Source: Eledone cirrhosa (lineage: Eukaryota). Taken from it: a DNA stretch of 64,000 bases. Under the pieces are notes generated by a model. It did no database searches. It was not told the origin of the DNA and was given only the letters and a program-made list of their open reading frames with translations. The DNA lies in contig OZ024742.1 of the NCBI GenBank assembly GCA_964016885.1, positions 12,462,001 through 12,526,000 on the forward strand, written 5' to 3'. The translations under genes were made by a program, and so were the position numbers. Positions within the stretch are counted from its first letter, which is position 1, and every line of letters begins with the position of its first letter. Below, piece by piece: positions 1 through 64,000 of this stretch.

Positions 1-139
1 CTAAATATATAATGTAAAATAAATCTGGAAAATTGAAAATAGATTTTTTTTGTGGTTTTACTGCGGTTGAAAATCAAATAGCACGTTGAACATCATCAGA
101 CATAACTTATCCAAAACTATTATATCAATTCCGGTGCTG

Positions 140-402
140 CTATTTACATACACACACTAAAATATCACTTCCGTTTCTACCATCTATATATGCACACTAT
201 AATATCACTTCTGTTGCCACCATCTATATATACACACTAAAATATCACTTCCTGTACCACCATCTATATATATAAACCCTATGACATCACTTCCTGTGCT
301 ACCATATATGTATACACTATGACATCATTTCCTGTGCCACCATCTATATATATATATATATATATACACACACTATGACGTCACTTCCTGTGCTGCCATC
401 TT
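140..402. repeat. ~40-bp tandem repeat (CATCTATATATACACACTATRAYATCACTTCCTGTGCCAC-like), ~6 degenerate units
   Basis: CATCTATATA recurs at 181, 221, 261, 341. Confidence 0.8.
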
Positions 403-732
403 TATATTCAAATCAACTGCAGTCGGTTTGATGCATGTAATTTGTCGACAGAATATAGGTTCGGCTGTTTAAAATGCCAGAACTTAATAAAGTCTTTGAT
501 AAGTGAAGTATAAAAACTGGGTGCTACTCACAATATTTCATTTCTGTCTTCTATTTACATTTGCTAACGGCTTTTTCTAGAAAATCTTATAATTGGAAAA
601 GAACAGACCTATTTCGGATTTAAATTTTACAATTATATCTGGATGTTTGGCGACTTTTTTTATATGGATAGTTTTCTTAAGACTTCTCAATGTTAGATGA
701 AGCGAGGACAATAATATATAGAATAACCGACA

Positions 733-868
733 CTAGTACTTGACTGGTTCCTTTCTTATTGACCTTGGAATAATGAAAGGCGACGTTAATCTCGGTGGGA
801 GTAGAATTCAGAGAACAGAGAGAGCGTGAACAGCAAAGCATTCCACCCGACGTCTTAACCACTCTATT
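733..868 (-). mobile_element. Degenerate tRNA-derived SINE with Meta-type central domain
   Basis: Reverse complement reads ...GCCTTTCATTATTCCAAGGTCAATAAGAAAGGAACCAGTCAAGTACTAG, matching the other SINE copies in the window. Confidence 0.55.
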
Positions 869-941
869 AATTCGCCACCTACAAATATATTTAGTTAGTC
901 AATGGCAATTTCACGTCTAATTACACCTTACATAGGTAAAC

Positions 942-1465
942 ATTAGTAATATTATTGACTAAGTCAGTCAGCGTTGACATAAATAGACCATTTGTCATTG
1001 TTGACTAAGTCCTATTGACATAAACACACTATTTGTCATATCTCTATCAAGAATTAGTAATATTGTTGACTAAGTCAGTCAGCGTTGACATAAATACATC
1101 ATTTGTCATATATCTGTCAACGATTAGTAATATTGGTGACTAAGTCCTGTTGACATAAATACACCATTTGTCATATCTCTGTCAACGATTAGTAATATTG
1201 GTGACTAAGTCCTGTTGACATAAATACACCATTTGTCATATATCTGTCAACGATTAGTAATATTGGTGACTAAGTCCTGTTGACATAAATACACCATTTG
1301 TCATATCTCTGTCAACGATTAGTAATATTGGTGACTAAGTCCTGTTGACATAAATACACCATTTGTCATATCTCTGTCAACGATTAGTAATATTGGTGAC
1401 TAAGTCAATCAACGTTGACATAAATACATCATTTGTCGTATCTCTGTCAACGATTAGTAATATTC
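942..1465. repeat. 65-bp tandem repeat (~8 units) with internal inverted symmetry
   Basis: GATTAGTAATATTGGTGACTAAGTCCTGTTGACATAAATACACCATTTGTCATATCTCTGTCAAC recurs at 1122, 1187, 1252, 1317. Confidence 0.9.
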
Positions 1466-2706
1466 CCAGTTGTTATATGATGTTTGTCTGCAAGGATATT
1501 TTACCACGGTTATTCTTATTGGTTTCTCTGGTGCTTGTATCAACAATAGTATTCTTAATTAGATATTTGTAATTAAACACGACAATTTACGCGCAGTAAA
1601 TGTAATATAAGGAGATGAATTAATGAGAGTTGTAGATTCAATATTCAGGCCAATACACAGAAAAATGTATATAGATTAGTTAATAATTATTCTGGCGAAG
1701 AAAGCACTTTAAGCGGTAAGACCTCTCATTAAACGAGATATTTATAACGATGGATGTGTAAAACTGTTAAAATAATTTACATTGATAATATATTGGTACA
1801 TCTGTTAACCTATCAATTTTAATAATTGCTCGTATAACTATTTGTTTAATTAAGAATATATTGGAGGAAATATATTATGTTACGACCAAACTCTCTATAA
1901 ACACCTTATGTTTCTCTGTTTAAATTCCCATATTAATTGATACGGAAACTAATATAATAATCTGCAACATGCTACGAACCATAGACCATATTGGTTCGGT
2001 TACATGGATCAGCCTTATATACCAGATTCCCTTTTGTTCCGATGTTCTTTGACCATGTATTTATTCATTTTTGAAATTTGGTCTAATATCAACATGGTAT
2101 TTTTTTTAATTCGTTACTTTATTTTTTTTTTCTTAGTTTTAATTAACCATTTATAATTCAGTCCTAATTCTTTAATTCTGTGTCTGATTGACATTAAAAT
2201 CTATCAACTGGCCTTTTTTCGATATCTCCACAGCTATAATTCTCTTCCCATGCCAGGATAACATTCACTTCTTTTTTTTTTCATTTCTTTCTTTTATTTT
2301 ATCAACTTTTATCTAATGTTGTTAATTACAGTTCTTGCAATTTTTATGAAGACAGTTGAGTTCAATAATTGCTGGCTTCTACAACATATTTGACAGTGAC
2401 CAGTTCGTCATTGATACACCTCCAAACATTCGCTGATGCCTTCGTTTTAATAATAATTATTACCATCGCTAATACTTTTTAGTCTAATAAGCCGATTTAA
2501 GGCAACTTCTGTTTCTTTTTCGAATCGATTGATCGATCCATTACGCAAACCTTTTATTAAAGAAATAAATTATTAGAAAGTATGAAAATTCTCATCAATT
2601 TACCAGCGAGCATAGCATTACATTCTTAATTTCTTCTACATGCATACGTATATATTTGGGTGTTGTGTATATGTGTGTTTCACACTCACACACACGGTCA
2701 AAAATT

Positions 2707-2746
<40 letters not shown>

Positions 2747-2774
2747 CTTTTGTTGAGCGTGTGTGTGAGTGTTA

Positions 2775-2825
<51 letters not shown>

Positions 2826-2893
2826 GTTTCAATACATCATATAAGCTACACACACACACACTTACATATATATATATAAATACACACACACAC

Positions 2894-2968
<75 letters not shown>

Positions 2969-3272
2969 CGTGTGTGTGTGTATTTATATATATATGTAAG
3001 TGTGTGTGTGTGTAGCTTATAAGATGTATTGAGTGCTTTTCTCTCTTGTTCGTTATCAACAACATATGCATATATAAGAATATGTATATGTTTACATGTG
3101 TGTATATATGTGTACATGTATGTACATGTATGTATCTGAATGTCATAATTACGTCATTACATATACACGTGTGTGTGAATTTATATTCACATGCATACAT
3201 GAATATATACATACACATATACTATATTGCGATATATGCGTGTTTCGGTTTTGTTAATTTACTATATGTAGT

Positions 3273-6200
3273 GTGATTGGGATGTTACATTGCGTGCTGT
3301 GAGATTGTGAGATTGTGATGTTAGACTGCATGTTGTGAGATTGTGATGTTAAACATATATTGTGAGATTGTGATGTTACATTGCGTGTTGTGAGATTGTG
3401 ATGTTACACTGTGTGTTGTGAGATTGTGATGTTAAACTATATATTGTGAGATTGTGATGTTACATTGTGTGTTGTGAGATTGTGATGTTACATTGTATGT
3501 TGTGAGATTGTGATGTTGCACTGTATGTTGTGAGATTGTGATGTTGCATTGTATGTTGTGAGATTGTGATGTTACACTATATGTTATGAGATTGTGATGT
3601 TACACTGTATGTTGTGAGATTGTGATGTTAAACTATATGTTGTGAGATTGTGATGTTACACTGTATGTTGTGAGATTGTGATGTTAAACTATATGTTGTG
3701 AGATTGTGATGTTACACTGTATGTTGTTAGATTGTGATGTTAATCTATATGTTGTGAGATTGTGATATTACGTTGCGTCTTGTGAGATTGTGATGTTACA
3801 CTGTGTGTTGTGAGATTGTAATGATAAACTGTGTGCTGTGAGATTGTGGTATTACATTGTGTTGTGAGATTGTGATGTTACATTGTATGTTGTGAGATTG
3901 TCATGTTAAACTGTATGTTGTGAGATTATGGTGTTACATTGTCTGTTGTGAGATTGTGATGTTACACTATATGTTGTGAGATTGTGATGTTACGTTGCGT
4001 GTTGTGAGATTGTGATGTTACACTGTGTGTTCTGAGATTGTGATGTTACATTGTGTGTTGTGAGATTGTGATGTTACATTGTGTGTTGTGAGATTGTGAT
4101 GTTACATTGTATGTTGTGAGATTGTGATGTTAAACTGTATGTTGTGAGATCGTGGTGGTACATTGTGTGTTGTGAGATTGTGATGTTACATTGTATGTTG
4201 TGAGATTGTGATGTTACATTGTATGTTGTGAGATTGTAATGTTACATTATATGTTGTGAGATTGTGATGTTAAACTATATGTTGTGAGATTGTGATGTTA
4301 AACTGTGTGCTGTGAGATTGTGATGTTACACTGTATGCTGTGAGATTGGGATATTACATTGTATGTTGTGAGATTGTGATGTTACATTGTGTGTGGTGAG
4401 ACTGGGATGTTACACTGTATATTGTGAGATTGGGATGTTACACTGTATATTGTGAGATTGGGATGTTACATTGTATGTTGTGAGATTGTGATGTTAAACT
4501 ATATGTTTGAGATTGTGAGGTTACACTATATGTTGTGAGATTGTGATGTTAAACTGTATGTTGTGAGATTTGGATGTTAAAATGTGTGTTGTGAGATTGT
4601 GATGTTAAACTGTGTGTTGTGAGATTGTGATGTTAAACTATATGTTGTGAGATTGTGATGATAGACTATGTGTTGTGAGATTGTGATGTTAAACTATATG
4701 TTGTGGGATTGTGATGCTAAACTGTGTGTTGTGAGATTGTGATGTTAAATTGTGTGTTGTGAGATTGTGATGTTACACTTTGTGTTGTGAGATTGTGATG
4801 ATACACGATACTATATGTTGTGAGATTGTGATGTTAAACTATATGTTGTGAGATTGTGATGTAATACTGTATGTCGTAAGATTGGATGTTAAAATATATG
4901 TTGTGAGATCGGGATGATAAACTATATGTTGTGAGATTGGATGTTAAACTGTGTGTTGTGAGATCATGATGTTAAACTCTGTGTTGTAAGATTGGGATGT
5001 TAAACGGTGTGTTGTGAGATTAGGATGTTACACTATATGTTGTGAGATTGTGATGTTAATCTATATGTCGTGAGATTGTGATGTTACATTGTATGTTGTG
5101 AGATTGGGATGTTACACTGTGTGTTGTGAGATTGTGATGTTACACTATATGTTGTGAGATTGTGATGTTACACTATATGTTGTGAGATTGTGATGTTACA
5201 CTATATGTTGTGAGATTGTGATGTTACATTATATGTTGTAAGATTGTGATGTTACATTGTATGTTGTGAGATCGTGATGTTACATTGTGTGTTGTGAGAT
5301 TGTGATGTTACATTATATGTTGTGAGATTGTGATTTTACTCTATATGTTGTGAGATTGTGATGTTAAACTGTGTGTTTTGAGATTGTGATGTTACACTGT
5401 ATGCTGTGAGATTGGGATGTTACATTGTATGTTGTGAGATTGTGATGTTACATTGTGTGTGGTGAGACTGGAATGTTACACTGTATATTGTGAGATTGGG
5501 ATGTTACACTGTATATTCTGAGATTGGGATGTTACATTGTATTTTGTGAGATTGTGATGTTAAACTATATGTTGTGAGATTGTGATGTTACACTGTATGT
5601 TGTGAGATTGTGATGTTAAACTGTATGTTGTGAGATTTGGATGTTAAAATGTGTGTTGTGAGATTGTGATGTTAAACTGTGTATTGTGAGATTGTGATGT
5701 TAAACTATATGTTGTGAGATTGTGATGATAGACTATGTGTTGTGAGATTGTGATGTTAAATTATATGTTGTGAGATTGTGATACTAAACTGTGTGTTGTG
5801 AGATTGTGATGTTAAATTGTGTGTTGTGAGATTGTGATGTTACACTTTGTGTTGTGAGATTGTGATGATACACGATACTATATGTTGTGAGATTGTGATG
5901 TTAAACTATATGTTGTGAGATTGTGATGTTACACTATATGTTGTGAGATTGTGATGTAAGACTGCATGTTGTAAGATTTGGATGTTAAAATATATGTTGT
6001 GAGATCGGGATGATAAACTATATGTTGTGAGATTTGATGTTAAACTGTGTGTTGTGAGATTGTGATGTTAAACTGTATGTTGTGAGATTGTGATGTTAAA
6101 ATATTTGTTGTGAGATCGGGATGATGAATTATATGTTGTGAGATTGGATGTTAAACTGTGTGTTGTGAGATCAGGATGTTAAACTCTGTGTTGTGAGATT

Positions 6201-6960
6201 GGGATGTTAAACGGTGTGTTGTGAGATTAGGATGTTACACTATAAGTCGTGAGATTGTGACGTTAATCTATATGTTGTGAGATTGTGATGTTACATTGTA
6301 TGTTGTGAGATTGGGATGTTACACTGTGTGTTGTGAGATTGTGATGTTACACTATATGTTGTGAGATTGTGATGTTACACTATATGTTGTGAGATTGTGA
6401 TGTTACACTATATGTTGTGAGATTGTGATGTTACATTATATGTTGTAAGATTGTGATGTTACATTGTATGTTGTGAGATTGTGATGTTACATTGTGTGCT
6501 GTGAGATTGTGATGTTACATTATATGTTGTGAGATTGTGATTTTACTCTATATGTTGTGAGATCGAGATGATAAACTGTGTTTGTGAGATTGTGATGTTA
6601 CACTGTCTGTTGTGAGATTGGGCTGTTACATTGTGTGTTGTGAGATTGTGATGTTATATTGTATATTGTGAGATTGGGATGTTCCACTGTATGTTGTGAG
6701 ATTGTGATGTTACACTATATGTTGTGCGATTGTGATGTTACACTGTATGCTGTGAGATTGTGATGTTACACTATATATTGTGAGATTGTGATGTTACACT
6801 ATATGTTGTGAGATTGTGATGTTACACTGTGAGTTTTGAGATTGTGATGTTACATTGTGTGTGGTGAGACTGGGATGTTACACTGTGTGTTGTGAGATTG
6901 TGATGTTACATTGAATGTTACGAGATTGTGATGTTACACTGTGAGTTGTGAGATTGTGAT
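3273..6960. repeat. 28-bp minisatellite array (TGTGAGATTGTGATGTTACACTGTATGT), ~3.7 kb
   Basis: Continuous tandem units with point variants and a higher-order duplication. Confidence 0.95.
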
Positions 6961-7086
6961 GAGCTACTGAAACATGGCAATGATTCATACATTGTGTGGG
7001 TGTGTGTGTGTATGCGTGTTTATATATATGTATATATATATACACATATATACTTATATACATATATACATATATATACACACGTA

Positions 7087-7197
<111 letters not shown>

Positions 7198-7270
7198 GGT
7201 GTTGGATGCTTAAAGCGTCCGTATGCGGTAGGCCGTATGAGTACTCGATGTTCCCATAGAGCAGAGTCTG

Positions 7271-7609
<339 letters not shown>

Positions 7610-7759
7610 GATATTAAATAAATGGAAACTATATTTATTTAATATCGTAAATATACTCCAAATACTTGTCGAGTGCTTTTATATCAGTTATTAATATTTA
7701 CTAGTTGTAACCCAACAATTTAAATATAACTTTCCATATATATATATATATATATATCT

Positions 7760-7887
<128 letters not shown>

Positions 7888-8330
7888 GTATATATATGTG
7901 TCTGTGTCTGTGTGTGTATGCGTGTGTATGAAATTGATAAAAGAATATATATACGGAGTTGATATGTTTATATGTATTTATAAATCAATGCAAATGGTCT
8001 CTCTTTTATGATTTTCACACAAATCGATGAATCAGAATTTGTTAACTGATTTAGGTAGCTATACACGTTTAAATGTGATATAAATATTGTCATATAAATG
8101 TTTGTATATGAATATATAAAGGTCTCTGAACACATATACAGGAGGGCCGGCTGTAAGAGAGTATATGTGAGCATCTGTATTATATATAGAAATGAACTTT
8201 GCCTGACTAGAACTTTTATTTGTATGATTGAACGTCTGAAAGTATATACTTTCCTTATGCATATTAACGGCTGAGAAGCCTAATTTGCATATCGAGTGAG
8301 TTAATCGGCCGGGGTACCGAAAACGAGAAA

Positions 8331-8574
8331 CGGAAAAAATGAAACGAATTTCATTTCTCACTCTTAGTACGGCTATTACTTAAATATAAGTATGTATACG
8401 TACGTACATATATGTATACAGACGTACAGTAGTACGTATATATATATATACATACATGCACACATATATATATATGTACGTATGGATTCACCGAACATTT
8501 ATTATAATGCTCGGTGTGTTTGTAAGTAACAGCCGTACTAAGAGTGAGAAATAAAATTTCGTTTAATTTTTCCG
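8331..8574. repeat. Foldback with ~52-bp inverted arms
   Basis: 8331-8382 (…TTTCTCACTCTTAGTACGGCTATTACTTA) vs 8523-8574 (TAAGTAACAGCCGTACTAAGAGTGAGAAA…). Confidence 0.75.
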
Positions 8575-8653
<79 letters not shown>

Positions 8654-8662
8654 TTCATATCA

Positions 8663-9242
8663 GGTCACCAGTTGGTGCTACTGGTAACATGTATCCCAGT
8701 ACAACCTGTCTCATGGTCGAGTCGTTGGCGACTAAACTGGCAACCCCACCAAGGTTTCTTGGTGAGGAGGGTGACTTTTTGACATCCTGCAGGACTAAAA
8801 ACAAAATCTGTCAAAGGGAAAAGGAGCTCTTAAGAATCAATGGCCTTCCAAAATCACCTGGCGAGATGACCCCTTAACCTTTGTCAAGGCAAAATTCTAG
8901 GAGAAGGAAAACTCTGATATAACACCTGCAACCGTGATGGTATCCAATGATGTTGACTTGTTCGTCTTTTTGGTAAATATCATCTTGGTTAAGAGAGTGA
9001 GACTGGCTTAGTGCAGTGCCTTTGCTCACTATAAAAGCTTCACGGCACAGGCATTGCTTTATATCTGGAGACCATGGGCCCAGCACTATGTGTCAATAAT
9101 TGTCACAAGTGTAGTGTTTGTACCAGAGTTTTCAAGTCGCTGACTGGACTAAAAAGTCACACTCGTTCAGCGCATCGGTAGGAGTTCTCCTACATAGATA
9201 TAAAGTAGTGGCCGTACTCGAAAACGAGTTGGCAGCCAGCAT
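8663..9242 (+). mobile_element. ~580-bp non-coding dispersed element, copy 1, with candidate HDV-like ribozyme at its 5' end
   Basis: Colinear with 28511-29000 (GGCAACCCCACCAAG, CTGCAGGAC, ACCCYTAACCTTTGTCA, GAGAGTG.GACTGGCT.AGTGCAGT, GCACAGGCATTGC, TGGCC.TACTCGA.AACGAG); flanked by (TA)n. Confidence 0.75.
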
Positions 9243-9274
9243 TTATATATATATTTATATATAGGAAAATGTAT

Positions 9275-9600
9275 GACCCCGACGGCAGAGCTCAATCTAT
9301 TTCGATGGCTATTTCTGGACTCAAATAGTCTACTCTACTACCCTAAGTATTGAGTACTCTGGTGCGTTATTGTCCATCTGGTTCCTTACCACAACTCCTT
9401 CGTTATATATATATATATATATATAACGAAGGAAATGTGGTAAGGAACCAGGTGGACCATAACGCACCAAAGTACTCAATACTTGAGGTAGTAGAGTGGG
9501 TAATAGGAACTAGTGAGAATTAGCCATCGAAACGTCGGAACTAATGAGAATTAGCCGTCGAAACGGCTTGAGCTCAGCTGTCGGGGTCTTACTGGTTCCT
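9275..9600. mobile_element. Rearranged/inverted fragments of the hammerhead-bearing PLE pseudo-LTR family found at 54357-56625
   Basis: GAATTAGCCGTCGAAACGGCTTGAGCTCAGCTGTCGGGGTC and GTGGTAAGGAACCAGGTGGACCATAACGCACCAAAGTACTCAATAC match 56490-56625 in both orientations. Confidence 0.8.
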
Positions 9601-9760
9601 ATATATATATATATATATATGAAAAGTGTAATTTTCTACACAAAACGAAGGTTATAGAGAAAATTGAGGTTGGTAATGGCACATGGAATATATAAGAGAC
9701 AGAATACTTTTTTGTGAAAAAACATAATTTTATAAGGTAAGGAAATAATAAAGGGTATAA

Positions 9761-9808
9761 AAAATGACCGGTTTCGATGGGTCTGCAAAAGCCATCTTTT
9801 CAAATGTT
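9761..9808 (-). ncRNA. Minimal type I hammerhead ribozyme (U3:A8 core variant) in the PLE 3' pseudo-LTR
   Basis: Minus strand: AACAU-UUGAAAA-GAUGG(…)CCAUC-GAAA-CCGG-UC-AUUUU; palindromic stem III ACCGGU; GUC cleavage triplet. Confidence 0.7.
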
Positions 9809-10170
9809 GATTAATATTAAGAAAAATTAATAATACGAAGAGTTAAAATTTGAGATTTGAAAATTCAAGTATAAAATTCATTGTGGGATTTCATAGCAGT
9901 TTTCATCTAGGTAGCAACAACAGATTGACTGCTGTGTCCCTTTCTGGTGGTGAATGAGAAGTTATTTGGGGTGTGGGTTATTTTATAAAGGTCAGATTTA
10001 GCAATCACCAACTGGCCAGCTGCTGGTCAGTGAGGGGGTGGAAGCAATATACATACACATATCTTCCTGTGGTGGGTAGGAGAATGGAGCGTGATAGAAA
10101 GGGATTTAGTGCACTTAAACCTATATATACACACATACCTTCATCCACACATACATACATATACATATAC

Positions 10171-10209
<39 letters not shown>

Positions 10210-10274
10210 CACACATACATACACACACACATACATATACATACACACATACACACACACACATATATACACAT

Positions 10275-10325
<51 letters not shown>

Positions 10326-10356
10326 TATATATACATACACATACATCCAGATACAC

Positions 10357-10399
<43 letters not shown>

Positions 10400-10402
10400 C
10401 AC

Positions 10403-10440
<38 letters not shown>

Positions 10441-10972
10441 CCACACATACATACACACACACACACACATATATATATATACATACACACATACAAACAT
10501 ACACACACACACACATATATATACACACATACACACACATATATATACACACACACACACACACGCACACACAATACATACATCCACATGCACACACATA
10601 CACACACACACATATACACATACATACACCCACACACAGAGAAATGGCCTCCAAATATATATATATATATATACATACAGACACATATATTTTTTCCATA
10701 ATATAAGAAGTTGGGACAGTGAAATTAAAATACAAGTCATTCTGATCACATTGAGTTCTTCATGTAGATTGGGCCCCGCAACCGACAGTGGTGAATTCTG
10801 TGTGCGCATATATATATAGATATATGTGTGTGCACGTGCAGGGTTTAACATGGATGTGTTGGTCACACAAAGGCATGGTCTGTCAATGAATAAACCTGAT
10901 TCTACAGAATTGGTCTCTGGTCTTTAATAGTAGTGATTCCGTGCGTATGTGTGTTTATATTTTATGACAATT

Positions 10973-13249
10973 CTATTGGGGTGATAACCCGTTTAGTTTT
11001 GGTTTAAATTTGTTAAGGAATAGATTTTCTTTGTTTATTCTTTGTTGCTGTGTGAACGAATCTGAGCACTTGTAGAAGGGGAAGATTTTAAAGTTGGGTA
11101 GTGTCATTCCTGCGCACTTCGCAATATGGCTGCTCAAGGGGATTTTTCTTGTGTTAGCGTCCCGGATTTGTTGGCGGTGGATGGTCATTCTTTTGCGTAA
11201 TGAGGTGCCCGTCTGTCCTATGTAGTTGTGTTTGCACCCACCGCAAGTTATTGCGTAAATCAAGTTCTCCGAGTTGCAGGTGAAATTGTTTTTTACTGTA
11301 AATGTTTGGCCATCTTTGAATGTAAATGTTTGTCCTTCAGTGAGGTAGAGGCACGTTCCACACTTTGTTCTACCACATTTGGTAACTGTAGGGTTGAGGA
11401 TTGGTTTGGGTATATTTGGTCCAGTGAGAATGCGTTTAAGTGATTTGGGTTGTCTTTTACTTTTAAGGATCTTGTGTGTTTCAAGAATAGAGTTCATTTT
11501 TACATCTTTAAGTAGGATGGGGAGGTTTTTGTGTAGGTGATCAAACATTTCGGTATTTCTGGGGTTGAAAGTGGATACATATGGCAGGGTGTTGAGTGTG
11601 GTTTTCTGTTTTGGATTGTTAAGTTGATGGGGATTTAGGTGTTTTGCCCTGTCTATTCCATTGTTGATTATTTCAAGTGGAAAGGCTCTTAAGATAAGGG
11701 TGTCTTTTAGTTCCTTTAGTCTTTGCTCCCGTTTAGGTGGATCTGATACTATGGTACATATACGTTTGGCCAAATTGTAAGGAATGTTAAGTTTTGTATG
11801 TTTTGGGTGACTTGATGTGAAAAAGAGGTATTGCTTGGAATCTGTGGGTTTATAGAATATATCTGTATCTAATTTCCCGTCTATTACAGAGATGAGAATA
11901 TCCAAGAAGGCTAATTCCTTAGGATTGGATTCCATTGTGAATTGTATGTTATTATCTATGTTGTTTATCATGTTTTTAAACGTAGTAAGTGAGTTCATGT
12001 CTTCTTGCCATAGGATAAAGCAGTCGTCTAGATATCTTTTCCAATTGGCTTTGAGGTGTGTGTGGAAAGAGTCTCCAAATAAGAGAAGGGACTGACTGTA
12101 TATTTGTTGTTCATGGAATCCCATGACTAGGTTGGCATATGTGGGTGCTACTTTCGTGCCCATTGCCGTACCTGATACTTGTCTGTATGTTGAACCATTG
12201 AATGTGAAGTAGTTATTTTGTAGGATAAAGCGGAGTCCGTCAGTGATAAAATCTGTGTTGATGCGTGTCGGTATTTCTGATGGGTGTGTGTTAAGCCAGT
12301 ATTGGACTGCTGTTATTCCATAGTTGTGGGGTATGTTTGTGTAGAGGTTTATTACGTCAAAGGAGACAAGAATTGTATTTGCACTTACTGTTTTAGGGAG
12401 GTGTTTCAGCATGTCAAGGTCATCTCGTATGTAGCTCTGTATATGTTGTAGAAAGGGTTTCAGTAGGATGTCCAGAAAGTTGCTAAGTCTGTGGGTTTCA
12501 CATGCAGGGCCTGCTATAATTGGCCTGAGTTTTAGGTCTTCTGGTGGTGTTAGTTCAATGTAATTGTTGGTTGAGGTGTCACATGCATCGTTTATGGGTT
12601 TACATTTGTGGAGTTTCGGTAAGCCGTAAAAAGAGCTTGTATTGCATTTGAAGTGGCTTATATAGTTAAACTCTTTTGTGGTTAAGCTGTTGCGGTATTT
12701 ATTCAGTAAGGTCAAAAGGTTCCCCATTGTTTTGGTGTGTTTGTAGTTTTCTGTTTTTTCATAGTATGTGTTGTTTTCTAAAATGTTATGTGCGAGGGTC
12801 CTATAGTAGTCCGTATTCATAATGACAACAGTACTGCCTTTATCGGCTTCTTTGATAGTTATCTCAGGGTTGTTTCTAAGTGTGAATAATTCTTCCCATT
12901 CGTGTGTAGATAGGTTTGATTTCGTGTGTTTATTTGTAATTTTTTCATAGGGAAAGTTGGTGATGTGTTCGCAGTACGTGTCCAGTGCTTTATTTCTTCC
13001 CTTTTGTGGGCAGAAATTGCTTTTATTTCTAACCAGTGATTCGTCTTCAGTGTTGGTGTCGTTGTGGAAGAATTCCGTTAGTCGCAGCTTTCGGCAGTAT
13101 TCCATGATGTCATCCTTCATTTCGGGGAAGTTTGGTTTACGTGGTGTAGGTGTACATTTCAGGTCCTTACTTAAAATGTTGATTTGTGTGTTGGTTAGAG
13201 GTGTCTTCGAGAGGTTGATTATTTTTGGTTTCTCCTGAGGGGGGGCCAT
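10973..13249 (-). CDS. PLE reverse transcriptase + GIY-YIG endonuclease (758 aa from first Met; frame open at least to 13285)
   Basis: IINLS, ADKG, YGLPKLHK, RPII, SFDVINLYTNIP, GTAMGTKVAPTYANL, RYLDD, HPKH thumb, CxxxxCxxC linker, LIYAITCGGCKHNYIGQTG GIY-YIG. Confidence 0.95.
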   Translation of the reverse strand: MAPPQEKPKIINLSKTPLTNTQINILSKDLKCTPTPRKPNFPEMKDDIMEYCRKLRLTEFFHNDTNTEDESLVRNKSNFCPQKGRNKALDTYCEHITNFPYEKITNKHTKSNLSTHEWEELFTLRNNPEITIKEADKGSTVVIMNTDYYRTLAHNILENNTYYEKTENYKHTKTMGNLLTLLNKYRNSLTTKEFNYISHFKCNTSSFYGLPKLHKCKPINDACDTSTNNYIELTPPEDLKLRPIIAGPACETHRLSNFLDILLKPFLQHIQSYIRDDLDMLKHLPKTVSANTILVSFDVINLYTNIPHNYGITAVQYWLNTHPSEIPTRINTDFITDGLRFILQNNYFTFNGSTYRQVSGTAMGTKVAPTYANLVMGFHEQQIYSQSLLLFGDSFHTHLKANWKRYLDDCFILWQEDMNSLTTFKNMINNIDNNIQFTMESNPKELAFLDILISVIDGKLDTDIFYKPTDSKQYLFFTSSHPKHTKLNIPYNLAKRICTIVSDPPKREQRLKELKDTLILRAFPLEIINNGIDRAKHLNPHQLNNPKQKTTLNTLPYVSTFNPRNTEMFDHLHKNLPILLKDVKMNSILETHKILKSKRQPKSLKRILTGPNIPKPILNPTVTKCGRTKCGTCLYLTEGQTFTFKDGQTFTVKNNFTCNSENLIYAITCGGCKHNYIGQTGTSLRKRMTIHRQQIRDANTRKIPLSSHIAKCAGMTLPNFKIFPFYKCSDSFTQQQRINKENLFLNKFKPKLNGLSPQ

Positions 13250-14485
13250 CGAGTATCCTGGTATTTCAGGCTTTTCCCTAAAAAAGGAATGTAGTTTTGT
13301 GTGTGATTATATTTTGTTGGTCTGTTGCGTGTGGGTCTGTAGCTTGTTGTTTCATGAGGGTGAATGTGATGGTGGGGGTGGTATGTGTTGTGGTTGTTGA
13401 TGAGCAAGGGTTCTGTTGTTGGTTCATGTGGTCTGGGTGCGTTATTTCTGTGGTACAGAGTGTTGAGGCTGGGGGGTTGTCTTTTGTTGGATTGAGGGTG
13501 ATGTCTGGTGTGGTTGTGGGTAAGTTCTGTTGTGATTTCAAGTGGTCTGGTCGGATTTCTTCTGACGAATGTGGTGTGTGTGTTGTGAGTTGGATCTATG
13601 TTATTTCGTCGTTGGTTTATGTAGGGGGCATTTCTACGGAAACCTGTGTTGTGGTGGTTGGGTGTGTTTCTTTTGGTGTAGTTGGCCGTATTTGGTTTGT
13701 GTTGGTGGGGGATGTGCCTGTGGTTAGTGTGTGTTGGGTTTGGTGGTGTAAATGTGTCTGTTGTAGTTCTTGTTATGTTCAAATGCTTTATAAAGGGGTT
13801 ACCTGTTTGGTGCGTCCTTTTAAAGTCTTCTTCATATTTGAGGAACCAGTTTTCGGATTTTTCCCACCGTTTAAGGGAAATAGTTTCTGCATTCTCGCAG
13901 TCCTGTTTCCACGATTTGATTAAATTTTGTAGGGTTGTTCCCTCGGCCTTTTTAGTGCATTCTTCCTCCATATTTTTATCAGTATCCTTATACTCTTGCT
14001 CGTTTGAGGTGGCCCTTAATTTTAGGAGTTCTATTTCCATGTTTATCCTGTTGAGTGACATTTGTTCACGGAGTTTTCTTTCTGGTTCAGGTTCGTTTGT
14101 AATATGCTTTATTTGGAATTTACGTGGTAAAACTATCGGTGTTGAGTTAATCCATTTTTGGTAAATTCCAGCTTTATTGAGGTTTTTTTATCATATTCCA
14201 GAAAGTGAATTTTCTGGTTTTTAGATGTTTTTTCCAGAGGTGTCCCATTTGGTTTTTGATATGGAGCAATGTCGTTTGTTCTGTGTTGGTATTCATAAGT
14301 TTTTCGATGGAGTTGCATACGTTTTGAACGTTTAAATAAATTTGGTTGTCAGTCGGTGTGGTGGTTTGGGGTATATCCTGTTTTTTTGTCAGAATGGTGA
14401 GTTTTCCATTTATCTCTTTTAGGATTTTCAGGATTTCCTCATTGATATTGGAGTTTGAAGTTGTGTTGTCTTGTTCCAGTGCCAT
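13219..14485 (-). CDS. PLE upstream ORF (~420 aa; helical N-terminal half, H/T/N/P-rich C-terminal half), interrupted by one extra base in a homopolymer
   Basis: Track ORFs 14174-14485 and 13219-14061 join into one frame (…WNMIKNLNKAGIYQKWINSTPIVLPRKFQIKHITNEPEPERKLREQMSLNR…) if one T is removed from 14183-14189. Confidence 0.7.
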
Positions 14486-14727
14486 TTTCCGGATTTGCGT
14501 AGGTTAGTATATATGAAAAGTGTAATTTTCTACACAAAACGAAGGTTATAGAGAAAATTGAGGTTGGTAATGGCACATGGAATATATAAGAGACAGAATA
14601 CTTTTTTGTGAAAAAACATAATTTTATAAGGTAAGGAAATAATAAAGGGTATGTGTGTGTGTGTATGTGTGTATGTATATGTATGTGTGTGTGTATGTAT
14701 GTGTGTATATGTATATATATATATATA

Positions 14728-14760
<33 letters not shown>

Positions 14761-15106
14761 GTATGTGTGGATGAAGGTATGTGTGTATATATAGGTGTAA
14801 GTGCACTAAATCCCTTTCTATCACGCTCCATTCTCCTACCCACCACAGGAAGATATGTGTATGTATATTGCTTCCACCACCTCACTGACCAGCAGCTGGC
14901 CAGTTGGTGATTGCTAAATCTGACCTTTATAAAATAACCCACACCCCAAATAACTTCTCATTCACTACCAGAAAGGGACACAGCAGTCAACCTGTTGTTG
15001 CTACCTAGATGAAAACTGCTATGAAATCCCACAATGAATTTTATACTTGAATTTTCAAATCTCAAATTTTAACTCTTCGTATTATTAATTGTTCTTAATA
15101 TTAATC

Positions 15107-15154
15107 AACATTTGAAAAGATGGCTTTTGCAGACCCATCGAAACCGGTCATTTT
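15107..15154 (+). ncRNA. Hammerhead ribozyme copy in the inverted 5' pseudo-LTR of the PLE
   Basis: TTGAAAA 15112-15118, GATGG/CCATC stem II, GAAA 15140-15143, CCGG, TC 15148-15149. Confidence 0.7.
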
Positions 15155-15252
15155 TTATACCCTTTATTATTTCCTTACCTTATAAAATTATGTTTTTGCA
15201 CAAAAAAAATATTCTGTCTCTTATATATTCCATGTGCCATTACCAACCTCAA

Positions 15253-15316
<64 letters not shown>

Positions 15317-15335
15317 TAGCATTAAAGCCCTTTTA

Positions 15336-15381
<46 letters not shown>

Positions 15382-15385
15382 AGCA

Positions 15386-15504
15386 GTTACACAACAGTTA
15401 GTTCACCATACTGAGAACAATTGTTTCACCTGAACGGATCCGAGCTGAGGATCCGCTAAGGTGAAACAATTGTCCCCGGTATGGTCAACTAACTGTTGTG
15501 TAAC
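15386..15504. repeat. ~120-bp hairpin containing a canonical minimal hammerhead (15440-15479, +)
   Basis: GTTACACAACAGTTAGTT…AACTAACTGTTGTGTAAC arms; CCGAG-CTGAGGA-TCCGCTAAGGT-GAAA-CAATTG-TC-CCCGG. Confidence 0.75.
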
Positions 15505-15748
15505 CACTTCTACCAAACTCGTCCAATGGACTGAGTGCTCTACCGCTACGGATATTACCTTCCAGCCTTCTACCACTATATATATATATATATATATATA
15601 TGTGTGCGTGTGTGTGTGTGAGGGTATAAGTTCTCTTGTGTTTTCACTGCCATTATTGGAGTGCTACACCAGTACTCATTGTATTTAGCGGTGTATGTAT
15701 ATTTTCTATTTTACTGCTCCTGATGCATTACCATACCTACCTACACAC

Positions 15749-15787
<39 letters not shown>

Positions 15788-15877
15788 TGTAGAGGTTATA
15801 TTTATTTTGTTGGGATACAACAAGCAAAATATTTTTATAACTGATATAAAGCACTCAACAAATTATTGGAGTAAATA

Positions 15878-16228
15878 TACAATATATTAACAAATAGAAA
15901 CTATATTTATAAAACCATATTTATTTCATTATACATATTTCAAGGGCCACCAAGGCAAACTATGGTGCGCTTTCATCAAATAAAATATAATATAGGTTAG
16001 TTTTATAAATAAATATTTACATACCGTGAAAAAATGCAACCATCCTGGAGATTCCAACCAGAATGGTTGCATTTTTTCAGGGTATGTCAGTATTTATTTA
16101 TAAAACTAACCTATATTATATTTTATTTGATGAAAGCGCACCATAGTTTGCCTTGGTGGCCCTTGAAATATGTATAATGAAATAAATATGGTTTTATAAA
16201 TATAGTTTCCATTTGTTAATATATTGTA
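15878..16228. repeat. 350-bp near-perfect foldback (171-bp arms, 9-nt loop), each arm with a hammerhead-like motif
   Basis: 15878-16048 is the reverse complement of 16058-16228 with few mismatches. Confidence 0.9.
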
Positions 16229-17109
16229 AATATATATATATATATGTATGTTCTGTTTCTACATTAGATCCACCCTAAGTTATAGTGTATTTTACTTATT
16301 CATCAACTTAGAGTTATCACCAGTTTCATTTCTCTATATATTAGTCTTAACATCTAAATAGTTTGAGAAATGTTACCAACTTTATGCTCATAAAAGGCTT
16401 CAAAACCCTAAACTGACACAAGATATTTTATACCTAAATCCATGTGAGACACAAGGAAGGTAATGGTATATTTTCTGATAAAATTATGTACAACGTATAA
16501 CCTGAACGGATTAATGTGATAATTTCTGTTAATATAATCCCATATGATAATGACATTATTGTTGCCTACAAGAAATATTAATATATTAATAAATTTAGTA
16601 GATATAGAAGCTTTCGTCGTATTTGACTACAGAAATTAGCCTGCTACTGGGGTTTAAAATCCTCTAAATGATGTTAAAGCCTAGTATCAGGTTAAGTTCT
16701 TTAGTCAAAATACTGCGAAAGTTTCTATTTCTACTAAATTTCAAACTTCCCTTAGTGTTTTCAAAACTAAACGCTTGTTTGAATATATTAATAAATAATG
16801 AACTGGCAGAGTCGTTAGAGAATGAATTGAAATAAAAACAGTGTTTTGCGCTGTTTGTTCCAACTGCCTCTACTCAAATCTAAAATCCCTTCGACGTAAA
16901 ATATACCTTTCATCGTCTTGGGGTCATTAAAGAACCATATTGGCAGAATGTTTAGTGTTGCATTGTTATTCTTGTAGATGTAAATGTTCTTCACCGGTTC
17001 CCAGAACTCAGACAACGGAGTTCCACACAACCTGTATAGTAGGACTATTTCATCCTTTATGCGAGCGGTGAAAAGATCTAGTTGAGTCTAGTCAGATCCA
17101 AGTATCATC

Positions 17110-17400
17110 ACTTGTCACTCCACTCTCTTTCAGGCCAGTGCTACGAAACCATTGGTATATCTTCAGTTGGTCTAAATCTGACTCTTGTATCCTTTGCTTA
17201 TCGGTATCTACACATGTTTTACTTTGTCCTCCCAGATATTATGCAGCTATAGCAGGGTCATTGTCAATTTAATTGTATTTCACTCGCTCCACATAGAAAC
17301 TAATCCCTTTTCTTTTTTTACTGGACTTTCTGGGACAGTTTTACTTTGAGCAGCCTTTTTCTTGGTGAGGCAAAACCTGATGTTTTACAATTCTGGTAAA
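17110..17400 (-). pseudogene. Degraded fragment of an RLE-type (R4/Dong-like) non-LTR retrotransposon ORF
   Basis: Minus-strand translation …RIQESDLDQLKIYQWFRSTGLKES… resembles the 'D.D...T..WL.S.GLK.ETEG' block. Confidence 0.4.
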
Positions 17401-17479
17401 TATATTCATCTTAAGAAACATCGTTTTGAAGGTGAATTTGAATTCAATCATTCGTTGGATTGGCACCATCTGTAGAGGG

Positions 17480-17652
17480 ACGGACGCCATGCATTGAGGC
17501 ATAGAGTTACAGCCCTTGCCATTCTGAGTTCAAATCTCGCCGAGGTTAACTTTGCCTTTCATCCTTACAGGATCGATAAAATAAAGTACCAGTGAAGCAC
17601 TGGCGTAATTGTTGGTCTTGTGCCAAAAGTAGAAACAATTATTATTATTATT
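17480..17652 (+). mobile_element. Meta-domain tRNA-SINE with (ATT)n tail
   Basis: GAGTTCAAATC B-box-like motif, then GCCGAGGTTAACTTTGCCTTTCATCCTTACAGGATCGATAAAATAAAGTACCAGT. Confidence 0.7.
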
Positions 17653-17774
17653 ACTCTTTCTCACCTTCTTCCTCCTCTTCTTCTTTTTCTTAATATTATT
17701 TTATTCCTCTTCTTTCTCTTGTTCTTCTTCCTCTTCTTCTTCTACTTCTTCTTATTGTTACTATCATTATATAA

Positions 17775-17840
17775 TGAGTTCAAATCCCGCCGAGGTTAAC
17801 TTTGCCTTTAATCCTTACGGGGTCGATAAAATAAAGTACC
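17775..17840 (+). mobile_element. SINE fragment directly abutting the 5' end of LINE A
   Basis: GAGTTCAAATCCCGCCGAGGTTAACTTTGCCTTTAATCCTTACGGGGTCGATAAAATAAAGTACC. Confidence 0.7.
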
Positions 17841-17878
17841 GGCCTATCACAACTGGAGACAGATTGTGACGAGGAGGA

Positions 17879-18445
17879 GTGGGAAACGGTATCAGGAAAA
17901 AAAAAAGAAACCAAAAATGTAAAAATTCTCTTCCTTCCCCATCCAAAAACAAAATACAGAGGGAAACAAATAAATTAACAAACAAAAAAGTTAGGACAGA
18001 TATGCCACCATCCACATCAGTATCACCAATACCATCACCATCATTAACCCCAACACCACCATCACCTACACCACAAAAGTCACCAAAATGCGAAACAGAA
18101 ACAAGCCCTCAACAAACGCAAACAAAACAAAACAACCAAAACGATACACACTACACAGCATTAAATTTGAACAACAACCAATTATTACACTACATCCAAC
18201 ACAACACCAGCATCACAGAAAAAGACTACACAACAACCCAAAAATTCACACCACCTCCACACATACAAATCACTCGCATCACACAGAAAACGTACATGAC
18301 ACTAAAACAAAAATTCCCCAAAGACATCGGAGACTTCCGACAAGCACTCTCCAGTAGGATTTATAAGGACATCCTTCCTGAGGAGACCACAAGCAGTGAA
18401 AAGGATGGAAAAACCGTCCTTACTCTACGACTCTACGAGAAGTAA
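17879..18445 (+). pseudogene. LINE A ORF1 C-terminal part
   Basis: Pro/Thr-rich linker plus 'HIQITRITQKTYMTLKQKFP', homologous to C-terminal blocks of LINE C and D ORF1. Confidence 0.6.
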
Positions 18446-18484
18446 GGTAAGTGGTCTTTCCCATCTTTTCCACTCCATTTCAAC

Positions 18485-21400
18485 ATGACCTCACTCAGAA
18501 TAGGCAGCATAAATGCGCGTGGCTTGGGGTCGTCATGGAAGCAGGGCCACCTGCTCAACGACCTCAGGTCACTAAAAAAGATGTAGTGGCCATAAGCGAG
18601 ACCAGAATCTCCGAAGCACGGGCCTTCGCACCGATCTTCGGCGGCTACGATTTGTACGCATCTCCCAGTCGTCCGGGATCGGGGGGTGGAGTTGCTGTGC
18701 TTTTTCGGAGAGGTTTGGATCTTGCCATACGGGCCATCTTCCTGGACCCAGAAGGTAATTTGGTGGTGCTGGACGTGACCAGCGGAGACGGGCAAGCTTT
18801 CAGGTTAGTGGCCGTCTATGCCCCGACAGGAGCAGGGCGGCCTGATTTTTCCGGCGTCTGGAGAACTTTCTTGGAACGTCCTGCTCTTTAGTGTTAGTGG
18901 GCGACTGGAACGGGATCTTAGATGCACGCTGGGACTGTGTGGGACTAGTGGATAGGAGAGGAGGGTGCAAGAGTCTCACCAACCTGCTCAGGCGTTTTGA
19001 ACTGTCTGACAGGTACCGATTGGATTTCCCGAATGTACCAATGTGGACTTGGACAAATCGCATAGGGTCATCCAGATCATATCTAGATAGAGTATTTTGT
19101 AGGGAAATAGATAGGTCTAGCATAGGCTGTCCACAATTCAAGATAATCAGCTACAAGGATCAAAAATTCGTGATCTGTGTGCTTGACTTAGATGGGCTTC
19201 ATAGACGAGGACCCGGCTACTGGAAGCTAAGCGCGTCCTTACCAGCGCGCAAGGCCTACAGAGACCGGATTAGCGAACTAGTTAAGCGGGCGTTGACGGG
19301 GGCCATCGTCAACAAGTGGTGGTTTGCTCTGAAAAGAGCAATTAGAATAGAGTTCATTAGGTTTAGTAAGGCTTTAGCAATAGAGAAAAATAGAGCAGAG
19401 GGAGAATTAGTTAAAAAATTTGACGAGGCGCTTTGCAAAGGCATCGCGAACGACGTACTTGCGGCGAAATTGGCCCTTGACCAATTCTTCAATGGAAAGC
19501 ACTAAGGCTGCGTTGTCAGAGCTAGGGTGAGTGCTCTCAGACACGAGGGGAAGAAAGTCATTCAATGGGCCCGAGTGGCGGAGGCGCGTCGTGGCAACAA
19601 AGCCACGATCCGTCTTTGGTGTCCCACGACGGGCGCATGTTACTCGATCCCGGGCAAATGTGTGAAGCTTTTCAGCGACACTTCGCTCAAATGTTCGGGG
19701 GCAGCGACGGGCCGGATCGAGGGATGGACTTTAGTGTCTACCTCGACGGGCTGCCGCGGCTCTCGGCCACTGAGGCGGAGTGTTGCGAAAAGCCGATAAC
19801 AGCCGCTGAAGTACGGGAGGCAATGACTGACTGCACAAGGGGTAAATCGCCTGGTTTGGATGGTCTGCCCTATGAACTTTACGTACAGATCCCAGACTTA
19901 TTCGGAGGCCTCTTGGCGGACGTCTACTGCAACTGGCAACAGAACGGGAAAATTCCCAGCTCTGTGAGCCGGGGAGCGGTGGCGCTGCTGAGAAAGGATC
20001 CGAACAAGGGGGATAACATAGATGATTTTAGGCCCATAACACTGCTAAACACAGAGTTCAAGATTTTGGCGAAGGTGCTAGCAAAGAAGTTGGCGCTTGT
20101 CGTGGTGGTCTGGTGGGAGAGGCGCAGACATGCGCCATTCCTGACAGATCCATCCACGACAAACTCCACCTCATGCGATACATCGTAAAGAGGGTAGCTA
20201 GGGAACCTGGCACGGGTGGGTCTTTGATAAATTTAGATCAGTCGAAAGCTTTCGATAGGGTCGACCATCGTTACCTAGCGGCAGTCCTGAGGGCGGCAGG
20301 CTTTGGGCCCGTCTTCAGAGGCTGGATCGCTGCCATGCACAGCGACATCTGCTCTGTGGTGAGAGTGAACGGTCACCTTTCCGAACCGTTCAACATCATG
20401 CGCTCGGTCCGCCAAGGATGTCCCCTCTCGGCCCTCTTGTACGTATTGACTCTCGAGCCATTACTGCACAAGCTGGAGACGTTGAGGGGGGTCCCGCGCG
20501 AACTAGGATGCGGAAGATCCGTGTCAGCATATGCGGACGATGTCACCGTAGTGGTGTCGAACGCCAAACACATCGAGGCGATCGGCACTACACTAAGAGA
20601 ATACGAAGCGGTGACAGGAGCAATGATCAACCAGGAAAAGTCAGTGGGCCTGCAGCTCGGCACCTGGACAGGCAGGTCCATGCCGTCCAACAGCGTCGTC
20701 GGGCGCTGGACGGACGGACCGGTTAAATTGCTAGGGGTCTGGTTCGGTCCAGACCTCCAGACGGACAAAAACTGGGACGAGGTGACGAGCAGGGTGGCTT
20801 CTCTCACCCAGAAATGGGCGGAGAGGAAGCTATCCCTGAAAGGTCGAGCGGAGGTGGCTAACGCGTACATCGCGTCCGTCATCTACTACCGCCTGACCGT
20901 CGTACCTTGTCCTAAGCCCCGCCTGACTGCGCTGGAGTGTTTGCTCTTTCGCTTTTTGTTGAAGGGACGCTCTCCAATGGTCAGGAGGTCCATCTGCTGT
21001 CAACACCCGCTACGTGGAGGGCTGGGCATGCCGTGGCTGATGATGCGCAGACACGCGCTCAGGCTGCAACATCTCCACCTCTTCCTCGACGGTGATCAGG
21101 TGTGGTCGCCGTTTGCTAGACACGTATTTTCCCAGCTCGTTTCCTTGACGGAGCTGCAGTCCTGGGTCAAGCAAAGACCGAGAGGGAGCGCCTGGACACT
21201 GGAATGTCTTCAGGCGCTCACAGCCCTCGACCAATCGGGCAATGTGATCGGTGGAAACTCCACCTCGGCGTTCTATAGAGGATTAGTGGAGGGGAAGAGC
21301 GACGACGTACTTGGGGAAACTCTAGGCGTCGACGAAAATCAACTAGCCAATCTCTTCGGAAGAACTTTCGGGCCAGGGCCTATGGACAACTTCCAGAAAT

Positions 21401-21897
21401 CTCTGGCCTGGCAGTACTACCGAGGAGCCTTGCCAGTTCGGGATAAACTCTACAGGCATGGAGGTGCCGTCAGCCGGGCATGTCCGAGATGCGCGCAGGG
21501 CGACGAAACCGTCCTGCACGCACTCGTCCAGTGTTCGAAAATTGCTGACTTGTGGGTTTATGTCGAACACCTGCTGTCGCGTGTAGGACGGATCCGGCTA
21601 TCATCTGAGTCCATCGTGAGGATTGCCCCGCCCTCCTCCTTTAGCCGGGAAGGGCAGGCAGCTTTTATCTGTCTGGTGGCCATGGCGAAAGAGATAGTAT
21701 GGTGGACACGTTTGAAAGGGCTGAAGACGAGCACTTACCTCTTCGGTGATGCTCTGATTGACTTTTTCAAATTTCATTTGAAAAGGAAAATCAGAGTAGA
21801 GAGGGAAGTGCTCTCTTCCCACCATTTTGTTGAAAGATGGGTGAGAGAAGCAAGAATGGCCCGAGTGAATGGGCCTACTCTGAGTATATATCTGTAA
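18485..21897 (+). pseudogene. LINE A ORF2 (AP endonuclease - reverse transcriptase - C-terminal CxxC), several frameshifts/stops
   Basis: GSINARGL, AISET, VYAP, GDWN, SYLDR, PGYWKL, KSPGLDGLP, RPITLLN, DQSKAFDRV, QGCPLS, YADD, GGLG, CPRC..ETVLHALVQC. Confidence 0.92.
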
Positions 21898-22144
21898 ATT
21901 AAAGGTGGAAAACTCGGAGAGGGCACTTGCCTTGATGGTCAGGATCACTGTGGCCTTTTACTGGGCTTTCTCCACAAGTGTCCCTCCGAAGTCTCCCCCT
22001 ATTGGGGAATTTTTCATTGTTATTTTTTGTTACATCCTCTGTTTTTGTTTTTTACACGCAGAAATGCCCATTTGTACCGTCCTGTATTGTCCTGCACTGT
22101 CCTTAATGTCTACTTTATGTAAACCCTTGTGGGTAATAAAGAAA

Positions 22145-22190
<46 letters not shown>

Positions 22191-24208
22191 GATGGTCTGG
22201 TGGGAGACGCGCAAACATGCGCCTTTCCAGACAGATCCATCCACGACAACCTCCACCTCCTGCGATACATTGTAGAGAGGGTAGCTAGGGAACCTGGCAT
22301 GAGTGGATCTTTGATCAATTTAGATCAGTCAAAAGCTTTCGATAGGGTCGACCATCGTTATATGGCAGTAGTCCTAAGAGCAGCTATCTTTGGGCCTGTC
22401 TTCAGAGGCTGGATTGCTGCATTGCACAGCGACATCTGCTCTGTGGTGAAAATGAACGGAACCTTTCGGAACCGTTCAACATCATGCGCTCGATCCGCCA
22501 GAGATGTCCTCTCTCATCCTTGTTGTACGTATTGACTCTTGAGCCATTACTGCACAAACTGGAGACATTGAGGGGGATCCCACGTGAACTAGGATGCGGA
22601 AGAACAGTGTCAGCTTATGCAGACAACATCACTGTAATGGTGTCGAACACCAAACACATTGAAGCAATCGGCACCACACTAAGAGAATACGAGGTAGTGA
22701 CAGGAGCAATGATCAACCAGGAAAAGTCAGTGGGCCTGCAGCTCGGCACCTGGAGAGGCAGGTCCATGTCGCCCAACAGCGTCGTCGGGCGTTGGACGGA
22801 CGGACCAGTTAAATTGCTAGGCGTCTGGTTCGGTTCGGGCCTCCAGACGGACAAAAACTGGGAGGAGGTCACGAGCAAGGTGTTTTCTCTCACCCAGAAA
22901 TGGGCGGAGAGGAAGCTATCCCTGAAAGGTCGAGCGGAGGTGGCGAATGCGCACATCGCGTCCGTCATCTACTATCGCCTGACCGTCGTGCCTTGTCCTA
23001 AGCCTCGCCTGTCTGCACTGGAGCGTTTGCGCTTTGGCTTTTTGTGGAAGGGACGTGCTCCGATGATCAGGCGGTCCATCTGCTGTCAACACCCGCTACG
23101 CGGAGGGCTGGGCATGCCGTGGCTGATGATGCGCAGACATGCGCTCACGCTACGGCATCTCCACCTCTTCCTTGGCGGTGATCAGGTGAGGTCGCTCTTT
23201 GCTAGACACATGTTTTCCCAGCTTGTCTCCTTGGCAGAGCTGCAGTCCTTGGTCAAGCGAAGAACGAGAGGAAGCGCTTCGAGACTAGAATGTCTTCAGG
23301 CGCCCACAGCCATCGACCAGTCGAGCAATACAATCGCTGGAAACTCCACATTGGCTTTCTATAGAGGATTGGGGAAACTCTAGGCGTCGACGAAATCCAA
23401 CTAGCCAATCTCTTCGGGAGAACTTTCGGGCCGGGGCCCATGGACAACTTCCAGAAATCCCTGGCCTGGCAGTGCTACCGAGGAGTCTTGCCAGTTCGGA
23501 ATAAATTCTACAGGCATGGATGTGCCGTCAGCCGAGCCTGTCCGAGATGCGCACAGGGCTATGAAACCGTCCTGAACGCACTCGTTCAGTGTCCGAGCAT
23601 TGCTGAATTGTGGTTTTATGCCAAACACCTGCTGTCACGTGTCGAACGGATCCAGCTATCAGCTGAGTCCATCGTGAAGATTTCCCCGCCGCCTTCCTTT
23701 AGCCGAGAAGGGCAGGCAGTTTTTATCTGCCTGTTGGCCATGGTAAAAGAGATTGTATGATGGACACGTCTGAGAGGGTTGAGGACCAGTACTTTCCTCT
23801 TCGGTGACTCCCTCATTAACCTTTTCAGGTTTCACCTGAAAAGGAAAATCAGGATGGAGAGGGAAGTGCTGTCCTTCAGCCAGTTTGTTGAAAGGTGGGT
23901 GAGAGAGGAAAGAATGGCTCGTGTGAATGGGTCTACTCTGAGCGTGTGCCTGTAGCATTGTAGGAGGAAAACTGGAAGAGGGCATTTGTCTTTGTGGTCA
24001 GGGTAACCGTGGCTTTTCTTGTAGGCTTTCTCCACGAGCAACCCTCGGAGATCTCCCCCTATTGGGAATTTTTCATTGTTTCCTTTTGTCACACTCTGTT
24101 TTTGTTTTTTTTTACACGCAGAAATGCCCATTTTTATTGTCCTGTATTGTCCTGTGTTGTCCTTATTGTAATACTTTGTGTCAACCCTTGTGGTTAATAG
24201 AAAAAAAC
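22191..24208 (+). mobile_element. L1/Tx1-clade LINE, copy B (5'-truncated, same family as A), flanked by (ATT)n on both sides
   Basis: Colinear with 20105-22146; RT motifs DQSKAFDRV, YADN; (ATT)n at 22147-22190 and 24209-24232. Confidence 0.92.
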
Positions 24209-24679
24209 ATTATTATTATTATTATTATTATTCCTATATTAATCGATTTTATTGAATTGCATGTAATTAAAATAAATTCACGTATTAATTCCTTGTATAC
24301 AGGTTATTTGTTTAGGCAGTGAATGTGAAACCATTAAAAGTAAAATATAATATTTGTCATAATCATTTCAGACATTTTAAAAGACGCCATTAATTTCAAG
24401 AAAGTTTGAAAAGGAAACTTTCACGTTAATGTGAAATTGTTTTCTATTCAATGTTACTCAAATATTTCCTCAAAACTAAGTTGGTGTTGTCGTTTTGCAT
24501 AAACACACACACATACACACACATATATATATGTATATATATATACACATAAAAAATATATATATATACATATATATACATATATTTATATATACATATA
24601 TATACATATATTTATATACATATATTTATATATATATATATATATATAATTGTATGAATATGTGTGTATGGGTGGGTGT

Positions 24680-24721
<42 letters not shown>

Positions 24722-24843
24722 GTGTGTGTGTATGCATGTATACATATATATACAGATATATATATATATACACATATATGTGTGTGTACATATATACATA
24801 TATATATATACATATATATACTGATATATATACATATGTCTAC

Positions 24844-24874
<31 letters not shown>

Positions 24875-24939
24875 CATATACATACATATACATACATATA
24901 CATACATATACATACACATATATATATACATGTACATAC

Positions 24940-24976
<37 letters not shown>

Positions 24977-25031
24977 CATACATATATATATACATACATA
25001 CATACGTCTACATATATATATACATACATAC

Positions 25032-25076
<45 letters not shown>

Positions 25077-25143
25077 CATACATATATATATACATACATA
25101 CATACATATATATATATATATACATACATACATATATATATAC

Positions 25144-25248
<105 letters not shown>

Positions 25249-25529
25249 CAAATATATATATATATTCTTCACGCTACTATTCAACTCTAGTATAACTGTT
25301 TCAACCTTGTAGTTATATCTCCGCATATTTTCTACCGTTGGACCTATGTGGTTTATATATTTCTCGTAATTGTCAAAATATTTATTGTTGTTGTTGTTGT
25401 TGTTTTAATTTTTTGTGTTTTTAACGGTCTGAGAAGCAGCAAGATTTTGATTACAATTCTTTCTGTTTGTGACAAATGTTTGTGAATGTGATTAATCAAC
25501 TCCACCTTAAATATATACAGTCTAACAAA

Positions 25530-25538
25530 TATAGCATA

Positions 25539-25611
<73 letters not shown>

Positions 25612-25756
25612 TAATAATAATAGCAACAACAATAATAGCAACAGTAATAACAATAATGGACAATAATAATAGTAATAATAAAACAATAATGATAACAACA
25701 ACAAAAATAATAACAATAATAACAAAAACAAAAACAATAACAACAGCAACAACAAC

Positions 25757-25812
<56 letters not shown>
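25530..25812. repeat. (AAT)n/(AAC)n microsatellite
   Basis: Direct inspection. Confidence 0.9.
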
Positions 25813-25814
<2 letters not shown>

Positions 25815-25926
25815 CCAAAAACTCAAAATAAATGTTGAAATAAAATAAAAAAGAATTTCCTGAGGTAGAAGAATAAAATTGTATATATACATATATATAT
25901 ATATGTGTGTGTGTGTGTGTATGTGT

Positions 25927-25974
<48 letters not shown>

Positions 25975-26012
25975 TTATATATATACTCACACATATATAC
26001 AATTTTATTCTG

Positions 26013-26059
<47 letters not shown>

Positions 26060-26515
26060 TATATATACATATATATATACATATATACATATATACATAT
26101 ATACATATATATATATACATATATACATATATATATATACATATATACATATATATATACATATCTACATATATATATATACATATATACAATTTTATTC
26201 TTTTATATATATATATATATGGGTGGAGAGGGTGTATTATAATAAAGAAGAGAATAAATCCCATAAATGATTAGAATTTCTAGTTTTATTGTCACGCATA
26301 TTTTCCTTGTTGTGTGGAGCCTCTGGGAATGTCACTCGAGAAAACTTGGCCAATCATTAATCAAAGTAGTTTTTCGTGAAACTTTGAAACAAAAAGCACA
26401 CATCTTCATATATATATATATGTGGGTGTGTGTGTGTATGTGTGTGTGTTTCCGTATGTGTGTGTAAATGTCTTTACTTTATATACATACACACACACAA
26501 ACCAATATGCATGTC

Positions 26516-26559
<44 letters not shown>

Positions 26560-26584
26560 TATATACAGACACACATATATAAAT

Positions 26585-26615
<31 letters not shown>

Positions 26616-26679
26616 CGTTAAAAACAAAAAACAAAAACAATAACGAAGAGTGCAGTACAAACAGTGTTAGTATTAGGTT

Positions 26680-26785
<106 letters not shown>

Positions 26786-26880
26786 TGTGTGTGCGTGTGT
26801 GTGTGTGTGTGTGTGTGCGCCTGTCTGTATTCGTATGTCTATATTTGTATATAAACATATGTACACATTATATATACATA

Positions 26881-26913
<33 letters not shown>

Positions 26914-26982
26914 GTATATATAATGAGTACATATGTTTATATACAAATGCATATACAAATATATACATACGAATACAGACAG

Positions 26983-27036
<54 letters not shown>

Positions 27037-27241
27037 GTATATATATATGTATATATGTATGAGTGTCTGTCTGTGTGTGTTTATACACACAGGTGTTTAT
27101 TCTAGGATATATAGACCAGCATATATCTGGTGCATGGAAATTGAGAGAAATAGGTACGATATGTATGTCTCCACATATGAATGCTCATCGAAACTCGAGC
27201 AAGGAAAATAAATGCTGGGAACAATAAATTTACATATAACC

Positions 27242-27277
<36 letters not shown>

Positions 27278-27628
27278 CATATATATATATATGTATGTAT
27301 ATGTGTGTGTGAGTGAGTATATATATATATATTCACACATACGCATATACAGAGCAATGATAATGAATGTAGAGAATGTTTAGAAAAATGATCTTCAAAA
27401 ATGTTGCAAGATTTGAAGACTGTTCTCTAGAATTTGTCTTTAATTATTTTAGGTTGTCTTTTGTTTCCCTTGGGGGGTTCTGTTTCATTAACTAGACGCT
27501 CGTTAATTCATACATCTCCTACACAACAAAGGAAAGTATCTCTGAATAAACATTGCACTTATATTTTAGCTGCAATGGTTTGGATCAAACAAGTATATTT
27601 CCATTAGGAAGTGAATGAATAGACTTAC

Positions 27629-27722
27629 AACGTAGAATATATATACGATTGACCTATACCAGAGTAAATTACTGTGGTTTTACAAAGGAGTGAAGACACA
27701 AACAACAGAAATGGTAACGAAT
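27629..27722 (-). CDS. Candidate host exon (phase 1 to 2), hydrophobic peptide SLPFLLFVSSLLCKTTVIYSGIGQSYIYSTL
   Basis: Acceptor ATTTTTCTTTTCAAAG, donor GTAAGT, only one of three frames open. Confidence 0.35.
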
Positions 27723-28074
27723 CTTTGAAAAGAAAAATATTTAAATATCTACTAACAACTCGTTTGTGTTCTAGTTTCTTCTTTGGTCTAGCGTCTGTCA
27801 CAATGACTAACACCTGATATATCCCGTCAAAGAGGATAATATATAAAATCACTTTCTTTTCCTCACCGAAATACTGTGTACGTTAGCCATTACAAACCTC
27901 CGCTTTAACTTGTAACGCTTGGTGATGTCATAGGGTACATTAAATTTAGCGCAGCCGTTCCATTCTCTATCTGAACACTGACACATCCTTCTTGAGTAAA
28001 AGAGAAAGAGGGAGAGAGATAGAAAGTTAAAGCAGGAGAGATAGAGGGGGATAAGAAAGAGATATACAGGAAGA

Positions 28075-28170
28075 ATCGATTCCAGTAACTCAATGGGACA
28101 TATTTATCGACTACGAAATTAAGAAAGGCGAAGGTGACCTCTGCTCGATTTGAACTCAGAGCGAGAAACT
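28075..28170 (-). mobile_element. Degenerate Meta-domain SINE
   Basis: Reverse complement CTGAGTTCAAATCGAGCAGAGGTCACCTTCGCCTTTC…GTCGATAAA. Confidence 0.6.
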
Positions 28171-28371
28171 GTGCAACTGTTTTCACCGGTACTCAAAGTT
28201 TCATGATGATATCCAAACAATCGTATCAGATTAATATTGGCAAAAGATATTCCTCAATGAAGACATGAAGAGATTAATCTACGATGATTACTCGGATACC
28301 CTCATAAGGTTCTAAGCAGCAACAATTGCCATATACTTTAAGTACATATATATATATATATATATATATAG

Positions 28372-28510
28372 CGATGGAAATGTGGTAAGGAATCAGGTGG
28401 ACCATAACGCACCAAAGTACTCAATACTTAGGGTAGTAGAGTGGGTAATAGGAACGAGTAGGACCCCGACGGCTGAGCTCAAGCCGTTTCGACGGCTAAT
28501 TCTGGACTAG
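28372..28510 (-). mobile_element. Fragment of the hammerhead-bearing PLE pseudo-LTR family (3' half of the ribozyme plus tail)
   Basis: Reverse complement of 56486-56620; intact GAAACGGCTTGAGCTCAGCCGTCGGGGT. Confidence 0.85.
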
Positions 28511-29000
28511 ATGTAACCCAGTGCAACCTGTCGCATGGTCGGGTCGTCGGAGACTAAACCGGCAACCCCACCAAGTTTACTTGGACACCCTGCAGGACAA
28601 AAACCAAAACCTGACAAAGGGCGGAAGAACTCATAAGAGTCAACGACCATCCAAAAGTGTTTAAATATGTATATAGACATGTACCGTGTGGTTAAACCAT
28701 TGGGAGTGAAGGACCCCTAACCTTTGTCAGGGCATTCTTCTAGGAGAAGGCAACTCTGGAAACTGGGATAACTCCGATATAAAACCTGCGGCTCAGTAGT
28801 TACCGATGATGTTGATCTTTTCTTCTTTTCGAGTTATAGCTACTGTCACTCAGAGAGTGGGACTGGCTCAGTGCAGTCTTTCCTCACTTTAAAAAATATC
28901 TTCACGCACAGGCATTGCACGATAGAATTAATTAATAATTATTAATAATGGTATATCATGCAATGGCCATACTCGATAACGAGGGGGCTGCCGTCATCGT
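28511..29000 (+). mobile_element. Non-coding dispersed element, copy 2 (slightly 5'-truncated), with HDV-like fold
   Basis: Colinear with 8689-9242. Confidence 0.75.
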
Positions 29001-29030
29001 CATATATATATATATATATATGTGTGTGCG

Positions 29031-29068
<38 letters not shown>

Positions 29069-29392
29069 TTTACATGTATATATGTATAGCATTTTTGACC
29101 AGGTCAAATGGCTTTCCGATGTATAATGCAATGATAGCATATTTCTGTGACTATCATTTGTATTATTTTTCATTCTTTAATCCGTAAGTTGGGAGGACAT
29201 TATTCATATACAATACAGGACTTTCTGAAATGAAACATACTTATAAATGGACGAGGAGTTGTTACTGAACTTGAATTCCTTATAATTACAGGTCGACAAT
29301 AAAACATAAATATGGAGTCAAAAAGAAATGAGGGTTTAACAATAGATTTCGCTTCAGCTTGGCATACTGTAATATAGCTGTAGGATTCTCAC

Positions 29393-29461
29393 ATGTTAAT
29401 GTGGTAAGTAGGATGTAATATAGTGATCCCGTTGAAGAGATCAGAGACAATTCTGCTGGTG
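29393..29461 (-). CDS. Candidate 69-nt host exon (phase 1-1), PAELSLISSTGSLYYILLTTLT
   Basis: Strong acceptor CTTTTTCTTCTGTCTTTTCCACTAG, donor GTGAGA; phase fits both neighbours. Confidence 0.35.
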
Positions 29462-29668
29462 CTAGTGGAAAAGACAGAAGAAAAAGATAGTTCAAAAATG
29501 TATTCGGATAAACGATATTCCTGGCTTTGAATTTATCTCGACGTAAATTTATCACCAAGTATATATATGTAGCACTCTGATAGCAACTCTCAACTATTAA
29601 TAGAACATTTTCAATTGTATTTTTGGTTGATTCTTTTTATTATATTTTAAGCTTTTCTTGTTGCTTAC

Positions 29669-29765
29669 ATTTTAAACTTTCACCTGTATTTTTGCCACGT
29701 CTCTGGAAATGTGACGAGGAGGATTCACCAACATCCACTAATCGTGTAACGTGGATTTGTTGCAT
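29669..29765 (-). CDS. Candidate first coding exon portion MQQIHVTRLVDVGESSSSHFQRRGKNTGESLK
   Basis: Acceptor TTTTATCTCAG at 29793, ATG at 29765, donor GTAAGC at 29668, phase 1. Confidence 0.3.
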
Positions 29766-30364
29766 GTTAGCATCTAATCATTTAATGGTTTTCTGAGATA
29801 AAAATGTCTCACTAAAAGGATAAGCACTTTAGAGTATTGAATAACGCAGGAGTGTTTATAAGTCGAAAGCAATATAATTCTTCTGGGCCCCAGAAATATT
29901 CCAGCATTTCAAAGTGGCTCGTAAGAGTTAAGATACAGAAGTTGAGTAAAAATATTTAAGGAGCATAAAATATAGCACTGTGAATAGAATGGCGTATAAC
30001 TAGTTTCCAATAATTCCAACTATCAAACGATGTATTGTAACGAAATTAATTTAATGGATATGTAACGACGAGCAATATTTCAAAAGCATACAATTAAGTT
30101 TGATCCATCTACTGTGTATCTCTGAAAGAATAGGACTACTTTCATAGTTATATTTATCTTCGGAAATAATAGCTTTTCAGCTTGCTTGGACAATGGGAAC
30201 TATTCCAAATATTATCGATGTATTATGTTTATATTTTAAATGGTAGAATTGCAATTGTTTATGTACGTTATATTATTCATACTGTATAAGTTTTTATAAT
30301 AGGGAGGATGGACGTTACATAATACGTATATATATTTGTGTGTGTTTATAATATAATTGACGTT

Positions 30365-30403
<39 letters not shown>

Positions 30404-30662
30404 AATTTGAAGACTAAAATCCAAAGAGGGCTCGATAAGGATAAATATATAACAAATATATAAGAACCGTATTTTATTTACTTTATTCTTAACTCTGAAG
30501 CGGAGAATCATTCGGTTTCCTAGTTAGAATTTTAGTCTACGACTTCAGTTCCCGTTCTTTGCCAGGGAAGGTTTCCACGAACCAAAGTATCGTCTTCCTG
30601 TCTTCCTCCGATTGCAACGTTTTTTGAAATATTCACTTCTGCGTTTACAGATTGACTTTGTT

Positions 30663-30713
30663 AGTTTCAGAAGATCCCGTTAAGGGTGAAAGCAGCGATT
30701 CTTTGCTTAAACT
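30663..30713 (+). ncRNA. Decayed type I hammerhead motif in a TA-flanked repeat
   Basis: AGTTT-CAGAAGA-TCCC GTTAA GGGT-GAAA-GCA…TGC-TT-AAACT; U4 replaced by A. Confidence 0.5.
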
Positions 30714-30729
30714 TTTATCCGTTATTTTA

Positions 30730-30794
<65 letters not shown>

Positions 30795-30965
30795 CAATAG
30801 TGTCTATTTACTCTCCGAAACTCCGAAGTAAACTTTTACTAATAAAACATACCATTTTATTCTATTATGAGAATACAACCCATTATTCAGTGCATGTTTA
30901 GTGTATCAATTTGACAAACCTATAACATCATGCTTAGCCGAGTGACTTATTAAGATCAAAATATG

Positions 30966-31095
<130 letters not shown>

Positions 31096-31439
31096 CGCGC
31101 GTGTGTGCATGTCTGTGTGTGTGCGCGCGCGCGTGTGTCAATGCATGTAAGAATTTATGTATGTCTGTATAAAGATATCCTAGTGTAGTAAGACTTGATT
31201 AGACCAAATGAAGGGTACATATTCTGGCATTGTTGTTGCCATTTCTCTAGTAATTCTCCCACAGCAAATACCACGTCTATAGTTCTAAGTTGTCCACGGA
31301 AATATCATCGGCTTTCTGGGAGATAAAGCTTGCTTGGTTTCCAGTTCCTAAAGAATCAAAAGAATTGCGTCAACTTGTGTTACAGAATTGGCCTTTCAGT
31401 TTTGTAGGTTTCTACTATTATGGCATCTGTTGGAATAGA

Positions 31440-31615
31440 TCATCTGCAGAATACTCCATTCTGACTATACCTTCATATTTATGACTGTGATTATCAGGGC
31501 ACTGGGATATGTTAGTAACTGGCTCAGTACAATTCTTGAGAAGCTGGGCTTCACAGGAAAAGGAAGAACATGACTAGATAGGAAATTACAAGTACAATCC
31601 ATTCATGAAAGAGTA
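31440..31615 (+). pseudogene. 3' fragment of an RLE-type non-LTR retrotransposon
   Basis: …ILHSDYTFIFMTVIIRALGYVSNWLSTILEKLGF…RKLQVQSI resembles the 'P.IIGALG.V' end of restriction-like endonuclease domains. Confidence 0.5.
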
Positions 31616-31894
31616 AAAATATGTAAAATATTCCAAAAATACCGCATCTAATAACTGCATATACACATGAACAGATACAAAGCATATGCACATGCACACA
31701 TACAACTCAAAACACACATATCCACACATACAATAACATCCATATCTACACATACATGCATGTAGACATACATACATATCTACCTAGTTGATGTTGTGTA
31801 AATTCCAATGAGAGAGTCTTGTGTCTATGTTAGAAACCGACTCTCTCTCTATTGGTAAACACTGATAAAATTATGAAACTAGGAAAATATACAT

Positions 31895-31930
<36 letters not shown>

Positions 31931-32058
31931 ACAAATACATAAACATACATACATATACACATATACTTGGCCATACATACTTTCATACCTACACATCCAT
32001 ACATACATACATACATACATACATACATACATACATACATACATACATACATACATAC

Positions 32059-32124
<66 letters not shown>

Positions 32125-32129
<5 letters not shown>

Positions 32130-32548
32130 TAAACGGAATAGAAAATGCTGACAAATTGTTCACAGTTGAAAAATGGTTTAATTAGGAATAAAAGAGTATT
32201 AGTGATTGTATGGGTTAGTATTCAGTTGTGGTTTTAAGTTTTTAAGTTTTTACCGGTTGCGCATTTCTAAATGCTTTTCAAAAATAATTTTGAGATAGAG
32301 TGTCCGTGCTGTTTGCTCTGATCTGATTAGTTTTTGGAATTCTACCTGTTTTTATGTTAAAAAAGTGGCTCCAGCGTTATTTTTGTGTTGCAAAAATGCT
32401 TGTGGTCAAAACAATTTTGATTGGTCGGTAGAGGTCATGTGAATGTAAAAAGTTGATTTTGCGCCAAGACTGTTTTTATGTTAAAAAAGTGGCTCCAGCA
32501 AAAATTCTTGGTCAAAACAATTTTGATTGGTCGGTAGAGGTCATGTGG
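32125..32548 (-). mobile_element. PLE-type pseudo-LTR family copy (same family as 52882-53588) with GCAA-variant hammerhead at ~32248-32284
   Basis: Reverse complement of 53260-53588; flanked by (TA)n. Confidence 0.8.
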
Positions 32549-32637
<89 letters not shown>

Positions 32638-32986
32638 ATGTGTGTGTGTGTGTGTTTACATGCCACACAGGAGCAAGAATGAAGGGTTCATTCTACTGAC
32701 ATGGCTTTAAAAAGGAGGCCTGTTTGCATAATTGCAAACGAATCGAATGTTATTATTAATATTCGAAAAACTCAGATTACATGTTTTGTATTCAGTCATG
32801 TAGAGCGAAAAATGTTATATATATATATATATATATACATACAAATACATAAACATACATACATATACACATATACATGGCCATACATACTTTCATATCT
32901 ACACATACATACATACACATACATACATACATACATACATACATACATACATACATACATACATACATACATACATACATACATAC

Positions 32987-33025
<39 letters not shown>

Positions 33026-33101
33026 TAAACATACATACATATACACATATACATGCATACATACATACATACATGCATACATACATACATACATACATAC
33101 A

Positions 33102-33154
<53 letters not shown>

Positions 33155-33290
33155 TGGTAAACATACATACATATACACATATACATGGCCATACATACTT
33201 TCATACCTACACATACATACATACACATACATACATACATACATACATACATACATACATACATACATACATACATACATACATACATAC

Positions 33291-33361
<71 letters not shown>

Positions 33362-33404
33362 TAAACGGAATAGAAAATGCCGGATGGCTGAAACAGGTAA
33401 AAGA

Positions 33405-33448
<44 letters not shown>

Positions 33449-33974
33449 TCGTATTTCGGAGAATAGTGTTGTTTGTTTGAGAATTGGTCAATTTATGAAA
33501 GAATCACTTGACATTCTTATTTGCAAGGTTGAAGAAGAACAACATTTTTAAATGATTGCTTCAAATCAATGAATTTTCAGAAATTACATTATCCCTATTT
33601 CAGGAATCCAAGACCATCCTTGAATAGAATTCTGGCTGAACATTTTAAAATGCTTCTCCATTGCTGCTACAATGTTATTTCCTTCGTCTCTTTGTTATTT
33701 ACAATATAACTATTATATGTTTGTTATATTCTCTTCGCTTTTTTTACCAGTTTTTTCTTCCATCCAATCTGGGTTTTTTTAACTGTTTTCCCCCTCTCTG
33801 TTTCCCTTCCCTCTATCCTTTCCTTTGCCTCTCTTTTCCCTTGAACTCTCTTTTCCCTCCCCCTCTCTTCCCCCTCTATTTTCCACTCCCCTCCATCTGT
33901 ATTTCCTCTTAATGTCATCCGTTTCTGGTTTCAATTACAAATTATTCTCTCTAACAAACCGTAGTGACATTAGC

Positions 33975-35716
33975 AGTAACACAAACAACAACAACAGCAT
34001 TAACAACAAAAACAACAACAACAACAACAACAATAAAAACAGCAACAGCAACGACACCAACAGCTACATCAGCAACGACATGAACAGCAACATCAACAAC
34101 AGCAAAAACAACAGAGAGCAGCAATAAAAACAACAACAACAGCAATAACAACAATAACAACAGCAATAACAGCAGCAACAACAGCAATAACAACAACAAC
34201 AACAACAGCAGTAACAACAACAACAGCAGCAATAACAACAACAACAACAACAACAACAGCAATACCAACAACAACAGCAGTAACAACAACAACAGCAACA
34301 ATAACAACAACTACAACAGCAATAATAGCAACAACAAAAGCAGTGACAACAACAACATCAATAACAACAACAACAACAATAACAATAACAACAACAACAA
34401 CAGAAATAACATCAACAACAACGGCAATAACATCAACAATAACAGTAATAACAACAGCAACAACAGCAATAACAACAACAACAATAACAACAACAACAGC
34501 AATAACAACTACAAAAACAACAGCAATAACAACAGCAGCAATAACAACAACAACATCAACAACAACAACAACTTCAACAACAGCAATAACAACAATAACA
34601 ACAACAACAACAGCAACAACAACAGCAACAACAGCAACAACAGCAATAACAACAACAACAACAACAGCAATAACAACAGCAATAACAACAACAGCAGCAA
34701 TAACAACAAAAACAACAGTACTAAAAACAACAGCAATAACAACAACAACAACAACAGCAATAACAACAGCAACAACAGCAATAACAACAACAACAACAGC
34801 AATAACAACAACAACAACAGCAATAACAACAACAACAGCAGCAATAACAACAACAACAATAACAATAACAACAGCAACAACAGCAATAACAACAACAACA
34901 ACAGCAATAACAACAACAACAACAGCAATAACAACAACAAGAGCAACATCAGCAATAACAACAACAACAACAGCAATAACAACAACAACAGCAATAACAA
35001 CAACAACAGCAATAACAACAGCAACAACAGCAATAACAACAACAACAACAGCAGCAATAACAACAACAACAATAACAATAACAACAGCAACAACAGCAAT
35101 AACAAGAACAACAACAGCAATACCAACAACAACGACAGCAATAACAGCAATAACAACAACAGCAATAACAACAGCAACAACAGCAATAACAACAACAACA
35201 ACAACAACAGCAATAACAATAGCAACAACAGCAATACCAACAACAACAACAACAACAATAACAACAACATCGGCAATATCCATAGCAACAACAACAACAG
35301 CAATAACAACAAAAACAACAGCAATTACAACAACAACAATAACAACAACAACAACAACATCAATAACAACAACAACAGCAGCAGCAATAACAACAAAAAA
35401 CAACAGCAATAACAACGACAGCAATAACAACAACATCAATAACAACAGCAACAACAGCAATAACAGCAACAACAACAACAGCAATAACAACAGCAACAAG
35501 AGCAATAACAACAACAACAACAGCAGCAATAACAACAACAACAATAACAATAACAACAGCAACAACAGCAATAACAACAACAGCAATACCAACAACAACG
35601 ACAGCAATAACAGCAATAACAACAGCAACAACAGCAATAACAACAACAACAGCAATAACAACAACAACAGCAATAACAACAAAGACAATTGCAATAACAA
35701 CAGCAACAACAGCAAT

Positions 35717-35747
<31 letters not shown>

Positions 35748-36387
35748 GCAGCAATAACAGCAATAACAACAACAACAACAGCAATAACAACAACAACCGC
35801 AACAACAACAGTAATAACAACAACAACAACAGCAATAACAACAACAACAGCAATAAAAACAGCAACAACAACAACAGCAATAACAACAACAACAACAGCA
35901 ATAACAACAGCAACAACAGCAATAACAACAGCAACAACAGCAATACCAACAACAACAACAACAATAACAACAACAACATCGGCAATAACAACAGCAATAA
36001 CAACAACAGCAATAACAACAACATCAGCAATAACAACAAAAACAACAGTAATTACAACAACAGCAATAACAACAACAGCAATAACAACAACAACAACAGC
36101 AAGAAGAACAACAACAACATCAATAACAACAACAACAGCAGCAATAACAACAAAAACAACAGCAATAACAACGACAACAATAACAACAACAGCAATAACA
36201 ACAGCAATAATAACAGCAACAACAACAACAGCAATAACAACAACAGCAACAATAACAACAGCAACAACAGCAATAACAACAACAACAACAGCAATAACAA
36301 CAACAACAGCAATAGCAACAACAACAGCAGCAATATCACAAAAATAACAGCAATAACAACAACAACAATAACAACAACAACAGCAAT

Positions 36388-36439
<52 letters not shown>

Positions 36440-37220
36440 GCAATAACAACAACAACAACAACAACAACAATAACAAAAACAACAACAGCAATAACAACTA
36501 AAATAACAGCAATAACAACGACAAGAATAACAACATCAACAACAGCAATAACAACAGCAACACCAGCAATAACAACAACAACAATAACAACAACAACAAT
36601 AACAACAACAACAACAACAACAACAACAACCTCAATAACAACAGCAAAAACAACAACAACTGCAATAACAACAACAATAGCATTAACAACAGCAACATCA
36701 ATAACAACAACAACAACAACAGCATTAAAAACAACAACAACAGCAATAACAACAACAGCAATAACAACCACAACAACAGCAATAACAACAACAATAACAA
36801 CAATAACAACAACAACAGCAGCAATAACAACAAGAGCAATAACAACAACAACAACAGCAATAACAACAAAAACAACAGCAATAACAACAACAGCAATAAC
36901 AACAACGGCAATAACAACAACAAAAGCAATAACAACAGCAACAACAGCAATAACAACAACAACAATAACAACAGCAGCAATAATAACAACAACAACAGCA
37001 ATAACAACAACAAAAGCAATAACAACAACAACAACAGCAATAACTATACCAACAACAGCAATAACAACAACAACAACAACAGCAATAACTACAACAACAT
37101 CAGCAATAACAACAACAACAGCAATAACAACAACAAAAGCAATAACATCAACAACAACAGCAATAACAACAACACCAACAGCAATAACAACAAACAACAA
37201 CAATGACAGCAATAACAAAG
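33975..37220. repeat. ~3.2-kb compound (AAC/AAT/AGC)n trinucleotide array
   Basis: Direct inspection; source of the poly-T/N/L/V ORFs. Confidence 0.95.
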
Positions 37221-37285
37221 CGTAATAATATGAACAGGAATGAAAATGAAAAAAATCTGGACGTAAAGACAAATAGCCAAACTTA

Positions 37286-38229
37286 ACCACCATACCACCT
37301 CATCGCCACCACAACACCACCACAACACCACCACACCACCACCACCTCCCACCACACCACCACCACAACACCACGACCCCCCACCACACCACCACCACAC
37401 CACCACATAACCACCACAACACCACCACACCTCCACCACACCACCACATAACCACCACAACACCACCACAACACCACCACAACACCACCACAACACCACC
37501 ACACCACCACCACACCACCACCACCTCCCACCACACCACCACCACATAACCACCACACCACCACTACACCACCACATAACCACCACAACACCACCACACC
37601 TCCACCACACCACCACATAACCACCACAACACCACCACAACACCACCACAACACCACCACAACACCACCACACCACCACCACACCACCACCACCTCCCAC
37701 CACACCACCACCACATAACCACCACACCACCACCACACCACCACATAACCACCACACCACCACCACACCACCACCACAACACCACCACCTCCCATCACAC
37801 CACCACCACATAACCACCACACCACCACCACACCACCACATAACCACCACACCACCACCACAACCACAACACCACCACCAACACCACACCATCACCATCA
37901 CCACAACAACCACCACACCACCACCACCACCACCACACCACCACCACCTCCACCATCACCACAACAACCACCACCGCCCCCACCATCACCGCCACCACCA
38001 CCACCACCGCCACCACCTCACCACCACCACCGCCACCACCATCACCACCACCACCACCTCACCACCACCGCCACCACAACAACCACCACCAGACCACCAC
38101 CACCACAACAACAACCACCACCACCACACAACTACCACCAGCACCACACCACCACCACCTCCACCATCACCACCGCCACCACCACCACCACCACCACCGC
38201 CTCACCACCACCACCACCGCCACCACCAC
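37286..38229. repeat. (CAC)n-derived repeat with 11-nt ACCACCACAAC/ACCACCACATA subunits
   Basis: Direct inspection. Confidence 0.9.
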
Positions 38230-38368
38230 AATAGGAGTTAAAAGAGATACAATGGAAGGGGGTGCGTGGTGACCTCAACAGAGACAAGAACTACAACTAC
38301 AACAACTACAACAGAGACAACAAGTACAGCAACAACTACTATTAGTGGTAGTAGTGGTGGTAGTAGTT

Positions 38369-38414
<46 letters not shown>

Positions 38415-38937
38415 CAGTAGTAGTAGTGCTGCTGCTGCTGTTACTACTACTAGGATGAGTTCTGCTGCTGGGAATAGCAACTGTGGAGTTATTCAGAAAG
38501 TATTAGTTGAGCTTCAGTGAGTCTAATACCAACAGTAACTGCTGAGTTACAATAGAAGGAATATAGAGAGAGGTAAGTTGAAAGTTAAATGGTAGTTAGA
38601 GAGAGAGAGGTAGGGAGAGGTAGAGAGGGGGGTGTAAATTGATAGATAGTGAGGGGGGGCAGTGAGAAGTAGAGAGAGGTAGAGAGAGGGGGTAGATAGA
38701 TAGATAAATTTCTATTTATTTGCCACGAGGGCACAAAAGAAGGGGACATTTACACAGTGGGGGAGTTTACATAAATCGAGTAAAGAAAAAGGAATAACAA
38801 TAATAATATAACAATAAAAAGTCCTCAAAAGGGAGGGGGCGTGTTGGGGATTGCACATACCCCCGAAAAGTGTGCAACTCTTTTCGCGGGGGAAGCCCAG
38901 AGAGGAGGCGCTCCCCCTTTCCTCTTCACTTCTTCAC

Positions 38938-41900
38938 CTACAGAACAATGTAGAGAGAAGGCCCATTTACACGGGCCATTCTCGCTTCTTTCACCCACCT
39001 TTCATAAAACTGTCTGGGGCCAAGCACTTCTCTCTCCATCCTGATCCTTCTTCCGAAGTGGTATCGGAAGAAGTAAACCAGGTGATGGCCGGAGAGAAAG
39101 TCACCCGACCTCAGACCTTTCAGGCGCGTCCACCACACAACCTCTTTCATCATGGCTATTACGCACAGAAAGACCGCCTCTGCTTCATTTCTGAAGGGAG
39201 GAGGCGGCTTGATGTTCCCCACAGACTCGGCGGTTAATCGAATCGGCGCCACACGTGACAGCAGTCGTTCGACGTAGCCCCACAGATCGGCGACGCCCGG
39301 GCAGTGTACCAGTGCATGCGCAACGGTTTCCTCGTCGCGCACGCATCTGGGACAGATCTTTTTCGCGGGATCCCTGCCCGGGCGCCCGTTTCTGTAGAGC
39401 TTTTCTCGAACGGGCAGAGCCCCCCGGTAACACTGCCAGGCTAGGGACCTCTGGAAGTTATCCATGGGTCCCGGGCCGAAAGTTCTACCGAACAGGCTGG
39501 CCAGTTCGTCCTCCTCCATGCCTAGCGACTCTCCGAGGGTGTCGTCGCCCTTGCTAGCCACCAACCCTCTATAGAATGTCGAGGTGGATTCTCCAATGAT
39601 AGTCGGGTCCGCTTGCCAGATAGCCGTGAGCGCCTGGGCACACTCGGTGTGCCAGTTGCCCAGTTTTCTCGGTCTTTGCTTCACCCAGGATTGCAGTTCG
39701 GTGAGCGAGACGAGCTGTGGGAAGGCTCGCCTCACAAACGGGGCCCACACCGGCTGACCGTTGAGGAATACCTGTAGATGCCGTAGCCTCAATGCGTGCC
39801 TACGCATCAACAGCCACGGCATACCCAGCCCTCCTTTCGAAGGGTGCTGGCAGCAGATGGATCTCCTCACCATGGGAGGCCGCTTCTTCCAGAGGAACTG
39901 GAAGAGCATGCGTTCCATGATGGTGAGCTTTTCCTTGGGGCAAGGCACGACGGTCAGGCGGTAGTAGATGACGGACGCTATGTAAGCGTTCGTCACCTCC
40001 GCCCGACCTTTCAGTGATAGTTTGCACTTGGCCCACTTCTGGGTCAGCGCTAACACCCTGCTCGTCACCTCGCCCCAATTCTTCTCCACCTGGAGGTCCG
40101 GTCCGAACCAGACCCCGAGCAGCTTCACCGGGCCCTCCGTCCACCGCCCGACGACACCGTCTAACGGCATCGGTTTGCCCCTCCACGTTCCGAGTTGCAA
40201 ACCGACTGACTTGTCCTGGTTCAGCCTAGCCCCCGTCAGCCTTTCGTATTCCTCCAGTAGGGTGGCGATCGCCCCGATTTCCGAGGCGTCCGCCACCATT
40301 ACTGTTACGTCGTCGGCATAGGCCGAGACCGCTTTGTGCAATCCCGGTTCCAGGGGTATGCCCCGCAGCAACTCCAACTTCCGCAGCGGTGGCTCGAGAG
40401 TCAATACGTACAGAAGGGAGGAGAGGGGGCACCCCTGTCTGATGGACCGGGTGATTTGAAACGGCTCCGAGAGGTAGCCGTTTACTTTAATCCTAGAGTA
40501 GATGTTGCCACTGGGCATGGCAGAAATCCAGCCCCTGAAAACGGGTCCGAAGCCCGCCGCCGCTAGCACCGCATCCAGGTAACCATGGTCGACCCTATCG
40601 AACGCCTTAGATTGATCCAAGTTGATCAGGGCCCCACCAAAGCCGGGTTCGTTGCCAACCCTCTCTATGATGTATCGCATGAGGTGGAGGTTGTCGTGAA
40701 TGGACCTGGACGGGATAGCGCATGTCTGCGCGTCTCCCACCAAACCACCCACCACAAGCGCCAACCTCTTCGCCAACACCTTGGCCAAAATCTGTAACTC
40801 TGCATTCAGCAGAGTTATGGGCCTAAAGTTACTTAAGTCGTCCCCCTTGCTCTCGTCCTTCCTCACTAGCGTGACCACGCCCTTGGTCACAGAACAGGGA
40901 ATTCTCCCGTTCTGTTGCCAGTTGCAATAGACAGCCTCGAGGAGTTTGGAGAACAAGACCGGCATAGCTAAATAAAGTTCGTATGGTAGACCATCGAGAC
41001 CCGGGGATTTGCGTCTGCTGCATTGGCTGAGCGCTTCCCCGATTTCAGTGGCTGTGATTGGCCTTTCGCAGCACTCCGCTTCGCCGCTCGAAAGACGCGG
41101 TAGACCGTCGAGGTATGGACCGAAGTCCACATCCCCGTCCGGCCCCCCGCCCCCTCCGAACAGTCGAGCAAAGTGCCTTTGAAAGGCCTCGCACATCCGC
41201 TCAGGTTCAAGGATCACCCGTCCATCCTGGTCTCGCAAAGACCGAATGGTGGATTTAATCCCACTCTTGGCTTCTGTCACGCGGGCCCAGCTAACAGCTT
41301 TGGTCCCCTCGTTTCCTAAAGCACGTATTTTACTTCGGACAACGCAGCCTTCGTGCTTCGCGTCAAAGAACTGGCTCAACGCCGTTCTCGCCGCTAACAC
41401 TCTGGCCACGTCTCCGCTCCTAATCGCCTCTTCTAGTTTATCTGTTAACTCCCTTTCCTTCCTATTTCTATTTGCCGCTAGTTCTTTACTGTAACCTATA
41501 GAACTTACTCTAATCTCTCTCTTTAGAGATACCCACCACCTGCTGTTGACGATCGCTCCCGTCAACCGCATCTTAACGAAGCTACTAATCCGGTTCCTGT
41601 AATCTTTCTTTGCCGGCAAGGACAAGTTCATCTTCCAGTAACCGGGACCCTGTCTATGCGTTCTATCAAGGTTGACCACGCAGGTCACTAATTTGTGATC
41701 TGAATAGCCAACCATGATCAGTTCTGGACAACTAAATACGTCCCTATCCTTACTCCTAACCAAAAACCTATGTAGGTACGATCTAGATTGTCCACTGCGG
41801 TTTGCCCAGGTCCAGGTTGGCGCAGTTGGACAATCTAGTCGAAATCTATCGACCAGGTCGAATCGATCGAGTAACCCCTTGAGGCTGCTACACCCCCCTC

Positions 41901-42384
41901 TATCGGGACATGCCCCTGCATAGTCCCAACGCGCATCTAGGATTCCATTCCAGTCCCCCCACTAAAAGCAGGGAACGCGACGTTCCTAGAAAAGTCTCCA
42001 GACGCTGGAAGAAGTCGGCTCTTTCCACCCCGAAGGGGGCATAAAGACCGACCAGTCTGAAAGCCCCGCCTTCACCGCCTCCGACGTCCAGCACCAGTAA
42101 TCAACCCCCCGGGTCCGAGTGAACAATCTGTACGTCGAGAGCCAGACGTTTATCCAGCAGTACGGCAACTCCCCCCCCCCCCCCCCGCCTCCGGGTTGAC
42201 AGAGAGATGTGTGCATCTCAAAGTCATCGAAGGCGGGCGCCAGCTGTCTCACGCTGCTGATCCGACTCTCGCAAACAACCATCACATCTATACTTTGTGA
42301 CCTGAGGTCATTTAGAAGCTTTGCTTGCTTCCAAGCTGAGCCCAGGCCACGCGCGTTCAAACAGCCAACTCTCAATTGATCTAT
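38938..42384 (-). CDS. LINE C ORF2; 941-aa uninterrupted RT-containing part (38938-41763), APE part frameshifted, start codon apparently ATA
   Basis: GCLNARGL, VCES, LYAP, YSDH, PGYWK, KSPGLDGLP, DQSKAFDRV, QGCPLS, YADD, CPRC..ETVAHALVHC. Confidence 0.92.
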
Positions 42385-42399
42385 TTTGGTGTTGAAAGT

Positions 42400-44117
42400 G
42401 AAGAAAAGCACCTACCTCTCCGGGTTGTGTAATTTCCATGGCATCAGGTGTGTTGGGTGGAGGGATGTTTTGTGGTGGTGTGGGGGTATCCGTGTGTGGT
42501 GGGGTTGGGGTATTTGGAGTTGTGTCAGGGAGAGGGGCGGTTATGGGGAAATCTTTCAAGAGGACGCGATTTAACGGTTTTAAACAGGGGGGGGGGCTCA
42601 CGTCCTGTCTAAATTGTTCTTTTAAGGAACGATAAAGGTCCAGAGGGACCATTATCATTTTTAAATGGGTGAAGTTCTCTGTTGAGATAAAGTTTGGCCC
42701 TTCGGTCTGCACCATAGGGTTATTGTTTATTAATTTAACCAGTTTTTTGTTTTCTTTATTTATATATGTGTATTGCAACGTCTTTTTTTGTGATGCTGTC
42801 AATGTTTCGGAGAGGGGAGGCGCAGATTTATTTTTGTTTGTTGAGGGTAGGGTGTTTTTGATTGGAGTTGGTGTTTGTGTGGGGGTTATTTGTGGTGTGC
42901 TGGGTGTGTGTTTTCTTTTTTTTCTTTTAACTTGTCTGAAGGCTTCTCCTCCTTCTTCTTCAGAAGTTGGGGGAAACTCTTCAGCGCTAGGTGGGAGGGA
43001 CGTGTTGTGTGGTTGTTTTTTTTTGCGGGATGGGTAGATTTGTTACTGTTTTTTTTTATTATTTGTTTGGAATGGGTTTTGTGGTGGTGGTGGTGGTGGT
43101 GGTAATGTTTGTGTCGTGCTTGTGGTTGGTGATGGTGGTGGTGATGTTTGTGTTGTGGTTGGTGGTGGTGATTTTTGTGTCGTGCTTGTGTTTGGTACTG
43201 GTGGTGGTGATGTTTGTGTTGTGTTTGTGGTTGGTGGTGTCTGTATTTTGTTTGCTGTGTGTGGTATTAGTGTATTTTTGGAGGTGGGTGGTGTTGGTGT
43301 ACTGTTTGTGGTGGGTGTGGGCAATAGTCCTTTTTGGGGGATACGTTTCGGGCAGTTAGCCTTAACGTGTCCCCTTTCCATGCATAAATAGCATGCTGGT
43401 CTTCTCCCCTCTACAATTATATCTATTGGGGTAAGGTCATCCAGCCAGATGCGATCCGAGATTTGTGCTATTCTTTTGGGCCTCATTTGGACTAGTATGT
43501 CGAGGCCCATTCCCAGGAACGCATCTCCAGTTGCCTTCCCCATTGACAGCATTGTGTCTTCGCCCATGTCTATGAAGCCAGCAATAGCCCACCAGAAGTC
43601 CATTGTGGGCAGCATTGTTTTTACTTTTACTCTCTGTGTTCTTCTACCCATGTAGGAGGGATAGAAGCTGTATGTTGTCGATGAGAGTGGGCTTAGGGAA
43701 AGCTTCTCCGCCGTTTCCTTGTCTTTTTTTAGGACCGAAATGCTGCCATAGAGTCGGTCCTTTCGTATGAAGAGAATATTCTTCATATAGTCTTTTAGGA
43801 CCAACTCTATTTCCATTTGGCTAGGCTGTGCTGGCTTTCTTGTCTGGTTCAGTATAGTTCTGAAGAGAACTGTGCTCTCTGTTCTGGCCTTCTTGAATTC
43901 TGGGGGGGGGGGAGTTAATGGAAAACATTCCGTTCTCCCCCAAGACTATTTGTTTTTTCGCTTCGGCCAGTTTTTCTCTGGCGGCAGTTAAGTCAATTGG
44001 TGTGTATGTAATGGATTGTTTTGTTTTCTGGGCGAAAGTTGCCCTGTTGTTATTTGTATTATTTTCTGTTTGTTTCTTTTCCGTTTGCTCATTTTCCTTA
44101 ACATTTGTTTTTTTCAT
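42400..44117 (-). pseudogene. LINE C ORF1 (gag-like, CCHC zinc knuckle), frameshifted
   Basis: VEGRRPACYLCMERGHVKANCP; homologous to LINE D ORF1. Confidence 0.85.
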
Positions 44118-44428
44118 TTTCTTTGTTTGTTTCGTTGTCTAATTTTGTTGTAATTATTTTTTGTTCTTCAGACTTGGGGGGCGTGGCAGAGCTAATGGCA
44201 GACATGTCTGCCATCTTTTCCGCCATGCTGCCAAGAAAGAAATTTTTCGGCAAAAATAGATATTTATTTTACCCCCTAAAAAGGGGCTAAATGCAAAAAT
44301 GTTTCCCTAAATAACAGGGGTTAGTGTTCCAAATGTGTTGCACTGAAAAATTTATCCGGTACTTACTATAGTAAGGGTAAATCCCGATGGAATAGCGGAG
44401 CCGATGTGACGCGTGTCTTACTCTATCA

Positions 44429-44460
<32 letters not shown>

Positions 44461-44691
44461 TAATAGAGAGAGAAAGAGATAGAGAGGCATAGAGAGATAG
44501 AGAGATAGAGAGATTGAGAGATAGAAAACAACGTATAATGCTGGATTAAGGTGAAACTTGTAATTTAATGGAGTGATGGCCGATAAGTTTGAACTACATC
44601 TGGTCTCACAGCAGAAGTCGGTTCCCTCATTACACCACCGTGACAGACAGCCTGTTTTGGTAACTGTGTGCCACCGTGACAGACAGACAGC

Positions 44692-45100
44692 GTGATTCTG
44701 AATCATATTGGAAGAATAATTAATACCTAATGCTTTAGTGTGAAGAGATACATAAATCTAACCTGAAGAAGAGATCTTTAGAACATCTGACTGATAAAAT
44801 GACAAGTCAGTCAATCATATTGGTGGCCCCGGCGGACAGAACGGAGAAGGCGTTTCCCCGGAGGACGGCAAGGGAGACGCGTTGGAAAAACTATTCCAGC
44901 TCGCGAGGTTCACACCTGCGGCTGGCCAGCTCAGCGCCTGTGGTGATGGGTAGGGAGGTAGCCCTAGGGCCAAGGACACCTGTAGTCTCCACTGCCAAGG
45001 GTACAACCGCAAACCTGTCGGAGAGCTACCGGTATTTGAAGAGTTTGGCCTCCTCAGCCCGACGTGCAGCAGAATCTGGGTTAGTCGCAGAAGCAATGGG
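44692..45100 (-). mobile_element. 5'-truncated CRE-clade non-LTR insertion (RLE C-terminus + 3' UTR) with 23-bp target-site duplication
   Basis: Minus translation AARRAEEAKLFKYR*LSDRFAVVPLAVETTGVLGP…FFQRVSLAVLRGNA; TGCC(A/G)CCGTGACAGACAGACAGC at 44669-44691 and 45101-45123. Confidence 0.8.
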
Positions 45101-45197
45101 TGCCGCCGTGACAGACAGACAGCTTCTTTTGGGAGGTATTGTAAACCTGACGGAACCCATTTCTCTCCAGGTCTGAACATATTGAATTTCTCGAGAG

Positions 45198-45298
45198 AAT
45201 AAGAAAGTGTGAGAGAGGAAGTAAGAAAGTGTGAGACAGGAAGTAAGAAAGTGTGAGACAGGAAGTAAGAAAGTGTGAGAGAGGAAGTAAGAAAGTGA
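45198..45298. repeat. 22-bp tandem repeat GGAAGTAAGAAAGTGTGAGA(C/G)A, ~4.5 units
   Basis: Direct inspection. Confidence 0.85.
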
Positions 45299-45309
45299 TA
45301 TAGAGGAGG

Positions 45310-45430
45310 AATCGATTCCAATATTGGCGTGATACTTTTTTATTGACCTCGAAAATATAAAAGGTATAGTTGACCTCGGCGGAACTTGAACTGAGGGCGC
45401 ATAAAGCCAGAAGGAATACCGCTAATTAGC
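45310..45430 (-). mobile_element. Degenerate Meta-domain SINE; its 3' part (CCCAT.TC.TCTCCAGGTCTGAAC, ~45155) is shared with 51685
   Basis: Reverse complement CAGTTCAAGTTCCGCCGAGGTCAACTATACCTTTT…GAGGTCAATAAA. Confidence 0.6.
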
Positions 45431-46137
45431 AGCCATAACACTGGAAATTTTCAGTGTATTTAAATTTAGATTATAAAAGAATTTGAAGCCATTTAGTCGG
45501 TCACTGTAACTTTATTGCACTTTGGTAAGAAATAGCTAAATCGTAATAACACTAACATCTGTTCTGTTACATTTAAACTCGTTCAGAAATGGCGGAAGAC
45601 AGCAGTTATATAAACAAGTACTAACTATTGTATGTAATATATATATTCATACTTTACAAAACCATATTCAATTACATTTTATATATTTCACACGAAGAAG
45701 AAAATCTCCATGAATTTCTTTATGTTCTAGTAAGTCTCCTAAATCTTTGTTATAGGCATCTAATCCAGAAGCGAATTAAAAAAATTAGATCGGTTTTCTT
45801 GTCTTATCGATAACGCACCAATAGAAATCATATACATGTAATTTAGCTAAATATTTGATTTTGGTAACATTTCTAGACACAACGACATGTTATCTTAGCT
45901 TTCAAAATATTTAAAACGTAACAAAAGTATTTATAGAAATTGAAGTTTGTTCCCAGACATGTTTAGAACGTAGTATTAAATGTTTGAGTAGTTAAATTAA
46001 CATTTATCTCAATACATGTTAATAAAAACAACTAGAACATGTAGTAAATTGGCTTGTAAAGTAGAAAGCTAGATTCTACTGCAGTGTTAGGAGTTTGATG
46101 TTCGTATTTAGATGTGTCTTTATAGTGTAGGAGAGTA

Positions 46138-46790
46138 ATACTTCGAGCTGCTCTGGAAATCTGGAGACAACACGAGCTGCTCTGGACATCTGGTGACAAC
46201 ACGAGCTGCCCTGGACATCTGGTGACAACATGAGCTGCTCTGGACATCTGGAGATAACACGAGCTGCTCTAGACATCTGGTGACAACACGAGCTGCTCTG
46301 GACATCTCCTGGAGACAACACGAGCTGTTCTGGACATCTGGTGACAACACGAGCTTCTCTGGACATCTGGTGACAACACGAGCTGCTCTGGACATCTGGA
46401 GACAACACGAGCTGCTCTGGACATCTGGTGACAACAAGATCTGTTCTGGACATCTCCTAGTGACAACACCCTACGGAGGAACTTCTTTATAGTAATTTAC
46501 CCTTAATAGTTAACGTTATTAGAGAAAGAAGAACAAGATTCGCTGGACATTGCTGGAGAGAACAAAGTATGAGGTGATCAACGATATTCTTCTTTGGGAA
46601 CCGAAACATGGGTGCACAAATGTTGGTAAACCACATCGAACCTACATAAAGCAACTGTGAGAAGGTTCTGGGTACACCTGAGAAGACCAACCACGAGAAA
46701 GGGCAGACTGAACAGACTGGAAAGAACAAATCATGGCAATCCGTGCAATAAGCATCCCCGAATAGATGGCTGTTATTAATTAAGTGACGG
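46138..46790 (+). mobile_element. RTE-clade LINE 3' fragment with an internal 29-bp minisatellite
   Basis: LRAALDISWRQHPTEELLYSNLPLIVNVIRERRTRFAGHCWR…ILLWEPKHG…GKPHRTYIKQL. Confidence 0.8.
46144..46469. repeat. 29-bp minisatellite CGAGCTGCTCTGGACATCTGGTGACAACA, ~11 units
   Basis: Direct inspection. Confidence 0.9.
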
Positions 46791-46799
46791 GGAGTTATC

Positions 46800-46930
46800 A
46801 GAATCATTAGAACGGTGGATACATTGCTTTATGGCATTCGTTCCGTTTCTAAGCTCTCTGATTTCAAATTATGCCGAGTTCAACTTCACTTTTATCAAGT
46901 CGAAGTAAGTAGCAGTTGAGTGTCGAATCT
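46800..46930 (+). mobile_element. Degenerate SINE
   Basis: CTGATTTCAAATTATGCCGAGTTCAACTT…AAGTAGCAGTTGAG. Confidence 0.45.
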
Positions 46931-48019
46931 TCCTCTATATTTTTTTCTGGCTTCCTCTCTTATCATTTTCTCCTTCCATGGAAGAAATTGGTTGCGTTCA
47001 AACCAGGAGAGCGCTGGGCTACGTCAAGATTAAAATGCCGAATAATGTGATATATCATTATGGCGCCCCTACGACTCCACCAAGAAACAAAAAGAAAAGA
47101 AAAGATATTAATAAAGGAATGTGTTTAGTCTCATGATTAATCTCTCGAGTGAAAAATCACAAAGAATTAATTATGCTTAATGAACAAATTGCACAACTAA
47201 ATGTGATTTTAGAGTATTTTAGAGAAGTTTTATTATTCGGGAAGATCCAGGAGATTTTAAATCAAATGCACTTCAGCTATTACCATCACATCGGTTTTAG
47301 AGATATACATTATGTAGTGTATCATAGAATGATTTGACTGTTATTTTTAGCAGATTGAGTGAGCTGTTACTAAATGTCTTCAATCGATATGATAAATAAA
47401 TAGTAAGGTCTCTTTAATTTTACTGATCTTTCAAAATACAGAACATTACATAACATGTTCATTTTTATCCTGATGTGTATCAATATTATGATCTCTTCTT
47501 GTAAATTATGATGAACTCCAACGGGTCATCTCCCTGTACGGAACCATTTCATGTCCTACTGTTATTACAGTTGCTACATGCTATAATACTGACACAACCA
47601 TATTGCGGAAGCTATAATTCCTTTTCTTTCATCTCCAGAGTGATAGAAGAATAATGTTGTGGATATGTCACAATATTTATTGATATTCATTATAAAACCT
47701 AGCTTTATGTTATCAGAGAAGATATGAAAATTGCGATTTCACTTGGCGGATATCCACAAGTGTAAGATTGATGTTGGAATATTATGATATGTAGAGAATT
47801 TTTGAAAGAAAAAGCCTGGCATTTCTATTTATCCCAACTACTTGAAATAAGATAAAATATATGTTTATACACAGATATAAATATATAGAATAAAAAACAA
47901 AAGAAAAGAGAAATTGGAAAGCAAGAGCCTAAATCTATAGCAAAGTCAGCCCGAACTATAGAACACAGCTGCAAAATAAGAATGATGAAAACACACAACT
48001 ACCTTTCTATATAACACGT

Positions 48020-48145
48020 ATAAGTCGTTAGAATGTCGGATAGAAGGCGTTCTGGTATTTATTTTGGCTCTCTGCTCTCTTGGTTCAAATCCCGTCCAAG
48101 TCTAATTTGCCTTCCATCCATTCGAGGTCGATAAAAAAGTATATG
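48020..48145 (+). mobile_element. Meta-domain SINE
   Basis: GGTTCAAATCCCG…TTTGCCTTCCATCCATTCGAGGTCGATAAAAAAGTA. Confidence 0.7.
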
Positions 48146-48175
48146 GAACTGTGTATGCAACTGTGTATATATATG

Positions 48176-48221
<46 letters not shown>

Positions 48222-48384
48222 CCAATGTCTGCCTGTGTGTATATATGTGTGTACCCCTGTCTTTGTGTTTGTGATCGCCTTTCTATGTAAATCTGTGTGT
48301 ATATATATATATGTGTATGTGTACGCCTATGTTTGTCAGTGTATGTGACTGTCTTTCTCTGTGCAACTGTGTGTATATATACAT

Positions 48385-48449
<65 letters not shown>

Positions 48450-48632
48450 CTTGTTTGTGTCTGTGTTTGTGATTGACTTTCTCTGTGCAACTGTCTGTGT
48501 ATTTATGTACATATATGCCTATGTGTATTTGTGTTTGTGACTAACTTTCTGTACAACTGTATATGTGTATATGTGTGTATGTTTGTGTCAGTCTGTGTCT
48601 GTATCACTTTGTGACTGATTTCCGCTGTGCGA

Positions 48633-48737
<105 letters not shown>

Positions 48738-48952
48738 CCACCTGTATGTGTGTATATATGTGTGTATGTCTGTGTGGAGAATAATAAAGTGTATGTTTTA
48801 GTAGTTCCCTAGATTTCTAGTTATTTACAACACACAGCACTTTAGACAACAATTACTTATCCCGAAACCAACGTTATCCTCACCACAATACATCACAACA
48901 TATAGTTTTAGATATTCACACTCATATTTGTAATACGTTTATATATTTCCAC

Positions 48953-49016
<64 letters not shown>

Positions 49017-49093
49017 TGCGTGTGTGTGCGTATGCATATATATATATATATATATGTATGTATAATATATAATATATATATATAATATACATT

Positions 49094-49131
<38 letters not shown>

Positions 49132-49145
49132 TATATACATATATA

Positions 49146-49217
<72 letters not shown>

Positions 49218-49639
49218 CATGTATATATATATACACATATATATACTCTTCATTCCTTTTACTTTTTCCACGGAAACTTCAACACTTACACACATATATA
49301 TATATATATAGTGGTGTGTATGCGGGTGTAGGTGATGTAAAGTGTACTTCCTGCTCAACAGTGTAACCGTAGTGCCAGTGTACTCGCTGAACTATTCGTT
49401 CATGTTGTATTTTTCATAATAATTATCATCATCATCATCGTCGTCATTATCATCACCATCACCATCACCATCACCATCACCATCATCATCATCATCGGCG
49501 TCATTGTTGTTATTGTGATTTTCTTTTCATGTTCTTTTTTTTATTTTTCAAGAAATAGAAGTTTTATTTCATAAGAAATATATATATATATATCATACAC
49601 ATGTATATATATATATATACATATATATATATCATACAC

Positions 49640-49691
<52 letters not shown>

Positions 49692-50791
49692 ATATATATA
49701 TACATATATATATATATAACATATATATCATACACACATATATATATAAACATATATATATATATATCATACAAATATATATACAAATATATGTATATAT
49801 ATAAATGCATGTATGTATTTATATATATATAGATGTGTGTGTGTGTGTGGTGTGTGTGTATGCATAATTTGAAGAGTATGTTTGTGAAAACAGGTTTTTC
49901 TATATTCAAGAAAAGTACTCAGTCGAAGTGAATGCCGAGTAAACATGCTCTTATTTAATAGATTTTGCTTTTAAAGAAAACTTATTTCTTTCATTCAAAA
50001 AAATTATGAAAGAGTAAGGAATTGTGTGAGAATGTCGAATATATAGTCACTGAAGAAACGGAAGTAAACATATAGATTTGGAAAAGTAGGAGACGGTTAT
50101 TTTGGAAGCGTGTGCTATAATAGTCAGAGAAATACAAAAGAAAAGAAAAAATAACATAACGCTTACTTACCGTTGATAAAATGAGATATTTTATTCCGGA
50201 CTATTTTGATAAGTTTGAGACTCGTAAACAATTTTTTAAATGATTGCTTATCTTTCAGTATTCTATTCTTTCGGACTAAAATGTCTCCTTCTCTTTCTAT
50301 TCTACGATTTATCTCGTGGAGGTTGAGACCAATCTTGGCACAAAATCGATGGTTTCATATTTGACAATACAAATCATCGTTCATACCGATTCGTTTCTTT
50401 CATTCTGATCATTGACAAGAAACTCTTTTTTACCTGTTTCAGGTTCATATATTTCCTTTCACCTTTCAGTGTGGGTGATTTTCTCTCCAGTTACTACACG
50501 TGAAGTTGAGCAGTCCATTTCAAGTCCTTCTGAATAAGATAAGATGTGATATCAGTTCATTTCAAGTCCTTCTGAATAAAATAAGATGTGATATATCATC
50601 TAATCTTTTAATTATTAATTTTTTTCTAAACAACCTTCGCAAAGTTTTATTCTCGCCTTTGAAATGTCGAGCATCAATAAGTTTCCCGTACATATGTGAT
50701 GTGTATGGAAGATAAAATCTGTTTAAAGAAGTGCAGAGATATTCACCCATGAAAGAGATAAACCTAGGAAAACATGGGATAAAGTTGTGAA

Positions 50792-51378
50792 CTTAAGGGC
50801 CGAAACACTTGCTTGAGGTGGGGGGAGTCTTTTCTGAAGACTTTCTGCTGTCCAGCTCTCCAGAGAGTTTCTTACCACAAGTCAACATGTCTTCATGCAT
50901 TCTATTGATTTGTTCAAATATACGACATTATCGTACCAAGATGAATGCCTCAACACTAGTCTTATTCTTTATTCCTGAGGTGGTAGTATACGAGATCAAA
51001 TCTAGCCAACGAATTTGTTACAGGGGGAGAACATTTAAAATGGTTCAGAGATCTTCAAATATGGACTATACAACGTTCATATCTCTCAGCTATACAAAAT
51101 AGTTGATATGATTATTGTTCTGTCTGTACATATCTCCCGCCTTGACATATCTCCAGCCTTGTGGGACTTCGAAGTGAATTATAGCTTATTAAAAAATCGA
51201 ATTTAAGCGGCCAGATGCTATGGTGTTTGTTTTTAATTAAAGCAAGAAATGTTGCTTTTAATCCTCCATCATCCCCGCTTGGCTTTCATTAGAAGTTAAA
51301 GGCCGAAACACTTGCTTAAGGAGGGTTTCTTTTCTGAAGACTTTCGGCTGTCCAGCGCTCCTGAGAATTTCTTACCAC
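50792..51378. repeat. Dispersed ~85-bp direct repeat pair (50792-50878 and 51296-51378)
   Basis: GGCCGAAACACTTGCTT…TTTTCTGAAGACTTTC.GCTGTCCAGC.CTCC.GAGA.TTTCTTACCAC in both. Confidence 0.8.
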
Positions 51379-51782
51379 TGATAGGTAACTGGGAATGTAT
51401 TTTGAAGCTCAGCATCATCGATTGACACCTACACCGGGACGTTGTTATTCAATGCTGCCTGCAGATGTTTCGTATCTATTGGTCGATTGCTGAGTGACAT
51501 TTAATCTGAAGTAATGTAAAATGACAGCTATATCTTCCGTATACAGGAATTCAAATATCGAAGTGTTTTGAACGTTACATCTTTCATCTGGAATGATATA
51601 GTATGGTCCCGTAACTCATGGGGATTCTTAGAGGCACAATATTGGTCTACGGCTTTTCTAGGGCGTTTTGTTATTAATTTAGCGGAGCCCATCTCCTCTC
51701 CAGGTCTGAACGCAGCAGATTTCTTCCAGAGAAGGAAGGAAAAATTGAGAGATTGGAAGTGAGAAAGAGTTATAGACGAAAA

Positions 51783-51935
51783 ATTGACCCCAGTACTAGA
51801 CTGGTACTTTTTTATCTACTTCGAATAGATGTAAGACAAAATTGAGCTCGGCGCGATTTGACCTCAGAGAGCAAAGAGTCGACACGAACACCGCAAATCA
51901 TGCTATGTGACGTTCTAACGACTCTACAAATGTAC
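51783..51935 (-). mobile_element. Degenerate Meta-domain SINE
   Basis: Reverse complement CTGAGGTCAAATCGCGCCGAGCTCAATTTTGTC…GATAAAAAAGTACCAGTCTAGTACTGGGGTCAA. Confidence 0.6.
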
Positions 51936-52311
51936 CTCCTATTAATCTGGAATATATCGTGTTAATTTACCTTAAACTGCATATCTCATCTCGTGTGGAG
52001 GAATATGTAATGAAGTTTACATTGAGTAGGAAAGTAGGCGGGGGACCTAATCCTGCTTAAGTCCAACATTAGCATGATATGTATAGTCTATACGACGGGC
52101 TTCTCGAATGTTTCTATTTACCTAGATTATGGCACAAATCAACCCGTGTTTATAGGAAAACAAACACTGACCCAAAATAAAACACCGTGGGTCAGATCTG
52201 GAGATCCCATGATTGTGAAGCGAACTATCGGATCATTCATCTGTTCCTAGGGACTCACACATGCACTCACATACATACACAAACACACACACCCACACAC
52301 ACCCACACACG

Positions 52312-52342
<31 letters not shown>

Positions 52343-52347
52343 GTATA

Positions 52348-52497
<150 letters not shown>

Positions 52498-52638
52498 AGT
52501 ACATCTATAGTTATATTACGTAACTATATTTATCCCCTTACAGAAACTAATTAGTTGGAGTGAAAATTTTAGTAAGTTGATTTTTAATTTTTTTAATTTT
52601 CTTATTTTCCGTCTTTCATATATATATATATATATATA

Positions 52639-52784
52639 TATTTCTGAAGACGGCGTATATATGTGTTGGTATGTATATTTAATCTTGATAGTTTGTATAA
52701 TTTTGTATAATTTTGTACATAGATCTGTTGAATATGCATGCCAACTCTAACACACATATATATCCTAGAAACGATCGTTAAATA
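52639..52784 (+). ncRNA. Type I hammerhead motif with a very long stem II, in a TA-flanked repeat
   Basis: TATTT-CTGAAGA (52644-50)…~117 nt…GAAA (52768-71)-CGATCG-TT-AAATA; palindromic ACGATCGT stem III. Confidence 0.6.
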
Positions 52785-52834
52785 ATGAACTTTTTTTGTT
52801 TAATATAAGGAATTGTTTATTCATTATTTGTTTA

Positions 52835-52881
<47 letters not shown>

Positions 52882-52885
<4 letters not shown>

Positions 52886-53588
52886 AAATGGAAAAGAAAA
52901 TCCTGACAAATTGTTCACAGTGAAAAATAGTTTAATTAGGAATAAGTGAGAATTAGTAATTATATTGGTTAGTATTCAGTTTTGGTTTTAAGTTTTACCG
53001 GTTGCGCATTTCTAATGCTTATCACGAATTATTCTGCTACACACACACACACACACACTACACACACTTGTCTTAATAGGCATTTGAACTGTCAACAGGC
53101 TGCGGTTCGCACACACATCCCTGCTTACCATTATCACAACAACGAACCTCTTTGCTACTACTACACACACACACATATTTGTTTTGAAAGACTTATTTTT
53201 CAGTGACTTCTCAATCAGTCGACACAAACCTACATTTGGCGCAAAATCAATTTTTAACATTCACATGACCTCTACCGACCAATCAAAATTGTTTTGACCA
53301 CAAGAATTTTTGCAACACGATTTGGCGCGAAACTTATTTTAATACCGCTGGAGCCACTTTCTTCACATAAAAACAGGTAGAATTCCCAAAACTAATCAGA
53401 TCAGAGCAAACATCACGGACGCTCTATCTACAAATTATTTTTGAAAAGCATTAGAAATGCGCAACCGGTAAAACTTAAAACCAAAACTGAATACTAACCA
53501 ATACTATTACTAATTCTCACTTAATTAAACTAATTAAACTATTTTTTACTGTGAACAATTTGTCAGCATTTTCTTTTCCATTTACCAA
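52882..53588 (+). mobile_element. 5'-truncated PLE remnant with inverted pseudo-LTR (arms 52882-53020 and ~53446-53586)
   Basis: Inverted arms; hammerhead at 53438-53473; family copy at 32125-32548. Confidence 0.8.
53438..53473 (+). ncRNA. Minimal hammerhead variant (UUGAAAA / GCAA core)
   Basis: TTT-TTGAAAA-GCATT AGA AATGC-GCAA-CCGG-TA-AAA. Confidence 0.6.
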
Positions 53589-53623
53589 TATATCATAACT
53601 AGTGTGTTACACCTCTATTCTTT

Positions 53624-53695
<72 letters not shown>

Positions 53696-54324
53696 ATATA
53701 AATATATATTAGTATGTATACATACTCTCCGAAAAATGGAAGACGTTTCTTATTCTTTATTATATATACTAGCAGAAAAACCACCCTAGGGTGGTTTTGT
53801 GCTAGCATGTGTAGTGTGTTTGTTGATATTATACGCAAGTATATATACATCTAGATATGATACATCAAATAAAATCGTAATTGACAATATACACAGAAAT
53901 TGAACGAAGACTGCGTTACACAGTCTTATGTAATCAGTAACGTAATCCATGATATATTAAAAATGACGATATCACATATAAACTGCATTAGGACAAAATT
54001 AGTGATATTTATTTAAGTGATCGCCACCTGAAGTGTTGATATCACACACTCTTTCTTTCTATATATATGGTAGTTGAAGTGGCAACGATATACCGGAAAT
54101 GCAATTTTGAAAAGAAGTCAATTTTAAATTATTTATTTTTACGAAATTATTTTTGTTTACGAAATTTAGTAGATAAATTATGTAATATTCATTAATTAAT
54201 TATTCAAAGTGATCCAACTTATTTTACTAACGGGATAAAAAAAACCTTACGCAATCCCAGCAGACCTTCCTTTATCATAGTTTAGATATATGTCTATATT
54301 ATCTCACCTCTCTCACACACACAC

Positions 54325-54357
<33 letters not shown>

Positions 54358-54369
54358 GGAACGAGTAGG

Positions 54370-54465
54370 ACCCCGATGGCTGAGCTCAAGCCGTTTCGAC
54401 GGCTAATTCTGGACTAAATGAAAATTTTTATCCTGGTATTTGAATAGCCGAGCTTCTCAAGGGGT
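54370..54465 (-). ncRNA. Type I hammerhead, U3:A8 core, extended stem II (left arm)
   Basis: ACCCC-UUGAGAA-G..CGGCUA UUC…GAA U UAGCCG.C-GAAA-CGGCU UGAGCUC AGCCA-UC-GGGGU. Confidence 0.7.
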
Positions 54466-56436
54466 AATTCCATATATGGTAAAAGAGATTGTCACAAGGA
54501 TTGGTCAAAAGTTTGTTGTTGAGACATAATAATTCTATCATGGCAATTTGTGGGGGGAAGGGGTAGCTGAACCTGCCAGTAGGAGAAAGAGGGAGAGGGG
54601 ATGGAGGAGACCCAGTCATGCATTGACAGTGCCGACTACAGCTGGGCATGAGGTCAAATAATATACTAGGGAGGGGGAGGGGGAGGAAGTCGAAACAATA
54701 ATAAAACCATATGGGGTAAATATATAGAAAAATACCGAGAGTGTTAAAAAGCAATTAAATGTAAAAAAAAAATAAGCAATTACTGGTTACTACGACATAA
54801 GTCTCTCACTGGTACTGCTAGGCTAAAGAAAGGTTTATTAGGTGGGACGGAATTATAATGAGACCCTTTTAAGAGGTATAAGTAATAAACCGAGTATATC
54901 TTACGGTGACGGGTCAACCAGTGAAGGGCCAAACTACTAAAGAAACTACCACGAAATAATAAATAAAGGTTTCTACCCCAGGCACAAGGCCAGCAACCAC
55001 CCAGTGCAAAAAAATAAACTAATACGAAATAATAATTCAGAATCCCGAAAAAGAATACTAATACTATCACTAAGGGTGCCGCCACGATACAAAAATTCTA
55101 GTGCAAACTACATACATGCTCGTACGAAGTATATGTAAAATTTGATACGGAAAATTAATTCAGAATCCCCCCCCAAAAAAAAATGCTCGGAGAAACTTTA
55201 CAAATGCTGTTTTCGACGGACCAACTCCTACAAGAAAGATGAACTGGTTACTGCATGTAAACACAGATTACGTAGCACTTACCTCGCCCTCAAACCCCAT
55301 AATGACCCGGGGGGGGGGGGGGTAGACTAGGGCTATAACACCCCACTTGCCGATTTTGTAATGGGTAACCCCTGCTTGCAAAGGTAGACGTAAGATCTTC
55401 TTTTATCTTTTTATCGCTTCCTCTATATTTCCTTCTTCCCCCCATCCCTCCCTAGTCCTTCCACCCCAGTCCTCTTTCTTTGTCGTCGTCCTTTTCATTT
55501 TCTCGCCCACCCGAGGCAGCCCCTCAGTCCTTTGTAGCCTCATACCCCCACCCCCTTCCCCCATTCTATGATAGATTTGGCCGACTCCGCTTTTTATAGC
55601 AGATGTGTTAGACCCGGATACTTGCCTTCTTATCCGATCGCTGCCCCCTTTTCCGTGCTTTCTATATTTCTTAGTGGTATCTTTGCTTTAATTTCTCGTA
55701 TATCAGTATTTCCTTGGGGGGGGGGGGGGGGAACTGAATTAATTTTCCGTATCAAATTTTACATATACTTCGTACGAGCATTTATGTACTTTGCACTAGA
55801 ATTTTTGTATCGTGGCGGCACCCTTAGTGATAGTATTAGTATTCTTTTTCGGGATTCTGAATTATTATTTCGTATTAGTTTATTTTTTTGCACTAGGTGG
55901 TTGCTGGCCTTGTGCCTGGGGTAGAAACCTTTATTTATTATTTAGTGGTAGTTTCTTTAGTATTTTGGCCCTTCACTGGTTGACCCGTCACCGTAAGATA
56001 TACTCGGTTTATTACTTATACCTCTTAAAAGGGTCTCATTATAATTCCGTCCCACCTAGTAAACCTTTATTTAGCCTAGCAGTACCAGTGAGAGACTTAG
56101 GTCGTAGTAATCAGAAATTGTTTATTTCTTTTTTTTTTTCATTTAATTGCTTTTTAATACTCTCGTTATTTTTCTATATATTTACCCCATATGGTTTCAC
56201 TTATTGTTTCGACTTCCTCCCCCTCCCCCTCCCTAGTATCTTCTTTGACCTCATGCCCAGCTGTAGTCGGCACTATCAATGCATGACTGGGTCTCCTCCA
56301 TCCCCTCTCCCTCTTTCTCCTACTGGCTGGTTCCGCTACCCCTTCCCCCCACAAATTGCCATGATAGAATTATTATGTCTCAACAACAAACTTTTGACCA
56401 ATCCTTGTGACAATCTCTTTTACCATATGTGGAATT

Positions 56437-56532
56437 ACCCCTTCAGAAGCTCGGCTATTCAAATACCAGGATAAAAATGTTCATTTAGTGCAGAATTAGC
56501 CGTCGAAACGGCTTGAGCTCAGCCGTCGGGGT
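56437..56532 (+). ncRNA. Type I hammerhead (right arm; G5C substitution, intact stem III and GUC)
   Basis: ACCCC 56437-41, TTCAGAA, GAAA 56505-08, CGGCT/AGCCG, GTC ending 56527, GGGGT 56528-32. Confidence 0.7.
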
Positions 56533-56623
56533 CCTACTCGTTCCTATTACCCACTCTACTACCATAAGTATTGAGTACTTTGGTGCGTTATGGTCCACCT
56601 GGTTCCTTACCACATTTCTTCCG

Positions 56624-56660
<37 letters not shown>

Positions 56661-56686
56661 TCTTCAAATTTATTATTATTACTTTC

Positions 56687-56727
<41 letters not shown>

Positions 56728-57448
56728 ATGTACAATACATAAACAGAGAAAGCATTAAGCGATACTCCGACCAACTCCATCTCACTCAACAAACATTAGG
56801 ATATACTTAAGTATTATCCCGTTTTAGTGTTTGGGGTGCTAACTAATCAGTATTTCGTGGATAATTGGTTGTATTATTTTATATGAGACATTATTAAATA
56901 AATATCTATTTCCTTCCAGACGGCCGTTTCGTTATAAGATTTCTACAATTTGGGATAAATAATTTCCAGGTTATGTAGAAACTTGTATATAATCCATAGT
57001 TTTATACACAAGCGGGCTCTTATAAACTCATCAATGGATGCCCAAATAACATCGATATAAGAAATATATCGACATTAATAGATTAGTGATGGTCTCCCTC
57101 AGCGCTAAGAAGAGACTGGTAGATTAGAAAATCCAGCAGTCCTCCCAAAGATAAAATACACGCTGTCCCCAAGAGGGTAAAGGGAGGTCATCTTAAAATA
57201 AAATAATATACACGCTGGTCATTTAAACCTGCTAGGTATTAACCACGTGTATAAGAACTCAATTGGATATTGAAAGAATAACTATATGTATACGCAACCA
57301 ATGCACACACAGAGATATTAAAACATAATAAATACATGTATGGATTACCCATATACACACATAGCCATTCTCTAAGGCGAAATCAGACATGGGATACAAG
57401 AAAGATCAATCAGTATTTCATATTTACATATGTGTGTATGTATATATG

Positions 57449-57527
<79 letters not shown>

Positions 57528-57631
57528 GATGTGGAACTGTGGTTGCGGGGGGGGGGGGCTAGGAGGGGCATGCCCCCAACCACACACACGCACAAATAAT
57601 TATATTTTCTCCCCAAACTACCAAAACACAT

Positions 57632-60600
57632 CTACAGGCTGATATAGAGAGAAGGCCCATTCACTCGGGCCATTCTCGCCACTTTCACTCACCTTTCATA
57701 AAACTTGCTGGGGTAGAGCACCTCTCTCTCCATTCTGATCCTTCTTCTAAAGAGGTACTTGAAAAAAAGGACCAGTTGTTGGCCGGAGAGAAAGGTGTCT
57801 GACCTCAGCCCTTTCAACTTCGTCCACCATAAAACCTCTTTCGCCATAGCTATCACACAGAGGAAAACCGCCTCTCCTTCGTTTCTGAAAGGGGGAGGCG
57901 GTTTGATCGTGACAATGTACGCGGTGGTCAACCGGATTGGTCCCACCCGCGACAGTAGTCGTTTCACATAACCCCACAGGTCAGCAACGCCCGGGCAGTG
58001 TACGAATGCGTGTGCGACGGTTTCCTCGTCACGCACGCATCTCGGACAGATCTTCTTCGAGGGGTTCCTACCCGAGCGCCCGTGTCTGTAAAGCTTGTCC
58101 CGAACGGGTAGAGCTCCTTGGTAGCATTGCCAAGCCAAGGACATTTGGAAGTTGTCCATCGGTCCCGGGCTAAACGTCCTACCGAACAGACTGGCTAGCT
58201 CTTCTTCCTCCATGCCCAGAGCCTCTCCGAGAGCGTCGTCGCACTTACTGCGCACCAACCTTCTATAGAATGTTGAGCTTGAGTCTCCATTGATTGCTGG
58301 ATCCGTTTGCCAGAGGGCCGTGAGCGCCTGGGCACATTCAATGTGCCAGTCGCCCACTTTTCTCGGTCTTTGCTTGACCCAGGATTGCAGCTCGGTGAGT
58401 GAGACGAGTCTCTGAAAGGCTTGCCTCCCAAACAGGGCCCACACCGGCTGACCGGTGAAGAATACCTGGAGGTGCCGTAGACTTAATGCATGTCTACGCA
58501 TCGTCAGCCACCGCATCCCCAGCCCTCCGTTCGAAGGGTGTTGACAGCAGATGGATCCTCTCACCAAACGAGTCCGCTTCTTCCAAAGGAATCGGAAGAG
58601 CGGGCGCCCCATTTTGGCGAGTGTTTTCTCTGGGCAAGGCACGACGGTCAAGCGGTAGTAGATGACGGACGCTATATAAGCGTTCGCCACCTCCGCTCGA
58701 CGTTTCAGGGATAGTTTGCACTCGGCCCACTTCTGGGCAAGTGTAAACACCCTGCCCGTTATCTCGTCCCAGTTTTTTCTCCACCTGGAGGTCCGATCCG
58801 AACCAGACCCCGAGCAGCTTCACCGGTCCCTCCGTCCACCGTCCGACGATACCGTCGGAGGGCATCGGTTTGCCCCTCCACGTTCCGAGTTGCAAACCGA
58901 TGGACTTGTCCCGGTTCAGCTTGGCTCCTGTGAACCTTTCATATTCCTCCAGTAAGGTGCCGATCTGCCCGATTTCCGAGGTGCACGACACCATTACTGT
59001 CACGTCATCGGCGTAGCCCGACACCGCTTTCCGCAATCCCGGTCCCAAGGGGATGCCTTGCAACAGCTCCAGCTTCCGCAGTAGTGGCTAGAGAGCCAGC
59101 ACATACAGAAGGGAAGAGAGAGGGCATCCCTGTCGGATAGATCGCATGATTTGGAACGGCTCCGAGAGGTAGCCGTTCACCTTGACCATCGAGCAGGTGT
59201 TGCTACTGTGCATTGCAGCAATCCAGCCCCTGAAAACGGGTCCGAAGCCTGCCGCCGCGAGCACCGCATCCAGGAACCGACTCGCCTTAGATTGATCCAA
59301 GTTGATCAGGGCCCCACCAAATCCGGGTTCGTTCCCTACCCTCTCTATGATGTATCGCATGAGGTGGAGTTTGTCGTGCATGGACCTGGACGGGATTGCG
59401 CATGTCTGTGCTTCTCCCACCAGGTTCCCGACGACAAGCGCCAACCTCTTCGCTAACACCTTGGCCAAAATCTTTAACTCTGTGTTTAGCAGAGTTATGG
59501 GCCTGAAGTTATCTATGTCATCCCCCTTGTTCTCGTCCTTCCTCACCAGCGTGACCACGCCCTTGGTCACAGAACAGGGAAATCTCCCGTTCTGTTGCCA
59601 GTTGTAGTAGACCGCTTCGAGGAGGCCGGAGAACAAGTCCGGCATCGCTACATAAAGTTCGTATGGTAGACCATTGAGACCGGGAGATTTGCGTTTGCCG
59701 CATTGGCTCAGCGCTTCCCCTATTTCAGCGGCTGAAATCGGCCTTTTGCAGGACTTCGCCTCCCCGTCCGAGAGCCGAGCCAGACCGCCGAGGTATGGAC
59801 TGAAATTCATGGCCTCACTCGGCCCGCCGCCCCTCCCGAACAGCCCTGCAAAGCGCCGTTGAAAGGCCGTGCTCATCCGCTCAGGTTCAAGGATCACGCG
59901 TCAATCCTGGTCCTTCAAAGACCGAATCGTGGACTTGTTTCCACTTTTTGCCTCTGTCACTCGGGCCCATCTAACAGCTTTGACTCCCTCGTTACCCAGA
60001 GCACGTATTTTACTCCTGACAACGCAGCCCTCGTACTTCGCGTCAAAGAACTGGTCTAGGGCCGTTCTTGACGCCAGCACGCCGGCCACGTTGCCACTCC
60101 TAAACGCCTCTTCTACTCTATCTATTAATTCCCTTTCAGTTCTATTCCTATCTGTTGCTAATTCCTGACTAAAACCTATCGATTCTATTCTAATTTCTCT
60201 CTTGAGAGAGTCCCACCACCTGCTGTTGACAATTGCCCCTCTCAACCGCTGCTTAACTAGAGTGCTAATCCGTTTACTGTAAGTTTTGTTTGTCGGTAAG
60301 GACAAGTTTAGCTTCCAGTAACCGGGGCCTTGTCTCTGGGTTCTATCAAGGTTGACCACTCCGGTCACCAGCTTGTGATCCGAATAGTCAACCATGAACA
60401 TTCGTGGACAGCTTAATATGTCCCTATCCTTATTTCTAACTAGGAACCTATCTAGGTACGACCTAGATGTTTCGCTTGCGATTAGTCCACGTCCACAGTG
60501 GCACAGTCGGAAAATCTAGTCGATATCTATCGGCCAGATCAAATTGGCCGATTAATCGTTCGAGGCTGTTACACCCCCCCCACCCCCCATATCGGGACAT

Positions 60601-61062
60601 ACCCCTACATAGTCCCAACGTGCATCCAGGATACCATTCCAGTCCCCCACTAAAAGCAAGGAGCGAGAGGTTGCCAGGAAAGTCTCCAGGCGTCGGAAGA
60701 AGTCCGGTCGCGGTGTCCCAGATGGGGCATACGCTGCCACCAGCCTGAAGGCTCCACCTTCACCACTGCCGACGTCTTGAACCACCAGTCGACCTCCGGG
60801 TCCAGGTGTACCTTCTGTGTGGCAAGACCCAGGTGTTTTCGCAGCAGAACGACAACCCCACCCCACCCCTCAGCTGACAGAGATATGCGTAGATCTCAAA
60901 GTCGTCGAAGATGGGGGCCAGTTGGCGCTCGCTGCTGATCCTGGACTCGCAAATAGCCATTATATCCACTCTGTGCGACCTGAGGTCATTTAAGAGTTTG
61001 CGCTGTTTCCAGGACATCCCCAGGCCGCGTGCATTCACACATCCAACTCTTATATTGGCCAT
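57632..61062 (-). pseudogene. LINE D ORF2 (APE-RT), frameshifted
   Basis: MANIRVGCVNARGL, GDWN, YSDH, KSPGLNGLP, QGCPLS, YADD, CPRC..ETVAH. Confidence 0.9.
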
Positions 61063-61099
61063 GTTGGTGCTGAAGAGTTAAAAGGAAGAGGAAAGGAAA

Positions 61100-62771
61100 T
61101 TACTTACCTCTTCGTCTCCTGGGGACCAGGCTGCACAATTTCCATGGGGGTGTTGGAAGGGTTGTTTGGTGGAGTGGTGGTTTGTGGTGGTGTGAGGACA
61201 TCAGTGTGTGGTGGGGTTGGGGTGTTAGGTGGGGTGTGGGTGTCTGGTGTGGGGGTGGGAAACATCTCAATAGGACGCGGTTAAGGGGTTTGGTGCAGGT
61301 GGGCCCCACAACCATTGGATGGTTCCTTTTCAGAGTTACATAGGTTTCCGTTGGGACCCTAATCATCATTAGGTGCGGTTTGTTCGCTGCGTAGGTGAAA
61401 GTGATCCCTTCGGTTTCCACCGAAGGGTTATTGTCTATTACTTTCATCAAAGTTTTATTGTTCTTGTTAATGTATGTATAGTGTTTTTGTTGTGTTGTGC
61501 TTGTTTTTGTGTGTTGTTCTTGTGCGTATTTGCGTCTTGTAGTATTTGTTATGTTTTCGGGAGGGGAGGGTTTTTTGGTTTGTGATGTTTGTTCTGTTTG
61601 TGCTGGTGGTTGTGTGTTTGTTGCATTTTTGTTAATGTGGTGCCTTTTTTTTTCCTTTTCACCTGTTGGAAGGGTTCTCCCTCGTCGTCACTGTGTGACG
61701 TTGATACGGAGTCCTCCTCCGTGTTGTTGCGGAGGGGTATATTTTGGGGTTTTGTTGTGGTTGTTGTTGTTGTTGATGTTGTGGTGGTGGTAGTGGTGGT
61801 GGTGGTGGTGGTGGTTGTGTTGTTGTGTTGTGTTCGGGGTTGGCAGAAGAGCCTTTTTTTACTCGTTAATTGAGGACAGGCAGTCCTCAGGTGACCCCTG
61901 CTTAAGCAGTGGTAACATGACGGCCGCCTACCCTCCACTGAAATGTTTATATAGGTTAGCCCGTTCAGAGGCACGCGTTGTGGGATATTCGCTATTGGTT
62001 CTGGGCTCATTTGCACCAGAACTTCTACGCTAGTCCCACCAAATACACCTCCGGAGTACTTTCCTACTGAGATTATCCTGTCTTCATCAAAATCAATGAA
62101 TCCACATAGTATCCACCAAATATTTACATTTGGTGTGATACTCATAATTTTTATTTTTCGTGTTCTTTTTCCCCTGTATGTGGGGAAAAAGGTGAAACGG
62201 GGGGACACAATGAGTGATACAGAGTATTTTTGTGCTGTTGGCTGGTTATTCATTAGCACCGAAATGCTACCAAACAGTTTTCCTTTTTGGATGAAGGTTA
62301 TGTCCTTCATTGCATGTTTTAGAACCAGCTCAATTTCATTTTGTGATAATTGAGCTGGTTTTCTGGTTTCGTTAGATATTGTCCTGAAAACCACAGTTTT
62401 CAGGACAGCCTTTCTACCTAATACCTGTGGAGAATTAATTTTAAAAGCACCGTTTTCGCCAAAAGTCGCGTATTGTTTTGCGGCTTGTAGTAATTGTTTT
62501 GCATTAGTTATGTCAATTGGCGTGTATAGTTCGTTTTCTTTTACAGTTTGTGCAAAGTTGTTTTGGTGTTGTTGTCTTTTTTGTTGCTGTTGTTGTTGTT
62601 ACTGTTGTTGATATTGTTCATGTTTTCCTTGGTGCTGTTATTGATGCAGTTGTTGGTTGTGGTGTTATTGTCATTGTTCTTGTTGTTGGTGCTGGTATTA
62701 TTTACCGGGTTTGGTTCCGTGGTTTCAATATTTACAACGTTTTTCGATAAGGCGAGGGAGGAAGGCTGCAA
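61100..62771 (-). pseudogene. LINE D ORF1 (CCHC knuckle), frameshifted
   Basis: VEGRRPSCYHCLSRGHLRTACP. Confidence 0.85.
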
Positions 62772-63039
62772 GCTTTGTACTCATACCTTCCCTCCACCAC
62801 TTTTCTTAGTGGACGTGGCACTCACTACAGTGTGTGAGGTTGAAATGGCATCCATTATTGACTACCAAGTATACACAGTTTTCAGATGAAAATTTCGCCC
62901 CACAAAGGGGCGAAAATTAGTTAACTCAACGTCTGAAGGCCCAGACAAGGGGTTAAACTAAACAATACTAACAAATTGAACAATGAACTCACAGTTTTTT
63001 TAACAATAATCCGTAAAAATCCGGAGCGAAGTAATGCAT

Positions 63040-63725
63040 GTCTATCGAATGGAAGAGAGTACCGTATAGTAGATATAGAGAGGAGGACTGGAAGTATATG
63101 CTACTTGGTTGATGTAGAGAGGGGGAGAGTTTGGTGACAATGAATTGAGGAAGAGGATAGAGAGAGATAGGTCGTGTAGTAGATATAGAGAGGGATAGAG
63201 ATTGGTGTTAATTGATATAGAGAGGTGGTTTGGAAGAGAGTTCATTGTAGTAGATATAGAGAGGGGGAGAGTTTGGTGTATATTGATATAAAGAGGGTTT
63301 TGGGAGAGATTGCCGTGTAGTTGATATAGAGAGGGGGGGGGGTGATACTTGATATATAGAGGGGGATTGGAAGAGAGTACCGTGTAGTAGATATAGAGAG
63401 GGGGATAGTTTGGAGCTAATTGATATAGAGAGGGGTAGAATTTGGTGGTTGTAGTGATACAGAGAGGGATAATGGGAAAGTGCCATGTAGTAGATATAGA
63501 GAGAGTGAGAGTTTAGGTGTGATTGATATAGAGAGTGAGACTGGGAGAAATAAGTCTAGATATTTGTAGAGAGTGAGAGAGTATATTAGTCTTAGATATA
63601 GAGAGTGGATAAGAGAGGTGTTATGTGCTAGCTACAGAGAGGGGTAGAGTTTGGTTTTAGTAAATACAGAGAGGGGGATTAAAAGAGTTGTGTGTGATAG
63701 ACATAGAGAGGAGGAGAGTTTGGTG
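63040..63725. repeat. Degenerate GA-rich tandem repeat (TAGATATAGAGAGGGGGAGAGTTTGGT-like, alternating subunits)
   Basis: GATATAGAGAG recurs about every 30-35 bp. Confidence 0.8.
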
Positions 63726-64000
63726 GCACTTTCGGGTCCCAAATAACAGGAGAGTGTGGCAATAATGGCGAGAAGGAGCTTGGGATATCAGTAATTGTAT
63801 AGTGTAAGTTAGTAAATATGGGATTTCTTGTAATGTTCTTTTGTCATATATAATGTTTTTTAATTTAAAATACAGATATTAGATTCTCCAGCTGCTCTAT
63901 CAAAATGAGTCACTTACAATAACATTTTGCCGGAGATAGATTAGTAAAATTTAATAATGGGGCGGAAGAAAATCTGACAAATTAATAAGCGGGGAGTGGG

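What the first reader, a model, noticed from the sequence alone, without database searches (positions are those of the whole stretch)
9621..15260. Penelope element whose 5' end coincides with the cleavage site of a U3:A8-variant hammerhead
Seen: the pseudo-LTR (9761-9808 minus; inverted copy 15107-15154 plus) folds as a minimal type I hammerhead: UUGAAAA core, GAUGG/CCAUC stem II, GAAA, palindromic ACCGGU stem III and GUC triplet. The core replaces the usual C3:G8 pair with U3:A8, so a CUGANGA search would miss it. The short direct repeat heading the element (14652 down to 14515) starts at the position equivalent to 9758, 7 nt downstream of the predicted cut (9766/9765). Established: PLE pseudo-LTRs carry minimal hammerheads that can act as dimers through palindromic stem III, and positions 3:8 form a tertiary Watson-Crick pair that tolerates compensatory swaps. 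Inference: self-cleavage defines the 5' end of the reverse-transcribed RNA, and the junction with the inverted repeat records it.
Basis: partly seen in the sequence, partly recalled or inferred. Interest (0 to 1): 0.75.

Follow-up and report, generated by a model that had tools for sequence, protein, structure and literature searches.

The report
Hammerhead cut footprint in Penelope copies
This is one copy of a young, known type of jumping gene whose copies begin far more often than chance just after the predicted cut site of its built-in self-cutting RNA, which likely records real self-cutting in the germ line, although most copies run straight through the site uncut.

Summary
The sequence observation holds. 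The locus is a young Neptune-type Penelope-like element with a minimal hammerhead (U3:A8 core, palindromic ACCGGU, GUC), and its 145-nt upstream repeat starts 7-10 nt after the predicted cut. U3:A8 is already published for Schistosoma Penelope elements.

In about 940 Mb of the genome, 35 arms (28 loci) begin in 9756-9767, against 2 in the 15 nt upstream. AT-rich control windows give 0.45-0.6 events per nt; the peak gives 2.3. A cliff of the same shape lies at the predicted transcription start (9955), in sequence that is not AT-rich, so such cliffs likely mark RNA 5' ends. One tandem array starts at the cut, and one two-armed copy has a 9-nt insert exactly there.

Cleavage is not the rule: only 7 of 87 ORF-start loci begin there and 67 run through the intact ribozyme. 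Stem I has only 2 Watson-Crick pairs, no 3:8 covariation was found, and no RNA run was listed. An earlier scan note reports the same pattern in another genome. Verdict: known element and ribozyme, with new indirect evidence of occasional cleavage in vivo.

The parts
9600..9620 (.). (TA)n microsatellite into which the long arm ends; no target-site duplication can be read
   Evidence: other copies also end in (TA)n
9614..10972 (-). 3' untranslated region and 3' pseudo-LTR, with a (CA/TA)n block at about 10116-10700
9614..9655 (-). 42-nt 'tail': present on one arm, absent on the other (arms end at 9614 or at 9656/9653); likely two reverse-transcription start sites
   Evidence: tail mechanism from PMC11167929
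9761..9808 (-). minimal type I hammerhead motif: U3:A8 core, 5-bp stem II, palindromic ACCGGU, GUC triplet, 2-bp stem I
   Evidence: 2,104 genomic matches to a core pattern
9765..9766 (-). predicted self-cleavage site; 5' ends of copies pile up at 9756-9767 and drop off upstream
9952..9957 (-). initiator-like TCATTC, predicted +1 at 9955; second cliff of 5' ends
   Evidence: sequence (consensus recalled)
9981..9987 (-). TATA-box-like TATAAAA, 32 nt upstream of the predicted +1
   Evidence: sequence; inference
10973..13306 (-). 777-aa open frame: reverse transcriptase, CX4CxxC linker, C-terminal GIY-YIG endonuclease with CCHH motif
   Evidence: (RVT_1 E 9.6e-7, 29.1 bits against cut-off 29.6)
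13279..13285 (-). U UUU UUA heptamer in the overlap of ORF1 and the RT frame; candidate -1 frameshift site
   Evidence: T6-A-G3 in 29 of 30 loci
13219..14485 (-). ORF1 (421 aa in 17 of 30 copies); this copy is frameshifted near codon 100, in an A-run at about 14183-14189
14508..14652 (-). 145-nt upstream direct repeat (equals 9614-9758); begins 7-10 nt after the predicted cut and lacks the ribozyme and the predicted promoter
14650..14652 (.). 3-nt microhomology (TAT) joining the two arms 5' to 5'
14650..15260 (+). inverted, 5'-truncated arm (equals 10265 down to 9656), without the tail
15107..15154 (+). second, uncut copy of the hammerhead motif; predicted cut 15149/15150
15257..15316 (.). (TC)n then (TA)n at the end of the inverted arm
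   Evidence: same ending in most tail-less arms

Best explanation
This is a young Neptune-type Penelope-like element whose copies show an excess of 5' ends at and just after the predicted hammerhead cut, likely because the ribozyme cuts a minority of the RNA templates and reverse transcriptase runs off the cut end. Shown: two arms joined 5' to 5', ending at two fixed 3' sites 42 nt apart in (TA)n, and cliffs of 5' ends at 9756-9767 and 9952-9958. Inferred: the endonuclease opens both strands of a (TA)n site; two cDNAs start at the two internal sites; each runs until it falls off or reaches the RNA's 5' end (cap at 9955 or ribozyme cut at 9765); the two cDNA ends are trimmed by 0-20 nt and joined by microhomology. 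Predicted: cutting needs two ribozymes paired through ACCGGU, probably with protein help, and is inefficient. A cut in the upstream pLTR would give ORF copies without a promoter, as here; a cut in the downstream pLTR would give short fold-back stubs. The chance that this window's own junction came from a cut is about 0.6.
For: script on fetched loci in C1, C2 and the first 81 Mb of C3: 35 arms in 28 loci at 9756-9767, 2 at 9768-9782 (binomial p 2e-8). AT-rich windows read by eye give 28 events in 62 nt and 35 in 60 nt; Poisson p 6e-12 and 2e-9. The hottest composition-matched TATAAAA site gives 10 loci in 9 nt; p 6e-5 at a rate of 1.0 per nt, slightly below the measured rate. Same shape at the predicted start: 12 arms in 10 loci at 9952-9958 against 2 at 9959-9971 (p 8e-4), AT 0.57. 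ORF-start loci: 6 of 48 resolved junctions in the cut zone against 1.3 expected, window copy left out (p 0.002). L071 is a two-armed array of a 455-nt unit starting at 9765/9766. L091 has a 9-nt insert between 9766 and 9765 in both arms, the only non-duplication insert I saw among the 43 rows. Stronger predicted hairpins show weaker pile-ups at their 3' feet. A sister family at 57% protein identity keeps U3:A8 and ACCGGU with a different stem II, and shows 30 junction rows in the 20 nt at or after its cut against 16 in the 29 nt before (by eye, p 7e-4).
Against: The mode is 9760 (9 arms), not 9765 (3 arms). The zone is 92% AT and lies at the 3' foot of a predicted -9 kcal/mol hairpin. TATA and palindromic sites elsewhere also attract junctions (8 arms at 9690-9694; 8 rows at 9815). 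67 of 87 ORF-start loci run through the intact motif and 13 start further downstream. Stem I is 2 bp and the active fold is not the predicted minimum-energy fold as monomer or dimer. No 3:8 covariation among copies. The sister family reads GCAA for the conserved GAAA in 21 of 24 arms, its boundary is blurred (4 rows 3-4 nt upstream of the cut), its 3' flank is also AT-rich and no downstream control was run. In the anole element, ribozyme mutants inserted normally in vitro and no RNA reads ended at the cut (PMC11167929). The 12-nt bin was chosen.
Confidence: 0.68

Rival explanations
1. Reverse transcriptase stalls at the 3' foot of the folded ribozyme region (alternative hairpin or dimer helix) and the arms are joined there; the RNA is not cut.
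For: The predicted hairpin's 3' foot is 9759-9766 and the mode is 9760. Uncut RNA was the main substrate in vitro for the anole element.
Against: Hairpins of -11 to -21 kcal/mol in the same pLTR give smaller pile-ups at their feet: about 5 rows at 9998-10006 against 17 in the cut zone over the same 578 Mb (by eye), and no peak at 9909-9917. The 9955 cliff is not at a hairpin foot. A stall does not explain an array unit or an insert placed exactly at the cut.
Confidence: 0.17
2. The peak is a composition effect: the ATTTTTTATA run favours microhomology joining to (TA)n or to the other arm, or is nicked by the element's AT-preferring endonuclease.
For: AT 0.92 in the peak against 0.40 just upstream. 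TATA and ATTAAT sites are local hot spots. The anole endonuclease prefers ATT, and ATT lies at 9765-9763.
Against: Windows of AT 0.77-0.84, rich in ATT, give 0.45-0.6 events per nt, and the two other TATAAAA sites give about 1.1 per nt or less, against 2.3. The cliff at 9955 lies in sequence of AT 0.5-0.6.
Confidence: 0.12
3. The junction of this locus is an ordinary random 5' truncation, and the ribozyme plays no part in any copy.
For: Most arms end elsewhere. The background would place about a fifth to a quarter of the peak's loci there by chance.
Against: The genome-wide excess is 4-5 fold with p below 1e-8.
Confidence: 0.03

Closest known systems
Neptune-type endonuclease-bearing Penelope-like elements (Craig et al. 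2021, PMC8557442; passages read)
   Same: RT with C-terminal GIY-YIG and CCHH, CX2-5CxxC linker, (TA)n targets, direct pLTR plus adjacent inverted 5'-truncated copy, optional tail, hammerhead in the pLTR
   Different: Two overlapping frames with a U UUU UUA site rather than a single ORF. The tail is 42 nt against the 30-40 described. That paper calls hammerhead function in these elements unclear.
Minimal hammerheads of metazoan PLEs, including the U3-A8 variant of Schistosoma mansoni Cercyon (Cervera and de la Pena 2014, PMC4209133; parts 1-2 of 4 read)
   Same: U3-A8 core (about 1,300 hits there), G10.1-C11.1, palindromic stem III, short stem I (2 bp in Drosophila virilis), proposed dimer action and circular templates
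   Different: No bulged base between A9 and G10.1 here. [quoted passage not shown]
Poseidon of Anolis carolinensis (Frangieh et al. 2024, PMC11167929; parts 1-2 of 4 read)
   Same: Two internal RT start sites that make the tail; both strands cut and extended; ribozyme needing protein
   Different: There the ribozyme was dispensable in vitro and no RNA reads ended at the cut (their Fig. S2B, not seen). Here genomic ends pile up at the predicted cut.
R2 retrotransposon HDV-like ribozyme (Eickbush et al. 2013, PMC3774820; abstract and outline only)
   Same: Works like it for the minority class: self-cleavage sets the RNA 5' end, and variable junctions follow from microhomology priming
   Different: R2 uses an HDV-like fold that frees the element from an rRNA co-transcript. 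Here the fold is a hammerhead, the element has a predicted promoter of its own and cleavage marks only about 7-8% of ends.
Metazoan non-LTR retrozymes (PMC7229834, passages; bioRxiv 10.64898/2026.07.22.740005, part 1 of 5)
   Same: Tandem arrays proposed to come from cut and RtcB-ligated RNA circles; L071 resembles such a product
   Different: The L071 unit holds no ribozyme and includes 303 nt of the element's 5' region and ORF1. The window element is coding.

Membership tests
EN+ Penelope-like element | RT domain with DKG and core motifs | tested here: met
   Pfam RVT_1 E 9.6e-7, just under the curated cut-off; DKG 155, FDV 316, GTAMG 379, YLDD 425
EN+ Penelope-like element | [quoted passage not shown] | tested here: met
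   LIYAITCGGCKHNYIG followed by two histidines, read by eye; no Pfam GIY-YIG hit and no PDB sequence hit
EN+ Penelope-like element | pLTR from partial tandem, adjacent inverted truncated copy, optional tail | tested here: met
EN+ Penelope-like element | single ORF | tested here: not met
   421-aa ORF1 stops at the same codon in 17 of 30 copies and overlaps the RT frame at -1; L132 has both frames open. The cited figure legend allows an ORF1 with a frameshift in some PLE types; I did not see which.
Neptune clade | CX2-5CxxC linker between RT and EN | tested here: met
   CGRTKCGTC at residue 644; Nematis also has such a linker
Neptune clade | insertion into (TA)n | tested here: met
Neptune clade | placement in the RT phylogeny | not tested
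   no reference set was fetched; filed as Neptune-type by motif only
Minimal type I hammerhead of PLEs | core YUGANRA and GAAA with a 3:8 pair, NUH triplet | tested here: met
   UUGAAAA, GAAA, GUC
Minimal type I hammerhead of PLEs | stem II closed by G10.1-C11.1 and palindromic stem III | tested here: met
   GAUGG/CCAUC and ACCGGU; the sister family has a different stem II and the same palindrome
Minimal type I hammerhead of PLEs | stem I able to form | tested here: inconclusive
   pairs outward UA, AU, CU, AU, AU, CU
Minimal type I hammerhead of PLEs | unpaired base between A9 and G10.1 (usual, not obligatory) | tested here: not met
   A9 9797 is followed directly by G10.1 9796
Minimal type I hammerhead of PLEs | 3:8 covariation among copies | tested here: inconclusive
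   100 of 100 listed copies are U3:A8; 4 copies differ at position 8 and none has C3; the family is too young to show it
Minimal type I hammerhead of PLEs | self-cleavage, as a dimer | not testable with these tools
   only indirect genomic evidence

The most novel reading that the evidence does not exclude
The minimal hammerhead cuts Penelope RNA in the germ line and the ends are re-joined into circles that the element's RT copies by rolling circle from both sides of a DNA break. L071 (455-nt unit starting at the cut, arrays on both arms) would be a mis-joined circle. L091 (9 extra nt at the cut in both arms) would be a scarred re-ligation. The many copies that run through an intact ribozyme, 38 of 87 of them past 10065 and beyond the promoter, would be clean re-ligations rather than uncut RNA.
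Probability: 0.3. Interest if true: 0.75.

Novelty: new member of a known kind. Interest (0 to 1): 0.5.

Why it matters
Whether the tiny hammerheads of Penelope-like elements cut in living cells, and what for, is open. In the papers read they cut poorly in vitro, were dispensable for insertion in vitro, left no RNA ends at the cut and may be passengers. A young family with about 2,100 near-identical copies gives a record of template ends, with the predicted transcription start as a built-in control. It suggests occasional cleavage in the germ line whose products are mostly promoterless or stub copies. It names exact positions (9765, 9955, 9656, 9614) for RNA-end mapping and RT run-off assays.

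Tried and rejected
Rfam scan: no hammerhead model among 105 matches, nearly all microsatellite-driven miRNA hits. RNA evidence: no RNA holder listed. The contigs of 4 runs of unrecorded kind showed no changes at core positions 3 or 8 and cannot show ends. Covariation at 3:8: none. A splice acceptor at the peak was rejected because UC, not AG, precedes 9765. Both arms ending in the peak (7 of 28 loci) was not used as evidence, because paired ends are also common in control windows. The 3-nt duplication at the cut in 3 loci was not used, because slippage duplications occur throughout the family. One search was swamped by 9-10 nt length variants and covers only 578 Mb. One search returned nothing because of a header format; one search misplaced junctions at window-specific alleles; one search is the corrected count, and it still places L196 at 9754 where I read 9791. 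PDB sequence search: 0 hits. Two relevant papers (Lunse et al. on dimer cleavage, PMC5785218; Arkhipova et al. 2017 on Terminons, PMC5850863) are not held; I know them only from citing passages. No supplements were read; Fig. S2 of PMC11167929 and the alignments of PMC4209133 may bear on novelty.

Full report
Observation. The minus strand carries U3 9803 to A9 9797, stem II GAUGG/CCAUC, GAAA, ACCGGU and C17 at 9766, so the predicted cut is 9766/9765. The upstream direct repeat (14508-14652) equals 9614-9758. It shares TAT with the inverted arm, so it starts 7-10 nt after the cut. Stem I has two Watson-Crick pairs, and neither monomer nor dimer minimum-energy folds give the active shape. Rfam does not call it.

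What the element is. A 777-aa frame encodes RT, a CX4CxxC linker and a GIY-YIG domain with CCHH, which fits the Neptune type by motif. The family is young: 40 of 151 candidates were scored at 99-100% identity. There are 104 exact matches at the pLTR/5' UTR joint, 2,033 to the 33-mer after the cut and 2,104 to the ribozyme pattern. Insertions are typically two arms joined 5' to 5'; one ends at 9614 and the other at 9656 or 9653, in (TA)n. This matches the Penelope tail, traced to two internal RT start sites in the anole element. U3-A8 was reported in Schistosoma Cercyon elements in 2014, so the variant is not new.

First test: copies with the ORF start. I fetched the loci, counting tandem arrays once; 87 of 88 held the anchor. 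The upstream pLTR began at 9614-9755 in 13, at 9756-9767 in 7 (including this window), at 9768-10065 in 29 and beyond 10065 in 38. Without the window copy, 6 of 48 resolved junctions fall in the 12-nt zone against 1.3 expected (p 0.002). The cut zone is enriched, but 67 of 87 run through the intact motif.

Second test: all arms. I searched with an anchor 3' of the region plus one excluded letter inside a homopolymer further upstream. This lists arms that stop or shift in between, and it catches roughly 70% of truncated arms. One search gave 370 matches and listed 100. In C1, C2 and the first 81 Mb of C3, a script re-found 80 arms in fetched loci, 70 with a junction at or before 9803. I dropped the window copy and L117 (a 3-nt duplication that runs on), and fetched one of three duplicated copies at 9750. 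Arms (loci): 9743-9755, 17 (16); 9756-9767, 35 (28); 9768-9782, 2 (2); 9783-9803, 14 (13).

Controls in the same interval, read by eye: 9797-9858, 34 arms or 28 events in 62 nt (55 of the 100 listed rows); 9683-9742, about 42 arms or 35 events in 60 nt (partly script-checked). The peak is 4-5 times these AT-rich backgrounds (p 6e-12 and 2e-9) and about twice the hottest TATAAAA site (10 loci in 9 nt). Anchors differ, so numbers at risk are not exactly equal, and the bin was chosen. Scaled up, about 150 arms, or 7%, end in the zone.

Built-in control. The pLTR has TATAAAA at 9987-9981 and an initiator-like TCATTC with +1 at 9955 (consensus recalled; Penelope promoters lie in the pLTR). (136 matches, 100 listed) shows the same shape there. 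In the common interval: 9908-9939, 15 arms; 9940-9951, 13; 9952-9958, 12; 9959-9971, 2 (p 8e-4). Over all 100 rows I counted 26 in 9952-9958 by eye. That stretch is only 50-60% AT and is not the foot of a predicted hairpin. If 9955 is the start site, which is untested, an RNA 5' end leaves a cliff with a 10-20 nt downstream shoulder, and the cut site has that shape.

Single events at the exact site. L071 is a two-armed array (7 and 4 anchors) of a 455-nt unit running from 9765 through 9614 and 14507 to 14205, with 1 nt of ambiguity. Two other arrays (L048, L085) do not start at the cut. L091 has 9 extra nt between 9766 and 9765 in both arms, and no other copy among the 43 rows has it. Each is one event.

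Sister family. L129 (57% protein identity) has U3:A8, ACCGGU and a different stem II, which supports a conserved structure, but 21 of 24 arms read GCAA for GAAA. Of the 100 listed rows (745 matches), I counted by eye 30 junctions in the 20 nt at or after its cut and 16 in the 29 nt before; I left out 5 rows at the excluded letter and counted one 5-copy repeat once. The edge is blurred, the flank is AT-rich and no downstream control was run. About 14 partner arms there start near one site about 45 nt upstream of the ribozyme, a likely start site.

Mechanism. Shown: the two-armed anatomy, two 3' ends and two cliffs of 5' ends. Inferred: both strands of a (TA)n site prime cDNA from two internal sites; the cDNAs stop at random, at the cap or at a ribozyme cut, and are joined after trimming. 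Predicted: dimeric, protein-helped, inefficient cleavage. A copy cut in its upstream pLTR, like this one, loses the predicted promoter. Cleavage therefore looks like a side route or brake, unless cut RNA is normally re-joined into circles (the novel case). Stalling at the folded region (0.17) and composition (0.12) remain live: the mode is 9760, at the foot of a weak predicted hairpin in 92% AT sequence.

Novelty. The element type, ribozyme variant, dimer model and tail are known. I found no paper mapping genomic 5' junctions of Penelope elements to the hammerhead cut in seven searches of the held library; two relevant papers are not held and no supplements were read. The closest published parallel is R2 (abstract). 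Earlier scan notes report the same pattern in two of four families of another genome, and pile-ups at the ribozyme's 5' edge in others; these are leads, not support. Score: a new member of a known kind, interest 0.5, because it turns an open question into exact tests.

Noticed in passing
window 13279-13285 (minus); L001-L030, L132: ORF1 (421 aa) overlaps the RT frame at -1 with U UUU UUA GGG, a slippery heptamer of the HIV-1 type (recalled); T6-A-G3 is kept in 29 of 30 loci. Candidate programmed frameshift, already noted by the scan in this genome.
   Followed up: partly
L124-L128, junction at window-equivalent 9704: Five inserts, four of them two-armed, in which unrelated sequence plus a G-run is joined to the element's last 90 nt. 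The G-run matches the native A-run with A-to-G changes, and run X4 holds that form. This suggests edited RNA joined to other RNAs and copied in trans. The L091 insert has a similar G-run.
   Followed up: partly
L048 and L085: Tandem arrays of 173-nt and 184-nt units whose element part ends at the same place, 14454, in two independent loci; unexplained.
   Followed up: no
L129 and L133-L162: Sister family whose hammerhead-like core has GCAA in place of the conserved GAAA in 21 of 24 arms, together with U3:A8; activity unknown.
   Followed up: partly
run X4 laid on 9625-10110: Its contigs differ at 15 A>G and 17 T>C places, a pattern like A-to-I editing; the run's kind is not on record.
   Followed up: no
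window 9330-9498, 15394-15496, 15872-16234: Three further inverted repeats next to the element (the first centred on (TA)n, the last with 177-nt arms at 96%); probably other small mobile elements.
   Followed up: no
L096 minus 1128, L003, L048, L075, L100, L115, L124 flanks: Other hammerhead-like motifs with C3:G8 cores in unrelated repeats in the fetched flanks.
   Followed up: no
window 5004-about 6900: 28-nt tandem repeat of at least 50 copies upstream of the element.
   Followed up: no
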